From Malacoraja senta (lineage: Eukaryota): DNA of 64,000 nt. The notes under the pieces were generated by a model. It was not told the DNA's origin and made no database searches. It saw nothing but the letters and a program-made list of their open reading frames with translations. The stretch spans positions 2,296,001 through 2,360,000 of the forward strand of contig CM075993.1 in the NCBI GenBank assembly GCA_038087875.1, read 5' to 3'. The position numbers and the translations under genes were made by a program. Every line of letters starts with the position of its first letter. Positions within the stretch are counted from its first letter, which is position 1. Positions 1 through 64,000 of the stretch are shown here, piece after piece.

Positions 1-1271
1 CTCCCTTCTTAATCAGGAACCTATCAATCTCTGCTTTAAAAATACCCAAGGACTTGGCCTCCACAGCCATCTATGGCAATGAATTACAGAGATTCAACAC
101 CCTTTAGCAAAAGAAATTCCTCCTCATCTCCATTCCAAAGGTTCGATCCTGATCTCGGGTGCTGTCTGTGTGGAGTTTGCATGTTCTCCCTGTACCTGCA
201 TGGGTTTGCTCCGGGTGCTCTGGCTTCTTCTCACATCTTCAAGATGTGTGTGTTTGTGGGCTAATTGGCCTCTGTAAATTGCCCTTGGGTGTGAAAGTGG
301 GATAACACAGAGCTAGTGGGAACTGGGGATCGATGGTCAATGTGGACTTGATAAGCAGAAGGGCCTGTTTCCATGCTGCATCTCTGAATCATTCAATTAA
401 TCTCACGCCAAAGGTCTTCAAGCAAAAAGACGCAAAGTGCTGGAATAACTCAGCAGGTCACACAGCATCTCTGGAGAACATGGATCGGTGACGTTTTTGG
501 GTTGGGACCCTTCTTACTGAGTTACTCAGACACTTTCTGGGTTTTTTTGTAAACTAGCATCAGCAGTCTCTTGTGTCTGAAGTTTTCCCATTGTTAGTTA
601 CAATGTCACACCTGACACAGACAACTCCCTAGATAGACACAGAGTCTGGAGTAACTCAGCGGGACAGGCAACATCTCTGGAGAGAAGGAATGGGTGACGT
701 TTCTGGTCAAGACCCAAAACGTCACCCATTCCCTCTATCCAGAGATGCTGCCTGTCCTGCTGAGTTACTACAGCATTTTGTATCTATCTTCGGTTTAAAC
801 CAGCATCTGCAGTTCCTTTCATTCATTGTTCTTTATCTCTCCACATCACCGTCTATATCTCTCATTTCCCTTATCCCTAACCAGTCTGAAGATGGGTCTC
901 GACCCAAAACATCACGCATTGCTTCACTCCAGAGATGCCGCCTGTCCCGCTGAGTTACTGTAGCATTTTGTGTCTATCTGCAGTTCCTTCCTGTTTTCAA
1001 GAGAGAGTTGGATTTAGCTCTTAGGGCGAAGGGAATCAAGGGATATGGGGATAAAGCCGGAATGGGGTACTGATTTTGGATGAACAGTCATGATCATATT
1101 GAATGGCGGTGCTGTTTCAAAGGGCTGAATGGCCTGCATCCTGCACCTATTTTCTATGTTTCTTTGTTCCTTCACAGACAACTCCACAGCCTCCTGAAAC
1201 AGCACTGATGACAAATGGTGAAACAGGATGAACTAACTACAATATTGAGCCGGTAAGGTTAATTTAATTAC

Positions 1272-1365
1272 CTGAGTAGTTGGGAGAACTCTTCCTTCGA
1301 CATGGATCCACTGCCATCAAGGTCGTACATTTTAAACATGAGCTTAGATTTGTCTTCTGGAGAAC
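1272..1365 (-). CDS. DUOX: DUOX coding exon 19 with EF-hand 2 ([12 protein letters not shown]); gene continues beyond left edge
   Basis: [17 protein letters not shown] motif; 94 nt; AG/GT. Confidence 0.97.
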
Positions 1366-2441
1366 CTGCGGAAGGAAATTGGGATAGTTTTCAATTAGTA
1401 TGTGTTGGAAATAGTAATCAGCTTGTACAACAGGAAGACAATCTACAGTGTAAGAAAGAACTGCAGATGCTGGTTTAAACCGAAGATGGACATGAAAAAG
1501 TTGGAGTAACTCAGCAAGAAGGGTCACGCCCCGAAACTTCACCCATTCCTTCTCTCCTGAGATGCTGCCTGTCCCGCGGAGTTACTCCAGCTTTTTGGGA
1601 CAATCTAGTGATGGCTTTACGCCTTGCTGGGTGATTGAAAGTGCTTGCTTGTTGGAACAACATGGAGGGAGAACTATATATTTGGCCACCCATGCCTGAA
1701 GATGAGTCGCGACCTGAAACGTCACCCACTCCTTCTCTCCAGAGATGCTGCCTGTCCCGCTGAGTTACTCCAGCACGTTGGGTCTATCTTTGGTGTAAAC
1801 CAGCATCTGCAGTTCCTTCTTACACAAAGATTCTCACCAGCCATTTGGCAGTACTAAAGTAGCTTTTCTCACATGAACATACATTTGTTTGTTTAGTAAG
1901 GTTTGGTATTTGATTATTTGATTAGTAAGGGTCTCGGGTTATGGGGAGAAGGTAGGGGAATGGGGTTGAGAGGGAGAGATAGATCAGCCATGATTGGATG
2001 GTGGAATAGACCTGATGGGCTGAATGGCCTAATTCTGCTCCTATCACTTATGACCTTCGATACTCAGTTCCATGTTTCCACTATAACTGTGGATGGTTAA
2101 TGTAATTGACAAGCGACCATTGCGATTGGCACTTTTGCGATAAGATTCTATTAAACAATGCAACATACAGCCTTTAGTAAAGTTATTGATGTTAAAAAGG
2201 ACACAATAGGCCATTGTTAGGTGTGGGAGTGGTGATAACAGGTATATCAGTCTGAAGAAGGGTCTCGACCCGAAACGTCACCTATTCCTTCGCTCCATAG
2301 ATGCTGCCTGTCCCGCTGAGTTTCTCCAGCATTTTTGTCTACCTCGCCATGATTGAATGGTGGAGTACATTTGATGGGCCGAATGGCCTAATTCTGCTCC
2401 TATCACTTATGATCTTATGATTTTCCCAAGTTCAGGGTTAC

Positions 2442-2667
2442 CTTTCATCAGGATAACAAAGATATCCAGGAACTCGCGGAAGGACAGGTAGCCATTTCCA
2501 TCTTTGTCGGCCAGTAAAAACATCTGCTCTACGAACATGGAGTCTTCCTTCACTCCCAGTGCGTCCGCAAACTCCGCACTCGTTAGTTCACAGGTCAGAG
2601 ACTCTTTTGCTTTCTTTGTGGTTTCATTGTCAAAGTTCCTAACATCAGTCCCCTCAATCTCCAGAAC
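2442..2667 (-). CDS. DUOX: DUOX coding exon 18 with EF-hand 1 ([12 protein letters not shown])
   Basis: [12 protein letters not shown] and [17 protein letters not shown] motifs; 226 nt; AG/GT. Confidence 0.98.
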
Positions 2668-3553
2668 CTAGTAGTGGCAGAGAATGCAGAGGTAGATAAT
2701 ATTATTCAAGCAAAGAGTAGGGTTGGTGTTGCCATTGTCTGAGGGACTGAAGTCTACCTCACTGAGGTTGAACCACAGCTGTCACCTCCTTTATCCCCTT
2801 CTAGATTATGACCCCACCAGCTCCCCCAGTCACCAGGTGGCGCAGCAGTAGAGTTGCTGCTTTGCAGCGTCAGAGACCCGGGTTCAATCCTGACCACTGG
2901 TTCTGTCTGTACGGAGTTTGTGGGATCTCCCTGTGACCACTTGGCTTTTCTCTGGGATCTCCAGTTTCCCCCCCACATTCCCCAGTGTGTTGGATTGAAC
3001 TTGTGTACGGGGTGATTGCTCGATGGCATGGACTCGGTGGGTCGAAGGACCGGTCTTCATGCTGTATCTCTGAACTAAACTAAACTAAACTTTCTGTTTT
3101 CACAATAAGCTGCATGATCAATAGGTTGCCCAGGAATCCTCTGGCAGCTACGTTCAGATGTTGGTGTAATAAGGACGTTACAGATGGAAACGTCAAAATG
3201 ATATAATTAAATGATATTATTACTGTATATATTTAATAGAGTTGCTGCCTTACAGCACTTGCAGTGCCAAAGGCCCGGGTTCGATCCCGGGTCTATACGG
3301 AGTTTGTACGTTCTCCCCGTGACCGCATGGGTTTTCTCCGGGTGCTCCGGTTTCCTCCCACATTCCAAGAACGTACAGGTTTTGTAGGTTAGTTTGTATA
3401 CTTGGTATAAGTATAAATTGTCCCTAGTGCGTGTAGGCTTGTGTTAGTGTGCGGAGATCGCTGGTCGGCGCGGTCTCGGTGGGCCGGAGGGCCTGTTTCC
3501 GCGCTGTATCTCTAAACTAAGCTAAACTAAATACAAACTAATTGTTTTAATAC

Positions 3554-3739
3554 CTGTGCAAACACACGACGGAAAAATGTATCTAAGATCTTAATTCGAT
3601 GCTGTTTTGTTACAGCTTCCTTCAACAGCGTTCTTTCTTTCACTTCATGCACCAGCAGACGTATACTATGTTGTTCCAGGTAAATTTTAAAACTTTCCAC
3701 AAATAGGTCGCGGTCCTCTTCGTCATTGAACATCAGCAC
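3554..3739 (-). CDS. DUOX: DUOX coding exon 17: VLMFNDEEDRDLFV...EAVTKQHRIKILDTFFRRVFAQ
   Basis: AVTK..R..IL..FFR..FAQ motif; 186 nt; AG/GT. Confidence 0.97.
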
Positions 3740-4342
3740 CTGAGGACCAAAGGCAAATGATGATTACAAATGTCACTTTCAAAACAATTGGAGAAATGCT
3801 CTTTTTTTTTGTTGCAGTTGATAATAAGTTTATATCTGTCAAGGAAGGAACTGCAGGTGCTGGTTTACACTGACGATAGACACAAAATGCTGGAGTAACA
3901 GAGATGCTGCCTGTCCCGCTGAGTTACTCCAGCGTTTTGTGTCTATCTTTTTGCGTTATATCTGTCAAATTGGTATTATAAAAATGCACATGATGATAGG
4001 TTGACATGTTGAAATAATGAACGTTTGGAGGAGCGATGGGATTGAGCATGTACTAAAGTTTTGATTGCCACAGTGGCTCAGCTGGTAGAGCTGTTGTCAC
4101 ACAGCTCCAGACACCCAGGTTCAATTAGGACCTCGGGTGCTGTCTATGTGGAGTTTGCACTGTGATCACGTGGGTTTCCTCCAGGTGCTCTGGTTTCCTC
4201 CCACATCCCAAAAGGCGATTGGAAACAAGCCCTTTGGTCCCCTCCTGGTTTATAATCATTGCCCCTACTTTAGATCAACTGGTAAGGAAAGCCCTTAAGA
4301 ATTGTGTAAAAAGAAGATGCACAGAAGCCAATTTCTTCTCAC

Positions 4343-4545
4343 CAGATCATATTCCTTGGGGATCTTCAACAGCAACGCTCTTTGTTCCTTGTTGGTGGAT
4401 TGAATGATATCCAAATGGGTCTGCATTCCAAGCTTGATGTTTCGGAGTATTGAGCGTTTATTGTCCTTGACTTTAATGCACTTATTGGTTTCAAGGGAAA
4501 TGTTGACCCGACGCAGAGCGTCCTTGGGACCTTGCCATTCACTGA
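4343..4545 (-). CDS. DUOX: DUOX coding exon 16: SEWQGPKD...LLLKIPKEYDL
   Basis: EW.GPK and LLLKIPKEYDL motifs; 203 nt; AG/GT. Confidence 0.97.
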
Positions 4546-5622
4546 CTAAATGGAATGCAAGAATATTCGTTACATATAACAAACATCTAGTTTAGTTTAG
4601 TTTAGAGATACAGCGCGGAAACAGGCCCTTCCGCCCACCGAGTCCACGCCGACCAGCGATCCCCGCACACTAACACTATCCAACACACGCTCGGGACAAT
4701 TTTTACATTTACCAGGCCAATTAACCTACAAACCTGTACGTCTTTGGAGATCAATCATTCATTATAGATAATAATAAAACATGCTTTCTCAAATATTTCA
4801 AATCTTACAGCCATCCCTACAAAATCAAATGTGGAATCACAAAAATATGTAAAAGTTTCCTATTCATTCATTTCGACGATTTTTAATTTTATTTTAATTA
4901 CTCGTAACTATCACTTTAATTAACGAGGGATTTGGGCTCATAGGTTGAAGGCCACAAAGTTGCAATTTTAAACTGGCTGCTGTGTTACAGGGGCATCTCT
5001 TTTGAATGGAGTAAAATGATTTATTAATTATTAATTAAATACTATTATTTGTAACCGTCTCAGTTGCAACTCTCTGATTCAAAACATTTTATTTTACTTT
5101 AGACTTTAGAGATACAGCACGAAAACATGCCCTTCGGCCCACTGAGTCCACGCCGACCACTCATACATTAGCACTATCATACACACCAGGGACAATATAT
5201 AGGCCCTTGTGGCTAAAGGGATCAGAGGGTATGGAGAGAAGGCAGGTACGGGATACTGAGTTGGATGATCAGCCATGATCATATTGAATGGCGGTGCAGG
5301 CTCGAAGGGCCGAATGGCCTACTCCTGCACCTAATTTCTATGTTTCTATGTTTCTATGTTTCTAATAGTTACCAAAGTACGTCTTTGTGATGTGGGAGGA
5401 AACCGGAGCACCTGGGGAAAACCCACGTGGTCACAGGGAGAACGTGCAAACTCCGGTACAGACAGCACCCGTAGTCAGGATCGAACCAGGGTCTCGGGCG
5501 CTGTAAGGCAGCAACTCTACCGCTGCACCACTGTGCCTGACCTGTGAAGTTACTCCAGCACTTTGTGTCCATTTATGTAATAGGACGCAATCTAAAATAG
5601 AGATTTTCTCACATAGCATCAC

Positions 5623-5736
5623 CTTGGATTTTGTCTCCTACTGAAATTTGTTTCTTCACAGAAGCTTTCTTGTGCTGCATTCTTCTCCTTTCTTTCTTTC
5701 GAGAAAGACTTATAGTGAAAGCCACAAGTAAAGCCG
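5623..5736 (-). CDS. DUOX: DUOX coding exon 15: ALLVAFTISLSRKKERRRMQHKK...DKIQ
   Basis: End of TM1 plus basic stop-transfer segment; 114 nt, phase 1-1; weaker donor G|GTGATG. Confidence 0.88.
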
Positions 5737-6292
5737 CTGTAAAATATGTAAAAAGACTCCATTACTTACAAAGTCATAAACAAAGTTCAAACGTAAAGTT
5801 CTTCTCAACTTCAAAGCCATCTGAACCACGTGAATTTTCTCTCCGACCTCTTTCGACTTTAGACTTGAGAGATACATTGCGGAAGCAGGCCCTTCAGCCT
5901 ACCGAGCCCGCGCCAACCAGCGATCACCCCATACGCTAGCCTACACACACTCTAGGGACAATTTTTACAACTTACCAAAGCCAAATTAACCCGCAAACCT
6001 CTCTTGGTGACTCAACAAGTTCCAAGTGTAGACACAAGGAACTGCAGATGCTGGTTTACAAAAAAAGACAGAAGGTATCAAAGTAACTCAGCAGATCAGG
6101 CATCTCTGGAGAATATGGAAGAATGGCATTTGGGGTCTCGACCTGAAACACCATCTATCCATGTTCTCCAGAGATGCTGCCTGACCAGCTTGATTTATTT
6201 TACAACACTGCTTTAATCAGCGTGTGCTATCTACGCAGTGAAGCCCCTTTTATTTGTTGCTTCTTTATAATGATAAAATAGAATCTACAAAC

Positions 6293-6430
6293 CTAGAGGG
6301 AAACTGCAGAGGGCCACAATGAGTATTCCAAAACCCGCTCCACTGCCCTGAAAATAGTGCAGTGTGCTGAACTCAACACATGGCTCCATATCCGCAGCAG
6401 TCAGCTGTGCCGGCTGGCTACAGGGGTCAC
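6293..6430 (-). CDS. DUOX: DUOX coding exon 14: DPCSQPAQLTAADMEPC...YFQGSGAGFGILIVALCSFPL (TM1)
   Basis: DPC.QP.QL motif followed by a hydrophobic helix; 138 nt; AG/GT. Confidence 0.96.
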
Positions 6431-7109
6431 CTGTGAGCATACAAAACATCGAAATTAGTGGGATAATATTGACCAGGCATCTCTTAAGCTGTAGTAAAAG
6501 AGGAACTGCAGATGCTGGTTTACAAAGAAAGACACAAAGTGCTGGACTATCTCAAGGGGTCGGCCAGCATCTCTGGAGAGGTGACGTTTCGGGTCGGGAC
6601 CTTTTATCATCTCCTCACCTGTATCAACCTATTACCCGCCAAGCTTTGTCCTTCCCCTCCTCTCTTCCAGCTTTCTGCACCCCCCCCCCCTCACCATCAG
6701 TCTAAAGATGGTCCTGACCCAAAAAGTCACTGATCCATGTTTTTCAGAGATGCTGCCTGACCCACTGAGTTGGATTGAATTAAATACTTTATTGGCCCAT
6801 GTGACAAGTCGCCCATAAAGGGGGCTTACAAAGTATCCCGCGCCAGGACCCCCTTAGTCCTCCCCCTCCTCATGGCGGTCCCTGCATGCCAGGTCCTCCT
6901 TCATTCCTTCCCTGAGCACTTTGTATCTTTTCTGAAGCTTCATCATTGCATTCTTTCAATTCATGTTAATATGTCAAATGTGCTTCCACAAATGCGGTCG
7001 TCAAAACATCAAAGTAAAACTATATGGAATAATTGGAAACAGTTTCAATAATTCAAACATATGCTTCAATTCTGGCTTTTTCTCCTTCAAAGATGTATCT
7101 TATCAGTGG

Positions 7110-7305
7110 AAGACACACAAATGCTGGAGTAACTCAGCGGGACAAGCAGCATCTCTGGAGCCAAGGAATGGGTGCAGTTTCGGGTCGAGAACCTTCTTCA
7201 CCCATTCCTTCTCTCAGATACAGAGATGCTGCCTGTCCCGCTGAGTTACTCCAGTATTTTGTGTCTACCTTCGATTTAAACCAGCATCTGCGGTTCTTTC
7301 CTACA
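7110..7305. mobile_element. Fold-back Penelope-derived mini-element (representative of dozens of copies)
   Basis: Inverted arms of the GATGCTGCCTGTCCCGCTGAGTTACTCCAG repeat; 14-bp TSD at 7096-7109 and 7306-7319. Confidence 0.8.
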
Positions 7306-7926
7306 TATCTTATCAGTGGCGTCTCTGTCTTTAGCTGCCTAGATCCTGGGCTCTGGAATTCCTTGCTACATCCACTCTATCCAAGTCTTTCACTGTACGG
7401 TAAGTTTCAATGAGGTCCCCCTCTCAAACTTCTAAACTCCAGCCAGTACAGGCCCAGTGGAGTGTGGAAACAGGCCCTTCGGCCCAACTTGCCCACACAC
7501 GCCAACAATGTACCAGCTACACTAGTACCACTTGCCTGTACCTAGTACCTAGTACAGTAGTACCACTAGTACCACTAACTGTCCATTTAACGATGGGATA
7601 GTCCCTGCCTCATCTACCTCCCCTGGCAGCTTGTTCCATACACACGCCCTTTGTGTGAAAAAGTTACCCCTCGGATTCCTAGTAAATCTTTTCCCCTTCA
7701 CCTTGAACTTATGTCCTCTGGTCCTCGATCCCCCTACTCTGGGCATCTACCCGATCTATTCCTCTCATGCTTTTGTACACCTCTATAAGATGCCCACTCA
7801 TTCCTGGAATCATTCTTGTAAACCTCCTCTGGATCCTCTCCAGAGCCAGCACATCCTTCCTCAGGTATGGTGCCCAACCAGTACTCATTTACATACGACC
7901 CAGGTTTGGTCAGTTTGCCTTCTTAC

Positions 7927-8045
7927 CTTCTCTCAAGTAGAATACTTCATTCTGAATGTCCCCTGACTCTGCAGTTGTTGTTGCCAGTACAACGTCTCGA
8001 AACGTTGTTGCCCGAATGATACTAAGCTCTGCCTGGGTAAAAAGT
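7927..8045 (-). CDS. DUOX: DUOX coding exon 13: LFTQAELSIIRATTFRDVVLATT...IQNEVFYLRE
   Basis: End of peroxidase-homology domain; 119 nt; AG/GT. Confidence 0.96.
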
Positions 8046-8712
8046 CTGTAAGGAACAGAATTTGTCAGAATGCCATGATTTTTTCCAATCAAAAGTCTTT
8101 AGTTGATTTTTCTCATTTACAATATTTCGTTCTAAAGAATTCTTAAATCTCACTGTCATTTCATCTGTGGCATTTTAAATCTGTAGCATCACTTAAGTTA
8201 ATCCAGAAATTAAAGCAGTATTTGCCAGGATGGTGTACCAGTAAGAAAACTATCAAAGTGCCCATCGGTTGGCACAGTGGTGTTGCCTCACAGCGCCAGA
8301 GACCCGGGTTCGATCCTGGCTACGGGTGCCACCAGCGTGGAGTTTGCATGTTCTCCCCGTGACCCCAAGGGTTTTCTCCGGGTGCTCCGGTTTCCTCCCA
8401 CATCCCAAGGACGTGCGGGTTTGTAGGTTAATTGGCACTCTGTATATTGTCCCTAGTGTGCAGGGAGTAGATGAGAAAGTGGGATGACGTAAATCTAGGG
8501 TGATCCATGGTCGGCGTGGACTCTGTGGGCCGATGGGCCTGTTTCCACGCTCTATCTCAAACTAATCTAAACTCCTTATGGATAAAATCGGATATTATTC
8601 ATTTATTCTGTTCCTACATGTCGAGTATTGTAAACCACACCTTTTTCAAGCATTTATCAATCCATCTGCCAAATATGGAAACAATGGCTAGAGAGTGATG
8701 AACTTAACTCAC

Positions 8713-8888
8713 CCATTCTTGGTATTTTCGAACCAGAATCGATCCCCATCCCGTAAGTGCTCAAATTGTTTTCTGATGATGTTGGGAAAGAGACGTGAAG
8801 TGCTCTCGCTGTTTTCCAGCATGCCGCCAACAAACAGCTCCAGTTTGGATATGTCGTCGTCGTACAGCTCTGCTAGTTGGCTTATGAG
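8713..8888 (-). CDS. DUOX: DUOX coding exon 12: LISQLAELYDDDISKLELFVGGMLE...LRDGDRFWFENTKN
   Basis: LRDGDRFWFEN motif; 176 nt; AG/GT. Confidence 0.97.
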
Positions 8889-9740
8889 CTGGTGAACAGG
8901 AGAGAAAGGACATCTCTCAGCATGGCCTCATAGAAACATAGACAATAGGTGCAGGAGGAGGACATTCGGCCCTTCGAGCCAGCACCGCCATTCATTGTGA
9001 TCATTCAGAACATTTTGAAAAATGAGTGGATGAGAAATTGGAATACGATACGATACGATAAAACGTTATTGATCCCAGGAGGGAAATTGATCTGCCAACA
9101 ATCATGAAAAAACACAAAATACATGAAACATTAAATTAAAGTGAGGAGTGGAAAGGATTGGGGATGTGCAAAGATTGGAGGAGTGGGGAGGAGTCAGTCT
9201 CAGTCTACCCCACGACTGAAGGGGGATAGAACGGGTGATCGAAGGATGCCACGGACTTGGTGGGCCGATGGGCCTGTTTCCATTAAGATAGACACAAAAA
9301 GCAGGAGTGACTCAGGGGATCAGGCAGCATCTCTGAAGAAAGGGAATAGGTGACGTTTCGGGTCGAGACCCTTCTTCAGACTGAGATGTTGTCTGTCCCG
9401 CTGAGTTACTCCAGCATTTTGTGTCTATCTTCAGTGTAATGCAGCATCTGCAGTTCCTCCCTACACACCGAGGCCTGTTTCTATGTTGTATCTCTGAACT
9501 GAAACTAAACTTAACATGTTACTCGCTCAGAATCTAAAATACGAAAGAAACTCCACCCTGCATTGTGCAAGAGAAGCAAGAAAATAATGAGTTTATAATT
9601 TTTCAGTTGGCAAAATCCATTTAACTATTTTTATGTTAAAAGATAAATAACGCATGGGTATATATTTCGTTTAAGAAGGAACTGCAGATGCTGGAAAATC
9701 GAAGGTAGACAAAAATGCTGGAGAAACTCAGCAGGTGAGG

Positions 9741-10032
9741 CAGCATCTATGGAGCGAAGGAATAGGTGACGTTTCGGGTCGAAACTAGGAAGCATCTATG
9801 GAGTGAAGGAATAGGTGACGTTTCGGGTCGAGACCAGGAACCATCTATGGAGTGAAGGAATAGGTGACGATTCAGGTCGAGGCCAGGAAGCATCTATGGA
9901 GTGAAGGAATAGGTGACGTTTCGGGTCGAGGCCAGGAAGCATCTATGGAGTGAAGGAATAGGTGACGTTTCGGGTCGAGACCAGGAAGCATCTATGGAGT
10001 GAAGGAATAGGTGACGTTTCGGGTCGAGACCC
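9741..10032. repeat. Six tandem 49-bp units inside a Penelope mini-element
   Basis: Unit AGCATCTATGGAGTGAAGGAATAGGTGACGTTTCGGGTCGAGACCAGGA. Confidence 0.9.
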
Positions 10033-10325
10033 TTCCGGGTCTCGACCCGAAACGTCACCTATTCCTTCGCTCCATAGATGCTGCCTCACCCGCTGAGTTT
10101 CTCCAGCATTTTTGTCTCATTTTTGTCGAATGAGAATTATATTCTTAAACACACATATAGGGTGATTTTTTTGGACGCGATTGTAATGACGTTTTCCTTT
10201 CTGCTGACTGGTTAGCACACAACAAAAGCATTTCACTGTACCTTGGTACACGTGACAATAAACTAAACTAATTTTTTTCCTTAATTTTGTTTTCGAGATG
10301 GGAGCAAGTAATTCTGGTTTCTGAC

Positions 10326-10498
10326 CTCTGGATTTGTCCTGTTGAGGTCAGGGTTAATAAGAGTCCAGTTTGTGATGGGTTGAAGATCTAGAGCCTCTCG
10401 TGCCTGGTTGTAACTTGGAAGACCATTGTCTCGACTCCTCTGGATGTCAAGGGCCACCACATCTGATCTTGTAAATCTCATAGGTCCGTACATAAAAT
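10326..10498 (-). CDS. DUOX: DUOX coding exon 11: FMYGPMRFTRSDVVALDIQRSRDNGLPSY...NRTNPE
   Basis: IQR.RD.GLPSY motif; 173 nt; AG/GT. Confidence 0.97.
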
Positions 10499-12870
10499 CT
10501 GTAATAGGCAAACGGTATAATCAATAACACACTGTAGCCTGAAGAAGGGTCTCGACCCGAAACGTCACCCATTCCTTCGCTCCAGAGATGCTGCCTGTCC
10601 CACTGATTTACTCCAGCGTTTTGTGTCTATCTTCGATTTAAACCGGAATCTGCAGTTCTTTCCAACACACTATGGTACTCAAGTCAAGCAACTACTCCAG
10701 AAAACCAATAGGTATACTACCCATAGCAAAGCTGCACTGTCGGAACGGAAAATGCTGGGCTCGTCATTAATCAGCATCAAAGCACCAATGTTACATGAGT
10801 GGAGCAGAGAATCCCTTTTTCAAGGACTCATTGCTGAGAAATTCCATAGCATAAAATATACAAGTGTGTGAAGAATCCTCCAGGTATCTGTCGCTTAATA
10901 TTGGACTTCACTGCACCTTAAAGCAGATAAAATGGAAGGAAAATCTTGGGCGAATAAACGCAGGATCTTGTAAACAGGATTTTCCAGTTAAGTTATATTG
11001 GTGACATGAATAATAGGCTGTGCAATAACATTGCTTGGCCATTAACATTATACATTATAGGTTGGTGCAAACTCCAATTAAATTAATACAGAGCAGGTAA
11101 GTTTATTAGCAAGATAGACACAAAATGCTGGAGTAACTGAGCGGGACAGGCAGCATCTCTGGGGAGAAGGAATGGGTGACGTTTCGGGTCGAGACCCTTC
11201 TTCAGACTGAGAGTCAGGGGAGAGGGAGGCACAGAGATAAGGAAGGGTATGGTGTGAAAACGAGACATCAAAAAGATGCAGGTCAAGGAAAATGTAGAAT
11301 AGATCATGTAATCGGGGAAGGTCAGACTGGTCGGAGAACAAGGAAGGACATCACTGCACAAAGTGTTAAAGCAGAAGAAATGGAAGGAAAATCATGGACA
11401 AATAAACGCAGGATCTTGTAAGCAGGATTTTCCAGTTAAGTTATATTGGTGACATGAATAATAGGCTGGCAATTGCATTCCTTAGCCATTAACATTATAT
11501 ACTTATGGTTGGTGCAAACCAACTAAACTAATATAAAACGGGTAAGTTTCTAAGCATATGAACTGATGAAGGATAGAAGAGGGAAGAAAAGCCTTGGGGA
11601 AGAACATTTTACTTACAATAAAATCAGTTCAACCTCTGATGTTTGTGGCAAAATGATCACACACTAGGCACAAATCGCAGAAACCAATTTCACTGCTGGT
11701 TGCAATAATGTCGTGCTTTGGTTTAAATAATTCAATATAAACAATTTAAAACAATCTTTTCAACAATTCCTTCTCATTGCCGCCAAACCATACTGTCTGT
11801 ACTGTGTTAAAGAAGGAACTGCAGATGCTGGAAAATCGAAGGTACACAAAAATGCTGGAGAAACTCAGCGGGTGCAGCAGCATCTATGGAGCGAAGGAAA
11901 TAGGTAACGTTTCGGGCCGAAACCTTTCTTGTCTGTACTGTTATGTTTTAACATTCTCATCCATTAATGACACACCTTTTAATAAAATTGCCTTATTCAA
12001 TCTCTACTTTTTTTAAATAATGTTTGTCATACTGATCGCCCTGACACTGAAACTAGTTTCCCATTATTCACCTCATTGGGATCAATATTTTGTATATTTA
12101 TATTTTATATTTACATTTATATTTTCAACACAGAAAAAAAAATTAAACGGGAAACAGAAAAATTATTGTGTAGTGCTCGATTTTGAATTTATCACTTTGC
12201 CTCCAGATAGTTGCCTCATAAATTCTAGGAGCAGAAATAGGACATTTGGCCCATCAAGTCTACTCTGCAATGCAATCAAGGCTGATCTACCTTTCCCTCT
12301 CAGCTCCATTCTCCTGCCTTCTCCCCATAACCCCTGACACCCGTACTAATCAAGATGCAGTAAAGATCAAATAGCCCTTGCTTTCCCTTTCGCTCCATCC
12401 CCTCCCCTTCCCAGTTCTCCCACCAGTCTTAATGTCTCCGACTACATTCTATCTCTGTCACCCATTCCTTCTCTCCAGAGATGCTGCCTGTCCCGCTGAG
12501 TTACTCCAGCATTTTGTGTCTACCTTCGATTTAAACCAGCATCTGCAGTTATTTCGTACCCATGTAGTAAAGATTTGCCTGTTTAAATAACTATGCTAAT
12601 AAACAGGACGAAAGTTGAATTCACTTCTCAAGCACATCAATTCTCTCTGATGTACCTGGATGGAGGGAAGCATATAAAACATAGGTTTGGAGGGATATGG
12701 ACCAAGCGCAGGCAGGTGGGACTAGTGTAGCTGGGACATGTTGGCTGGTGTGGGCAAGTTGTGCCAGTTTCCACACTGTATCACTCTATGACTATGACTC
12801 TATGTACCTGAATAATGTTTTTTGCATTGGTGATTGGGGCACAGATAAAGTAACATCAGTAGTGTTTTAC

Positions 12871-12973
12871 CTCTTAGATCTGTCACCACGATATTGTCCT
12901 CATGCTCTGCTTTTTGGGAAGCCATTCCTAGAATCAGATCATCAATGTCTTCTGCACTCTTCAAATTTCGATT
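12871..12973 (-). CDS. DUOX: DUOX coding exon 10: NRNLKSAEDIDDLILGMASQKAEHEDNIVVTDLR
   Basis: LGMASQ...EDNIVV.DLR motif; 103 nt; AG/GT. Confidence 0.97.
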
Positions 12974-13140
12974 CTAAAACCACAAAATCAATAAGAAATA
13001 AAGTAAATGACCATCAATTAACCAACAAAAATTAACATCTAATGATTAATAAACCATTGAAGGAATTTATATGTATTTTCACTTGGACATTACTAAAAAG
13101 TGTAATGCATTTTACATTCACAGCTATACTCATCTGATTT

Positions 13141-13440
13141 TTGTTTAGTTTAGAGATACAGTGCGTAAACAGGCCCTTCGGCCCAGCGAGTCTGCACCGG
13201 CCAGCGATCCCCGCACACTAACACTATCCTACACACACTAGGGACAATTTACATTTATACCAAGCCAATTAGCCGACAAGCCTGTACGTCTTTGGAGTGT
13301 GGGAGGAAACCGGAGCACCCAGAGAAAACCCACGCAGGTCACGGGGAGAATGTCGAGACAAGCACCCGTAGTCAGGATTGAACCCGGGTCTCTGACGCTG
13401 TAATGCAGCAACTCTACCGCTGCACCACCGTGCTGCTGCC
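13141..13440 (-). mobile_element. tRNA-derived V-SINE (HE1-like); other copies at ~2833-3090, 3237-3530, 8267-8572, 17738-18045, 18818-19131, 24682-24985, 50860-51145
   Basis: A/B-box head (GGTGGTGCAGCGGTAG...GGGTTCAATCC), V-domain (GGGTTTTCTCTGGGTGCTCCGGTTTCCTCCCACA), CR1-like tail, (TAAAC)n end. Confidence 0.88.
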
Positions 13441-13679
13441 CAGTGTTCGAACCCTGTTCATTGCCAGGTTAACAACCTTAAAAAAGGGTTCTATCATACA
13501 GGCAAGGAAGTGAACTGGGTATTCACTATTAATCCATCCTCAACCCTAACTTTAATAACAGCCGAGCGACTGCAAAGTGGCCGAGCCTGAAACCCAATAG
13601 CAGAACCCACAAGCAGAGAGCTACAGTGCCGTCAGAAGCCATGCTCACTCATTAGCTCATTCAATGCTGCAACACGTAC

Positions 13680-13770
13680 GTTTCGACTCCAGAAATTATT
13701 GCACACTCGAAGCGCTGGGTCCGTTCTGTTGTAAACATTCCAAACATCTCGAAAGTGGCAGGTTCTGTTC
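13680..13770 (-). CDS. DUOX: DUOX coding exon 9: NRTCHFRDVWNVYNRTDPALRVCNNFWSRN
   Basis: CHF...ALRVCNN.W motif; 91 nt; AG/GT. Confidence 0.96.
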
Positions 13771-14339
13771 CTGGGAAAGTCAAAAGGAAACAAGTATTTT
13801 TATTGGTGACCATATCAGAAGTGCTTTTTCATTTTATTAACATTCAATTGTTATTAACATTGTTATTTTAATACGTTATTAGCCTCTTACACAAAGTCCA
13901 GGTAGCTTTGTTTCCTAGTACACAAGCAACATGATAATAATGGAAGATAGACACAAAAAGCTGGAGTAACTCAACGGGTCAGATAGCATCTCTGAAGAGA
14001 AGGAATAGGTGACATTTCGGGTCTAGACCATTCTTCAGACTCTTGACTCAAAACTTCACCTATTCTCCAGAGATGCTTGCCTGATCCGCTGAGTTACTCC
14101 AGCTTTTTGTGCCTATCTTTGCTGTAAACTAGCATCTGCAGTTCCTTCCTACACATGAAAATAATGGAATTGTTGACTGATCCTACATCCCAAAGACTCA
14201 CGGGTTTATTGGCCTATATAATTGCCCCCTAATGTGTAGGGAGTGGTTGAGAAAGTGGGATAACCTAGTTGATTGATGGTTGGTATGAACTCAATGGGCT
14301 GTCGGGCCTGTTTCCATGTTACAACCTCAATCAATAATA

Positions 14340-14720
14340 TTTGGGCCCCATATCTGAGGAAGGATGTGCTGGCTCTGGAGAGGGTCCAGAGGAGGTTTAC
14401 AGGAATGATTCCAGGAATGAGTGGGTTAGCATATGATAAGCGTTTGACAGCACTGGACCTGTACTCACTGGAGTTTAGAAGTTTGAGGGGGGACCTCATT
14501 GAATCTTACAGAATAATGAAAGGCATAGATAGAGTGGATGTGGAGAGGATGCTTCCACTGGTGGGAGAGTCTAGGACCAGAGGTCACAGCCTCAGAATTA
14601 AAGGATCGCTCTTTTAGAATGGAGGTGAGGAGAAACTTATTTAGTCAGAGGGTAGTTTATCAGTGGAACTCATTGCCACAGAGGGCTGTGGAGGCCAAGT
14701 CAGTGGATATTTTTAAGGCA
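14340..14720 (+). mobile_element. CR1 3' fragment (similar ones at ~7400-7880 -, 22490-22930 -, 25313-25760 +, 35527-35935 +, 50342-50590 +)
   Basis: WAPYLRKD..LERVQRRFT...RGDLIE..TRGHSLRI translation. Confidence 0.88.
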
Positions 14721-15432
14721 GGGATCAGCAAATTCAAGTTAAGTCAAGTCATGAGTCAAGTGAAGAGAGTTTATTGTCATGTGTCCCAGATAGGACAATG
14801 AAATTCTTGCTTGCTGCAGCACAACAGAATATTGTAAGCCAAATACAGAACAGTTCAGTTCAATATACACATAAATAAACAGATAAAATGCTTATAAAGT
14901 CCCATAACGAAACCCATTCTTGATTAGAATGGGTGTCATTATGGGAAGAAGGGAGGAAAATGGGATTAGGAGGCAGAGATCAGCCATGATTGAATGGCGG
15001 TGTAGACTATCTCCTATTTTGTGTGTAATGTGTAGTGTCTATGTTAGTCTATGTCCAAGATGGCGGTCGGAAGGGAAAATGGACGCTGGCGCGCTTTAAC
15101 AGCCGCTGCTCTCTCTTCCATATTGTGTTTTTGATTTTTGTTTTTGGATTTAATTCTATCTTTAATTTGTGTACTGGTGATGTCTTTGCTATTTATTTCA
15201 TTCCGCTTACATGTTTCTTGTTAAACTTTGTAAGGTGTCCTTGAGACTTTTGAAAGGCGCCCATAAATAAAATGTATTATTATTATTATTATTATCAGCC
15301 TATCTCCTTCGCTCCATAGATGCTGCTGCACCCGCTGAGTTTCTCCAGCATTTTTGTGTACCGGCAGTGTAGACTCGATGGGCCGAATGGCCTAATTCTA
15401 TTACTATAGCTTGTGAATGAGAACTTAATTAC

Positions 15433-15529
15433 CTCATGTAGACTCCTGGGGGGATCATGGAGTTAATTATTCTAATAGCAGCAGCTTGAAACTCAGGGGA
15501 AATACTGGGATCGACGTATTTCTTGTAGC
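15433..15529 (-). CDS. DUOX: DUOX coding exon 8: YKKYVDPSISPEFQAAAIRIINSMIPPGVYM
   Basis: DPSISPEF and PPGVYMR motifs; 97 nt; AG/GT. Confidence 0.97.
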
Positions 15530-15636
15530 CTACAAAAACAGAAACAGAAGACAGAAAACGTCAGTGTCAAGAACTGCATGAGATACAATATTCTGCAATT
15601 GAGTGGAACGTGTGGGCAAGGCCAGGCCATACTGAC

Positions 15637-15697
15637 CTCCATATGGAGTCACATCTTGTCCAATGAAGGCAGGTAGCCACTCGTAGTATAGGATACG
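15637..15697 (-). CDS. DUOX: DUOX coding exon 7: RILYYEWLPAFIGQDVTPYG
   Basis: YEWLP motif; 61 nt; AG/GT; phases fit neighbouring exons. Confidence 0.95.
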
Positions 15698-16162
15698 CTG
15701 GAAGATTAATGGAAAGTGTCAACAAAGTTACAACATAATCCCACGCCTCAACCTTCAATGCGGGCTATTTATTGATGGAAGAGATACGAGTATAATTCGA
15801 GCTTGCGATCAACTATCTTTACTAGGGAATTATTCCAAGCGTACGTGATCATATCGCAGCAGAGTTCGCATGTCGAAAGTGTATCCAGCTGCTCACCTCA
15901 GGAGGATTGTGCTTCCTCCCTGGTTCATGCTCAGCCTAGTAGTGTAGGAAGGAACTGCAGATGCTGGTTTACATCAAAGATAGACACAATATGCTGAAGT
16001 AACTCAGGGGGACTGGAAGCATCTCTGGAGAGAAGGAATGGGTATTCCTTTCCCTTATCCTTATTCCTTTTCTCCAGAGATGCTGCCTGACCCGCTGAGT
16101 TACTCCAGCATTTCGTGGAGAAGTTCCTCCTCACCTCCTTTCGTAAAGAGCACCCTGGAGGT

Positions 16163-16317
16163 CTTCTTCTTCTTCTTCTTCTTCTTCTTCTTCGTGCGTA
16201 CGGCGTGCACAGGCTACAGCTGTCGGTCAACTTCTTCTATTTGATCTTATGCACGCTGGGTTGATTGCATTCGTCGAAACAGGGCTGACCACGTGAAGGT
16301 TGCAATCTCCCACCCCA
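16163..16317 (-). mobile_element. Short non-autonomous retroelement with ribozyme head and (GAA)n tail
   Basis: About 10 GAA units at the 3' end; CTGGAGGT duplicated at 16155-16162 and 16318-16325. Confidence 0.7.
16263..16316 (-). ncRNA. Putative HDV-like (CPEB3-type) self-cleaving ribozyme, 54 nt
   Basis: GGGGUGG GA GAUUGCA ACC UUCACGU GGU CAGCCCU GU UUCG A CGAA UGCAAUC. P1 is 6/7 paired with G1-U, P2 7/7, P3 3/3, L3 UUCACGU, J4/2 CGAA. Confidence 0.75.
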
Positions 16318-19300
16318 CTGGAGGTTATGTTAGTGGAGACAGATGCACTTTTGAAAGCTCGGGGAAGTGAAGGCTATTTGGAACCGGCAGAGCAAAGGTG
16401 CGGCGGCCAGTGTCAGACCATCCATGATCATGTTGAGGGGCCAGGTGGAATATTCCTGCTCCTACTTTCATGTGTTCTTTCTTTATGACTCATTCTTCAT
16501 GACAAAATAGGAAGCCATCATCCACCTAAATTGCATTTTTATAACCAATCAAACGGGTGCGCAACCCTCACTCAAGTGATCCCCGCTGGTATTAATAACC
16601 TTAACCACCAGTAAATGTAGAAACAGGGAACTTGGCCAAGTTAATGGATATTTTTAAGGCAGAGATTGACTGATTATTGATTAGTACGGGTGTCAGCGGT
16701 TATGGGGAGAAGGCAGGAGAATGGGGTTGGGTGGGCGAGATAGATCAGCCATGAATGAATGGCGGAGTAGACTTGATGGCCCGAATGGCCTAATTCTGCT
16801 CCTATAACTAATGAACTGCAGATGCTGGTTTACCAAGGAAAGACACAAAATGCTTGGAGTAACTCAGCGGATCAGGCAGCTTCCGTGGAGAACAGGGAGA
16901 GGTGATGTTTTGGGTCTGGACACTTCTTCAGACTTACGCTAGAAGAAGATCAGTCTTCCATGGTAAGGTCCCAACCCGAAACGTCACACATTCTCCAGAG
17001 ATGTTGCCTGACCCGATACTTTGCTTCAGCATTTTGTGTCCACCCATTGCACAATTACTCATGCTTTTACAGTATAAAGAATAATTAAAAGGTCTAAAAT
17101 GATTTCAGTGCCATTTAGAGAAGCATTTAAACTTCAGTCTTGTTTTGGAGTTGCCCAACAGGTTAAGTGGGTTTGACTCAAAGGATATTTCAGTTCCAAG
17201 CCTGAGGTCTTTCACCATCAATCTCAGATTTCTCGTCATGCTCTTTTACTATTCAAAGCAGTTCCAGCTTTCTTATTCAGTGATCCATGATTTAATTGCC
17301 TCTCACTCTGTGTCTCGCTTTATAAATGCAACTCGTATTCCAACTGAATAATTTGCCATTGTGTGGAAAGTCGTGAGACAGTGGTCTCGTAGTTCGGCAT
17401 TGTTGGAGCTGAGGATTTTATTATTTCGCTCCAAGTTTCGAAATCCCTTTCTCCTTTTTGTTCACTGCCTGGACTCTAGCTGGTTCCTTGACAATTGGTC
17501 CTTGTCCCTCAAAAGACTGGGCGGTGCGTGATGAGAAAGCCAATGTGAAGAGCTCTCAAATCTCACAAAATCCAAACAGTTCGGTAAAACTGTAACGCAT
17601 GAGTCCTAGCGTGCATGAATCAATGAAGGAAGATTCTTGGCCCATCATGCTTGCTCTTTCAACAGACAAATGAATTGGCTTTTCTCCCTTGATCATTTAC
17701 CAAACCTCCACACTATTTTCTCTACGTAGTTAAGGTTGTTTAGTTTAGTTTGGTTTAGAGATACAGTCCCTTCGGCCCACCAGATCCTCGCTGACCAGCG
17801 ATCCCTGCACATTAGCACTATCCTACACACACTAGGGCCAATTTTTTTCATTTACCAAGCCAATTAACCTACAAACCTGTACGTCTTGAGAGTGTGGGAG
17901 GAAACGGAAGATCTTGGAGAAAACCCACGCAGGTCAGGGGGAGAACGTACAAACTCCGTACAGACAGCGCCGGGATCGAACCCGGGTCTCCGGCGCTGCA
18001 TTCACTGTAAGGCAGCAACTCTACCGCTGCGCCATAGCGCCGCCATGTAGCTTATTAATCCATTGTTGGAATATGGTCACTGCAAGTGTGCTTATGATGG
18101 TTACTGCTTCATTGTTAAGGTTGCTTCTGAATCTGTATTAATAAACCAGTCAGATAGAGAAGTAAAACTCATAACCTCTCATGGACCAAACAAATGGGTG
18201 GCACGGTGGCATAGCAGTCCCACAGTGTCATTGACCTGGGTTCCATCGTGACCTTCGGTGCAATCAGCACTGTTCTCCTTGTGACCACATGGGATTTCTA
18301 CGGGTATTCTGATCTCCTCCCACATGGCAAAGACATGGCGCTTGGTATGTTAACTGGCCTCTGTAAATTGCTGCTGATGGGGCGGTGGGACTGATGGGAT
18401 TGCCCCCCTGTGAACTGGCATGGTCCCAAAGGGCAGAATGGCCTCCTCCTGTGTTACAACGTAGAACAGTACAGCACAAGAACACGCCCGTAAGCCGGCA
18501 ATATCTATGCCGAACTTGAGGCCAAACCCATCACCCATCTACCTGCATATAACCCATATCCCTCCATTCCTTTTATATCCGTATCCGTATCCATGTTTTA
18601 CGATAAATACAGATCTATATTGATCTCACTGGCAGCATTCCATAACCTTATGCCAAATATTTATACAATTGTATCATGTATCAATAGTTTTACTTCAACC
18701 AATCCGTGTGACATAGTATACCTTACTCTGCCAAATCTTTCCTCACCCTCTTACAATTTGAAATTAATATGTCACATTTATTGGCTTATTTCCAAATCAA
18801 AACATCTCACAATACCACAATGGCGCAGCGGTAGAGTTGCTGCCTCACAGCGCCAGAGACCCAGGTTCAATCCTGACAATGGGTGCTGTCTGTACGGAGT
18901 TTGTATGTTCTCCCTGTGACCGTGTGGGTTTTCTCTGGGTGCTCCGGTTTCCTCCCACATCCCAATGATGTGCAGGGTGTAGGTTATTTGGCTTCTGTAA
19001 ATTGCCCCCAGTGTGTAGGTTGCTAAACTGGGATAGCATAGAACTAGTACACATGTGGTTGTTGGTCGGTGTGGACTCGGTGGGCTAAAGGGCTTATTTC
19101 CCAGCTGTATCTCTAAACCACACTAAACTAAGTATCATAGATGTTCATCAGTACATATTGACATGAAATGTCAACTCTCCATGTTCTCCAGGGATGCTGC
19201 CTGACCTGCTGAGTTACTCCAGCACTTTGCATCTATTTTTGTAAACCAGCATCTACAGTTCCTGGTTTCTTCACAATATGTAACGTTTTTCTACAATTTC

Positions 19301-19734
19301 TTTCTGAATTACAAAATCGAAGGTAGACAGAAATGCTGGAGAAACTCAGCGGGTGAGGCAGCATCTATGGAGCGAAGGAATAGGTGACGTTTCGCCCGCT
19401 GAGTTTCTCCAGCATTTTTGTCTACTCTCAATTACTTTAATATGTTTTGTGCAATGAGTTTCTCAGAACTGGGAAGGTGCAAAAAATAAAACGCTGCCAT
19501 TTTGCGGATAAAATATCCTTACTGCTGTGCTCTGAAGCCATAATTACAAAATCAATTACAAAAGACCCTCACATCAGTCCGAAGAAGGGTTTTCAGCCCG
19601 AAACGTTGCCTATTACCTTCTCTCCATAGATGCTGCCTTACCCGTTGAGTTTCTCCAGCATTTCTGTCTACCTTCGATTTTCCAGCATCTACAGTTCCTT
19701 CTTAAACACTACAAAATCAATATTCTTTTGTGTT

Positions 19735-20090
19735 TCATAGATACATAGATACATAGAAAATAGGTGCAGGAGTAGGCCATTCGGCCCTTCGAGCCTGCAC
19801 CGCCATTCAATACGATCATGGCTGATCATCCAACTCAGTATCCCGTACCTGCCTTCTCTCCATACCCCCTGATCCCTTTAGCCACAAGGGCCACATCTAA
19901 CTCCCTCTTAAATATAGCCAATGAACTGGCCTCAACTACCCTCTGTGGCAGAGAGTTCCAGAGATTCACCACTCTCTGTGTGAAAAAGTTTTTCCTCATC
20001 TCGGTCTTAAAGGATTTCCCCCTTATCCTTAAGCTGTGACCCCTTGTCCTGGACTTCCCCAACATCGGGAACAATCTTCCTGCATCTAGC
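19735..20090 (-). mobile_element. 5'-truncated CR1 of the same young subfamily as the full-length copy
   Basis: Translation identical to the C-terminus of ORF 42531-44270; same octamer tail. Confidence 0.92.
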
Positions 20091-20859
20091 ATCTGCCTTC
20101 ATCCATTTGTGTTTGAATTTGAAGCTTCCGGAAAACGTAACATGGAAACGCAAGGATAGGTGATATGCCTAATCCTCTACCCATTCATTTTTGCAATCCA
20201 ATGCCCACACCTCTCTTATAGACACAACAAGCTGTAGTAACTCAGCCGGTTGGACTGCATCTCTGGAGAAAAGGTGATGTTTTAGGTCAAGGAAATTCTC
20301 AGTAATTGAATATTTACTCCACTCCCAGGTTGAGAATTCTAAAAATCCACAGCCCTCTAAATAAACAAATTCTTCCTCACCTAGGTATTAAAGGGCCAGC
20401 TCCCTATCCCTAGTTTGTGCTCCATAGTTTCAAGTCTCCAGGCTGTAGCAAGCGGCTTCATGAGGTATATCCCGCTAGACCACTTACTACTGGTGTAAAT
20501 CACCTCTCATTCTTCTTCATTACATTGAGTTGCACACAGCTGATCTCATTCATTCTCTTTTCATAGTTCAACACTCATCCCAAGAAACAAATAACAAAGC
20601 CTTTGCTGGTCTGAGTTTTATATCCTACAAAAAAAAGACAAAATGCTGGAGTAACTCCGCGGTTCTGGCAACATTTCTGGAGAACATGGATCGGTGACCT
20701 TATCTATGCCCCCCGCGATCTTATAAACCTCTATAAGGTCACCTATCCGCCTCCGCTGCTCCAGGGAATAAAGATCCAGCATGCCCGACCTCAAGACAAA
20801 CCCTCCAGCACCAGTAACATCCTTGTAAATCTTTTTTTGCACCTTTTCAAGTTTAATGA

Positions 20860-21118
20860 CCTTTGCGGTTGCAGCTCCTAGACTGTGGAACAGCATCCCT
20901 CTTCCCATCAGAACTGCCCCCTCCATCGACTCTTTTAAGTCGAGACTTAAAACTCATCATTACTCTCAAGCCTTTCTTGACGTCCTCTGAGGGAGGGCTA
21001 CATGTATGTATTTATGTATGTACTTAATCTATGAACCACTGTTGTATAACGTTAGTAACTCCACCAATGTTTTTTAAATGTGCTATAGAAATAAAAGTGA
21101 CTTGACTTGACTTGACTT
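20860..21118 (+). mobile_element. L2-clade LINE 3' end (shorter copy ~23400-23578)
   Basis: FAVAAPRLWNSIPLPIRTAPSIDSFKSRLKTH translation and (TTGAC)n tail. Confidence 0.8.
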
Positions 21119-22273
21119 TAAACTGATTAGCTCATCTATGAGTAGGAAGGAACTGCAGATGCTGGTTTAAATTGAAAATAGACACAAAATGCTGGAGTAT
21201 CTCAGCGGGACAGGCAGCATCTCTGGAGAGAAGGAATGGGTGAAGAAGGGTCTCGACCCAAAACGTCACCCATTCCTTCTCTCCAGAGATGCTGCCTCAC
21301 CCGCTGAGTTACTCCAGCATTTTGTGACTACCTTCGATTTAAACCAGCATCTGCAGTTCTTTCTTACAAAATCTGATTTCTGTGTAATGTTAAATCCTAT
21401 ACCTAATGTTAATCTCATTCACTCAAAGTTCGAACATAGAACATGGAGCCACGCAGCACAGAAACAGGTCTTTGGGCACACAGGGAACATGATGCCAAGT
21501 TAAACTAATTCTCTCTGTCTGCACATGATCCATATCCACACCATTCCCTGCATATCCATGTGCCAAAAAGCCCATGAAACACCACTATCATATGTTCCTG
21601 GCAGCAAGTTGTACAAATTCTCAAAACAAAGTGAAGCAAAGATGTTCGGACTCAAAGTCTGAAATTCAATGAACGTTGTAGATCCCAAATGTGAATTGGG
21701 TAGATAAAGTTTACAGATATGTTCGGTCTGACTGGACATCAACCTGGTCTAAATTGTATAAAATGTTAAAATCCTTGACAAATGAAAAGCTCCACATTGA
21801 AAGATGGTTGATAGTAGAAAGTAAGTACCAGATGAGATAGTTAAGGCAGGTACTATAACAGTGTTTAAAAAACACTTGGACAGGTATATGGATAGGAAAG
21901 GTTTAGAGGGACATGGGCCAAACGTGGGCAAATGGGCCAAGTTTAGATGGTGGGTATGGACAAGTTGGGCCGAAATACCTGTTTACTCCGTGTATGACTA
22001 TGATATCTGTGTAGCTGTAAATGGTTAAATGATAAACACTGTAAACATGGATGCTAAAACGGTACTAATGCATGGGATCTCGATTGACAATATGTCAGAT
22101 ACAATATGACAACCGAATAACAATATGTCAGGTCTGAAGCAGAATCCTGACCTGAAACGCATCCTTTTTCTCCAGAGATACTCCAGCACTTTGTGTCTGT
22201 CTTTGGCAGATGCCACATTCAGGGAACGATCTGAGCGAAGCTCAGGAAGGCGAGCTCCTTGGTTTATAATTAC

Positions 22274-22440
22274 CTGGAAGGTTCCAATCACCATTTTCCT
22301 TGCATTCTGGAACAACTCTTCATCTGTCCTCGAGAGGTTCTGGCCTTTGAGTTGCGACGCTAGGTAATTGTGGTATCGGAACCAGATGATGTTTTGAGCT
22401 CTGAGGAAGGGACTCTCGTTTGCTTTTGCGTTTCCAAAAT
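22274..22440 (-). CDS. DUOX: DUOX coding exon 6: FGNAKANESPFL...WFRYHN...DEELFQNARKMVIGTFQ
   Basis: WFRYHN and DEELFQ.AR motifs; 167 nt; AG/GT. Confidence 0.97.
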
Positions 22441-23057
22441 CTGTTAGCAAGATACAAGCCAAGCAAAATTAGATCACAACAATCTGATAGCTTCATAAGT
22501 CACAGGAGTAGGATGAGGCCATTTGGCACACCAAGTCTACTTCGCCATTCAATCGTGGCTGATCTATCTTTTCCCTCTCAACCCCAATCTCCCCTTAACC
22601 TTTGACACCCATACTAATTAAGAACTTGTCAATCTCTGCTTTTAAAACCCATACCCACTGACCTGGCCTCCACAGCCTTCTGTGGCAATGAAATCCACAG
22701 ATTAACCACCCTCTGACTAAAGAAATTCCTCCTCATCTCCTTCCTAAAGGAACTACCTTTAATTCTGAGGCTGTGACCTCTAGTCCTAGACTCTCCCACT
22801 AGTGGGAACATCATCTCCACATCCACTCTATCCAAGCCTTTCATTGTTTGGTAAGTTTCAAAAGAGATTCCGCCTCATCCTTCTAAATTCCAGCGAGTAC
22901 AGGCCCAGTGCCTTCAAACGCTCATCATATTCTATCGTTTATCAATTTTAACCCTGTCCACAGAATGTTTAAAAATACCTTGGACTAAAATACCTGGTAT
23001 CCCACGGCCCCAGAAGAAAGGCTCTTACAAGTCACAGTGAGGAGTGGAACTAATTAC

Positions 23058-23259
23058 CATAAAGTCCCTGGAGTCCATTTTCTTTGGTTGCTGGGTCTAC
23101 AAATTTCCACAAGCGAATCAACCCAAGACTTTGCCTCGGCGACATTTCGTCCGTTCCATAGGCCAGACGTCCATCAGTGAAGCCGCGCAGAGCATCACTC
23201 CAGGAATGAGAGGATCCGTAGATGGAACTTCCGTCGATCCAGGTGGTGACGTGGTTTAT
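23058..23259 (-). CDS. DUOX: DUOX coding exon 5: INHVTTWIDGSSIYGSSHSWSDALR...GLQGLY
   Basis: Hand translation gives the DGS.IYGSSHSWSDALR motif; 202 nt; AG/GT. Confidence 0.97.
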
Positions 23260-25029
23260 CTGAAAGGAGACGGTGGGAAGTCATATGTTCTAGGAGCAGA
23301 ATTTGGCCATTCGGCCCATCGAATCTACACCGCCATTCAATCATGGCTGATGTATCTCTTCCTCTTATCCCCATTCTCCTGCCTTTTCCCCTTAACCCCT
23401 GACACTTATCTATACTCCCAAGCCTTTCCTGACGTCCTCTGAGTGAGGGCTACATGTATATATGTATGTAGTTTGTTTTGTTTATGCTATTCTTATAACA
23501 AATGTAAAGCACTTTGGCCAACGAGAGTTGTTTATTAAATGTGCTATATAAATAAATGTGACTTGACTTGACTTGACACCCGTACTAATCAAGAATCTAT
23601 CCATCTCTGCCTTAAAAATATTCATCGATTTGGCATCCGCAGCCTTCCATGGCAAAGAATTCCAAAGTTGGATGTAAGATATCACGCACAAATGTTCTGT
23701 GTCATCAGGTTTTGTGAATAGAGAAGTCTTTCTTAAACTATTTAAGAAGGAACTGCAGATGCTGGAAAATCGAAGGTAGACAAAAGTACTGGAGACACTC
23801 AGCGGGTGCAGCAGCATCTATGGAGCAAAGGAAATAGGCAACGTTTTGGCCCGAAACGTTGCCTATTTCCTTCGCTCCATAGAAGAAGAGTTTCAGCCCG
23901 AAACGTTGCCTATTTCCTTCGCTCCATAGATGCTGCTGCACCCGCTGAGTTTCTCCAATACTTTTGTCTACCTTCTTTCTTAAACTAATTTGTCCCGAGC
24001 AACGAGGGAGTGTTTTCTATCACCACACCCACCGTTTGTATTGTTCTCTCATGTGACTTGGCCCCCAGAAGCAGAATTATACTATCAATAATTCTTATTC
24101 TGCAAGGCAGGCAAAGGTTCAGCCAAGTATTGGATGTAACTCACACCATAATCCCATTGTTAAAATGGAAGGTAAAGATGAAGCTTTAAATGCCTGCTCA
24201 AACAAGTACAATAGAACCAGTAATGAGAGATTACAGCCTGCAGATGCTTGAATCTTGATCAAAATACAAGGTGCTGGAGGACAGGCCCAAAAAGCCCGAG
24301 TAACTCAGCGGGTCAGGCAGCATCTCTGGAGAAATGGAATAGGTGACGTTTCGGATCAAGGTCTGAAGAAGGGTCTCGACCCGAAACGTCACCCAGTCCT
24401 TTCTCTCCCGAGAAGCTGCCTGTCAGGGGAAAGACAATTGGAGGGAATGTAGTAACAAGGAACAGCAGATGCTGGTTTGTACCAAAGATAGACACAAAGT
24501 GCTGGAGTAAGTCAGCGGATCGGGCAGCAACCCTAGAGAACATGAATACTCCAGCATTTTTTGTTTGTACAGATCTCCAACCACTTCCAAAATCTCATCA
24601 AAGACTAGAAGCCCAATTGGAGAGAATGTAAGTTGGAGATCTGTACATCTGTCTTCAGATCCATTTCCGGTAACATTTTAAGGGCGGGACAGTGGCTCAG
24701 CAGTAGAGTTGCTGCCTCACAGCACCAGAGACCCGGGTTCAATCCTGACTAAGGCTGCTGTCCTTACGGAGTTTTACGTTCTCCCTGTGACCGCGTGGGT
24801 TTTCTCCGGGAGCTCCGGTTCCGTGCCACACTCCATGGACGTACAGGTTTGTAGGTAAATAGGCTTTGTTAAAATATTGTAAATTGTCCCTCGTTTGTAG
24901 GATAGTGCTAGTGTACGGGTGATCGCTGGTCGCTGCTCAGCAAGGACTCGGTGGCCCGAAGGGCCTGTTTCTGCGCTGTATCTCTCGTCTTGATCAACAT
25001 TGGCATCGCGCTCTTGTCTCTTGTCTCAC

Positions 25030-25217
25030 CTGCTGCCGGGGGTTGTTTGGGCTTTGTCCCGAGCTGGTAGTCCACCGTGAGCGCAGGAAAGGCAGCTCCA
25101 CCCTCCCCGTGCTGTTGCGGTCAAAAATCGGGTCCCCACGAGGGACCTGAATATTTAGAAATTCCGCAGGGCACCCAGTTCCAACCACTTCCAAAATCTC
25201 ATCAAAGACTAGAAGCC
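25030..25217 (-). CDS. DUOX: DUOX coding exon 4: LLVFDEILEVVGTGCPAEFLNI...GQSPNNPRQQ
   Basis: GCPAEFLNI and SPNNPR motifs; 188 nt; AG/GT. Confidence 0.97.
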
Positions 25218-26042
25218 CTGAGAGGTTCAAATAAAGCAGAACAAAAATTAATCACAAAAGATTCAGTAAAAAAAAATATTATATTCAGTGGCAGAAAACA
25301 AAGTTCTGGAGGAACTTATAAAATCATGAGAATAATAGATCGGGTAGACGCACAGAGTCTCTTGCCCTAAGTAGGTGAATCAAGAACCAGAGGACATAGG
25401 TTTCAGGTGAAGGGGAAAAGATTTAATAGGAATCTGAGGGGTGACTTTTTCACACAAAGGGTGGTGGGTGTATGGAAAAAGCTGCCAGAGGAAGTAGTTG
25501 AGGCAGGGACTATCCCAACATTTAAGGATGTTAGGATAGCATCCTAACATCCATGTACCTAACATGGATGTTTGGATAGCATCTTAACATCCATGTACCT
25601 GTCTAACTAACAGTTAGACAGGTACATGGATAGGACAGGTTTGGAGGGATATGGACCAAACACAGGCAGGTGGGACTAGTGTAGCTGGGATATGTTGGCC
25701 GGTGTGGGCAAGTTGGGCCGAAGGGCTTGTTTCCACACCGTATCACTCTATGACTCTAAGTGTACAGGTCAGGCAGTAACTATGGAAGGAATGGACAGAC
25801 AATGTTTCTGATCAGTCTAACGAAGGGTCCCGGCACGCCCATTCCCTCCACAGATGCTTCCCGACCGGCTGAGTTCCTTTGTTTCCTACTCAAGATTCTA
25901 GCATCCGCTGTTTCTTGTTTCTTGTGTCTCTCTATTCTATTTATTCTCTTTCAAAGAAAGTTAACATTGCTGGTGAAATCGAAGAGAAACAGAGGACCTG
26001 TAATTTGGCAAAAAGCAGAAGAACCACAAGTTAGATGAGCAG

Positions 26043-26795
26043 GTAGACAACATTTCTGGAGAAACTCAGCGGGTGCGGCAGCGTCTATGGAGCGAAGGAA
26101 ATAGGCAACGTTTCGGTCCGAAACCCTTCCGGGTTTCGTCCCGAAACGTTGCCTATTTCCTTCAGGGTTTCGGCCCGAAACGTTGCCTATTTCCTTCGCT
26201 CCATAGATGCTGCTGCACCCGCTGAGTTTCTCCAGCACTTTTGTCTACCTTCGATTTTCCAGCATCTGCTGTTCCTTCTTAAACATGGTGGAGTCGATCT
26301 GATGGGCCGAATGGCTCAATTCTGCTATGATTACATAATCCTCTCTCCTCCATCGCCTCCAGCACTTCAACTCCCCCTCCCATTCCGTATCTGACCTCTC
26401 TGTCCTGGGTCTCCTCCTTGGTCACAGCGAGCAACACCGGAAATTGGAGGAAATGCACCTCATAGGTGATAGGAAATGCACCTCATAGGAAATGCACCTC
26501 ACCACCACTTGGCCAGTCTACATCCTGGGGGCATGAACATTGAATTCTCCCAATGCTGCTAGCCCTTGCTGTCCCCTCCCCTTCATCAGCCCTCTGGTTG
26601 TCTCCTCCCATCCCCCAGCCCTCGGGCTCCTCCTCCGCCTTTTTTCCTTTTTTCCTTTCTTCTCTCCACCCCCTATCAGTCTGAAGAAGGGTTTCGGTCT
26701 GAAACGTTGCCTATTTCCTTCGCTCCATAGATGCTGCTGCACCCGCTGAGTTTCTCCAGCAATTTTGTCTACCTTTGATTTTCCAGCACAATTGA
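26043..26795 (+). mobile_element. Penelope-like composite: inverted terminal repeats, GIY-YIG C-terminal remnant and sense terminal repeat
   Basis: HFNSPSHSVSDLSVLGLL..SEQHRKLEE.HLI..LHPGGMNIEFS at ~26363-26550; 17-bp flanking duplication at 26026-26042 and 26796-26812. Confidence 0.8.
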
Positions 26796-29280
26796 ACAAG
26801 TTAGATGAGCAGCTACGTTTGAGCACTTACGAACTTGAAGCCGATTCATTCATGGCATTTAAAAACTGAGGTGGATCAATATTTCAATGGGGCAATGGGA
26901 AGGGAACTGGGAGTGGGAACTCGTTGGTGTCCTCTTGCATAGAGCTGGTATGATTCTGCAGACTATTGGATAAGAATGAGTTTGATTGCAGTTTGTTACG
27001 ATATTTCAATTGACGGTCAATGGACTTCCATTGTTTCTTGTGGAACAATGGACAAATTTATCACCACTGATGTTCAAATAAAGGAATGGTCACACTAAAA
27101 CAGGTCATCTGAACCATCACTTCTTGCCCTGATAAACTCATGATCCATTAATGGTACAGCCATTGACAATCGTGACATTAAATTATGTGGCACAGTGGTA
27201 CTGTCAATGGAACCGCTCCCGAACAGTGCCAGATACCGGGGTTCGATTCTGACTTTGGACGTTGTCTGTGTGGCGTTTCCACGTTCAGTTTCCTCTCTGT
27301 CCCAAAGATGTGCAAGTTGGTAGGTTAGATGTGTAGGAAGGAACTACAGATGCTGGTTTATATCGAAGATAGACTGGAGTATCTCGGTGGGACATGCAGC
27401 ATCTCTGGAGAGAAGGAATGGGTGATGTTTCAGGCCATGATCACATTGAATGGCGTTGCTGGCTCGAAGGGCCGAATGGCCTACTCCTGCACCTATTGTC
27501 TATTGTCTATTGAACAAGCAACCAGAAGAGGTTAGTGTGGGCAAGTTGGGCCGAAGGGCCTGTTTCCACGCTGTATCACTCTATGACTCCAAATTGGCAA
27601 TAAATAACAGAACAAAAAATCTTGCAGGTGGTTTAAGGCGTTGTCAAATGTTATCTTTTTGGAGTTCATCCCAGAACAGTAATAAAAATAACATTTATGG
27701 TCTATAATTTGTGATTAGAGCATTGTTGAAGCTGTCAGTAGTTGCTGGAACTAAACTGAAGCAGACGAGCAAACTCTGGTGGATGCAATCACATAAACTG
27801 CTGTTAGTGTGATGTTGCAGTCTTCACAATCATAATCATAATAATACTTTATTAGCAAAGTATGTTTTGCAACATACGAGGAATTTCATTTGCCATACGG
27901 TCATGCCAATAAGTTCCAATCAACACAAAACTGTATTTTATGCGTTGAAATGTGTAAAATGCTTTTCAGAAGATCAATTAAAATGTTAAGTTTTAGTGAT
28001 TTTTTAAGGCAGAGATAGGTAGATACTTGTGTAGGAAAGAACTGCAGAAGCTGGTTTAAATCGAAGATAGACACAAAGTGCTGGAGCAACTCAGTGGGAC
28101 AGGCAGCATCTCTGGAGAGAAGGAATGGGTGACGTTTCGGGTCGAGACCCTTCTTCATTGATAGTTTCTTGATTAGTACGGGTGTGGGGGAGAAGGCAGG
28201 AGAATGGGGTTAGGAGGGAGAGAAAGATCAGCCATGATTGAATGGCGGAGTAGACTTGATGGGCCGACATGACCTCGAATAAAATAAAACTGTTTTTAAC
28301 ACCATACTAAATAATATTTACAGCTGAACAACCTCTCTGGCCCAGACAATCTGCTTTCAAATCAATCAATAACATATACATCAAATAAATCACTCAATAA
28401 CACATAAACATGTTGATGCATTTTTCAATGCTTAAGAGTATTTTGTATGTTGAGCTTCTTATGACATAGAGTCATCAAGTGATACAGCGTGGTAACAGGC
28501 CCATTGGCCCAACTTGCCCACGGTGACCCACATGTCCCATGTCCCACCTGCCTGCATTTGGCCCATATCCCTCTAGACCTATCCTATCCATGTACCTGTC
28601 TAAATGTTTCTTAAATGTTGTAATAGAACCTGCCTCCGGCAGCTCATTCAGCCTTTGTGTAAAAAAAGTTATCCTTCTTTTCCCCTTCACCTTCAACCTA
28701 TGTCCTGGTTTGCTGGTTGGGAGATTTCTCCATGTGATTGGCTGCTCTTAGGAACTGCGTATCTTTGTGATCAAGATCTGCTTAACTTCCGACGTAAAGA
28801 TCGAGACAATCAACTTTTACATAAGTGTCGAAAACACCAGAAATGGGCACGTCACCGTAATTTTTTTGGAAGGGCAAATAACATTCTAATTATTCACGCA
28901 ATATCTTCCAGTTGCCAATGAGATAACAATTTGTGGAGTTGTTTAGGGCTGGATATTAGCCAGAGAACCAGGAAAACTGGTTCTGACATGATCGAAAAAG
29001 TTATGTTGGTATTCCACTTTAAATTAGAAATGTAAAAATGTTTGATATCGTGAGCTAGTTCAGAAAGATCTTTATTTATTCATGGGATGTACATGTTACT
29101 GACAACAATGGCATTTATGGTCGCAACTGAACATGCAATGATACTGTTGAGTCTGTTTACAAATACACAGGACTGGATGTTAAAAGTCCAAAGTGCCAAA
29201 TATCAATTTACTCCCGATGGTGATGGGAGCCTTCTGCACTCAACTATGCTCCTCCGATGTTGAGAAAGGCTAGGCAGACA

Positions 29281-29485
29281 CATCATTGGGGTTATCAAGT
29301 GGGCACCTACTTTCATCGACGTTTCGCTGATTGAACCCACGACGTCTCCAGTGGGCTCAGCGGTGCATTCTGGCGTCCCAGAACCATCCCCCTCTGCATC
29401 TGTCTAGTCGGTTATTTGGGAGACCAAATGGGGTCTTTCCTCTTCAGCCAGAGCCACTGGCTACTCTGCTCTGCCACCCGTGATG
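29281..29485 (-). mobile_element. 3' fragment of a restriction-like-endonuclease LINE (Hero/R2-like)
   Basis: AEQSSQWLWLKRKDPIWSPK* followed by a structured GC-rich 3' UTR; family recognised from memory. Confidence 0.55.
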
Positions 29486-32461
29486 TTTCTGGAGTCTCAT
29501 ATTAACCTAACCTCATTCCCCAAAGAACATTAGTGAACCACATGAGCTATTACAAAATCGAATAGTTTCACGTTTGACGAGGTCATAAGGTATTAAGTGA
29601 TTGGAGAATTATTAGGCCATTCGGCCCATCGTCTACTCCGCCATTCAATCATGGCTGATGAATCTAATGAAGCAATGCCTAGCCTATTAGTTCAGTAACC
29701 TAACCACTATACTACAATACCAGACTTTAATAACCTTTTTGTTCTTTATCAGAAGTAAAAGATAATTCACTTGCAGAGGACAAGTTCAGCATTGGAATGC
29801 ATGTTACATAGTTGAAAACCAAGCACTACAAGGAAGAGAGTGATCTAGGAGAACATGTCTACAAAACCTCTGAATCACCATTTATAAATATTGTGGTTAA
29901 CAAGACTTCTGGATGGCCTGATGCTGCCTGGCCCGCTGAGTTACTCCAGCACTCTGTGAAACGTCACCTATCCATGTTCTCCACAGATGCTGCCTGGCCC
30001 GCTGAGTTACTCCAGCACTTTGTGTATTTTTCAAGAAATATACAAGCAGGAACAACACCAGCTACTGACTGCAGTATAACCGTTATCACCGCTGTTTTAG
30101 ACATATCTACCTCTCGGGCAAGTGATTGTGAAATCAACCCACCTGTTTATAACATTACGGTTGTTATTATCCAGGAACCACCAATTCATAAGGTCATAAG
30201 TTCTGGGAGCAGAATTAGGCCATTCGGCCCATCAAGTCTACTCCGCCATTCAATCATGGCTGATCTATCTTTCCCTCTCAACTCCATTCTACTGCCTTCT
30301 CCCCATAACATCTGACACCCGCACTAATCAAGAGTCTATCTATCTCTGCCTTAAAAAATATCCATTGACTTGGCCTCCGCAGCCATCTGTGGCAAAGAAT
30401 TCCACAGATTCACCACCCTCTGACTAAAGAAATCCCTCCCAAACCTGAGAGGGGAATAGTTTATTAAGAACCTGAAGGGCATCTTTATCACTCAGAGTAG
30501 GGGAATCGAGAACCAGGGGACATAGGTTTAACGTGAGAGGGGAAAATATTTTTTTTCACACAGAATGTGGTCCGATCGCCGGAAAAAAAGTATTTTGCAA
30601 ATTCATTTCCAAAATACAGTCTCTGAGGCAACCTGGATTCTTATCCTCAAGTGTCTGGAGTGTGATTAAAATGGCTCAACTTCCAATTCAGAAACAAGTT
30701 CACATGGTAACTGAGTGAAACTGATACAAGAGTCACACCTTATACATTCCATTAAAAATCTCTTTCAACAAAACTAAATCAAAATAAAATGTACTTCAGT
30801 GTTTAGAGATACAGCGCAGAAACAAGAAGCCCTTTGGCCCACCGAGTCCACGATGACCTGAACATTAGCACGATTAGTACACTATTACTATTATTATTAG
30901 TGTATTATTGTACAATAGACAATAGACAATAGGTGGAGGAGTAGGCCATTCGGCCCTTCGAGCCAGCACCACCATTCACTGTGATCATGGCTGATCATCC
31001 ACAATCTGTACCCCGTTCCTGCCTTCTCCCCATATCCCTTGACTCCACCATCCATAAGGCACAATTTACAATTTTTACCGACAATTTTAACCTAGAAAAC
31101 CTGTACGTCTTTGGAGTGTGGGAGGAAACTGCATTTGGAGTAAACCACCATGGTCACAGGGAGAACGTGCAAACTCCGTACAGACAGCACCCGTGGTCAG
31201 AATCGAACCCGGGTCTCCGGTGCTGTGAGGCAGCACCTCCACCGCTGCCTCACCGTGCCTCACCGTGCCGTGCTATTATTTCATTTTGGCTCTACCTATC
31301 ATTCCCCTTATTTCCAGTCGAGCTTTATCTTCATTCAGTGTTAGGAACGCAAGCAACTGCAGATGCTGGAACTCAAAGCAAAACACAAAGTGCTGGAGTA
31401 ACTCAGCTGATCGGGCAGCATCTGTGGTTAGAATGGATAGCTGACGTTCCAGTTCGAAATACCACCTATCCATGTTTAGTTTAATTATGTATAGTTTAGA
31501 GATACAGTGTGGAATCAGGCCCTTCGGCCTACGAGTCCACGACAACCATCATTCACCTGTACACTAGTTCTATCTTACACACCAGAGATTATTTACCAAA
31601 GCCAATTAACCTATAAACATAAGGTACACAAAAATGCTGGAGAAACTCAGCGGGTGCAGCAGCATCTATGGAGCGAAGGAAATAGGCAACGTTTCGGGCC
31701 GAAACCCTTCTTCAGGAAGAAGGGTTTTGTGTACCTTTGATTTTCCAGCATCTGCAGTTCCTTCTTTAACAACCTATAAACATATTTCTCTAACTTCAAT
31801 TAGCCCTTGCTTTCCCTCTCTCTCCATCTCCTCCCCTTCCCAGTTCTCCGACCAATCTTACTGTCTCTGACTACATTCTATCTCTGTACTGCCCACTCCC
31901 CTGACATCAGTCTGAAGAAGGGTCTCGACCCGAAACATCACCCATTCCTTCTCTCCAGAGATGCCGCCTGTCCCGCTGAGTTGCTCCAGCATTTTATGTC
32001 TATCTTCAACCTACAAATCAACATGTCTTTGGAATGTGGGAAGGAACCTGAGCACCCGGAGAAAACCCACGTGGTCACAGGGAGAACGTACAAACTCGGT
32101 ACAGGCAGCACCAGTAGTCAGGATCGAACCCGGGCTCTGGCGCTGTAAGGCAACAACTCTACCGCTGCGCCACTGTGCCGCCCACCACCCCCAGTCCTCC
32201 ACAGATGCCACCTGATCCGCTGAGTTACTCCAGCACTTTGTGTTTTGCTCTTCATTTTGTGTCAATACATTTATTTGTGTAATCTGGCATTACTTTTAAT
32301 TTAAGTCTATTTCAGTATCCGTTGTTGGTGTTAGCTGTTTGCAATAAGTGCTTCAATTTGAAACCTGATAATGTTTTAGACATCAAGTTTATATTACAAA
32401 AGAAAAATCTGAATAGATGCTTGCAATTCTAAAATGTTCCAAGGATTCCAAGTCAGCTTAC

Positions 32462-32626
32462 CAAAGTAGACAAAGAGAACAGTTCGGTTTTTGGCACATG
32501 GTATTCCTGATTCTCCTTTCATCGCCACATTGCTGATATTGCGGGGATTTGGTAACTCCGGTTCCTGAATAACCTGGTAAACTCCGTCAGCATAACGAGC
32601 AGGCAGCAGGCGTACAAACGGGGCAT
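32462..32626 (-). CDS. DUOX: DUOX coding exon 3: [17 protein letters not shown]...[10 protein letters not shown]
   Basis: Peroxidase-family [11 protein letters not shown] motif; 165 nt; AG/GT. Confidence 0.97.
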
Positions 32627-33922
32627 CTGAAAGGAAAACAAAATCAACCATGTTTTCTTTTGAAAATCAATGTTAAACCTGGTGTCTTTTCATTTCTGGC
32701 CTTTGTCCGACTGCCTGCCTATCAACCCTCCACTCCCCCCCCCTCCCTCCCCTTCACCTGTATCCACCTATCACTCGCTAGGCTTTACCATGCCCTTCTC
32801 TGTTCTAGCTATCCTCCCCTCCATCACAATCAGCCTGAAGAAGGGTCTTGACCTGAAACGTCATCTATCCACATTCTCAATAGACAATAGACAATAGACA
32901 ATAAGTGCAGGAGTAGACCATTTGGCCCTTTGAGCCAGCACCGCCATTCAATGTGATCATGGCTGATCATCCCCAATCAGTACCCCGTTCCTGCCTTCTC
33001 CCCATATCCCCCTGACTCCGCTATTTTTAAGAGCCCTATCTAGCTCTCTCTTGAAAGCATCTGGAGAACCTGCCTCCACCGCCCTCTGAGGCAGAGAATT
33101 CCATCTCCAGAGATGCTGCCTGACCCACTGAGTTATTTCAGCACTTTGTGTCTTTTTTCTCCTAATGGTAAAACTAACTTCTTAATGCTTCAACACACAT
33201 GATACCAGATTTCTCTCCCCTTCTACGAACAGTCTAACAAAGTCCCTACCCAAAATATCACCTGTCCATTCTCTCCAGAGATGCTGTCTGACCCGCTGAG
33301 TTAATCCATCACTTTCTGCCTTTATCAGGATCCCAGTTATTAGGGATATGGATCATGTACAGGCAGATGAGATTTGTTTGACTAGACATCACGTTTGGCA
33401 CAAACATTGTGGGCCAAAGGGCCTGTTCCCGTGCTATACTGTTCCATGTTCTATATTGGCTATTGGCATGGAATTTAGAGAAAAAGGGATTTGTCACAAT
33501 TGTATAGGGTGTAGAAACCGTGAATAGTTGTGCTCTGCTATTTCAGAGAAGAACATATTAGATACGGTACGAATGGAGTCACAAAAAAATTGCTGATGCC
33601 GGAATCTTGTGCAAAAGACAAAGTGCTGGAGGAACTTAGCCGGTTGGGCAGCATCAGTGAAGGGAATTGCAGACAGCATTCAGAGTTGGGACCCTTCTAT
33701 GGATATCTGCTACAAAATTTGCTCACTATGTAGACAAGATGGTGTATGACCAGTTTAGTTTAGTTTAGTTTCGAGAAACAGGCCCTTCGGCCCACCGAGT
33801 CTGCACTGACCAGCGATCCCCGCACATTAACACTATCCTACACACACTAGGGACAATTTACTGCTGTGCCACCGTGCCGCCCATTGTGGTACAGGCAATT
33901 GCAGTCAGACTGGACTACTTAC

Positions 33923-34000
33923 CGACTGTACCCCTGCTGTGGTGGGCTAGATTGTTGTACCATCCATCATATCGCTGTATTTCCCAGTTCAGAATGGCAT
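33923..34000 (-). CDS. DUOX: DUOX coding exon 2: [25 protein letters not shown]
   Basis: WE.QRYDGW.NNL motif of DUOX; AG/GT boundaries; 78 nt, phase 1-1. Confidence 0.96.
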
Positions 34001-35349
34001 CTAAACAAATGAAAATCAACATGGTTGACATTTAAAATATCCTTTGATGACATATTTCAGTCATAAGACTGATTAGTGATTCAGATATATATTCAAACAC
34101 ATCATTCATTAAATAAACATGGAATACAAAAAGTTTAAGAAAGAACTTCAGATGCTGGAAAAATCGAAGGTATCCAATCCAATCCATTTTTCTTTATTTG
34201 TTAAGCACTTTAACAAATGTTGGCCAAAGTGCTGTACAGAAGAATAAACAAGACATCATAAACATAACAGAACATAACATAACAGCTCACATGAGGCGCA
34301 AAAATTACATATGAAATGTTGTAGGGAAGACTATCCATACAAATAATAAAAAGAGGTAGAAAAAAATGACACAACACACTATAAGAAATTCAACACGAAC
34401 ATCTGCTAGACAAAAGGTAGACTAAAATGCTGGAGATACTCAGTGGGTGAGGCAGCATCTATGGAGCGAAGGAATAGATGATGTTTCGGGTCGAGACCGT
34501 TCTTCAGACGAGTCTCGACCCGAAACGTCACCTATTCCTTCGCTCCATAGATGCTGCCTCACCCGCTGAGTTTCTCCAGCATTTTTGTCTACCATGGAAT
34601 ACAAAAATATCACAATCAGCAATGATGACCATTAAAGTACAAATTGTCATAAAAAAATCTATATTTGTCTGAAGAAGGGTCTCGACCCGAAACGTCGCCT
34701 ATTTCCTTCGCTCCATAGATGCTGCCTCACCTGCTGAGTTTCTCCAGCATTTTTGTCTACCTTTGATTTTTCCAGCATCTGCAGTTCTTTCTTAAACATA
34801 TATTTGTCATTAATGTGCTTTAGGGAATAAAATCCATTACACAAGCTGCAAGGGCATATTTATATATTTTCCAAAATTATTTGAAAAGACAAATCTCTTC
34901 TCTTACAGATTAGCAAGAAAACCTAATTTTATAATTCAGATACATTTTAATCTTAAAATGCAAACTGCTGAAGTCAATTCCTTAACTATTTTCCTTTGGG
35001 ACCTGGCTCTGAATGTTTGCAATTCTTAGCAAGTCACAAAAACTGAAAGACCTCTTAAAAGTGTCAGCAAAGTTTACTATCACTGAAAAGTGTTTGTTTC
35101 TGGAAGTTCTCTTAGTTACGGCATTTCTGGCTCAAGGCCCTGGTCTTTGTACCATTTCTCTGACTGCATGTAAATAAATACTTACTCCAAGGCCATTCCA
35201 TCGCTTCCCCATTCCCATGCTAACCTATAATTAAAATCAGCATGCCCAGAGCCCTTTTAAACTGCTCAAGGATTTAAAAACAGAACTTATCTAAGGGGAT
35301 GATTAAACCTGTTGATACCGTACCAAAGGCCCGACAATAGGCCCGGCTC

Positions 35350-35363
35350 GTTGCCATGGCAAC
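35350..35363. promoter_or_regulatory. Perfect RFX X-box in a CpG-rich patch (~35290-35520)
   Basis: GTTGCCATGGCAAC, extended to a 16-bp palindrome by its flanks. Confidence 0.6.
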
Positions 35364-36320
35364 GGGAACCGGCCCGGAGAGGTTTCCGCCATAGCCGGCC
35401 TCTGCTCACCGCGTGGACCGGATAGGAGGGGGTCGGACGAAGGGCAGGGAAACTGACCAGCGGAGGGAAGCAGTGCAGGGCCCCTACGGTGTAGAGGGCA
35501 TCAGGTGGCCCTGCAGCAGCCTGAGGTTATGTAGGATTGGACTCTACTCCATGGAGCGCAGGAGGATGAGGGGTGATCTTATTGAGGTGTATAAAATGAT
35601 GAGAGGAATAGATTCGGGTAGATGCACAGAGACTCTTGCCCAGAGTAGGGGAATCGAGGACAAGAGGGCATAGGTTTAAGGTGATGGGGAAAAGATTTAA
35701 TAGCAATCCGAGGGGTAACTTTTTCACACAAGCTGCCAGAGGAGGTAGTTGAAGCTGGGACTATCCCAATGTTTAAGAAACAGTTCGACAGGTACATGGA
35801 TAGGACAGGTTTGGAGGGATACGGACCAAATGCGGGTAGGTGGGACTAGTGTTCCTGGGACATGTTGGCTGGTGTGGGCAAGTTTGGTAGAAAGGCCTGT
35901 TTCCACGCTGTATCACTCTATGAATCTATGATTCTAAGAGGGAAAGAGAGAGAAAGTGCGAAAGAAAAGGAGAGAAAGGGAGAGAGAAAGAAAGAGAAAT
36001 TGAGAGGAGAAGAGAGAGAGTGTGTGTACCAATATGTACACACACATATGTCTCATATGTGCCAAAACGAAACAAGTACATTCTTACTTGCAGCAGCACA
36101 GTAGTGAATAGATAACACAATAAACAAACAAAAAACAAGTTCAGTGAATAAAAACTACAGTATAATGATGACAGAAAATCAACGGGAATGATTCAATATG
36201 CAAGGACCATGGTTCAAATATGATTTGGTCCATCATTATTTAAAGGCAAGCCAAGGATAAACAGTACTACTAGTGCTGGAAGAAGCTTTGTTTCTAAGCT
36301 ATGTTAACTATGTTACTTAC

Positions 36321-36393
36321 GGGTTAATGAAGGACAGCACAGAATGAGAGTCCAGTAAACAGCCACTGCTTTAAAACCATTGCTTTCCGCCAT
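36321..36393 (-). CDS. DUOX: DUOX coding exon 1 (start, signal peptide) MAESNGFKAVAVYWTLILCCPSLT
   Basis: ATC-ATG-G context, hydrophobic stretch, 73 nt ending in phase 1 at C|GTAAGT, in frame with the next exon. Confidence 0.8.
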
Positions 36394-36985
36394 GATCTTC
36401 AACGTTTTAATTTTTTACATGCAGACTGATTCTCCAGATGGCTCTGTCAATAACAGTAATGAGATAGACATGAACTAGAAAGTTTTGATGTGAAACATAT
36501 CCCGAATTTAATGCTCTTTTAATTGAAATAACTCGAAGCCTTCCACCAGTACAATCGTAGCAAGAGTCTCAACTTCAACAGTTATATAACACCAATGAGC
36601 TAGTGAAAGTGGAAACACAGTTCAGGGACGATGCATAATTGAGAGCTCATAGTTATCAGAAAAAAGACCCAAAACCTTAAGTTTCCCTTCTTAAAAAACA
36701 GAAGATGCCAGTTTGGAAACCTTTTAAGATTATGAAGGCATTTGAAAAGTGGTGAAAATTGCAGTTCCCAAAACAATCTCAATTTGGCATTTTCTGAATA
36801 GAAATTAAGTAATGTTAAAGTCGATAGTAATTAATTACTCGATTTAACATGATGAATATAAGATACTATAACTTATTGCGACATTTACAGAGCATGGTTT
36901 AATCTGTTCTACACCAACAAGAAATATTCAAGGCAAATAATGGAATTAAAAATTTGCAACAATCTGAAAAGGAACCTGAACATAC

Positions 36986-37080
36986 CTTTTGGCAAACGTG
37001 ATATCTATTCTCAAGCAGCGCATCACAAAGAGAGGGGTAGATTGCTCATGCTGTCTTGACGGCAAAAGCTAGCCTTTAGT
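36986..37080 (-). other. DUOX: Probable non-coding first exon of DUOX (5' end approximate)
   Basis: Strong donor AAAAG|GTATGT at 36986/36985 downstream of the TATA-like element. Candidate acceptor TTGACAG at 36444 upstream of the ATG exon. Confidence 0.45.
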
Positions 37081-37088
37081 CCAAGCTT

Positions 37089-37134
37089 GGGCGGATTTGA
37101 CTGCTCCTTATAAAGAGGCACAGGAGGAAATGTG
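37089..37134 (-). promoter_or_regulatory. DUOX: Probable DUOX core promoter (TATA-like element, GC box, ETS-like site)
   Basis: Minus strand reads TTTATAAG at 37114-37107, about 30 nt upstream of a candidate first exon. GGGCGG at 37089-37094 and GAGGAAATGTG near 37124-37134, in non-repetitive sequence. Inference only. Confidence 0.5.
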
Positions 37135-37276
37135 GATTAAATAAATTATTTGCCAAAAGCATCGTCACTGAAGGGAACACACCTTATAGGCGGCTCTCAG
37201 ATGATGTGCTCAGATGCCCCTGAGGCATTTAATTAAAGAAATAGCACACACAGCTTAAAATATGTGAAGTCCAATT

Positions 37277-37800
37277 ATTCTTGCAATTGAGGGAGTGCAT
37301 AGTAGGTTCACGAGGTTAATTCTTGGGATGGCGGGACTGTCATATGCTGAGAGAATGGAGTGGCTGGGCTTGTACACTCTGGAATTTAGAAGGATGAGAG
37401 GGAATCTTATTGAAACATATAGGATTATTAAGGGTTTAGACACGCTAGAGGCAGGAAACATGTTCCCGATGTTGGGGGAGTCCAGAACCAGGGGCCACAG
37501 TTTAAGAATAAGGAGTAAGCCATTTAGAACGGAGACGAGGAAACACTTTTTCACACAGAGAGTGGTGAGTCTGTGGAATTCTCTGCCTCAGAGGGCGGTG
37601 GAGGCCGGTTCTCTGGATACTTTCAAGAAAGAGCTAGATGGGGCTCTTAAAGATAGCGGAGTCAGGGGATAAGGGGAGAAGGCAGGAACGGGTACTGATT
37701 GTGGATGATCAGCCATCATCACATTGAATGAAGGATAAGCAGCTCGAAGGGCTAAATGGCCTACTCCTGCACCTATTGTCTATTGTCTCTATTGTCTATT
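37277..37800 (+). mobile_element. 5'-truncated CR1 just upstream of the DUOX promoter
   Basis: RT C-terminal ORF 37295-37672 and (CTATTGT)n tail. Confidence 0.9.
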
Positions 37801-39334
37801 GATTCTTCCTCATATCATCACGCAGCACATAATGAGAGTCTGCACATTGAATTGTGTAGGAAGGAACTGCAGATGCTGGTTTACATTGAAAATAGTCCAC
37901 ACAAAATGCTGGTGTAACTCAGCGGGACAGGCAGCATCTCTGGAGAGAAGGGATTGGTGACGTTTCGGGTCGAGACCCTTCCACCTGCATAACGAATTGT
38001 CAAGTGTGTGGTACTTCTCGTCCTTTTTCCCATCTGCAGAAGTAAATTTGTCGTTCTTGACTTGAACTGATCCTGATACTTTAGCCCTAATGTGGAGTCT
38101 GAAGAAGGGGTTCGAAGAAAGCATTTTATCGGGATGCATCATGGCTTGGTTTGCGAACAGCTCCTTCCAAAACCGCAAGAAATTGCAGAGAATTGTAGAC
38201 GCAGCCCAGACCATCACACAAGCCAACCTCCCTTCCATTCATCAATGAATTATCCTTATACTGAGGCTTCAAGACCCTCTTTGAATCTTTAAGAAGGAAC
38301 TGCAGATGCTGGAAAAATCGAAGGTGGACAAAAATGCTGGAGAAACTCAGCGGGTAAGGCAGCATCTATGGAGCGAAGGAATAGGTGACATTTCGGGTTT
38401 CTCCAGCATTTTTGTCTACCTTCCTCTTTGAATCTTTTAGCTTTCAATTGGATTATTTAGCTAGTTTTAATACAACAGATGCGACATTTCAAAAGCACTA
38501 TTAATAAAGTGCTGCGGGACATCTTAAGTTGTGAAATAAATTTCTTTCCATGCAATCCGGACCGTCAGGTTGTGTTAACTAGCACCTTGTGCTACGCCTC
38601 TCGTTTACAATCACCACTTTATTGTGCAATATTCTTCAACTCATTGTCACTCTTAACTGCAAATCGCTTGCATTGTCTCAACTACAGGTCCAATGCAAAA
38701 TCAAAACACACCTGATTTAATCCATCGGTTCTGAGGAAGGATCTCCATCACCTTTCCATGTTCCCCATGGATGCTGCCTGAGTTACTCCAGCACTCTGCG
38801 TCCTTGTCTCGGAAGAAGGCATCTGCAGTTCCTTGTTTCTACTATTTGGTGAACACCCAGAAACTGATAGTTTTTTGGCTAATGTCTGAATTATTTTGTT
38901 TATCATCCAAATACTCAGCAGGTTGGGCAGCAACTGTAAAGTGAGGCAGAGACACAAAAATGCTGAACTTTAATGCAGTTTAATAGTTCTTTATTATCAC
39001 ATGTACTGACGCACAGTGAAAATAATTTTTAGCATGCAGTTTAGTAGAAGATTGCCATACCTAAGCACAATCCCCCGATTAGTTCAAAGTGTATAGAAAC
39101 AGTTCACTGAGACCGCATGCAAGAGTCACCAGGTTTTGGTGCCATTTCAAAGTTCAGATCGGGGCCCGATCCAGGCGAGTCCTAGGCTGCTGCAGTGCTT
39201 CCAGCCGTCGCCTCTGTCTGGATCGTCCAGCAAACCGTCATCCCTCTCCTCACCCATCCAACTTCAGCCTTTGTGTGCCCTGGGTGCGCCGCCCACAGCC
39301 GATCTTGAGGGCGTGGAAGGGAAAACCTTAGTTA

Positions 39335-39740
39335 GACAATAGACAATAGACAATAGGTGCAGGAGTAGGCCATTTGGCCCTTCGAGCCAGCACCGCCATT
39401 TAATGTGATCATGGCTGATCATCCCCAATCAGTACCCCGTTCCTGCCTTCTCCCCATATCCCCTATTTTTAAGAGCCCTATCTAGCTCTTTCTTGAAAGC
39501 ATCCAGAGAACCTGCCTCCACCGCCCTCTGAGGCAGAGAATTCCACAGACTCACCACTCTCGGTGAGAAAAAGTGTTTCCTTGTCTCAGTTCTAAATGAC
39601 TTACTCCTTATTCTTAAACTGTGGCCCCTGGTTCTGGACTCCCCCAACATCGGGAACATGTTTCCTGCCTCTAGCGTGTCCAAACCTTTAACAATCTTAT
39701 ATGTTTCAATGAGATCCCCTCTCATCTGTCTAAACTCCAG
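39335..39740 (-). mobile_element. Older CR1 3' fragment split by the full-length CR1 (continues 44367-44467)
   Basis: RGDLIETYKI...GYGEKAGTGY with (CTATTGT)n tail; joins ...CCAGAG|TGTACAAG... like the sister copy at 37277-37800. Confidence 0.88.
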
Positions 39741-40013
39741 AGGTCCGAAAGCCGTTGGAGAGGTCGCTGAGGGAGGAGCTACAACCGAGCGGTAGGACTT
39801 AAAAAGGAGCGCGGGGGCTTGTTCCTTACAGAGGTCCGAAAGCCGTTGGAGAGGTCGCTGAGGGAGGAGCTACTACCGAGCGGTAGGACTTAAAAAGGAA
39901 CCTAAATCGGCAACGTTCCACTTCAAAAACAAGTGGGTTTGAGGAAGCCGCTGATTGGTGGACGCAGATAAGAGAGAGCAGCTGATTGGGAGTCAGATCC
40001 CTGCTGATTGTAC

Positions 40014-40327
40014 TGTATTGTAGCAGTTTGTTTTGTATTGTAGCAGTTTGTTTTGTATTGTAGCAGTTTGTTTTGTATTGTAGCAGTTTGTTTTGTATTG
40101 TAGCAGTTTGTTTTGTATTGTAGCAGTTTGTTTTGTATTGTAGCAGTTTGTTTTGTATTGTAGCAGTTTGTTTTGTATTGTAGCAGTTTGTTTTGTATTG
40201 TAGCAGTTTGTTTTGTATTGTAGCAGTTTGTTTTGTATTGTAGCAGTTTGTTTTGTATTGTAGCAGTTTGTTTTGTATTGTAGCAGTTTGTTTTGTATTC
40301 TATCAGTTTGTTTTATATTCTATCCAG
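40014..40327 (+). repeat. 20-bp minisatellite TGTATTGTAGCAGTTTGTTT in CR1 5' UTR
   Basis: 14 perfect units (40014-40293) plus 2 degenerate ones. Confidence 0.95.
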
Positions 40328-40339
40328 GGTAAGGGGAGT

Positions 40340-41275
40340 ATGAGGGCCAGGGCAGTTTACTGTTCTGGATGTCAGATGTGGGAAGTCATGGAGTCTGTTA
40401 GCCCTCCAGACGTCCACATCTGCGCCAGGTGTATCGAGATGGGGCTCCTAAGGGACCGTGTTAGGAACCTGGAGCAGCAGCTCGATGACCTCCGTCTGGT
40501 CAGGGAGAGCGAGGAAGTCATTGAGAGGAGTTACAGGGATGTGGTCACTCCAACACCACAGGAGGCAGGCAAGTGGATCACGGTTGGGAGAGGCAAGGGG
40601 CACAGGCAGGGACTAGAGAGTACCCCGGTGGCTGTACACCTTGACAATAAGTACTCCTGTTTGAGCACTGTTGGGGTGGACAGCCTACCTGGGGGTAGCG
40701 ACAGCGGCCGGGCCTCCGGTATAGAGACCGGTCCTGTTGCTCAGAAGGGTAAGGAAAAGAAGAGGAGGGCAATATTAATAGGGGACTCTATAGTTAGGGG
40801 GTCAGACAGGCGATTCTGTGGACGCAGTCGGGAGACCCGGATGGTAGTTTGCCTCCCTGGTGCCAGGGTCTGTGATGTGTCCCAACGTGTCCAAGACATC
40901 CTGAAGGGGCAGGGAGAGGAGCCCGAGGTCGTGATACATATAGGTACCAATGACATAGGTAAAAAAAGAGAAGAGGTCCTGAAAGGAGAATTTAGGGAGT
41001 TAGGAGGGGAGTTAAAGAGAAGGACAGCAAAGGTAACAATCTCGGGATTACTGCCTGTACCACGCGACAGTGAGAGTAGGAATGGAGCGAGGTGGAGGAT
41101 AAATGCGTGGCTGAAGGACTGGTGCAGAAGGCAGGGATTCAAATTTCTGGATCATTGGGACTTCTTTTGTGGAAGGTTCGACCTGTACAAAAAGGATGGG
41201 TTGCACTTGAACCTGAGGGGGACCGATATCCTGGTGGGGAGATCTGCAAAGGCTACTGGGGAGACTTTAAACTAG
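40340..41275 (+). CDS. CR1 ORF1: Cys-pair zinc finger, coiled coil, SGNH esterase domain
   Basis: CSGC...CARC; RVRNLEQQLDDL; GDS, GTND and DGLH motifs; 311 aa open from ATG 40340. Confidence 0.88.
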   Translation: MRARAVYCSGCQMWEVMESVSPPDVHICARCIEMGLLRDRVRNLEQQLDDLRLVRESEEVIERSYRDVVTPTPQEAGKWITVGRGKGHRQGLESTPVAVHLDNKYSCLSTVGVDSLPGGSDSGRASGIETGPVAQKGKEKKRRAILIGDSIVRGSDRRFCGRSRETRMVVCLPGARVCDVSQRVQDILKGQGEEPEVVIHIGTNDIGKKREEVLKGEFRELGGELKRRTAKVTISGLLPVPRDSESRNGARWRINAWLKDWCRRQGFKFLDHWDFFCGRFDLYKKDGLHLNLRGTDILVGRSAKATGETLN

Positions 41276-41579
41276 AATGGTTGGGGGGAGGGACTCAAAT
41301 AGAGAATGCTATTAGACAGTGTGTGAGGCAGGAGGCAGAGAAGGAAAGCACTCAGACCCAACATGTAGGGGGGAAAGAAGAAAACAATAATAAACAGAGA
41401 ATAAGAGGTGGTGGGGTTCTTAAATGGGTGAGCAGAGAAACAGAGGGGTGTAAAATGCGGGCGGAAGCAATAGGTAGCAAGGTGAAAGGTAAAAGTGGCA
41501 GGCAGACAAATCCAGGACAAAAATCAAAAAGAGCCACTTTTCAACATAATTGTATAAGGGGTAAGAGCGTTGTAAAAAC

Positions 41580-44270
41580 AAGTCTGAAGGCTTTGTGTCT
41601 CAATGCAAGGAGCATTCGTAATAAGGTGGATGAGAGAAAGGAAAAGGAGGTGGGGTGGCGTTGCTGGTTAGAGAGGAGATTAACGCAGTGGAAAGGAAGG
41701 ACATTAGCTTGGAGGATGTGGAATCGGTATGGGTAGAGCTGCGAAACACTAAGGGGCAGAAAACGCTGGTGGGCGTTGTGTACAGGCCACCTAGCAGTAG
41801 TAGTGAAGTTGGGGATGGCATCAAACAGGAAATTAGAAATGCGTGCAACAAAGGCAAAACAGTTATAATGGGTGACTTCAATCTACATATAGATTGGGTG
41901 AATCAAATTGGCAGGGGTGCTGAGGAAGAGGATTTCTTGGAATGTATGAGGGATAGTTATCTAAACCAACATGTAGAGGAACCAACGAGAGAGCAGGCTA
42001 TTCTAGACTGGGTATTGAGTAATGAGGAAGGGTTAGTTAGCAGACTTGTTGTGCGTGCCCCCTTGGGCAAGAGTGATCATAATATGGTTGAGTTCTTCAT
42101 TAGGATGGAGAGTGACATTGTTAATTCAGAAACAACGGTTCTGAACTTAAAGAAAGGTAACTTTGAGGGTATGAGACATGAATTGGCCAAGATTGACTGG
42201 CAATTAGTTCTAAAAGGGTTGACGGTGGATATGCAATGGAAGGCATTTAAAGACTGCATGGATGAACTACAAAAATTGTTCATCCCAGTTTGGCAAAAGA
42301 ATAAATCAAGGAAGGTAGTGCATCCGTGGATAACAAGGGAAATCAGGGATAGTATCAAAGCAAAAGATGATGCGTACAAATTAGCCAGAAAAAGCAGCAT
42401 ACCAGAGGACTGGGAGAAATTCAGAGACCAGCAGAGGAGGACAAAGGGCTTAATTAGGAAAGGGAAAATAGATTAGGAAAGGAAACTGGCAGGGAACATA
42501 AAAACTGACTGCAAAAGTTTTTATAGATATGTGAAGAGAAAGAGATTAGTTAAATCAAATGTAGGTCCCTTGCAGTCAGAAACAGGTGAATTGATCATGG
42601 GGAACAAGGATATGGCAGACCAATTGAATAACTACTTTGGTTCCGTCTTCACTAAGGAAGACATAAATAATCTGCCGGAAATAGCAGGGGGCCGCGGGTC
42701 AAAGGAGATGGAGGAACTGAGTGAAATCCAGGTTAGTCGGGAAGTGGTGTTGGGTAAATTGAATGGATTAAAGGCCGATAAATCACCAGGGCCAGATAGG
42801 CTGCATCCCAGAGTACTTAAGGAAGTAGCTCCAGAAATAGTGGATGCATTAGTGATAATTTTTCAAAACTCTTTAGATTCTGGAGTAGTTCCTGAGGATT
42901 GGAGGGTAGCAAACGTAACCCCACTTTTTAAGAAGGGAGGGAGAGAGAAAACGGGGAATTACAGACCAGTTAGTCTAACATCGGTAGTGGGGAAACTGCT
43001 AGAGTCAGTTATTAAAGATGGGATAGCAGCACATTTGGAAAGTGGTGAAATCATTGGACAAAGTCAGCATGGATTTACGAAAGGTAAATCGTGTCTGACG
43101 AATCTTATAGAATTTTTCGAGGATGTAACTAGTAGAGTGGATAGGGGAGAACCAGTGGATGTGTTGTATCTGGACTTTCAGAAGGCTTTCGACAAGGTAC
43201 CACATAAGAGATTAGGATACAAACTTAAATCACACGGTATTGGGGGTTCAGTATTGATGTGGATAGAGAACTGGCTGGCAAACAGGAAGCAAAGAGTAGG
43301 AGTAAACGGGTCCTTTTCACAATGGCAGGCAGTGACTAGTGGGGTACCACAAGGCTCAGTGCTGGGACCCCAGCTATTTACAATTTATATTAATGATCTG
43401 GACGAGGGAATTGAAAGCAACATCTCCAAGTTTGCGGATGACACTAAGCTGGGGGGCAGTGTTAGCTGTGAGGAGGATGCTAGGAGACTGCAAGGTGACT
43501 TGGATAGGCTGGGTGAGTGGGCAAATGTTTGGCAGATGCAGTATAATGTGGATAAATGTGAGGTTATCCACTTTGGTAGCAAAAACGGGAAGGCAGACTA
43601 TTATCTAAATGGTGGCCGATTAGGAAATGGGGAGATGCAGCGAGACCTGGGTGTCATGGTACACCAGTCATTGAAAGTAGGCATGCAGGTGCAGCAGGCA
43701 GTGAAGAAAGCGAATGGTATGTTGGCCTTCATAGCAAGAGGATTTGAGTATAGGAGCAGTGAGGTTCTACTGCAGTTGTACAGGGTCTTGGTGAGACCAC
43801 ACCTGGAGTATTGCGTACAGTTTTGGTCTCCAAATCTGAGGAAGGACATTATAGCCATAGAGGGAGTGCAGAGAAGGTTCACCAGACTGATTCCTGGGAT
43901 GTCAGGACTTTCATATGAAGAAAGACTGGATAGACTTGGCTTATACTCGCTAGAATTTAGGAGATTGAGAGGGGATCTTATAGAAACGTACAAGATTCTT
44001 ATGGGGTTGGACAGGCTAGATGCAGGAAGATTGTTCCCGATGTTGGGGAAGTCCAGGACAAGGGGTCACAGCTTAAGGATAAGGGGAAAATCCTTTAAGA
44101 CCGAGATGAGGAAAAACTTTTTCACACAGAGAGTGGTGAATCTCTGGAACTCTCTGCCACAGAGGGTAGTTGAGGCCAGTTCATTGGCTATATTTAAGAG
44201 GGAATTAGATGTGGCCCTTGTGGCTAAAGGGATCAGGGGGTATGGAGAGAAGGCAGGTACGGGATACTGA
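41580..44270 (+). pseudogene. CR1 ORF2 (APE + RT), disrupted; start approximate
   Basis: LNARS then a frameshifting deletion near 41634; YRPP, GDFN, SDH; in-frame TAG at 42474-42476; RT motifs YLDFQKAFD, GVPQGSVLGP, FADD intact. Confidence 0.9.
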
Positions 44271-46063
44271 GTTGGATGATCAGCCATGATCGTATTGAAT
44301 GGCGGTGCAGGCTCGAAGGGCCGAATGGCCTACTCCTGCACCTAATTTCTATGTATCTATGTATCTATGTACAAGCCCAGCTGCTCCATTCTCTCAGCAT
44401 ATGATAGTCCCACCATCCCGGGAATTAACCTTGTAAACCTACGCTGCACTCCCTCAATAGCAAGAATCAATAGTTCTCTCTCTTACCAGCCCTTGTTCTT
44501 ATGTGCTCCACTGCCCGCTCCCTCCATCCTTCTCTTTGGTCCTCGAGGGATGAACAGGAGCCAGGCTCGGTGACTTCCCTCCAGGGGCTGACCAGCCCAT
44601 TGGATCTTCCCCCTGGCCGTGCAGCTTGTAGTCCAGGCAGCATCCCCGGAGACCATGGATGGTAACATCTTGGGTCGGGACCATCCTCCTCTAGAAGGGG
44701 AATCTATCCATGATCTCCAGAGATGTTGCCCGATCCAGTTACTCCAGCACCCTGTATCTTTGTTTTGTAAACGGGCATCTGCAGTTCCTTGCTTCTACTG
44801 ATTTAATCTACCATCTAGTGAACATCCAGAAACTGATAGTTCTGATAGTTTCAAATATCCAATTTAACTTGTCTATCATCCAAGTCACACAAACGCCATT
44901 TCATTCTCATTAGAACTCATTAGCCAGATCATGTCACATTGCAACAGATTCAACAGACAGTACAGGTTTTCTCACCAATATCACATAGCACTTGCCAGTT
45001 AATCTTGTTAAGATACAGTCAAACTGTTTGAGAGTTTTTATTTAATCTTTGCTGAGCTTATCTATACGATTTCAAAGCAGATTCCAAAGATCTTAACCAA
45101 AATAGCAAACTGCTGGAAGATCTCAGTGGGTCAGCAGCATCTGCAGAAGAGAATGTTTCATCACAAGAGTCTACATCAGAACTCCAAAATATCTTCAGCA
45201 TGCTTACAATTCTTGGCCACATCCTTTTCATTGACATTAATCAGAGTTATAAGACTGCCCTATTCTATAAATATTTCACAATTATTGAAGAATGCTTGTT
45301 TTTTTTAACGTTTTGCCCCTACTATTAGTTCAAATTAACACTTGCCCACACCATAATAGGCTAAAAGGGGATGATTGATACTTTGCTAGCGATTGCCAGG
45401 GCCTGAGCTACTGATAATCTCATGTTAATCTCCTCAATAAAGGATTTCAAATTTTGACCATGCATGGTGTTTTGATTACAAATCTTTTTTGTAGCTTGTA
45501 TTATTTTTGCTGCATTATACCAGTGTCATGGCCAAAAAAACCGTAAGTGACTGTTAATTTGTTTTATACATGTAATTTGTATTAAAGAGCCAGCAGCATT
45601 ATGCTGAGAAAGTGGCCAAAATATATACTGGAGAACTGGCATTTTAATGTGAACAACCCTTCTTTAATTGGGAAGTTTTGCATAAGTGTTGAATTGTACA
45701 TGCTGTAGTTCTTGAAAACTCAAATCCAATCAACTAGTCAAGTAAATAGACTTTTTATAGTTCAGTTCAGTTTAGTTGTCACGTGCACCGAGGTACAGTG
45801 AAAAGCTTTTGTTGCGTGCTAACCAGTCAGCGGAAAGACAATACATGATTACAATCGAGTCATTCACAGTGTATAGATACACGATGAGGGAATAACGTTT
45901 AGTGCAAGGTAAAGCCAGTAAAGTCTGATCAAATATAGTCAGAGGGTCTCCAATGAGATTGATAGAAGTTCGGGACTGCTCTCTAGTTGTGGTGGGGTGA
46001 TTCAGTTGCCTGCTATCAGCTGGGAAGAAACTGTCCCTTTTTGGCATATGAATTTACGCAAAG

Positions 46064-46638
46064 ATTTTAATTTTTTTTAAAAAATTTTTTTTTTTTAACA
46101 TTTTTGTTAGAAGTACAATACTGTGGTACCACAGTACCTAATACTTGTTGACATGTTACATTTCATATACAACTTCTTATTTTTAATTTAATAATAAAGC
46201 AAGAGTAAGGAAGAAAGGGAGAAAAGAAGAGATTGACATAGAGTGTTGCGTGAAATAGAAAGATAGCCCGAGAGAAGAAAGAAAGAAGGAGAAGTAGAAA
46301 GAAAAAAGAGAAAGAGACGAAATAGAGAAGAAAAAAAAAAGAGAAAAAAAAGGGAAAAAGGAGATTGAAAGTGATATATCTATTTAATGTGTTAAAGAAG
46401 GGTTTCGGCCCGAAACGTTGCCTGTTTCCTTCGCTCCATAGATGGTGCTGCACCTGCTGAGTTTCTCCAGCATTTTTGTGTACCTACTATCTATTTAATG
46501 TTCCTGGCCACCCGTCACCTGATTCTGAACCATTTTATTTCTGGTTGTGTTGCACCATATGCTTGTAAGAACTCGATAAAAGGAGACCAAATCAATAAGA
46601 ATTGGTCTACTTTACCTGCTAGAAGGAGTCGCATTTCT
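46064..46638 (-). mobile_element. L1/Tx1-like LINE 3' fragment with poly(A) tail
   Basis: QEMRLLLAGKVDQFLLIWSPFIEFL translation; poly(T) on + at ~46065-46105; 15-bp TSD at 46049-46063 and 46639-46653. Confidence 0.75.
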
Positions 46639-49600
46639 TGAATTTACGCAAAGTTGAGAGCAATAAATCCTCCTCCTCTTTCAACCCATTGTTTAACGTA
46701 ATGCAAATTATAAGACGACATCATGGTGTAAATATACAATCCATACATGAATGTAAAATGATTTAATTTTCGTATTTTTGTACAACCATAATAAATCTGG
46801 AGGATTGATGTTCTAAAAGGGAAAAAGTACTGTAGCATGAAATGAAAGATAGATAAAAATACTGGAGAAACTCAACGGGTGAGGCAGCATTTATGGAGGG
46901 AAGGAAAAGGTGACGCTTCGGGTCGAGACCCTTCTTCAGACTCGAAACGTCACCTTTTCCTTCGCTCCATAGATGCTGCCTCACCCGCTGAGCTGCGTTG
47001 AAACTTTGCATCCAAAATCTTAATGGTCAGTACAAAATTGTACAATGATCCAAGGCAGAACATGAATGCACCCTAATATATAGACAATAAACAAAATTGG
47101 AAAATACACAGTGCAGTACCCGTGGGGACAGGAACCGAGTCAGCATTTCAAGCCCATCTTTTAAAAAAAACTGCATAACCATTTGTGAACACAAAATTTC
47201 AGTTTCCCAGGATTTGCAAATTTTTGCTTTAAGATGAATGCACCTTAAATTGTTTGGGTGGTCCATTTGAAGTGAATTTTGCGTAAAGTCTATTGTTCAT
47301 GTCTGTGTTTTCTAATTGTGCATCTTGAATTTTTTACTGCTACAGAGCTGCGATTTTTGTTCTTCTATTTTTCAGAGCTTTCTTGGTATTGGTTTATTTT
47401 GATAATTAATTTGAAAACGCAAAGCTCCAGATTCAGAAACAGTTTCTTCCCATCTGTTATCAGGCAGTTGAACAATCCTCTCATTAGCTAGTGTGCAGTT
47501 CTGACCTCCCATCTACCTCAATGGAGACATTTGTACTATCTTTAATTGGACTTTAATCTTATACCTTTGCACTAAATATTTGTACCCTCAATCCTTTATC
47601 TGTGTACAAGGAAGGCACACAATGCTGGAGTAACTCAGCGGGACAGGCAGCATCTCTGGAGAGAAGGAATGGGTGACGTTTCTGGTCGAGACTCTTCTTC
47701 AGACTGATGTCTAAACTACGTGGTATATTATTGTCATGTGCACCAAACTACAGTGAAAAGCTTTTGTTTGAGTTCTATTGAATTAAATCAAATAATACAG
47801 TATCAGGTTCACCTATATCAGATCTGCTGCCATACTTTTAAGTTGATGTTTATTGTGCCTAATTTTAATATTATATGTAAAGTATCAATTCCCACTGAGG
47901 TGCTAAATAGATGCCCTTAGAAGTAATGAAAGGGCAAACCGAGATTAGGTGGTGCGTACGCAAGGATGATTATATAAAGTAAAGTAAATTTATTTATATA
48001 GCACTTTTCAATCAATTTCAATCAAAGAAGCCAAAGTGTTTTACAGAAAAAATTATCCATATAAATAATAAAAAGAGGTAGGAAAAAAAAGACACAACAC
48101 ACTATAAGAGATTCAACACGAACATCCCCCCACAGCAGAATCTACACTCTCCACTGTGAGGGAAGGCACCAAAATGTCCAGTCCTCCTCCTCCTAGTCCA
48201 CCCGAGGTCTGGGCCAGTTTGAGGTCTCCAAATCATCTCAGGTGTAGATAGGAGTAAAATTCTGAAAAGGAAAACAGAGAGAAAACAATAAATGATTTCC
48301 TAGTTCCTCCTGTGTCCATAGATGGAACATAACCTGTTTTGCTGTACTCCAGAAGGACTAGCATTGCTTCATTGTTTGAATTAATTAATTGAAAGATGCA
48401 GTATGGAAACAGGGCCTTCTGCCCACCGAGACCATACTGACCGTCAATCACCTGTGCACATTGCTTTATTATCCCTCCTCAGTCAGCTACACAAGCTCCC
48501 ATTAGGCAGTGGTCAGGTAGTCAAGATTCATAGGTCATGGATCAACTCTGGAATAATGGAAGATGATTAACTTCAGGTACTCTTACAAAACATTAGGACG
48601 CAGGTCATCAGGACCTGATGGTTTATTGATTTTTAGTCTCATTCTTTGCTCACTTGTTTTTACTTCCACTGTTTTGCTTCAATTGGTAAGGGTGGAGATA
48701 TACTGCAGGGCATGGGGTTTAAGGTGGGAGGAAACTTTAAAGGAGATGTGTAAGGTAAGAGTGGTTGGTTTCTGGGAGGGTGGTGCAGGCAGATAGGATA
48801 GCAATGCTTAAGAAGGATTTAGAAAGACAAATGAGAAGGCTGTGAATAGAGGATGAGGCACCATGCCCAGGCCGTTGGGATTGATATCATGGTCTGTGCA
48901 GACATGGTGTGCCAACATTTCTGATCCTGTGGTGTATTCAGATTCATAAGTGGTAGTGATGCTGCCTTACAGCGCCACGGGGACGTGGACTTACCTTCGG
49001 AGCCGATACTTGCCTGGGATCGACGCTCCAACCGCGGCCTGCGGATTTCACCATCAAGGAGATGGCAGTCTCAGGGAGAGACCGATGTCAGGAAGCTCCA
49101 AACGAAGCAGAAAGTTTCGAACAGCCCCGACTCAGGGTCAGATCACCCTGCGCGGGGGAGCTGAGATTCCCCCCCCCGATGTAACTTGAACGCCCCGACG
49201 CGTGAGCCCAAACGCCGCCGGCTACGAGAGCCAAGATCGCCCCGTCAACTGAAGGCTCGAGGCCCCCAACCACGGGAGAACAAAGAAGGGAAGAGATTGA
49301 ACTTTTTTTTCGCCTTCCATCACAGTGAGGAATATGGATGAGTCACTGTGGTGAATGTTTATGTTAAAATGTATTTTGTGTGTTGTTTCTATTTATCGGT
49401 ATGATGACTGTATGGCAAATGAAATTCCTCGTACGTTGCAAAACATACTTGGCTATTAAAGTATGATTGTGATTATGATGAAAGTGAACATTGTTTGTCA
49501 AGCTTACTTTTGGAGGACTTCCTGAATCACAGTCAATGCTGAAGAATGAATAAGTGCTGTTAGCAATGAATCCATCAAAAGTTGTTTTATTTACAGCATA

Positions 49601-51498
49601 ATGAGTGCTTTTGTGCTGATCAGCATGGAAAAAAACATGCTTTCCAATTCCATTGCATTTCCTCATTCTTTTGTGCATTGTGCATAACTGGTTTACTTGC
49701 TTAAAGAAGTTATTGAAATGAGTACATTGTACTGTTGATAAATCAAAAATAAAATGTCTCTATAACTCATCCTTGTGGCAGAGGCTGCTCAGATATCAGG
49801 CCAAGCTGTGCACACCACCACCTCCTGGTGCTCAATTCCAAGACTTTTCACATGAATTTGCCACGTAGATATGCAGAGAATGGAGGGATACATTCTGCCA
49901 GGCCTAGGCAGAAGGGATTAGTTTAATTTGGCATCAAGCTGAGTATACACCTTGTGGGCCGAAGGAACTATTCCGGTGCTGTGCTGTTCGATGTTCATGT
50001 GATCACTAATAATTTGTAAAGTACATTGTCTTTGGTCAATGCCTATTTTATTACTTTTTGATTCTGGTTTTCTACAGTATCTTAAACCAAGTGGTCCAGA
50101 AGCCTACGCTGAATTCTGTCCCATCTGTTTGCTCTATAAACAGATTACTGATCCTCAGTATATTAGGCAGCATACAGTATGAAGAGAAGGTAAACATTTC
50201 AAGTTGAAGGTCCTGACCTAAAACGTCATTTGTCCATTCCCTCTGCAAATGCTGCCTGATCCACTGAGTTCGTCCAGGACTGGGAGTGGAATCAGATATG
50301 ATAGCAAACATTTAAAAGGCAGTGGAATATTGATCATGTGACTTCTTTCGTCAGAGGGTGGTGAATCTGGGGAATTTTTTGCCACAGAAGGCTGTAGAGG
50401 CCAAGTCAGTGGATATTTTTAAGGCAGAGATTGATAGATTCTTGATTAGTACGGGTGTCAGTGGTTATGGTGAGAAGGCAGGAGAATGGGGTTAGGAGGG
50501 AAAGATAAATCAGCCATGATTGAATGGTGGAGTAGACTTGATGGGCTGAATGGCCTAATTCTACTCCTATTCCTTATGAGCTTGACTTATGACCTTATGT
50601 GCAAGTAGATGGGATTTGTTTAAATTGGCATCATTGCTTAATTTAAAAGTTGCAGGCTGAAGGGTCTTTCCTTGTGCTGTACTCTTCTATGTTCTAAACT
50701 GTTGGCTAATAGTCCAGCCATATGCCCCTCTCTACTTCTCGCAGAGTACCATCAAAAAATACTTTTTATAAACCTTATCCTGGAACATCAAGATCCATAG
50801 CAATGATCTAAAGTAATGAAAGTACAATACCTAACAGACTGGAGCCAAATAACTGAGATTGCACGGTAGTGCAGCAGTAGAGATGCAGCCTTACAGCACC
50901 AGAGACCCGAGTTCAATCCTACGTTTGCTGTCTGTACGGAGTTTGTATGTTCTCCCTGTGACGGCGTGGTTTTTCCCTGGTTTCCTCCCACATTCCAAAA
51001 ACATGTAGGTTTGTAGGTTAATTGGCTTTGGCAACAATTGTAAATTGTCCCACTATAGAGCCAGTGTACTGGGTTCGCTGATCAGCACGAACTCGGTGGG
51101 CCGGAGGGCCTGTTTACATGCTGTATCTCTAAACTAAACTTTAAACTGAATTATACTGAATTTGTGACCTGTTGCACTTTGTAACTTGGACCTACCTCTT
51201 AGTTCAGAACTAATTCTCAAAAGAAATGTGTCAGGTACTCCACTATCAACATAAGACACATTTCTAAAGAAATTCTTGTTTTAATTATCGGACAAATTCA
51301 TTGGATTTGCATTAATAAAATAAATGATCATTTAAACTGTTTGCTCATGAAAGGCACTAGCAGACCAATAATCTAGAAGGGAGATGTTAAAATAAAGAGA
51401 ATACATCAATGTATTGGGTAAGAAGACAGAATTAATGAAAAGTTATGTAATTTATAGCAATTATCTTCTGCAGCACCAATGAAGGGAGGTCAACCAAG

Positions 51499-51660
51499 TC
51501 ATTCTTCTATCAGCTTTTTAAGTTCCTGCTCCACTTGTTCCACAAATGCTGGGAAACTCTGATCCATAAGACAGAGTCTCAAGAAAGGGCCAAGCTCTTC
51601 CGTGTTCAGTGTTGATTGTTGATAGGCCAAAGGCAGATTAGATTTATCTCCAAGCATAGA
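51499..51660 (-). CDS. REC114: REC114 last coding exon: ...EELGPFLRLCLMDQSFPAFVEQVEQELKKLIEE*
   Basis: Conserved REC114 C-terminal motif; acceptor CCCCACAG; TGA at 51501-51499. Confidence 0.95.
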   Translation of the reverse strand, partial: SMLGDKSNLPLAYQQSTLNTEELGPFLRLCLMDQSFPAFVEQVEQELKKLIEE

Positions 51661-54600
51661 CTGTGGGGAAAATAAAAATCCAAGTTATATAACTAAACCT
51701 ATGTTAACACATATAAATACCTGAAAATTAGTTGTTTTCTTAAGCTTTGATGTAGAGCTTTCATTAGAAAACCAACCATAAAGTATAAAGGTAACGCAAG
51801 AAAAAAAACTGTTTAACCTTTCAAATGTTTATTGAGGGTGAAAGCTCATATTCTCCACATTTTTCCTGCAGAGATGTGCAATGGAATAAATAAAAAAAAT
51901 ATTCATACATTCATTGTAAACACCAAGAAATCCAGGTAGATCTCCTCACTTCAACATCCGATGTTGGCTGGAAAATTTACCCTACTGTTACGTGTCAATT
52001 ATGCTTTTTATTGCTAAATGACAGGTTTCAATGTAAACAATAAAAATAAATATGCTGACTCAAATTTGCACCTCAATGGCACTGATCTTTACAAATGCAG
52101 CAGTGTAAAATTGAAGACTCACTGGCATCTATTGTGTACTCTAGTTAAATCAATCAATCACTAGTATTCTAATGCCTATTGGTATTAAGGAAGATATTGT
52201 GACCGAGGTATTTCTTGGCACAGAAATGTTAATTTATATATAGCGCAACAATAAGAAGGAATTTCTGTTTGTGGATGGAAATATTTCATAAATAATGTGG
52301 CGACATAATGCTAAAATTGGAAGAACACAGTAATCGTGCTGTCACCCCATTTATCAGAATACGTATTGTATTCTGAATACCCCAGAATACCTGGAGAGAA
52401 GGAATGGGTGACGTCTCGACCCAAAACATCACCTATTCCTTCTCTCCAGAGATGCTGCCTGCCCCGCTGAGTTACTCCAGGTTTTTGTGTCTATCTTGGC
52501 CCTGAATGATCTTCGCAACACTGACAAATCAGCGAATGTCATGGTCATGAGCAAATTTGTGAACCTCTTAAACTCATTCCATCCATCTGTTCCTTGCTTC
52601 ATAGATTCGCTGTTGGTCCTCAATGCTTATCACCTCTGGAGCTGGCCCCATAGCAGAATCGTCCACGTCGCGGGTCTGGAAACTGGAAGTATCCTGAGCT
52701 AATTCTGCTATTGCGACAAGTGATGGCCTCCACTGATTGTCGCCGGAAGCTTGCGTCCTTTTCAGGACGGACGATGACAGCGAGGTCAACGTTTGTAACA
52801 AGATGGACACAGAAAGAAGAAGAGCTGTGGAGCTACTTTTTTTCCCCATAAAGGCATGGTGCAGGAATCTAGTAATACCTTGTGCCTGAAGTCAATTCTC
52901 ACCAAACCAGTCATGTTGTTTTACCGGTATAGAAATCAATCACTTCACAGATGCAAAGTATGCTGGCCTTCACGTCTGCCCAGATGCTCGAGACGCTTTA
53001 CAGATATTTCCTAGTTGGGACTTAGCAGGTTTTCTATTAACCACTGTCCGAATGAGTTCTTGTTTTAGGGTTCCTCGAGTGCAGATTTTCTTGCAATGTT
53101 TCAGTTATTGCTGTTATTTTGGAACCCAATTGAAAGATCAGGCAATGCAAACGTGATCAGTACTTGCCATGGCATCTTGGTGGTTTTTAGCTCGGACAAT
53201 TATATAATCTAACAGGCGCTAGGGTCCTCTTTGGGGATATTACCATAAGTGTTTCTTGTCTCTCTATTAATTCGCAGTGTTGGTTATGACAAAAATGTAT
53301 TCCAAACAATGATATAAGATGATCACACACTGAAGTAGTTTTTCCTATACCCTCCATGCCAAACACATCTTGTGAAAGAGTTGAATTTTGTCTGACCAAT
53401 TTGAAGTTGCCCTGGCAAATAACCTTGTTTCCATTTGCAACATGGGACAGGGTTCCTGAAGCTCAGAGCATATAACCACCTTTGCTTCATCTGTCTCTTT
53501 CAGGATTGGAATGTAAGAGCTAGTGACTATGTAATCACATCATTCTGTTTCCATGCAGTATTGAGCGGGAGCATCCAGTAATGCCACAGGGACTGATGCA
53601 TGCCAACCTAAAACATCATCTGTCCATTCCCTCAGTAGATGTTGCCTGATCCACAGCATTCCACCAGCAGTTTCTTTTTTGCTAGTGTGCTGTGTATACA
53701 AGTATACGGGTTCTAATGTCATGTATGGTGCCAAAGAGAACACACTTCAAAACGCTTCGAGAAATGTAAGACACAGCACAATGTTCCTGTGTAATGTTGA
53801 AAGAAAATCAAGGATTTATCAAACACATAGTCTGTTGCGCCTAAACCTCTGTTCCTGCATCATCACAAAGTGAGCTTTTCATCACGTTTGAGATATTTAT
53901 TTTACCATTTCCAAATTCACCCGAATGTGGCTGATTGGCAATTGTAAACGGATTCTGATGCTAATCCAGGTTGAAATCATAGTTTTGGTGAGGTCTATGC
54001 ACGGATTGATTAAATTATGTTATTATCGTCAACATTTCTCAAGTAAATTATCGTATCTCACTGTTTCAACACAAACACCAGGTATTAAAACAGATAATAA
54101 TTTAGTCTGCAGCAGAATTAAATTTGTTTTGTGGTCACATTAAACAAAATATATGCAGAAACAATGACATTCCATTGTTAACCTCTTTTGCAATTTCTCC
54201 TACTTTTTGGTTATCATTACTTGTTGATCACCAAGTGTAAAATAGACGTACATCAGTAAGAAAAAAAAATACTGATGGAATCATAGAAATGTATGGCACA
54301 AGATATGACTGTCCCACGATTTGTACCTCGCCCTAAATAACAGTTATTATGACCAATCTTATTTTCCAGGTCTTATTGTAAGGTCACCATTTCTTGTTGT
54401 CATCCATGTACTCTCCGAATGAGACAATGGTTTCAGGCAGTGATTCCAGATGCTCAACATTCTTAGGATGATTTTATATTTCTCAACTCCTCTTTGTATT
54501 GTATTGTATTCAATTTATTGTCATTATCTCATAAGAGACAACGAAATGGATTTTCCTTACAGTCATGTATCATAAAAATAAATAACAAATCAATAAAAAA

Positions 54601-56244
54601 ATAAAAAATAAAAAAGCACAAACACAGAAGTCCACACGCAACATAATCCCACAGCGGCACTCTTATGACTATTACATGAGAACTATGCGCTGTTTATTGA
54701 CCCAACTGTTAAAAAGAACGTGGATCTTCCTATTTAAAATAAAAGCACAGAATGCCAAAAAAAATCAACAAATCAGGCTGCTCTGATAAAGGAGTCTTTG
54801 TCCTGAAAAGTTAACTTTTTTTTCCTGAGATGGAATCTGACCTGCTGAGGTTTTTTCCCAGCATTTTCTGTTTTTATTTCAAATTTAGAGTATCTACAGG
54901 TTCTTGATGTCCCTCCCATTTACTCTGTTTAAACTTTTAAGATTGTGGACACTCTCTAAAACTGCATCAAAAAAGTACCTCAAAAGAAGGAAAATGTGGC
55001 ATATTGGAGTATGTACAATAAACAAGGATAGCAAGCTCTCCAGATGCCACCTGCATTGCTCCAGAATTCTTTTTTTTAAACGATAGAAAGCCATGATATT
55101 AAGCTGTAATATTAGTCCAGTACAAGGGGCAATAGACTTTTATTTGGTGTCCTTTTAGAACTTTTTTCAGGGAACCTGGATCCTATTGCCTGAGTAGCAA
55201 ATGGTAAACTATCAGCGAATATAACAGTGCCCTTGGAGCTCTTTCCAGAAAGTCAGTAAATTGTCTTGAACTGTTGGACACCCCCAGCTCCTGTCATTGT
55301 ACAAATATTCCTATTCCGATTTCCCTATTTACCATTTATAGGGTAGACAGTCAGAACTTTTTTCTCAGTGTGGGAAATGTCATGGACTAGAGAGTGAGAT
55401 GGGCAAAGTTTAAAGTGCATGTGCAAGGCATTTTTTCCCCTTTACACAGAGGGTGGTGGGTGCCTGGAACACGCTGCCAGGGGTGGTGGTGAAGCATTGA
55501 CATTTAGGGGTGTTTTAGATTGGTACACGGATATATATGGAATGGAGGGATATGGATCATGTGCATGAGATTTCTTTATATTGGTATCATGTTCAGCAGA
55601 CATCATGGGCTGAGGGGCCTGTTCGTGTGCTGTCCATGTTCCATGTTCACCCCACCTTCCCATCACCACTCCTATTTATCTCCTCTTCCCTCAAACATCC
55701 ATCACTTGGACCCTCTGCCTTTCCTCAACATTTACCCCTGAGGTTAACAATATTGCCATTTGACATTACGATCCATCAAGAACCCAGCCCTTATGTTTTC
55801 CAAACCATATATCAATTGGAACTACCACCACTGCTTCATCTCTCTCAAGTTCCACACACTGCACAGACCTTTGCATGCCAGTTCATCTGACAGCTATCAC
55901 TTCTGCACCACACCCCATTCAGAACCCAACCTTGAAAAAGAACAGATTACCAGATAAGATCTTTTCAAATATCCATTCAGTTGCATTGAAAGCCTTGGGA
56001 CATTACACAAATGTGTGGAAACCCAAAACAGTATCTGATCACCTTCTGCAAACTCTACTGAAAGGATAAATTAAATCTGAAAGTTTTCAAGTCCAGATGG
56101 TGCTTGTCAAAAAAAATCTATTCAAGCTCAACTGAATCTCACTCAGAAGTAGCAAGGTTGATTCTCTGAAATAATCTTATCCTGATTGCAAAAGGTTTGA
56201 TTCAAACTAAAAGGTAAAACGAAACCTGATTATTTTTTACCTAC

Positions 56245-56325
56245 CTTTGCTAGTTGCTTAATTGACATCCTACCCTCGGAAAGGGTGTTGTGTGTTAGCG
56301 TTTGCCCTTCCTCTATATCACGTGT
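56245..56325 (-). CDS. REC114: REC114 exon: TRDIEEGQTLTHNTLSEGRMSIKQLAK
   Basis: GR.S..QLA motif; 81 nt, phase 0-0; good acceptor and AAG|GTAGGT donor. Confidence 0.85.
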
Positions 56326-59173
56326 CTGCAATAAAAATATAGGAGAGTAACCAATTTGCACACAAGGTCCAATAAAAATCAATGTATAACCAAATACTAA
56401 TATATCTTTCTGAAGAAAGGTCTCGACCTGAAACATCACCCATTCCTTCTCTCCACAGATGCTGCTTGTCCCGCTGAGTTACTCCAACATTTTGGGTCTA
56501 TCTTCGGTATAAACCAGCATCTGCAGTTCCTTCCTTCACATGATGTCTTTCCACATTTATTTAGTTTTGAGGATTTATGTGGAACTGGCATGGAACTCTT
56601 CCCGCTCGCGCTTGATGATGAGACCGCTTTGTGAGCCTCTAATCCTTTGGTGAAAGTGCACAAATGCCATTGGGTAATAAACTCAAAAATGTAGGCTCAG
56701 CGATGACAAAGCAACAGCAATGTGTTTGCCAGTCATAATGGTGTGCAATTCTGAAAGAACTGGCAGGTGGTATACGCACCTGTTCTTTGTCCTCTTGGTG
56801 TGGGAGGTGCTGTCAGAATCACCTGGGTGAGTAGCTGCAGTGAATTTTGTAGATGACACACACTGCAGCCACCCTATGCTGGATGTGAAGGAAATTAATG
56901 TTTAGGGTAGTTGACAGGGTGCCAATCAAGTAAGCTTGTGTATCTCGATGTTGGCAAGTTTCCTGGATACATCCAGACATATGGTGAGTGATGTGTTTCA
57001 TATAGTTAGGAACATTTTGGAATGCCAGTCAGTCACTCACCACCGGATCACCACTCACTGACCTGACCTTAAGTCAGTATTTATGGGGACAGCTGAGTTT
57101 CGCATCTTAGTAAAGGCACTGAATGTCTCGCGAGGTGAAGAATAGTCATTGTATTGGTCTTCAGTGGCACACCGCCTCCACTTCTTTAGAGAAGGCTTAG
57201 GAAGTTTGGCCAAGACCGTAAGAAATTGCAGCACCATCCAAAACAGCAAGAAATTGTAGCGAATTGTGGAAGCAGTCCAGAACATCACCCTTCTATTGAC
57301 TCTCACGCTGCCTCTGCTGTTATCAGGCAACTGAATCATCGTACCACACCCAGAGAACAGTGCTGAACTACTATCTACCTCATTGGTGACGCTCAGACTA
57401 TCCTTGATTGGATTTTGCTGTCTTTACTTTGCACTAAACATTATTCCCTTACCATGTATCATGTACACTGTAAATGGCTTGATTGTAATCATGTATTGTC
57501 TTTCTGCTGACTGGTTAGCATACACCAAAAGCTTTTCACTGTACCTCGGTACACGTGACAATAAACTAAACTGAAACTGAATGTTACTTGACAATTCTCT
57601 GTACATGCCCGAAAGTTATTTATGTCTTGTTGCATGCAGATTTTAACTGCTTCATTTACTGAATTGAGAATGGAATTGAACATTGTGGAGTCATCAGCAA
57701 ACATCTCAATTTCTGACACTATAATGGAAGGAAAATCATTGATACAGTAGTTAAAAATAATTAAGCCTAGACTATGACCCTTTGGAACTCCTGCAGTGAT
57801 AACTTGAACTGACTTAATTGACTGGAACTATCTTCCTATCTATGTTCTTTCCCTCCTTCATGTCTGATGACTTACTTCATTTTTACTAGACCTTGATGCT
57901 TTTTTTGGTCAAATGCTGCTTTTACATCAAGGTAGTCATTCTCACCTCACCCTGAAAATCAACTGTTTGGTACATGCTTCGATGAAGATTGTTATGAGGT
58001 CTGAAGCCAAACAAAATCCAGACTGGGCATCCTTAGCAAGTGCCACTTGATAAAAGTGATGGAAGGTATCGTCAGCAATCGTTTTGTTGATGACTGAATG
58101 TATACTCTTTGGGCAGTATTTATTATGAAATGAGAGGTGATGCTTTTTGTCAACAGGACATAACGCCCCCCCCCCCCCCCCTCGGCACCACCCCCCACCC
58201 CTGTGCCTTGTCCTGCCTTGCCTTTAACTATTCAATGTCAAATGATACTTGATTTTTTTTGCTAAACAGCATTTAAATCTGTTTTGCTGTAACGGATGCC
58301 AGAGAAATTGTTGCTGTTGCTGGCACAATTGAAGGTAAAAAAAATGTTGCTGGACTTTCTCTTGTCAAGCAGGTCATTATTTGTCACGTGTGCTGGAAAT
58401 ATTACCTGTTAAATTTCATCTACAATCTGGATATCATCCAGTTCCTGTTGTAGGATGACATGGGTTGCCTCATTATCAAAGGAGCTATGTATGGAGCCAA
58501 GAACTGCCAAAGTGTTAGTCAACATGCTGAAACTGACCTTATGACAAGAGGCCATTAATAAAGCAGCTATTGATCTATGAAGAATTCATGTTGCGATATG
58601 TTGGTGCTATGATGCTGGTTTCCAATGACAACTAATTTCCTCTATGGCAGCTCTCATTTTAGCTGTTGAAGTTTCCAAGTGTCCCCTGACTTCAGTTTTT
58701 CAGCTGGGTAATTAGTTCAGACACAACTGCATTGAAAAAACAATTATAAAGTGGTGGGAATAACCATAATTTCACCATCATTACTGTATAGTCTTAATGA
58801 GAAAAGATAAATAGTTTACAGAGGATTTCTAGCAAAGACATATTAATGTTGAGGTATAGCTTAAGAAAATGACAGCTGGTCTTGCTCACCAACACCAGCA
58901 CAAATAGTGATTCTACTCACACTGTGCAGCTTTTAATGCATCCTACTCTGTTACACCACTTGCAGATAAGTTGCTTGTCAGTGCTGCATGAGATTTTGCA
59001 GGTACAAAGCATTCATGTTATCAAGAGTGTTCATCTTGAATGTTTGATAGCATGTCAACATTACACTGTTACACGAACATCAGCGCAGGTGTCAGATTAG
59101 GACTTTACAATAAATTGCATCAAAATAAACTGGAGCTGGGTGGGAGCTGTTAATTCACTCTCTGTTATCCTAC

Positions 59174-59365
59174 CTCCAACTCCAGACTTCCAGACTGGTT
59201 GCTGTCAGCTGTCTGGCTCGACAATAGAGCTTGATTCCCAGTCTTTCCTGCAGCATATTGTACATGTATATACAGGAGTAGTTTTTGCACACAGTTGGAG
59301 CAGTGCTCTAGAGCTTGCTCGTGTGAATCTCCGCTGAACTGCACTCGAAACATTCGGCTTTCATT
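59174..59365 (-). CDS. REC114: REC114 exon: NESRMFRVQFSGDSHEQALEHCSNCVQKL...
   Basis: SR.FRVQFSG.S.EQALEHC..CVQKL signature; 192 nt; AG/GT. Confidence 0.94.
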
Positions 59366-59928
59366 CTATCAAAGAGAACAAATGAAGGCACTTTATTCAA
59401 ATTTTCGGTTTTTAACTAAATAGAATAATTACTTGCTCTATATGAACTGTCAAAACTTCTTAGAATCAAACGTATTTAGATTCTACAAGGTTTGTACATT
59501 CTTTTGAAAACTTCTATTCTTAGATGACACAGCATGATTTCACAGCATGAACTCTCAAATTGCTTTAATTCATCATTAAGTTGTTAGTTTCCCTGCCGGA
59601 TAAATGGAACTTAGATATTATCTATTTGTCAGCTGTTCAGAGATGCTACAAACAATTACATTTGACGGGATGACAATAGGGAGAGTAAACTGATGAGGGG
59701 AAACTTCAAAAACTTTACATTGAAGCATTGAAACAGTAGGGTAGCAATTCATCCTTACTCCAGTACACAAAATATAAACAGGTTGTAGTTCACCAATGAT
59801 TCATGGTTCCATTGAAGTCAACTTGGAATCTTACCAGAAAATAAAAGCTGAAGAATCAAAATTAAATAAAATGCACTGGCAAAAACAAGTTCTCGTTCCA
59901 GTCCAAGAAGAAAGCTACAATTTCTTAC

Positions 59929-60012
59929 CTTAACTTTAGATCCAAAGAGCACACAATCTGCTCTCCGTACTGCTTTCCACCATTTGTGAGCTTCAATGAG
60001 AGAAAATCCTTC
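59929..60012 (-). CDS. REC114: REC114 internal exon: EGFSLIEAHKWWKAVRRADCVLFGSKVK (upstream exons not found in window)
   Basis: Resembles the vertebrate REC114 segment EGFSLI...VRR.DC.LFG; 84 nt, phase 0-0; AG/GT. Confidence 0.92.
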
Positions 60013-60399
60013 CTGCAAACAAAATACGTACAATCCTCAGATGTACCTCTAGGCACAGAGTAAAGATTATTCTTGCTTTGAGTGCTGAATTCCTGAATCC
60101 AATTCTTTTTATATAATAAATGATTTTCAAGGCTCACAGTGCAGCAAAAAATAAACATGCAGTTGCAGAAGTATAGCAAAACCTAAAGCCCGAGTACTGA
60201 ATTCAAATTCAGAATGCTTAATACATGTGTGGGCCTCTACGAACATTGGATAATCTAAAGATTACATTTCTGAGGGGATATAAATGTGCCTTATTGTGAG
60301 AGTGAATTCATTCAAAAATGCTTTCCAAAAAAAAGTCCTGATGTGAAATGGGGAGGTAAGTATTCAACCAGTTAAGATGCAACTCTGAATTTTATCACG

Positions 60400-60675
60400 T
60401 TACTGTACATCGAGGTACTGCCTGGCTGCGCAATGTATCTGGCATTTTGAAAGGACTGTTAAAGTAGATAAATGAACTTCTTCACTGCACTCTGGACACA
60501 TGGGCCAGCAGCAGTCACGAGAATGATGTATCTCTCTTATTCGCTTGAGGTGTTCCTGTTTGTACAGAGGTGACCTATGGAGGATCCTACCACCGGAAAG
60601 CTTTGCTGCACAGCACAGGTTTTCCATCACAGAACTCAACTTCAGAACTCTATCATCCTCGTTCTGCTCATGCAT
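60400..60675 (-). mobile_element. Decayed RTE-clade RT C-terminal remnant
   Basis: PLYKQEHLKRIREIHH...TVLSKCQI resembles RTE 'WTLYRRHLK.LE.FHQ...VL..A.I'; weak, by eye. Confidence 0.4.
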
Positions 60676-62534
60676 ATCTGGTAAATTAAATTCTGCAAAG
60701 ATTATTAAAAAATTATAAAATTATAAAAAAATAGCAAGGGTGATCACCAGATAACCAAGCTATGTGCCTAAAGCACATATATATACTGATATATATATAT
60801 ATATATATATATACTGATATATAGAAGATACTGATATAGAGATGCTGTCTGTCCCGCTGAGTTACTCCAGCATTTTGTGTCTACCTTTGATTTAAACCAG
60901 CATCTGCAGTTCTTTCCTACACATATATACTGATATAAATAGATTGTGTTATTAAGAACATGCTAGAATTTCTTACAGAATAACTTTAAAATACTGCATT
61001 TACCACTCACCAAAACAAAAAATCACAGGTATATATATGTTCATTTTTATTTCTAGCCACTGATCATTGTTTCAAATTGAGATGCCATCCAGTACAGACC
61101 ATTGTGCTTTAAATTACCATATAAATATGACAAAGATTTCATCTATAAAGTTTTGTGTCTTTCTTTTCCAAATGTTATTTCATTTCCGGCACTTAGAATA
61201 TCAAGTCACATCCGTTTACATTCATGACGGTTTATGTTACCAATTTTCCCCGATGTTACATTTGAACGCTTTCAACCAATAGCAACAGAATAATTATACA
61301 CCATAGTAATTTATCAAAGATGACAGGGTAATTACAGTTGAGGAAGGCCAATTGACCCATTTTCAGCTCATCCAGCTGCAAAAAGCTGTTTCCATTTGTT
61401 GTTTCTATTTACATCTTCCAGTTGTTTGCTCATCACTTCAGCTGGCAGCCCATTCCAGGTGTCAGTCTTGTAACAGAGCTGCTGTTGTTGATGCAATATT
61501 CATTTTATTATGAGAATCGGTGTACTTTAGTCTCAGCATATAATTTGAAGCAATATTGTACACTTTCTTTTAACATGTCCTTCAGTAGGCAACACATCTC
61601 TAAATTAAAAGATTATGGGTTTAAATCCCACTTCAGAGAGCATAAACGTCCAGACTAACACTGAGGGAAGTATCGTCATTTATTTGAAACACCAAACCAT
61701 GAATCTATCTTCACGCAAGTGGATGTAAAAATCCAAGGTACCATTTTAAAAGTAGGACAGTTATGACTGGTGTTCTGGCCAATACTTGCTCTGTTGTCAA
61801 CATCAGTAAAAGCAGATTACCTAGTCATTATTAGGTTGCTGTTTGTGAGAATTTTCCATGCATTAATTGTCTATCACATTTTCCACTGTAAAGCAGGCAA
61901 GTAATTCATATGTTGTGAAATTTCAGGATATGCTGAAATGGATATTAAAAACCATTACGTAAACACATGTCACTCTGGTCTATTCTTTAAACTGAGATAC
62001 TCATAAGATAAGCCATGGTTGAACAGCTTGAGTTTTTCCATTTGTTTCTAAGAATGGGGCTAGGCTATTGAATTAGATTGTGTCTGATCTATATCACAAT
62101 TCCTTTTATCTATTTCTGCGCAGTAATCCTTGCTCAACCAGTTAAGCAATGAACATTTTATGTATCTGCAATTTTTTATGAAGTCTCCGATTAACACTAC
62201 CCTCTGCATGTAAAACACCTTCCATTAAATAGCACAATTCCAAGTTAAGATTATGTTTTTGTTTTTTTAATTATTCCACCAGAATCAATAGCTTGTATCT
62301 AGCTATCCTATCAAATGCCTCTAATCATTTTAAACATCTCAGAATTCATGAGGCAAGGAATTCAATAATTATGCAAGCCCAAAGATGATTAACGGCTTGG
62401 ACAAGTATTAAAGTATAAAACAGTCGACCCCTAAATCATTCAAATTTTGCACAAGGTAAGAAAAAACATTTGATGTAGATTGCATCACCACACAGCAGAG
62501 GGCGTAAGAGGAACACACAAGTAGGGTCTGAAGA

Positions 62535-63025
62535 GTCAAGAGTGTTTTTTGTCATATGTCCCAGATAGAACAATTAAATTCTTACTTGCTGCAGCACAAC
62601 AGAATATGTAAACATAGTACATAAACGAGAGAAAAAAAGTTCAGTGTGTATGTATATATATATATATACATACACACATTCACACATACTCAAAAAACAA
62701 ACAATTATAGTGCAATAATAAGTCTGTTGTAGTTCAGAGCTTATTTGTTGTTGTGTTTAATAGCCTGAAGGCTGAAGGAAAGAAGCTGTTCCTGAACCTG
62801 GACGTTACAGTTTTCAGGCTCCTGTACCTTCTTCCCGATGGCAGTGGTGAAATGAGTGTGTGGCCAGGATGGTGAGGGTCTCTGATGATGTAAGCTGCCT
62901 TTTTGAGGCAGCGACTCCGATAAATCACTTTGATGGTGGGGAGGTCAGAGCCGGTGATGGACTGGGCAGTGATCACAACTTTTTGCAGTCTTTTCCGCTC
63001 CTGGACGTCCAAGTTGCCAAACCAG
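62535..63025 (-). mobile_element. Rex1/Babar LINE 3' fragment (related pieces near 38115-38245, 45770-46035, 47420-47600, 57165-57580)
   Basis: WFGN...RLQKVV.TAQSITG..LP...DPHHPGH.L...LPSGRRYR...RFRNSFFP translation. Confidence 0.85.
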
Positions 63026-64000
63026 GCCAACCCGAAACGTTACCCATTCCTTCTCTCCAGAGATGCTGCCTTTCCTGCTGAGTTACTCCAGCTTTTTGTG
63101 TCTACCTTCGGTTTAAAGCAGCATCTGCAGTTCCTTCTTACATACAAGTAGGCATCTCTATGCTCCCCTTGCATAGTAAATATATGATTACAGATGGTTC
63201 TGTTTTGGAAGCAGATTGTAGAGCTGTGTCATAGGATAATATTGCTACATATGTGAAACAAATAAAACATAGTTTAATTTAAGGTGTCATCAATTGTATT
63301 TTTGGAATGGCCATCAAAATCATGTGTAAGAGAGAAATGATTACCCCTACTCTGAGTGCATAATTGCAAAACTCTTACACATTTAATATATGCTTGACTA
63401 TCATATTTCGCAAGCACAGTATTACTTCAATCAGAAGGGTAAAAGTCTCAAAATATTATTTTCAAAACTGAACTTTGTACATTTTCCACAGCTTTTCTTT
63501 TCCATATTTTCTCATCTGACAAGATTAACCTTCCAGCAGGCACACTGCATGAGAAGTTTACTGCAGTGGCCATTCTTCAAATGTAACGGAGTAGACAGGG
63601 TATTCAGTTTGTGCAACTGAACCTGGTCAGAGTGTAATCTGACATTTTTTAAAATTTATTTTGAGAGTTAAGTCAAAGGTATTTAATTGTCATATGTACC
63701 AACGATAGAACAATGAAATTCTTACTTGCAGCAGCTTAACAGTCACACAAACACGATACACACAGATAATATAATGTTTTAAAGTGAAATAACAGTAATA
63801 CTCATGCAAAAAAACCCAGTTCATAGTTGCTGAAGTTAGTTCTAGTTTATTATTGTCACATATAACAAGGTACAGTGAAAAGCTTTGTTTTGAATGTTAT
63901 CTAAACAGGTTAGATATACCATACATAGAAACAATCTTCCCGATGGTAGTAGCAAGCTGCGAGTTTGGCTAGGGTGATATGAGTCTTTGATGATATTGGC

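What the first reader, a model, noticed from the sequence alone, without database searches (positions are those of the whole stretch)
16155..16325. Ribozyme-headed SINE: ~155-bp retroelement starting with a compact CPEB3-like HDV ribozyme
Seen: minus strand 16316-16263 folds into the HDV nested double pseudoknot. P1 is GGGGUGG/CAGCCCU with a G1-U wobble and one G.A mismatch, P2 GAUUGCA/UGCAAUC, P3 ACC/GGU, loop UUCACGU, then GU, a vestigial UUCG P4 and CGAA holding the putative catalytic C. G1 lies 1 nt inside an 8-bp target duplication (CTGGAGGT). The rest of the element is a GCGUGCA/UGCACGC stem and a (GAA)n tail, with no tRNA A/B boxes and no ORF. Known: L3 UUCACGU and J4/2 CGAA are the same as in the mammalian CPEB3 ribozyme, and HDV-like ribozymes form the 5' ends of R2 and RTE elements. 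Inference: a promoterless non-autonomous family that cuts itself out of host transcripts and is copied by a (GAA)n-tailed LINE, probably RTE.
Basis: partly seen in the sequence, partly recalled or inferred. Interest (0 to 1): 0.85.

Follow-up and report, generated by a model that had tools for sequence, protein, structure and literature searches.

The report
Ribozyme-headed miniature Vingi retrotransposon
This 154-base piece is one of over 5,000 copies of a jumping element made of just the two ends of a Vingi-type retrotransposon; it starts with a predicted self-cutting RNA, transcripts of the family begin at the predicted cut site, and the ribozymes of related Vingi elements are so like the mammalian CPEB3 ribozyme that they are its likely source.

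Summary
Window 16316-16163 (-) is one copy of a family with 5,727 exact core matches. 27 of 28 copies found with a 3'-only query reach G1. Its parent is in the genome: a 3.1-kb endonuclease-RT LINE sharing nt 1-77 (92-94%) and the last 39 nt (up to 100%). The parent is Vingi-type, not RTE. So this is an internally deleted, non-autonomous LINE, like R2 SIDEs and NARTc. The 54-nt head is an HDV-type fold almost without P4; P1 and P3 covary across related families. In two single-cell runs 1,446 and 1,250 reads end at G1, their consensus being the template-switch oligo: a short RNA starts at the predicted cut. Cleavage itself is untested; an internal promoter is the main rival. Sister families score up to 64 bits on Rfam's CPEB3 model, and published gharial Vingi-2_Gav matches the CPEB3 consensus at 52 of 54 positions outside the P4 interior, pointing to a Vingi origin for that ribozyme.

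The parts
16163..16316 (-). whole element (154 nt): internally deleted, non-autonomous Vingi-type retrotransposon, family A
16263..16316 (-). 54-nt HDV-type ribozyme fold; G1 = 16316
16310..16316 (-). P1 5' strand (pairs with 16281-16287; G6 at 16311 faces A at 16286, a mismatch in this copy)
16301..16307 (-). P2 5' strand (pairs with 16263-16269)
16288..16300 (-). P3 and the 7-nt L3 loop (16297-16291)
16274..16280 (-). single-pair P1.1 partner and 5-nt remnant in place of P4
   Evidence: same length in the parent LINE
16270..16273 (-). J4/2 with the predicted catalytic C44 at 16273
   Evidence: C kept in 84 of 90 copies, next base in 48 of 90
16230..16316 (-). part taken from the parent LINE's 5' end (nt 1-87)
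   Evidence: 86% over 87 nt to L367 and L361
16163..16230 (-). part taken from the parent LINE's 3' end (last codons, 3' UTR, tail)
   Evidence: 76-88% to 12 of 12 parent 3' ends; family majority up to 39/39
16250..16256 (-). 5' arm of the end-joining stem
16203..16209 (-). 3' arm of the end-joining stem
16163..16193 (-). (GAA)n tail
16155..16162 (+). target-site duplication, tail side
16318..16325 (+). target-site duplication, head side
16317..16317 (-). one base between duplication and G1, not in the target; likely added by the reverse transcriptase
   Evidence: inference
15644..22438 (-). host context: two successive exons of an animal haem peroxidase domain gene (22265-22438 and about 15644-15703); the element lies in the intron between them, in sense orientation

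Best explanation
The element is an internally deleted copy of a Vingi-type LINE that keeps only the LINE's first ~87 and last ~45 bases plus tail, and it likely frees itself from longer host transcripts with a minimal HDV-type ribozyme before being copied by Vingi protein supplied in trans. Steps: (1) shown: it shares both ends with a 3.1-kb endonuclease-RT LINE in the same genome and has no ORF. (2) Inferred: a host or read-through transcript crosses a sense copy. (3) Predicted: the first 54 nt fold into the nested double pseudoknot and C44 cuts just before G1; shown only indirectly, by covariation, by genomic 5' ends at G1 and by RNA reads starting at G1. (4) Inferred: the segment after the ribozyme pairs with the segment before the 3' ACG motif, bringing the two ends together as in the full LINE; this pairing covaries across families. 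(5) Inferred from the 7-17-bp duplications and tail: target-primed reverse transcription from the (GAA)n end by the parent's protein; the short template is nearly always copied to G1. The window copy is an older one (7.4% from the majority) with a P1 mismatch and may cut slowly or not at all.
For: Parent: L251 head = family nt 9-77 at 91% directly before an endonuclease-RT frame; 5 of 8 parent 5' ends carry nt 10-77 or more at 90-94%, a sixth nt 43-77, and 12 of 12 parent 3' ends carry the family tail. Copies: 5,727 exact 17-mer matches, reversed control 0; 27 of 28 3'-selected copies reach G1; duplication ends within 2 nt of G1 in 64 of 83. Fold: on a sequence-only alignment of 8 heads, 97.5% of P1+P3 cells pair, 18 cells change on both sides, 0 of 500 shuffles as high, slid controls 42-61%; J4/2 is C-N-A-A with N = G, T, C or A across families. 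RNA: 1,446 and 1,250 reads with loose ends exactly behind G1, median 31 nt, consensus equal to the template-switch oligo printed in PMC9338959 including all three terminal bases; sense reads about 3:1. End pairing: own 5'/3' pairs beat 199,999 of 200,000 permutations over 12 families and all but 30 of 362,880 over 9 LINE families. Known analogues: R2 SIDEs (PMC3414825, abstract), NARTc/SIDER (PMC4035085, passages); P4-less HDV ribozymes are active (PMC10879173, passages).
Against: No cleavage assay. The family head is not recognised by Rfam (best 14.4 bits against a 44-bit cut-off; nothing). Template switching does not tell a cleaved end from a transcription start, and the G run blurs the register. 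In two bulk poly(A) runs the reads crossing G1 go on into mixed flanks (786 and 619 reads, agreement about 0.4), so many copies sit uncut or antisense in host RNAs. The runs are from 'organism A', which may be a relative, and L004's own flanks had no depth. Only 43 of 90 copies keep every pair and C44. No intact parent ORF was seen. In the end-pairing test the own partner was best in only 6 of 12 rows; of two families found later one passed (22 of 1,000 shuffles as good) and one did not (172 of 1,000); six bases of family A's stem are a palindrome.
Confidence: 0.8

Rival explanations
1. Same element, but the 5' end is set by an internal promoter in the head (as Pr77 of L1Tc), and the pseudoknot mainly shields the RNA or binds the LINE protein; cleavage is secondary.
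For: Pr77 is both promoter and ribozyme in the related L1Tc/ingi clade (PMC4035085, passages). An HDV fold helps R2 templates through structure, not necessarily activity (PMC11331408, passages). Reads starting at G1 fit a start site too.
Against: C44 and the two A's stay fixed while the base between varies, in this family and across families, which is the catalytic signature. The loose-end consensus shows no extra cap-derived G (that capped RNAs often give one is recalled, and a capped start at G2 would look the same).
Confidence: 0.14
2. The RNA evidence is a library artefact: the template-switch oligo invades at the GGGG run of longer transcripts, so no free short RNA exists, and the ribozyme acts only rarely.
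For: The element starts with four G's and many copies have T before them (40 of 83), which resembles the oligo's 3' end. Consensus agreement is only 0.70 and 0.65.
Against: Invasion would use the element's own G's, but the consensus holds three further G's beyond G1. Genomic 5' ends agree independently.
Confidence: 0.1
3. The element is mobilised by an RTE-clade LINE.
For: An RTE family with a (GAA)n tail is present (772 candidates for DUF6451).
Against: No similarity beyond the GAA repeat to the RTE 3' ends in 20 loci; a Vingi-type LINE shares both ends; its RT region matches an Anolis protein of the Vingi-like group at E 2e-80 and the RTE at 4e-10. RTE 5' ends were not recovered, so an RTE ribozyme was not excluded, only made unnecessary.
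Confidence: 0.02
4. A conventional Pol III SINE with a decayed tRNA-type head.
For: Short, multi-copy, microsatellite tail; a 2-mismatch B-box-like word at nt 38.
Against: No tRNA, 5S or 7SL match at the element down to E 10; no A or B box at 0-1 mismatches; the head is the LINE's own 5' end.
Confidence: 0.01

Closest known systems
R2 SIDEs (Eickbush and Eickbush 2012, PMC3414825, abstract read)
   Same: 5' HDV-like ribozyme joined to the 3' end of the parent LINE; no ORF; moved in trans
   Different: rDNA-specific and rare; here dispersed, over 5,000 copies, APE-type Vingi parent, 54-nt ribozyme
NARTc, RIME, SIDER of the L1Tc/ingi clade (PMC4035085, passages)
   Same: short derivatives of the sister clade, headed by an HDV-like ribozyme; dispersed
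   Different: trypanosomatids; 77-nt head with P4 and shown promoter activity; here a vertebrate-size genome, P4 almost gone, promoter untested
Non-autonomous Vingi derivatives (Vingi-1_EE deletions; SINE2-1_ACar, SINE2-1_AMi; Kojima 2018, PMC5786205, passages, section 23 and supplement passages)
   Same: bipartite 5'+3' Vingi structure is already known
   Different: that paper lists six LINE clades with 5' ribozymes and Vingi is not among them; it does not read the Vingi 5' end as a ribozyme
Mammalian CPEB3 ribozyme (Rfam RF00622; PMC8233481, passages)
   Same: same L3, single-pair P1.1, G1-U wobble; sister families here score up to 64 bits (cut-off 35)
   Different: single-copy, intronic, full P4, said to be unknown outside mammals; family A itself has other P1-P3 sequences and does not score on the model
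Minimal HDV-like and theta ribozymes (PMC10879173, passages)
   Same: no P4, about the same size
   Different: reported almost only from gut phages; here on an animal retrotransposon

Membership tests
HDV-like ribozymes | nested P1/P2/P3 pseudoknot with 7-nt L3 and G1 wobble | tested here: met
HDV-like ribozymes | P1.1 pair and catalytic C in J4/2 (C-N-A-A) | tested here: met
   C22-G37; C44 in 84 of 90 copies
HDV-like ribozymes | Mg2+-dependent self-scission 5' of G1, lost on C-to-U | not testable with these tools
   indirect only: RNA 5' ends at G1
CPEB3 ribozyme family (RF00622) | score above the 35-bit gathering cut-off | tested here: not met
   family A not listed; other families in the genome do pass (39 of 60 matches)
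Bipartite non-autonomous LINE (SIDE type) | 5' end shared with an autonomous-type parent | tested here: met
   92-94% over nt 1-77 to L367, L361, L366
Bipartite non-autonomous LINE (SIDE type) | 3' end and tail shared with the same parent; coding region deleted | tested here: met
   12 of 12 parent 3' ends; L251 links head, ORF and start of the tail in one locus
Bipartite non-autonomous LINE (SIDE type) | independent insertions with target duplications | tested here: met
   duplications found for 54 of 56 (7-17 bp) and 76 of 83 copies
Vingi clade (parent LINE) | compact single-ORF element with APE and RT, no RNase H (PMC13708176, passages) | tested here: met
   about 3.1 kb; Pfam APE and RVT_1 only, no RNase H, in L251 pieces and in sister ORFs of 886-986 aa; L251's frame is broken
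Vingi clade (parent LINE) | RT groups with named Vingi elements | tested here: inconclusive
   no protein named Vingi was available; sister families group with Anolis P0059/P0133 apart from RTE and CR1 in a quick tree (support 89, L251 not included); L251 vs P0133 34%, E 2e-80
Vingi clade (parent LINE) | 5' end like that of a named Vingi | tested here: met
   Vingi-2_Gav 2-74 printed in the PMC5786205 supplement has the same head type as L088, L152, L051; family A's head is a more distant variant
RTE clade (partner) | shared 3' end with an RTE; DUF6451 in the parent | tested here: not met
tRNA-derived SINE (SINE2) | tRNA-like head with A and B boxes | tested here: not met

The most novel reading that the evidence does not exclude
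HDV-type ribozymes are the standard 5' end of Vingi retrotransposons, and the mammalian CPEB3 ribozyme is a domesticated relic of one such Vingi (or Vingi-derived SINE) insertion. Family A shows the system at its minimum: a 54-nt P4-less ribozyme plus a 5'-3' end-joining stem, present in thousands of copies and released in vivo as a small RNA.
Probability: 0.7. Interest if true: 0.85.

Novelty: new variant of a known kind. Interest (0 to 1): 0.72.

Why it matters
It gives the CPEB3 ribozyme, described as not found outside mammals and lacking outgroups (PMC8233481), a likely origin and dozens of natural relatives to assay. It adds Vingi to the LINE clades with 5' ribozymes and defines the smallest cis-acting unit of a Vingi RNA (ribozyme, end-joining stem, 3' motif, tail), which bears on Vingi-based gene-insertion tools that use both UTRs (PMC13708176). 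Thousands of near-intact ribozyme copies, some in sense introns such as this one, could cut host pre-mRNAs, and they form a natural mutational scan.

Tried and rejected
Phage collection: no match. Rfam: family A head not recognised. Minimum-free-energy folding cannot draw the pseudoknot and was not used as evidence. A pattern for a parent with a longer P4 gave 14 matches, all rearranged family A copies; the parent turned out to have the same short P4. The first nine LINE families examined were not the parent. RTE 5' ends were missing in both copies followed upstream. No RNA holder was listed on record in the run search (no evidence either way). Poly(A) loose ends at element nt 124, 128 and 131 may be internal oligo-dT priming on the GAA tail and were not used. 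An excess of G45 over C44 changes in the first 56 copies looked like selection but reflects subfamilies and the parent's T45. No flanking duplication was found for 7 of 7 loci of the other short heads in a strict exact search, although L044 shows one by eye. The careful tree did not finish. Ruminski 2011, Webb 2009, Webb and Luptak 2011, Kojima 2011 and one review were not held; Repbase, Dfam and patents could not be searched, and any of them may already hold the family, the Vingi ribozyme or the CPEB3 link.

Full report
Observation. The sequence at 16155-16325 is as described. On the minus strand G1 is 16316 and the fold runs to 16263, with the candidate catalytic C44 at 16273. A descriptor for the HDV pseudoknot finds this one site in the window and 1 site in 60 shuffles. 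Rfam does not recognise it: nothing at the element down to E 10, 14.4 bits to HDV-F-prausnitzii for a better copy (cut-off 44), nothing.

A large family. A DNA search gave 688 candidates, 40 scored, 85-90% identical to the window copy. An exact 17-base core occurs 5,727 times, its reversed control 0 times; this count includes fragments and a few parent heads and misses copies mutated in the core. Of 60 loci from two searches, 4 duplicates were dropped; the 56 left are 3.3% from their majority, the window copy 7.4%. Of the 28 found with a 3'-half query, 27 reach G1. In the first 90 core matches on contig C1 (three pairs are segmental duplicates, kept), 83 have the 3' part, mean divergence is 5.5%, the target duplication ends within 2 nt of G1 in 64 of 83 (12 further off, 7 not found), C31 is majority (78 of 90), C44 is kept in 84 of 90 and G45 in 48 of 90, and 43 of 90 keep all 18 pairs tested plus C44 and the two A's.

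The parent. Searching the genome with Rfam's CPEB3 model gave 60 matches, 39 above the cut-off, best 64 bits. The best are the 5' ends of a 3.14-kb single-ORF LINE with APE and RT domains, no RNase H, and a (GAA)n tail. Its endonuclease found 150 matches; I fetched 60 regions around non-identical ones. They fall into at least eleven families; for ten of them a 5' end was seen that folds or partly folds as an HDV-type head. One, L251, begins with family A nt 9-77 at 91%, continues into an APE-RT frame broken by shifts and stops, and ends with the start of family A's tail before another repeat interrupts it. Two of the 90 core matches (L270, L313) are this LINE too. Its 3' coding end has 484 candidates and its 5' UTR 30, so the LINE is mostly 5'-truncated while the short element is not. 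All 12 3' ends fetched carry family A's tail (39 of 39 bases in L348); of 8 5' ends, 5 carry nt 10-77 or more at 90-94%, one nt 43-77, and two begin further in. Family A is thus the LINE's first ~87 nt joined to its last ~45 nt and tail.

Vingi, not RTE. An RTE family with a (GAA)n tail exists, so the tail alone does not decide; its 3' end shows no other likeness to family A in 20 loci. L251's RT region matches Anolis protein P0133 at 34% (E 2e-80) and the RTE at 26% (E 4e-10). In a quick tree of 32 rows the sister families group with Anolis, lancelet, sea-urchin and insect proteins, apart from RTE and CR1 (support 89, many partial rows, L251 absent). No protein was labelled Vingi. The label rests on the architecture given in PMC13708176 (passages) and on the supplement of PMC5786205 (passages), where Vingi-2_Gav (3,128 bp) is printed with the same kind of 5' end as L088, L152 and L051.

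The fold. In a sequence-only alignment of 8 heads (window, L004, parent, family B, four LINE families), P1 and P3 pair in 97.5% of 79 cells with 18 two-sided changes; 0 of 500 shuffles reach those two values or the covariation score, though 217 and 92 of 500 reach the pair and type counts; slid controls give 42-61%. Three of the 8 rows are close kin. P2 also changes in step between families, but its 3' strand was placed by pairing. The parent has U5-A32 where most copies have U5.G32, and CTAA where most have CGAA. Only 5 nt stand in place of P4, in the parent too; P4-less HDV ribozymes are active and were reported almost only from phages (PMC10879173, passages).

RNA. Four 2026 raw-read runs from 'organism A' (found by species label, possibly a relative; 1-5% of each read) were laid on L004, where G1 is 1643. 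In the single-cell runs 1,446 and 1,250 reads (of 3,760 and 3,552 laid) have loose ends directly behind 1643, median 31 nt, and their consensus is the reverse complement of the template-switch oligo listed in PMC9338959 (passage), all three terminal G's included. Agreement of 0.70 and 0.65 implies, by my rough arithmetic, a little over half of these reads. Sense reads lead about 3:1. So RNAs begin at G1. In the two bulk poly(A) runs the loose ends there are mixed flanks (786 and 619 reads), i.e. copies inside longer RNAs. These data do not separate cleavage from a start site.

End pairing. The 40 nt after each ribozyme pair with the 40 nt before the family's own tail better than with others' (means -20.3 and -13.2 kcal/mol; 1 of 200,000 permutations for 12 families, 30 of 362,880 for 9 LINEs; own partner best in 6 of 12 rows). 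The idea was formed by eye on these families. Of two families found afterwards, the parent passed (22 of 1,000 shuffles) and V10 did not (172 of 1,000), though it shows a 10-bp helix. I did not run a literature search on it.

CPEB3. The Rfam consensus printed matches Vingi-2_Gav at 38 of 40 positions up to the start of P4 and 14 of 14 from its end (counted by eye); alligator SINE2-1_AMi has the same 7-bp P4 arms; L046 here matches at 52 of 61. [quoted passage not shown] PMC5753468 (passages) lists a human Vingi relic, X12_LINE. Relatives of these LINE proteins occur in lancelet, urchins and insects, so the direction element-to-gene is the likelier. I did not examine any mammalian CPEB3 locus. 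Searches for 'Vingi' + 'ribozyme' (6 papers) and for CPEB3 with retrotransposon terms (listings only, top 25 where more) showed no paper making this link; PMC5786205 (section 23) lists six ribozyme-bearing clades without Vingi; PMC7761336 (passages) suggests domestication of such ribozymes in general terms. Key papers of the Luptak and Kojima groups were not held.

Context. The copy lies in sense orientation in an intron of an animal haem peroxidase domain gene (DUOX-like is my recalled label). With its P1 mismatch it probably cuts weakly. That the host is a cartilaginous fish is a guess from recalled repeats, not tested.

Verdict. Real; a new variant of a known kind (SIDE/NARTc-like, Vingi parent, minimal ribozyme). 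Identity as a deleted Vingi-type LINE is nearly certain; 5'-end formation by self-cleavage is likely (0.8); a Vingi origin of the CPEB3 ribozyme is likely (0.7) and is the most interesting part.

Noticed in passing
L059-L090 (23 of 32 loci by eye): A second short family (B, about 170 nt) with a P4-less CPEB3-type head, a 12-bp end-joining stem, an inner hairpin and a (GAA)n tail; many copies have one C too many in P1. Parent not sought.
   Followed up: partly
L042, L044, L046, L060, L063: Family C heads match the mammalian CPEB3 consensus closely, P4 included (L046 52 of 61); L044 is a ~270-nt bipartite element ending in a Vingi-type last exon-free coding stub and tail.
   Followed up: partly
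L051, L152, L188, L156, L160, L187, L174, L185, L179, L239: At least ten further Vingi-type LINE families, each with its own ribozyme variant (one- or two-pair P1.1, P4 from short to long); one ends in (TAAA)n rather than (GAA)n. Open frames of 940-1,014 aa exist in the youngest.
   Followed up: partly
L270, L313, L360, L367: Parent LINE copies in which the head is joined back to back to an inverted piece of the 3' coding region, as in twin priming.
   Followed up: no
L058, L170, L241: Tandem partial repeats of the ribozyme's 5' part at LINE 5' junctions, suggesting repeated template jumps at the end of reverse transcription.
   Followed up: no
PMC5786205 supplement, SINE2-1_AMi: Its '3' unknown' part reads as a short stem, ACACG and an A-rich tail, like the Vingi 3' ends here; its ribozyme copy has changes in L3 and P1.
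   Followed up: no
L004:1513-1520: Poly(A) loose ends at three fixed places just after the end-joining stem in single-cell reads; internal priming or true tailing of a trimmed RNA.
   Followed up: no
L004:1567: 206-272 reads per run leave L004 at the same place with one shared sequence: an abundant subfamily with a different junction region.
   Followed up: no
window 15941-16116 and many other places: A very abundant ~190-bp hairpin-forming repeat abuts the element; it gives sub-threshold miRNA matches in Rfam.
   Followed up: no
window 40244-44267 (+): A near full-length CR1-type LINE with ORF1 and ORF2 split by one stop at about 42474.
   Followed up: no
window 8715-32627 (-): Exons of an animal haem peroxidase domain gene, DUOX-like by recall; a second such gene lies 1.5 Mb away on the same contig.
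   Followed up: partly
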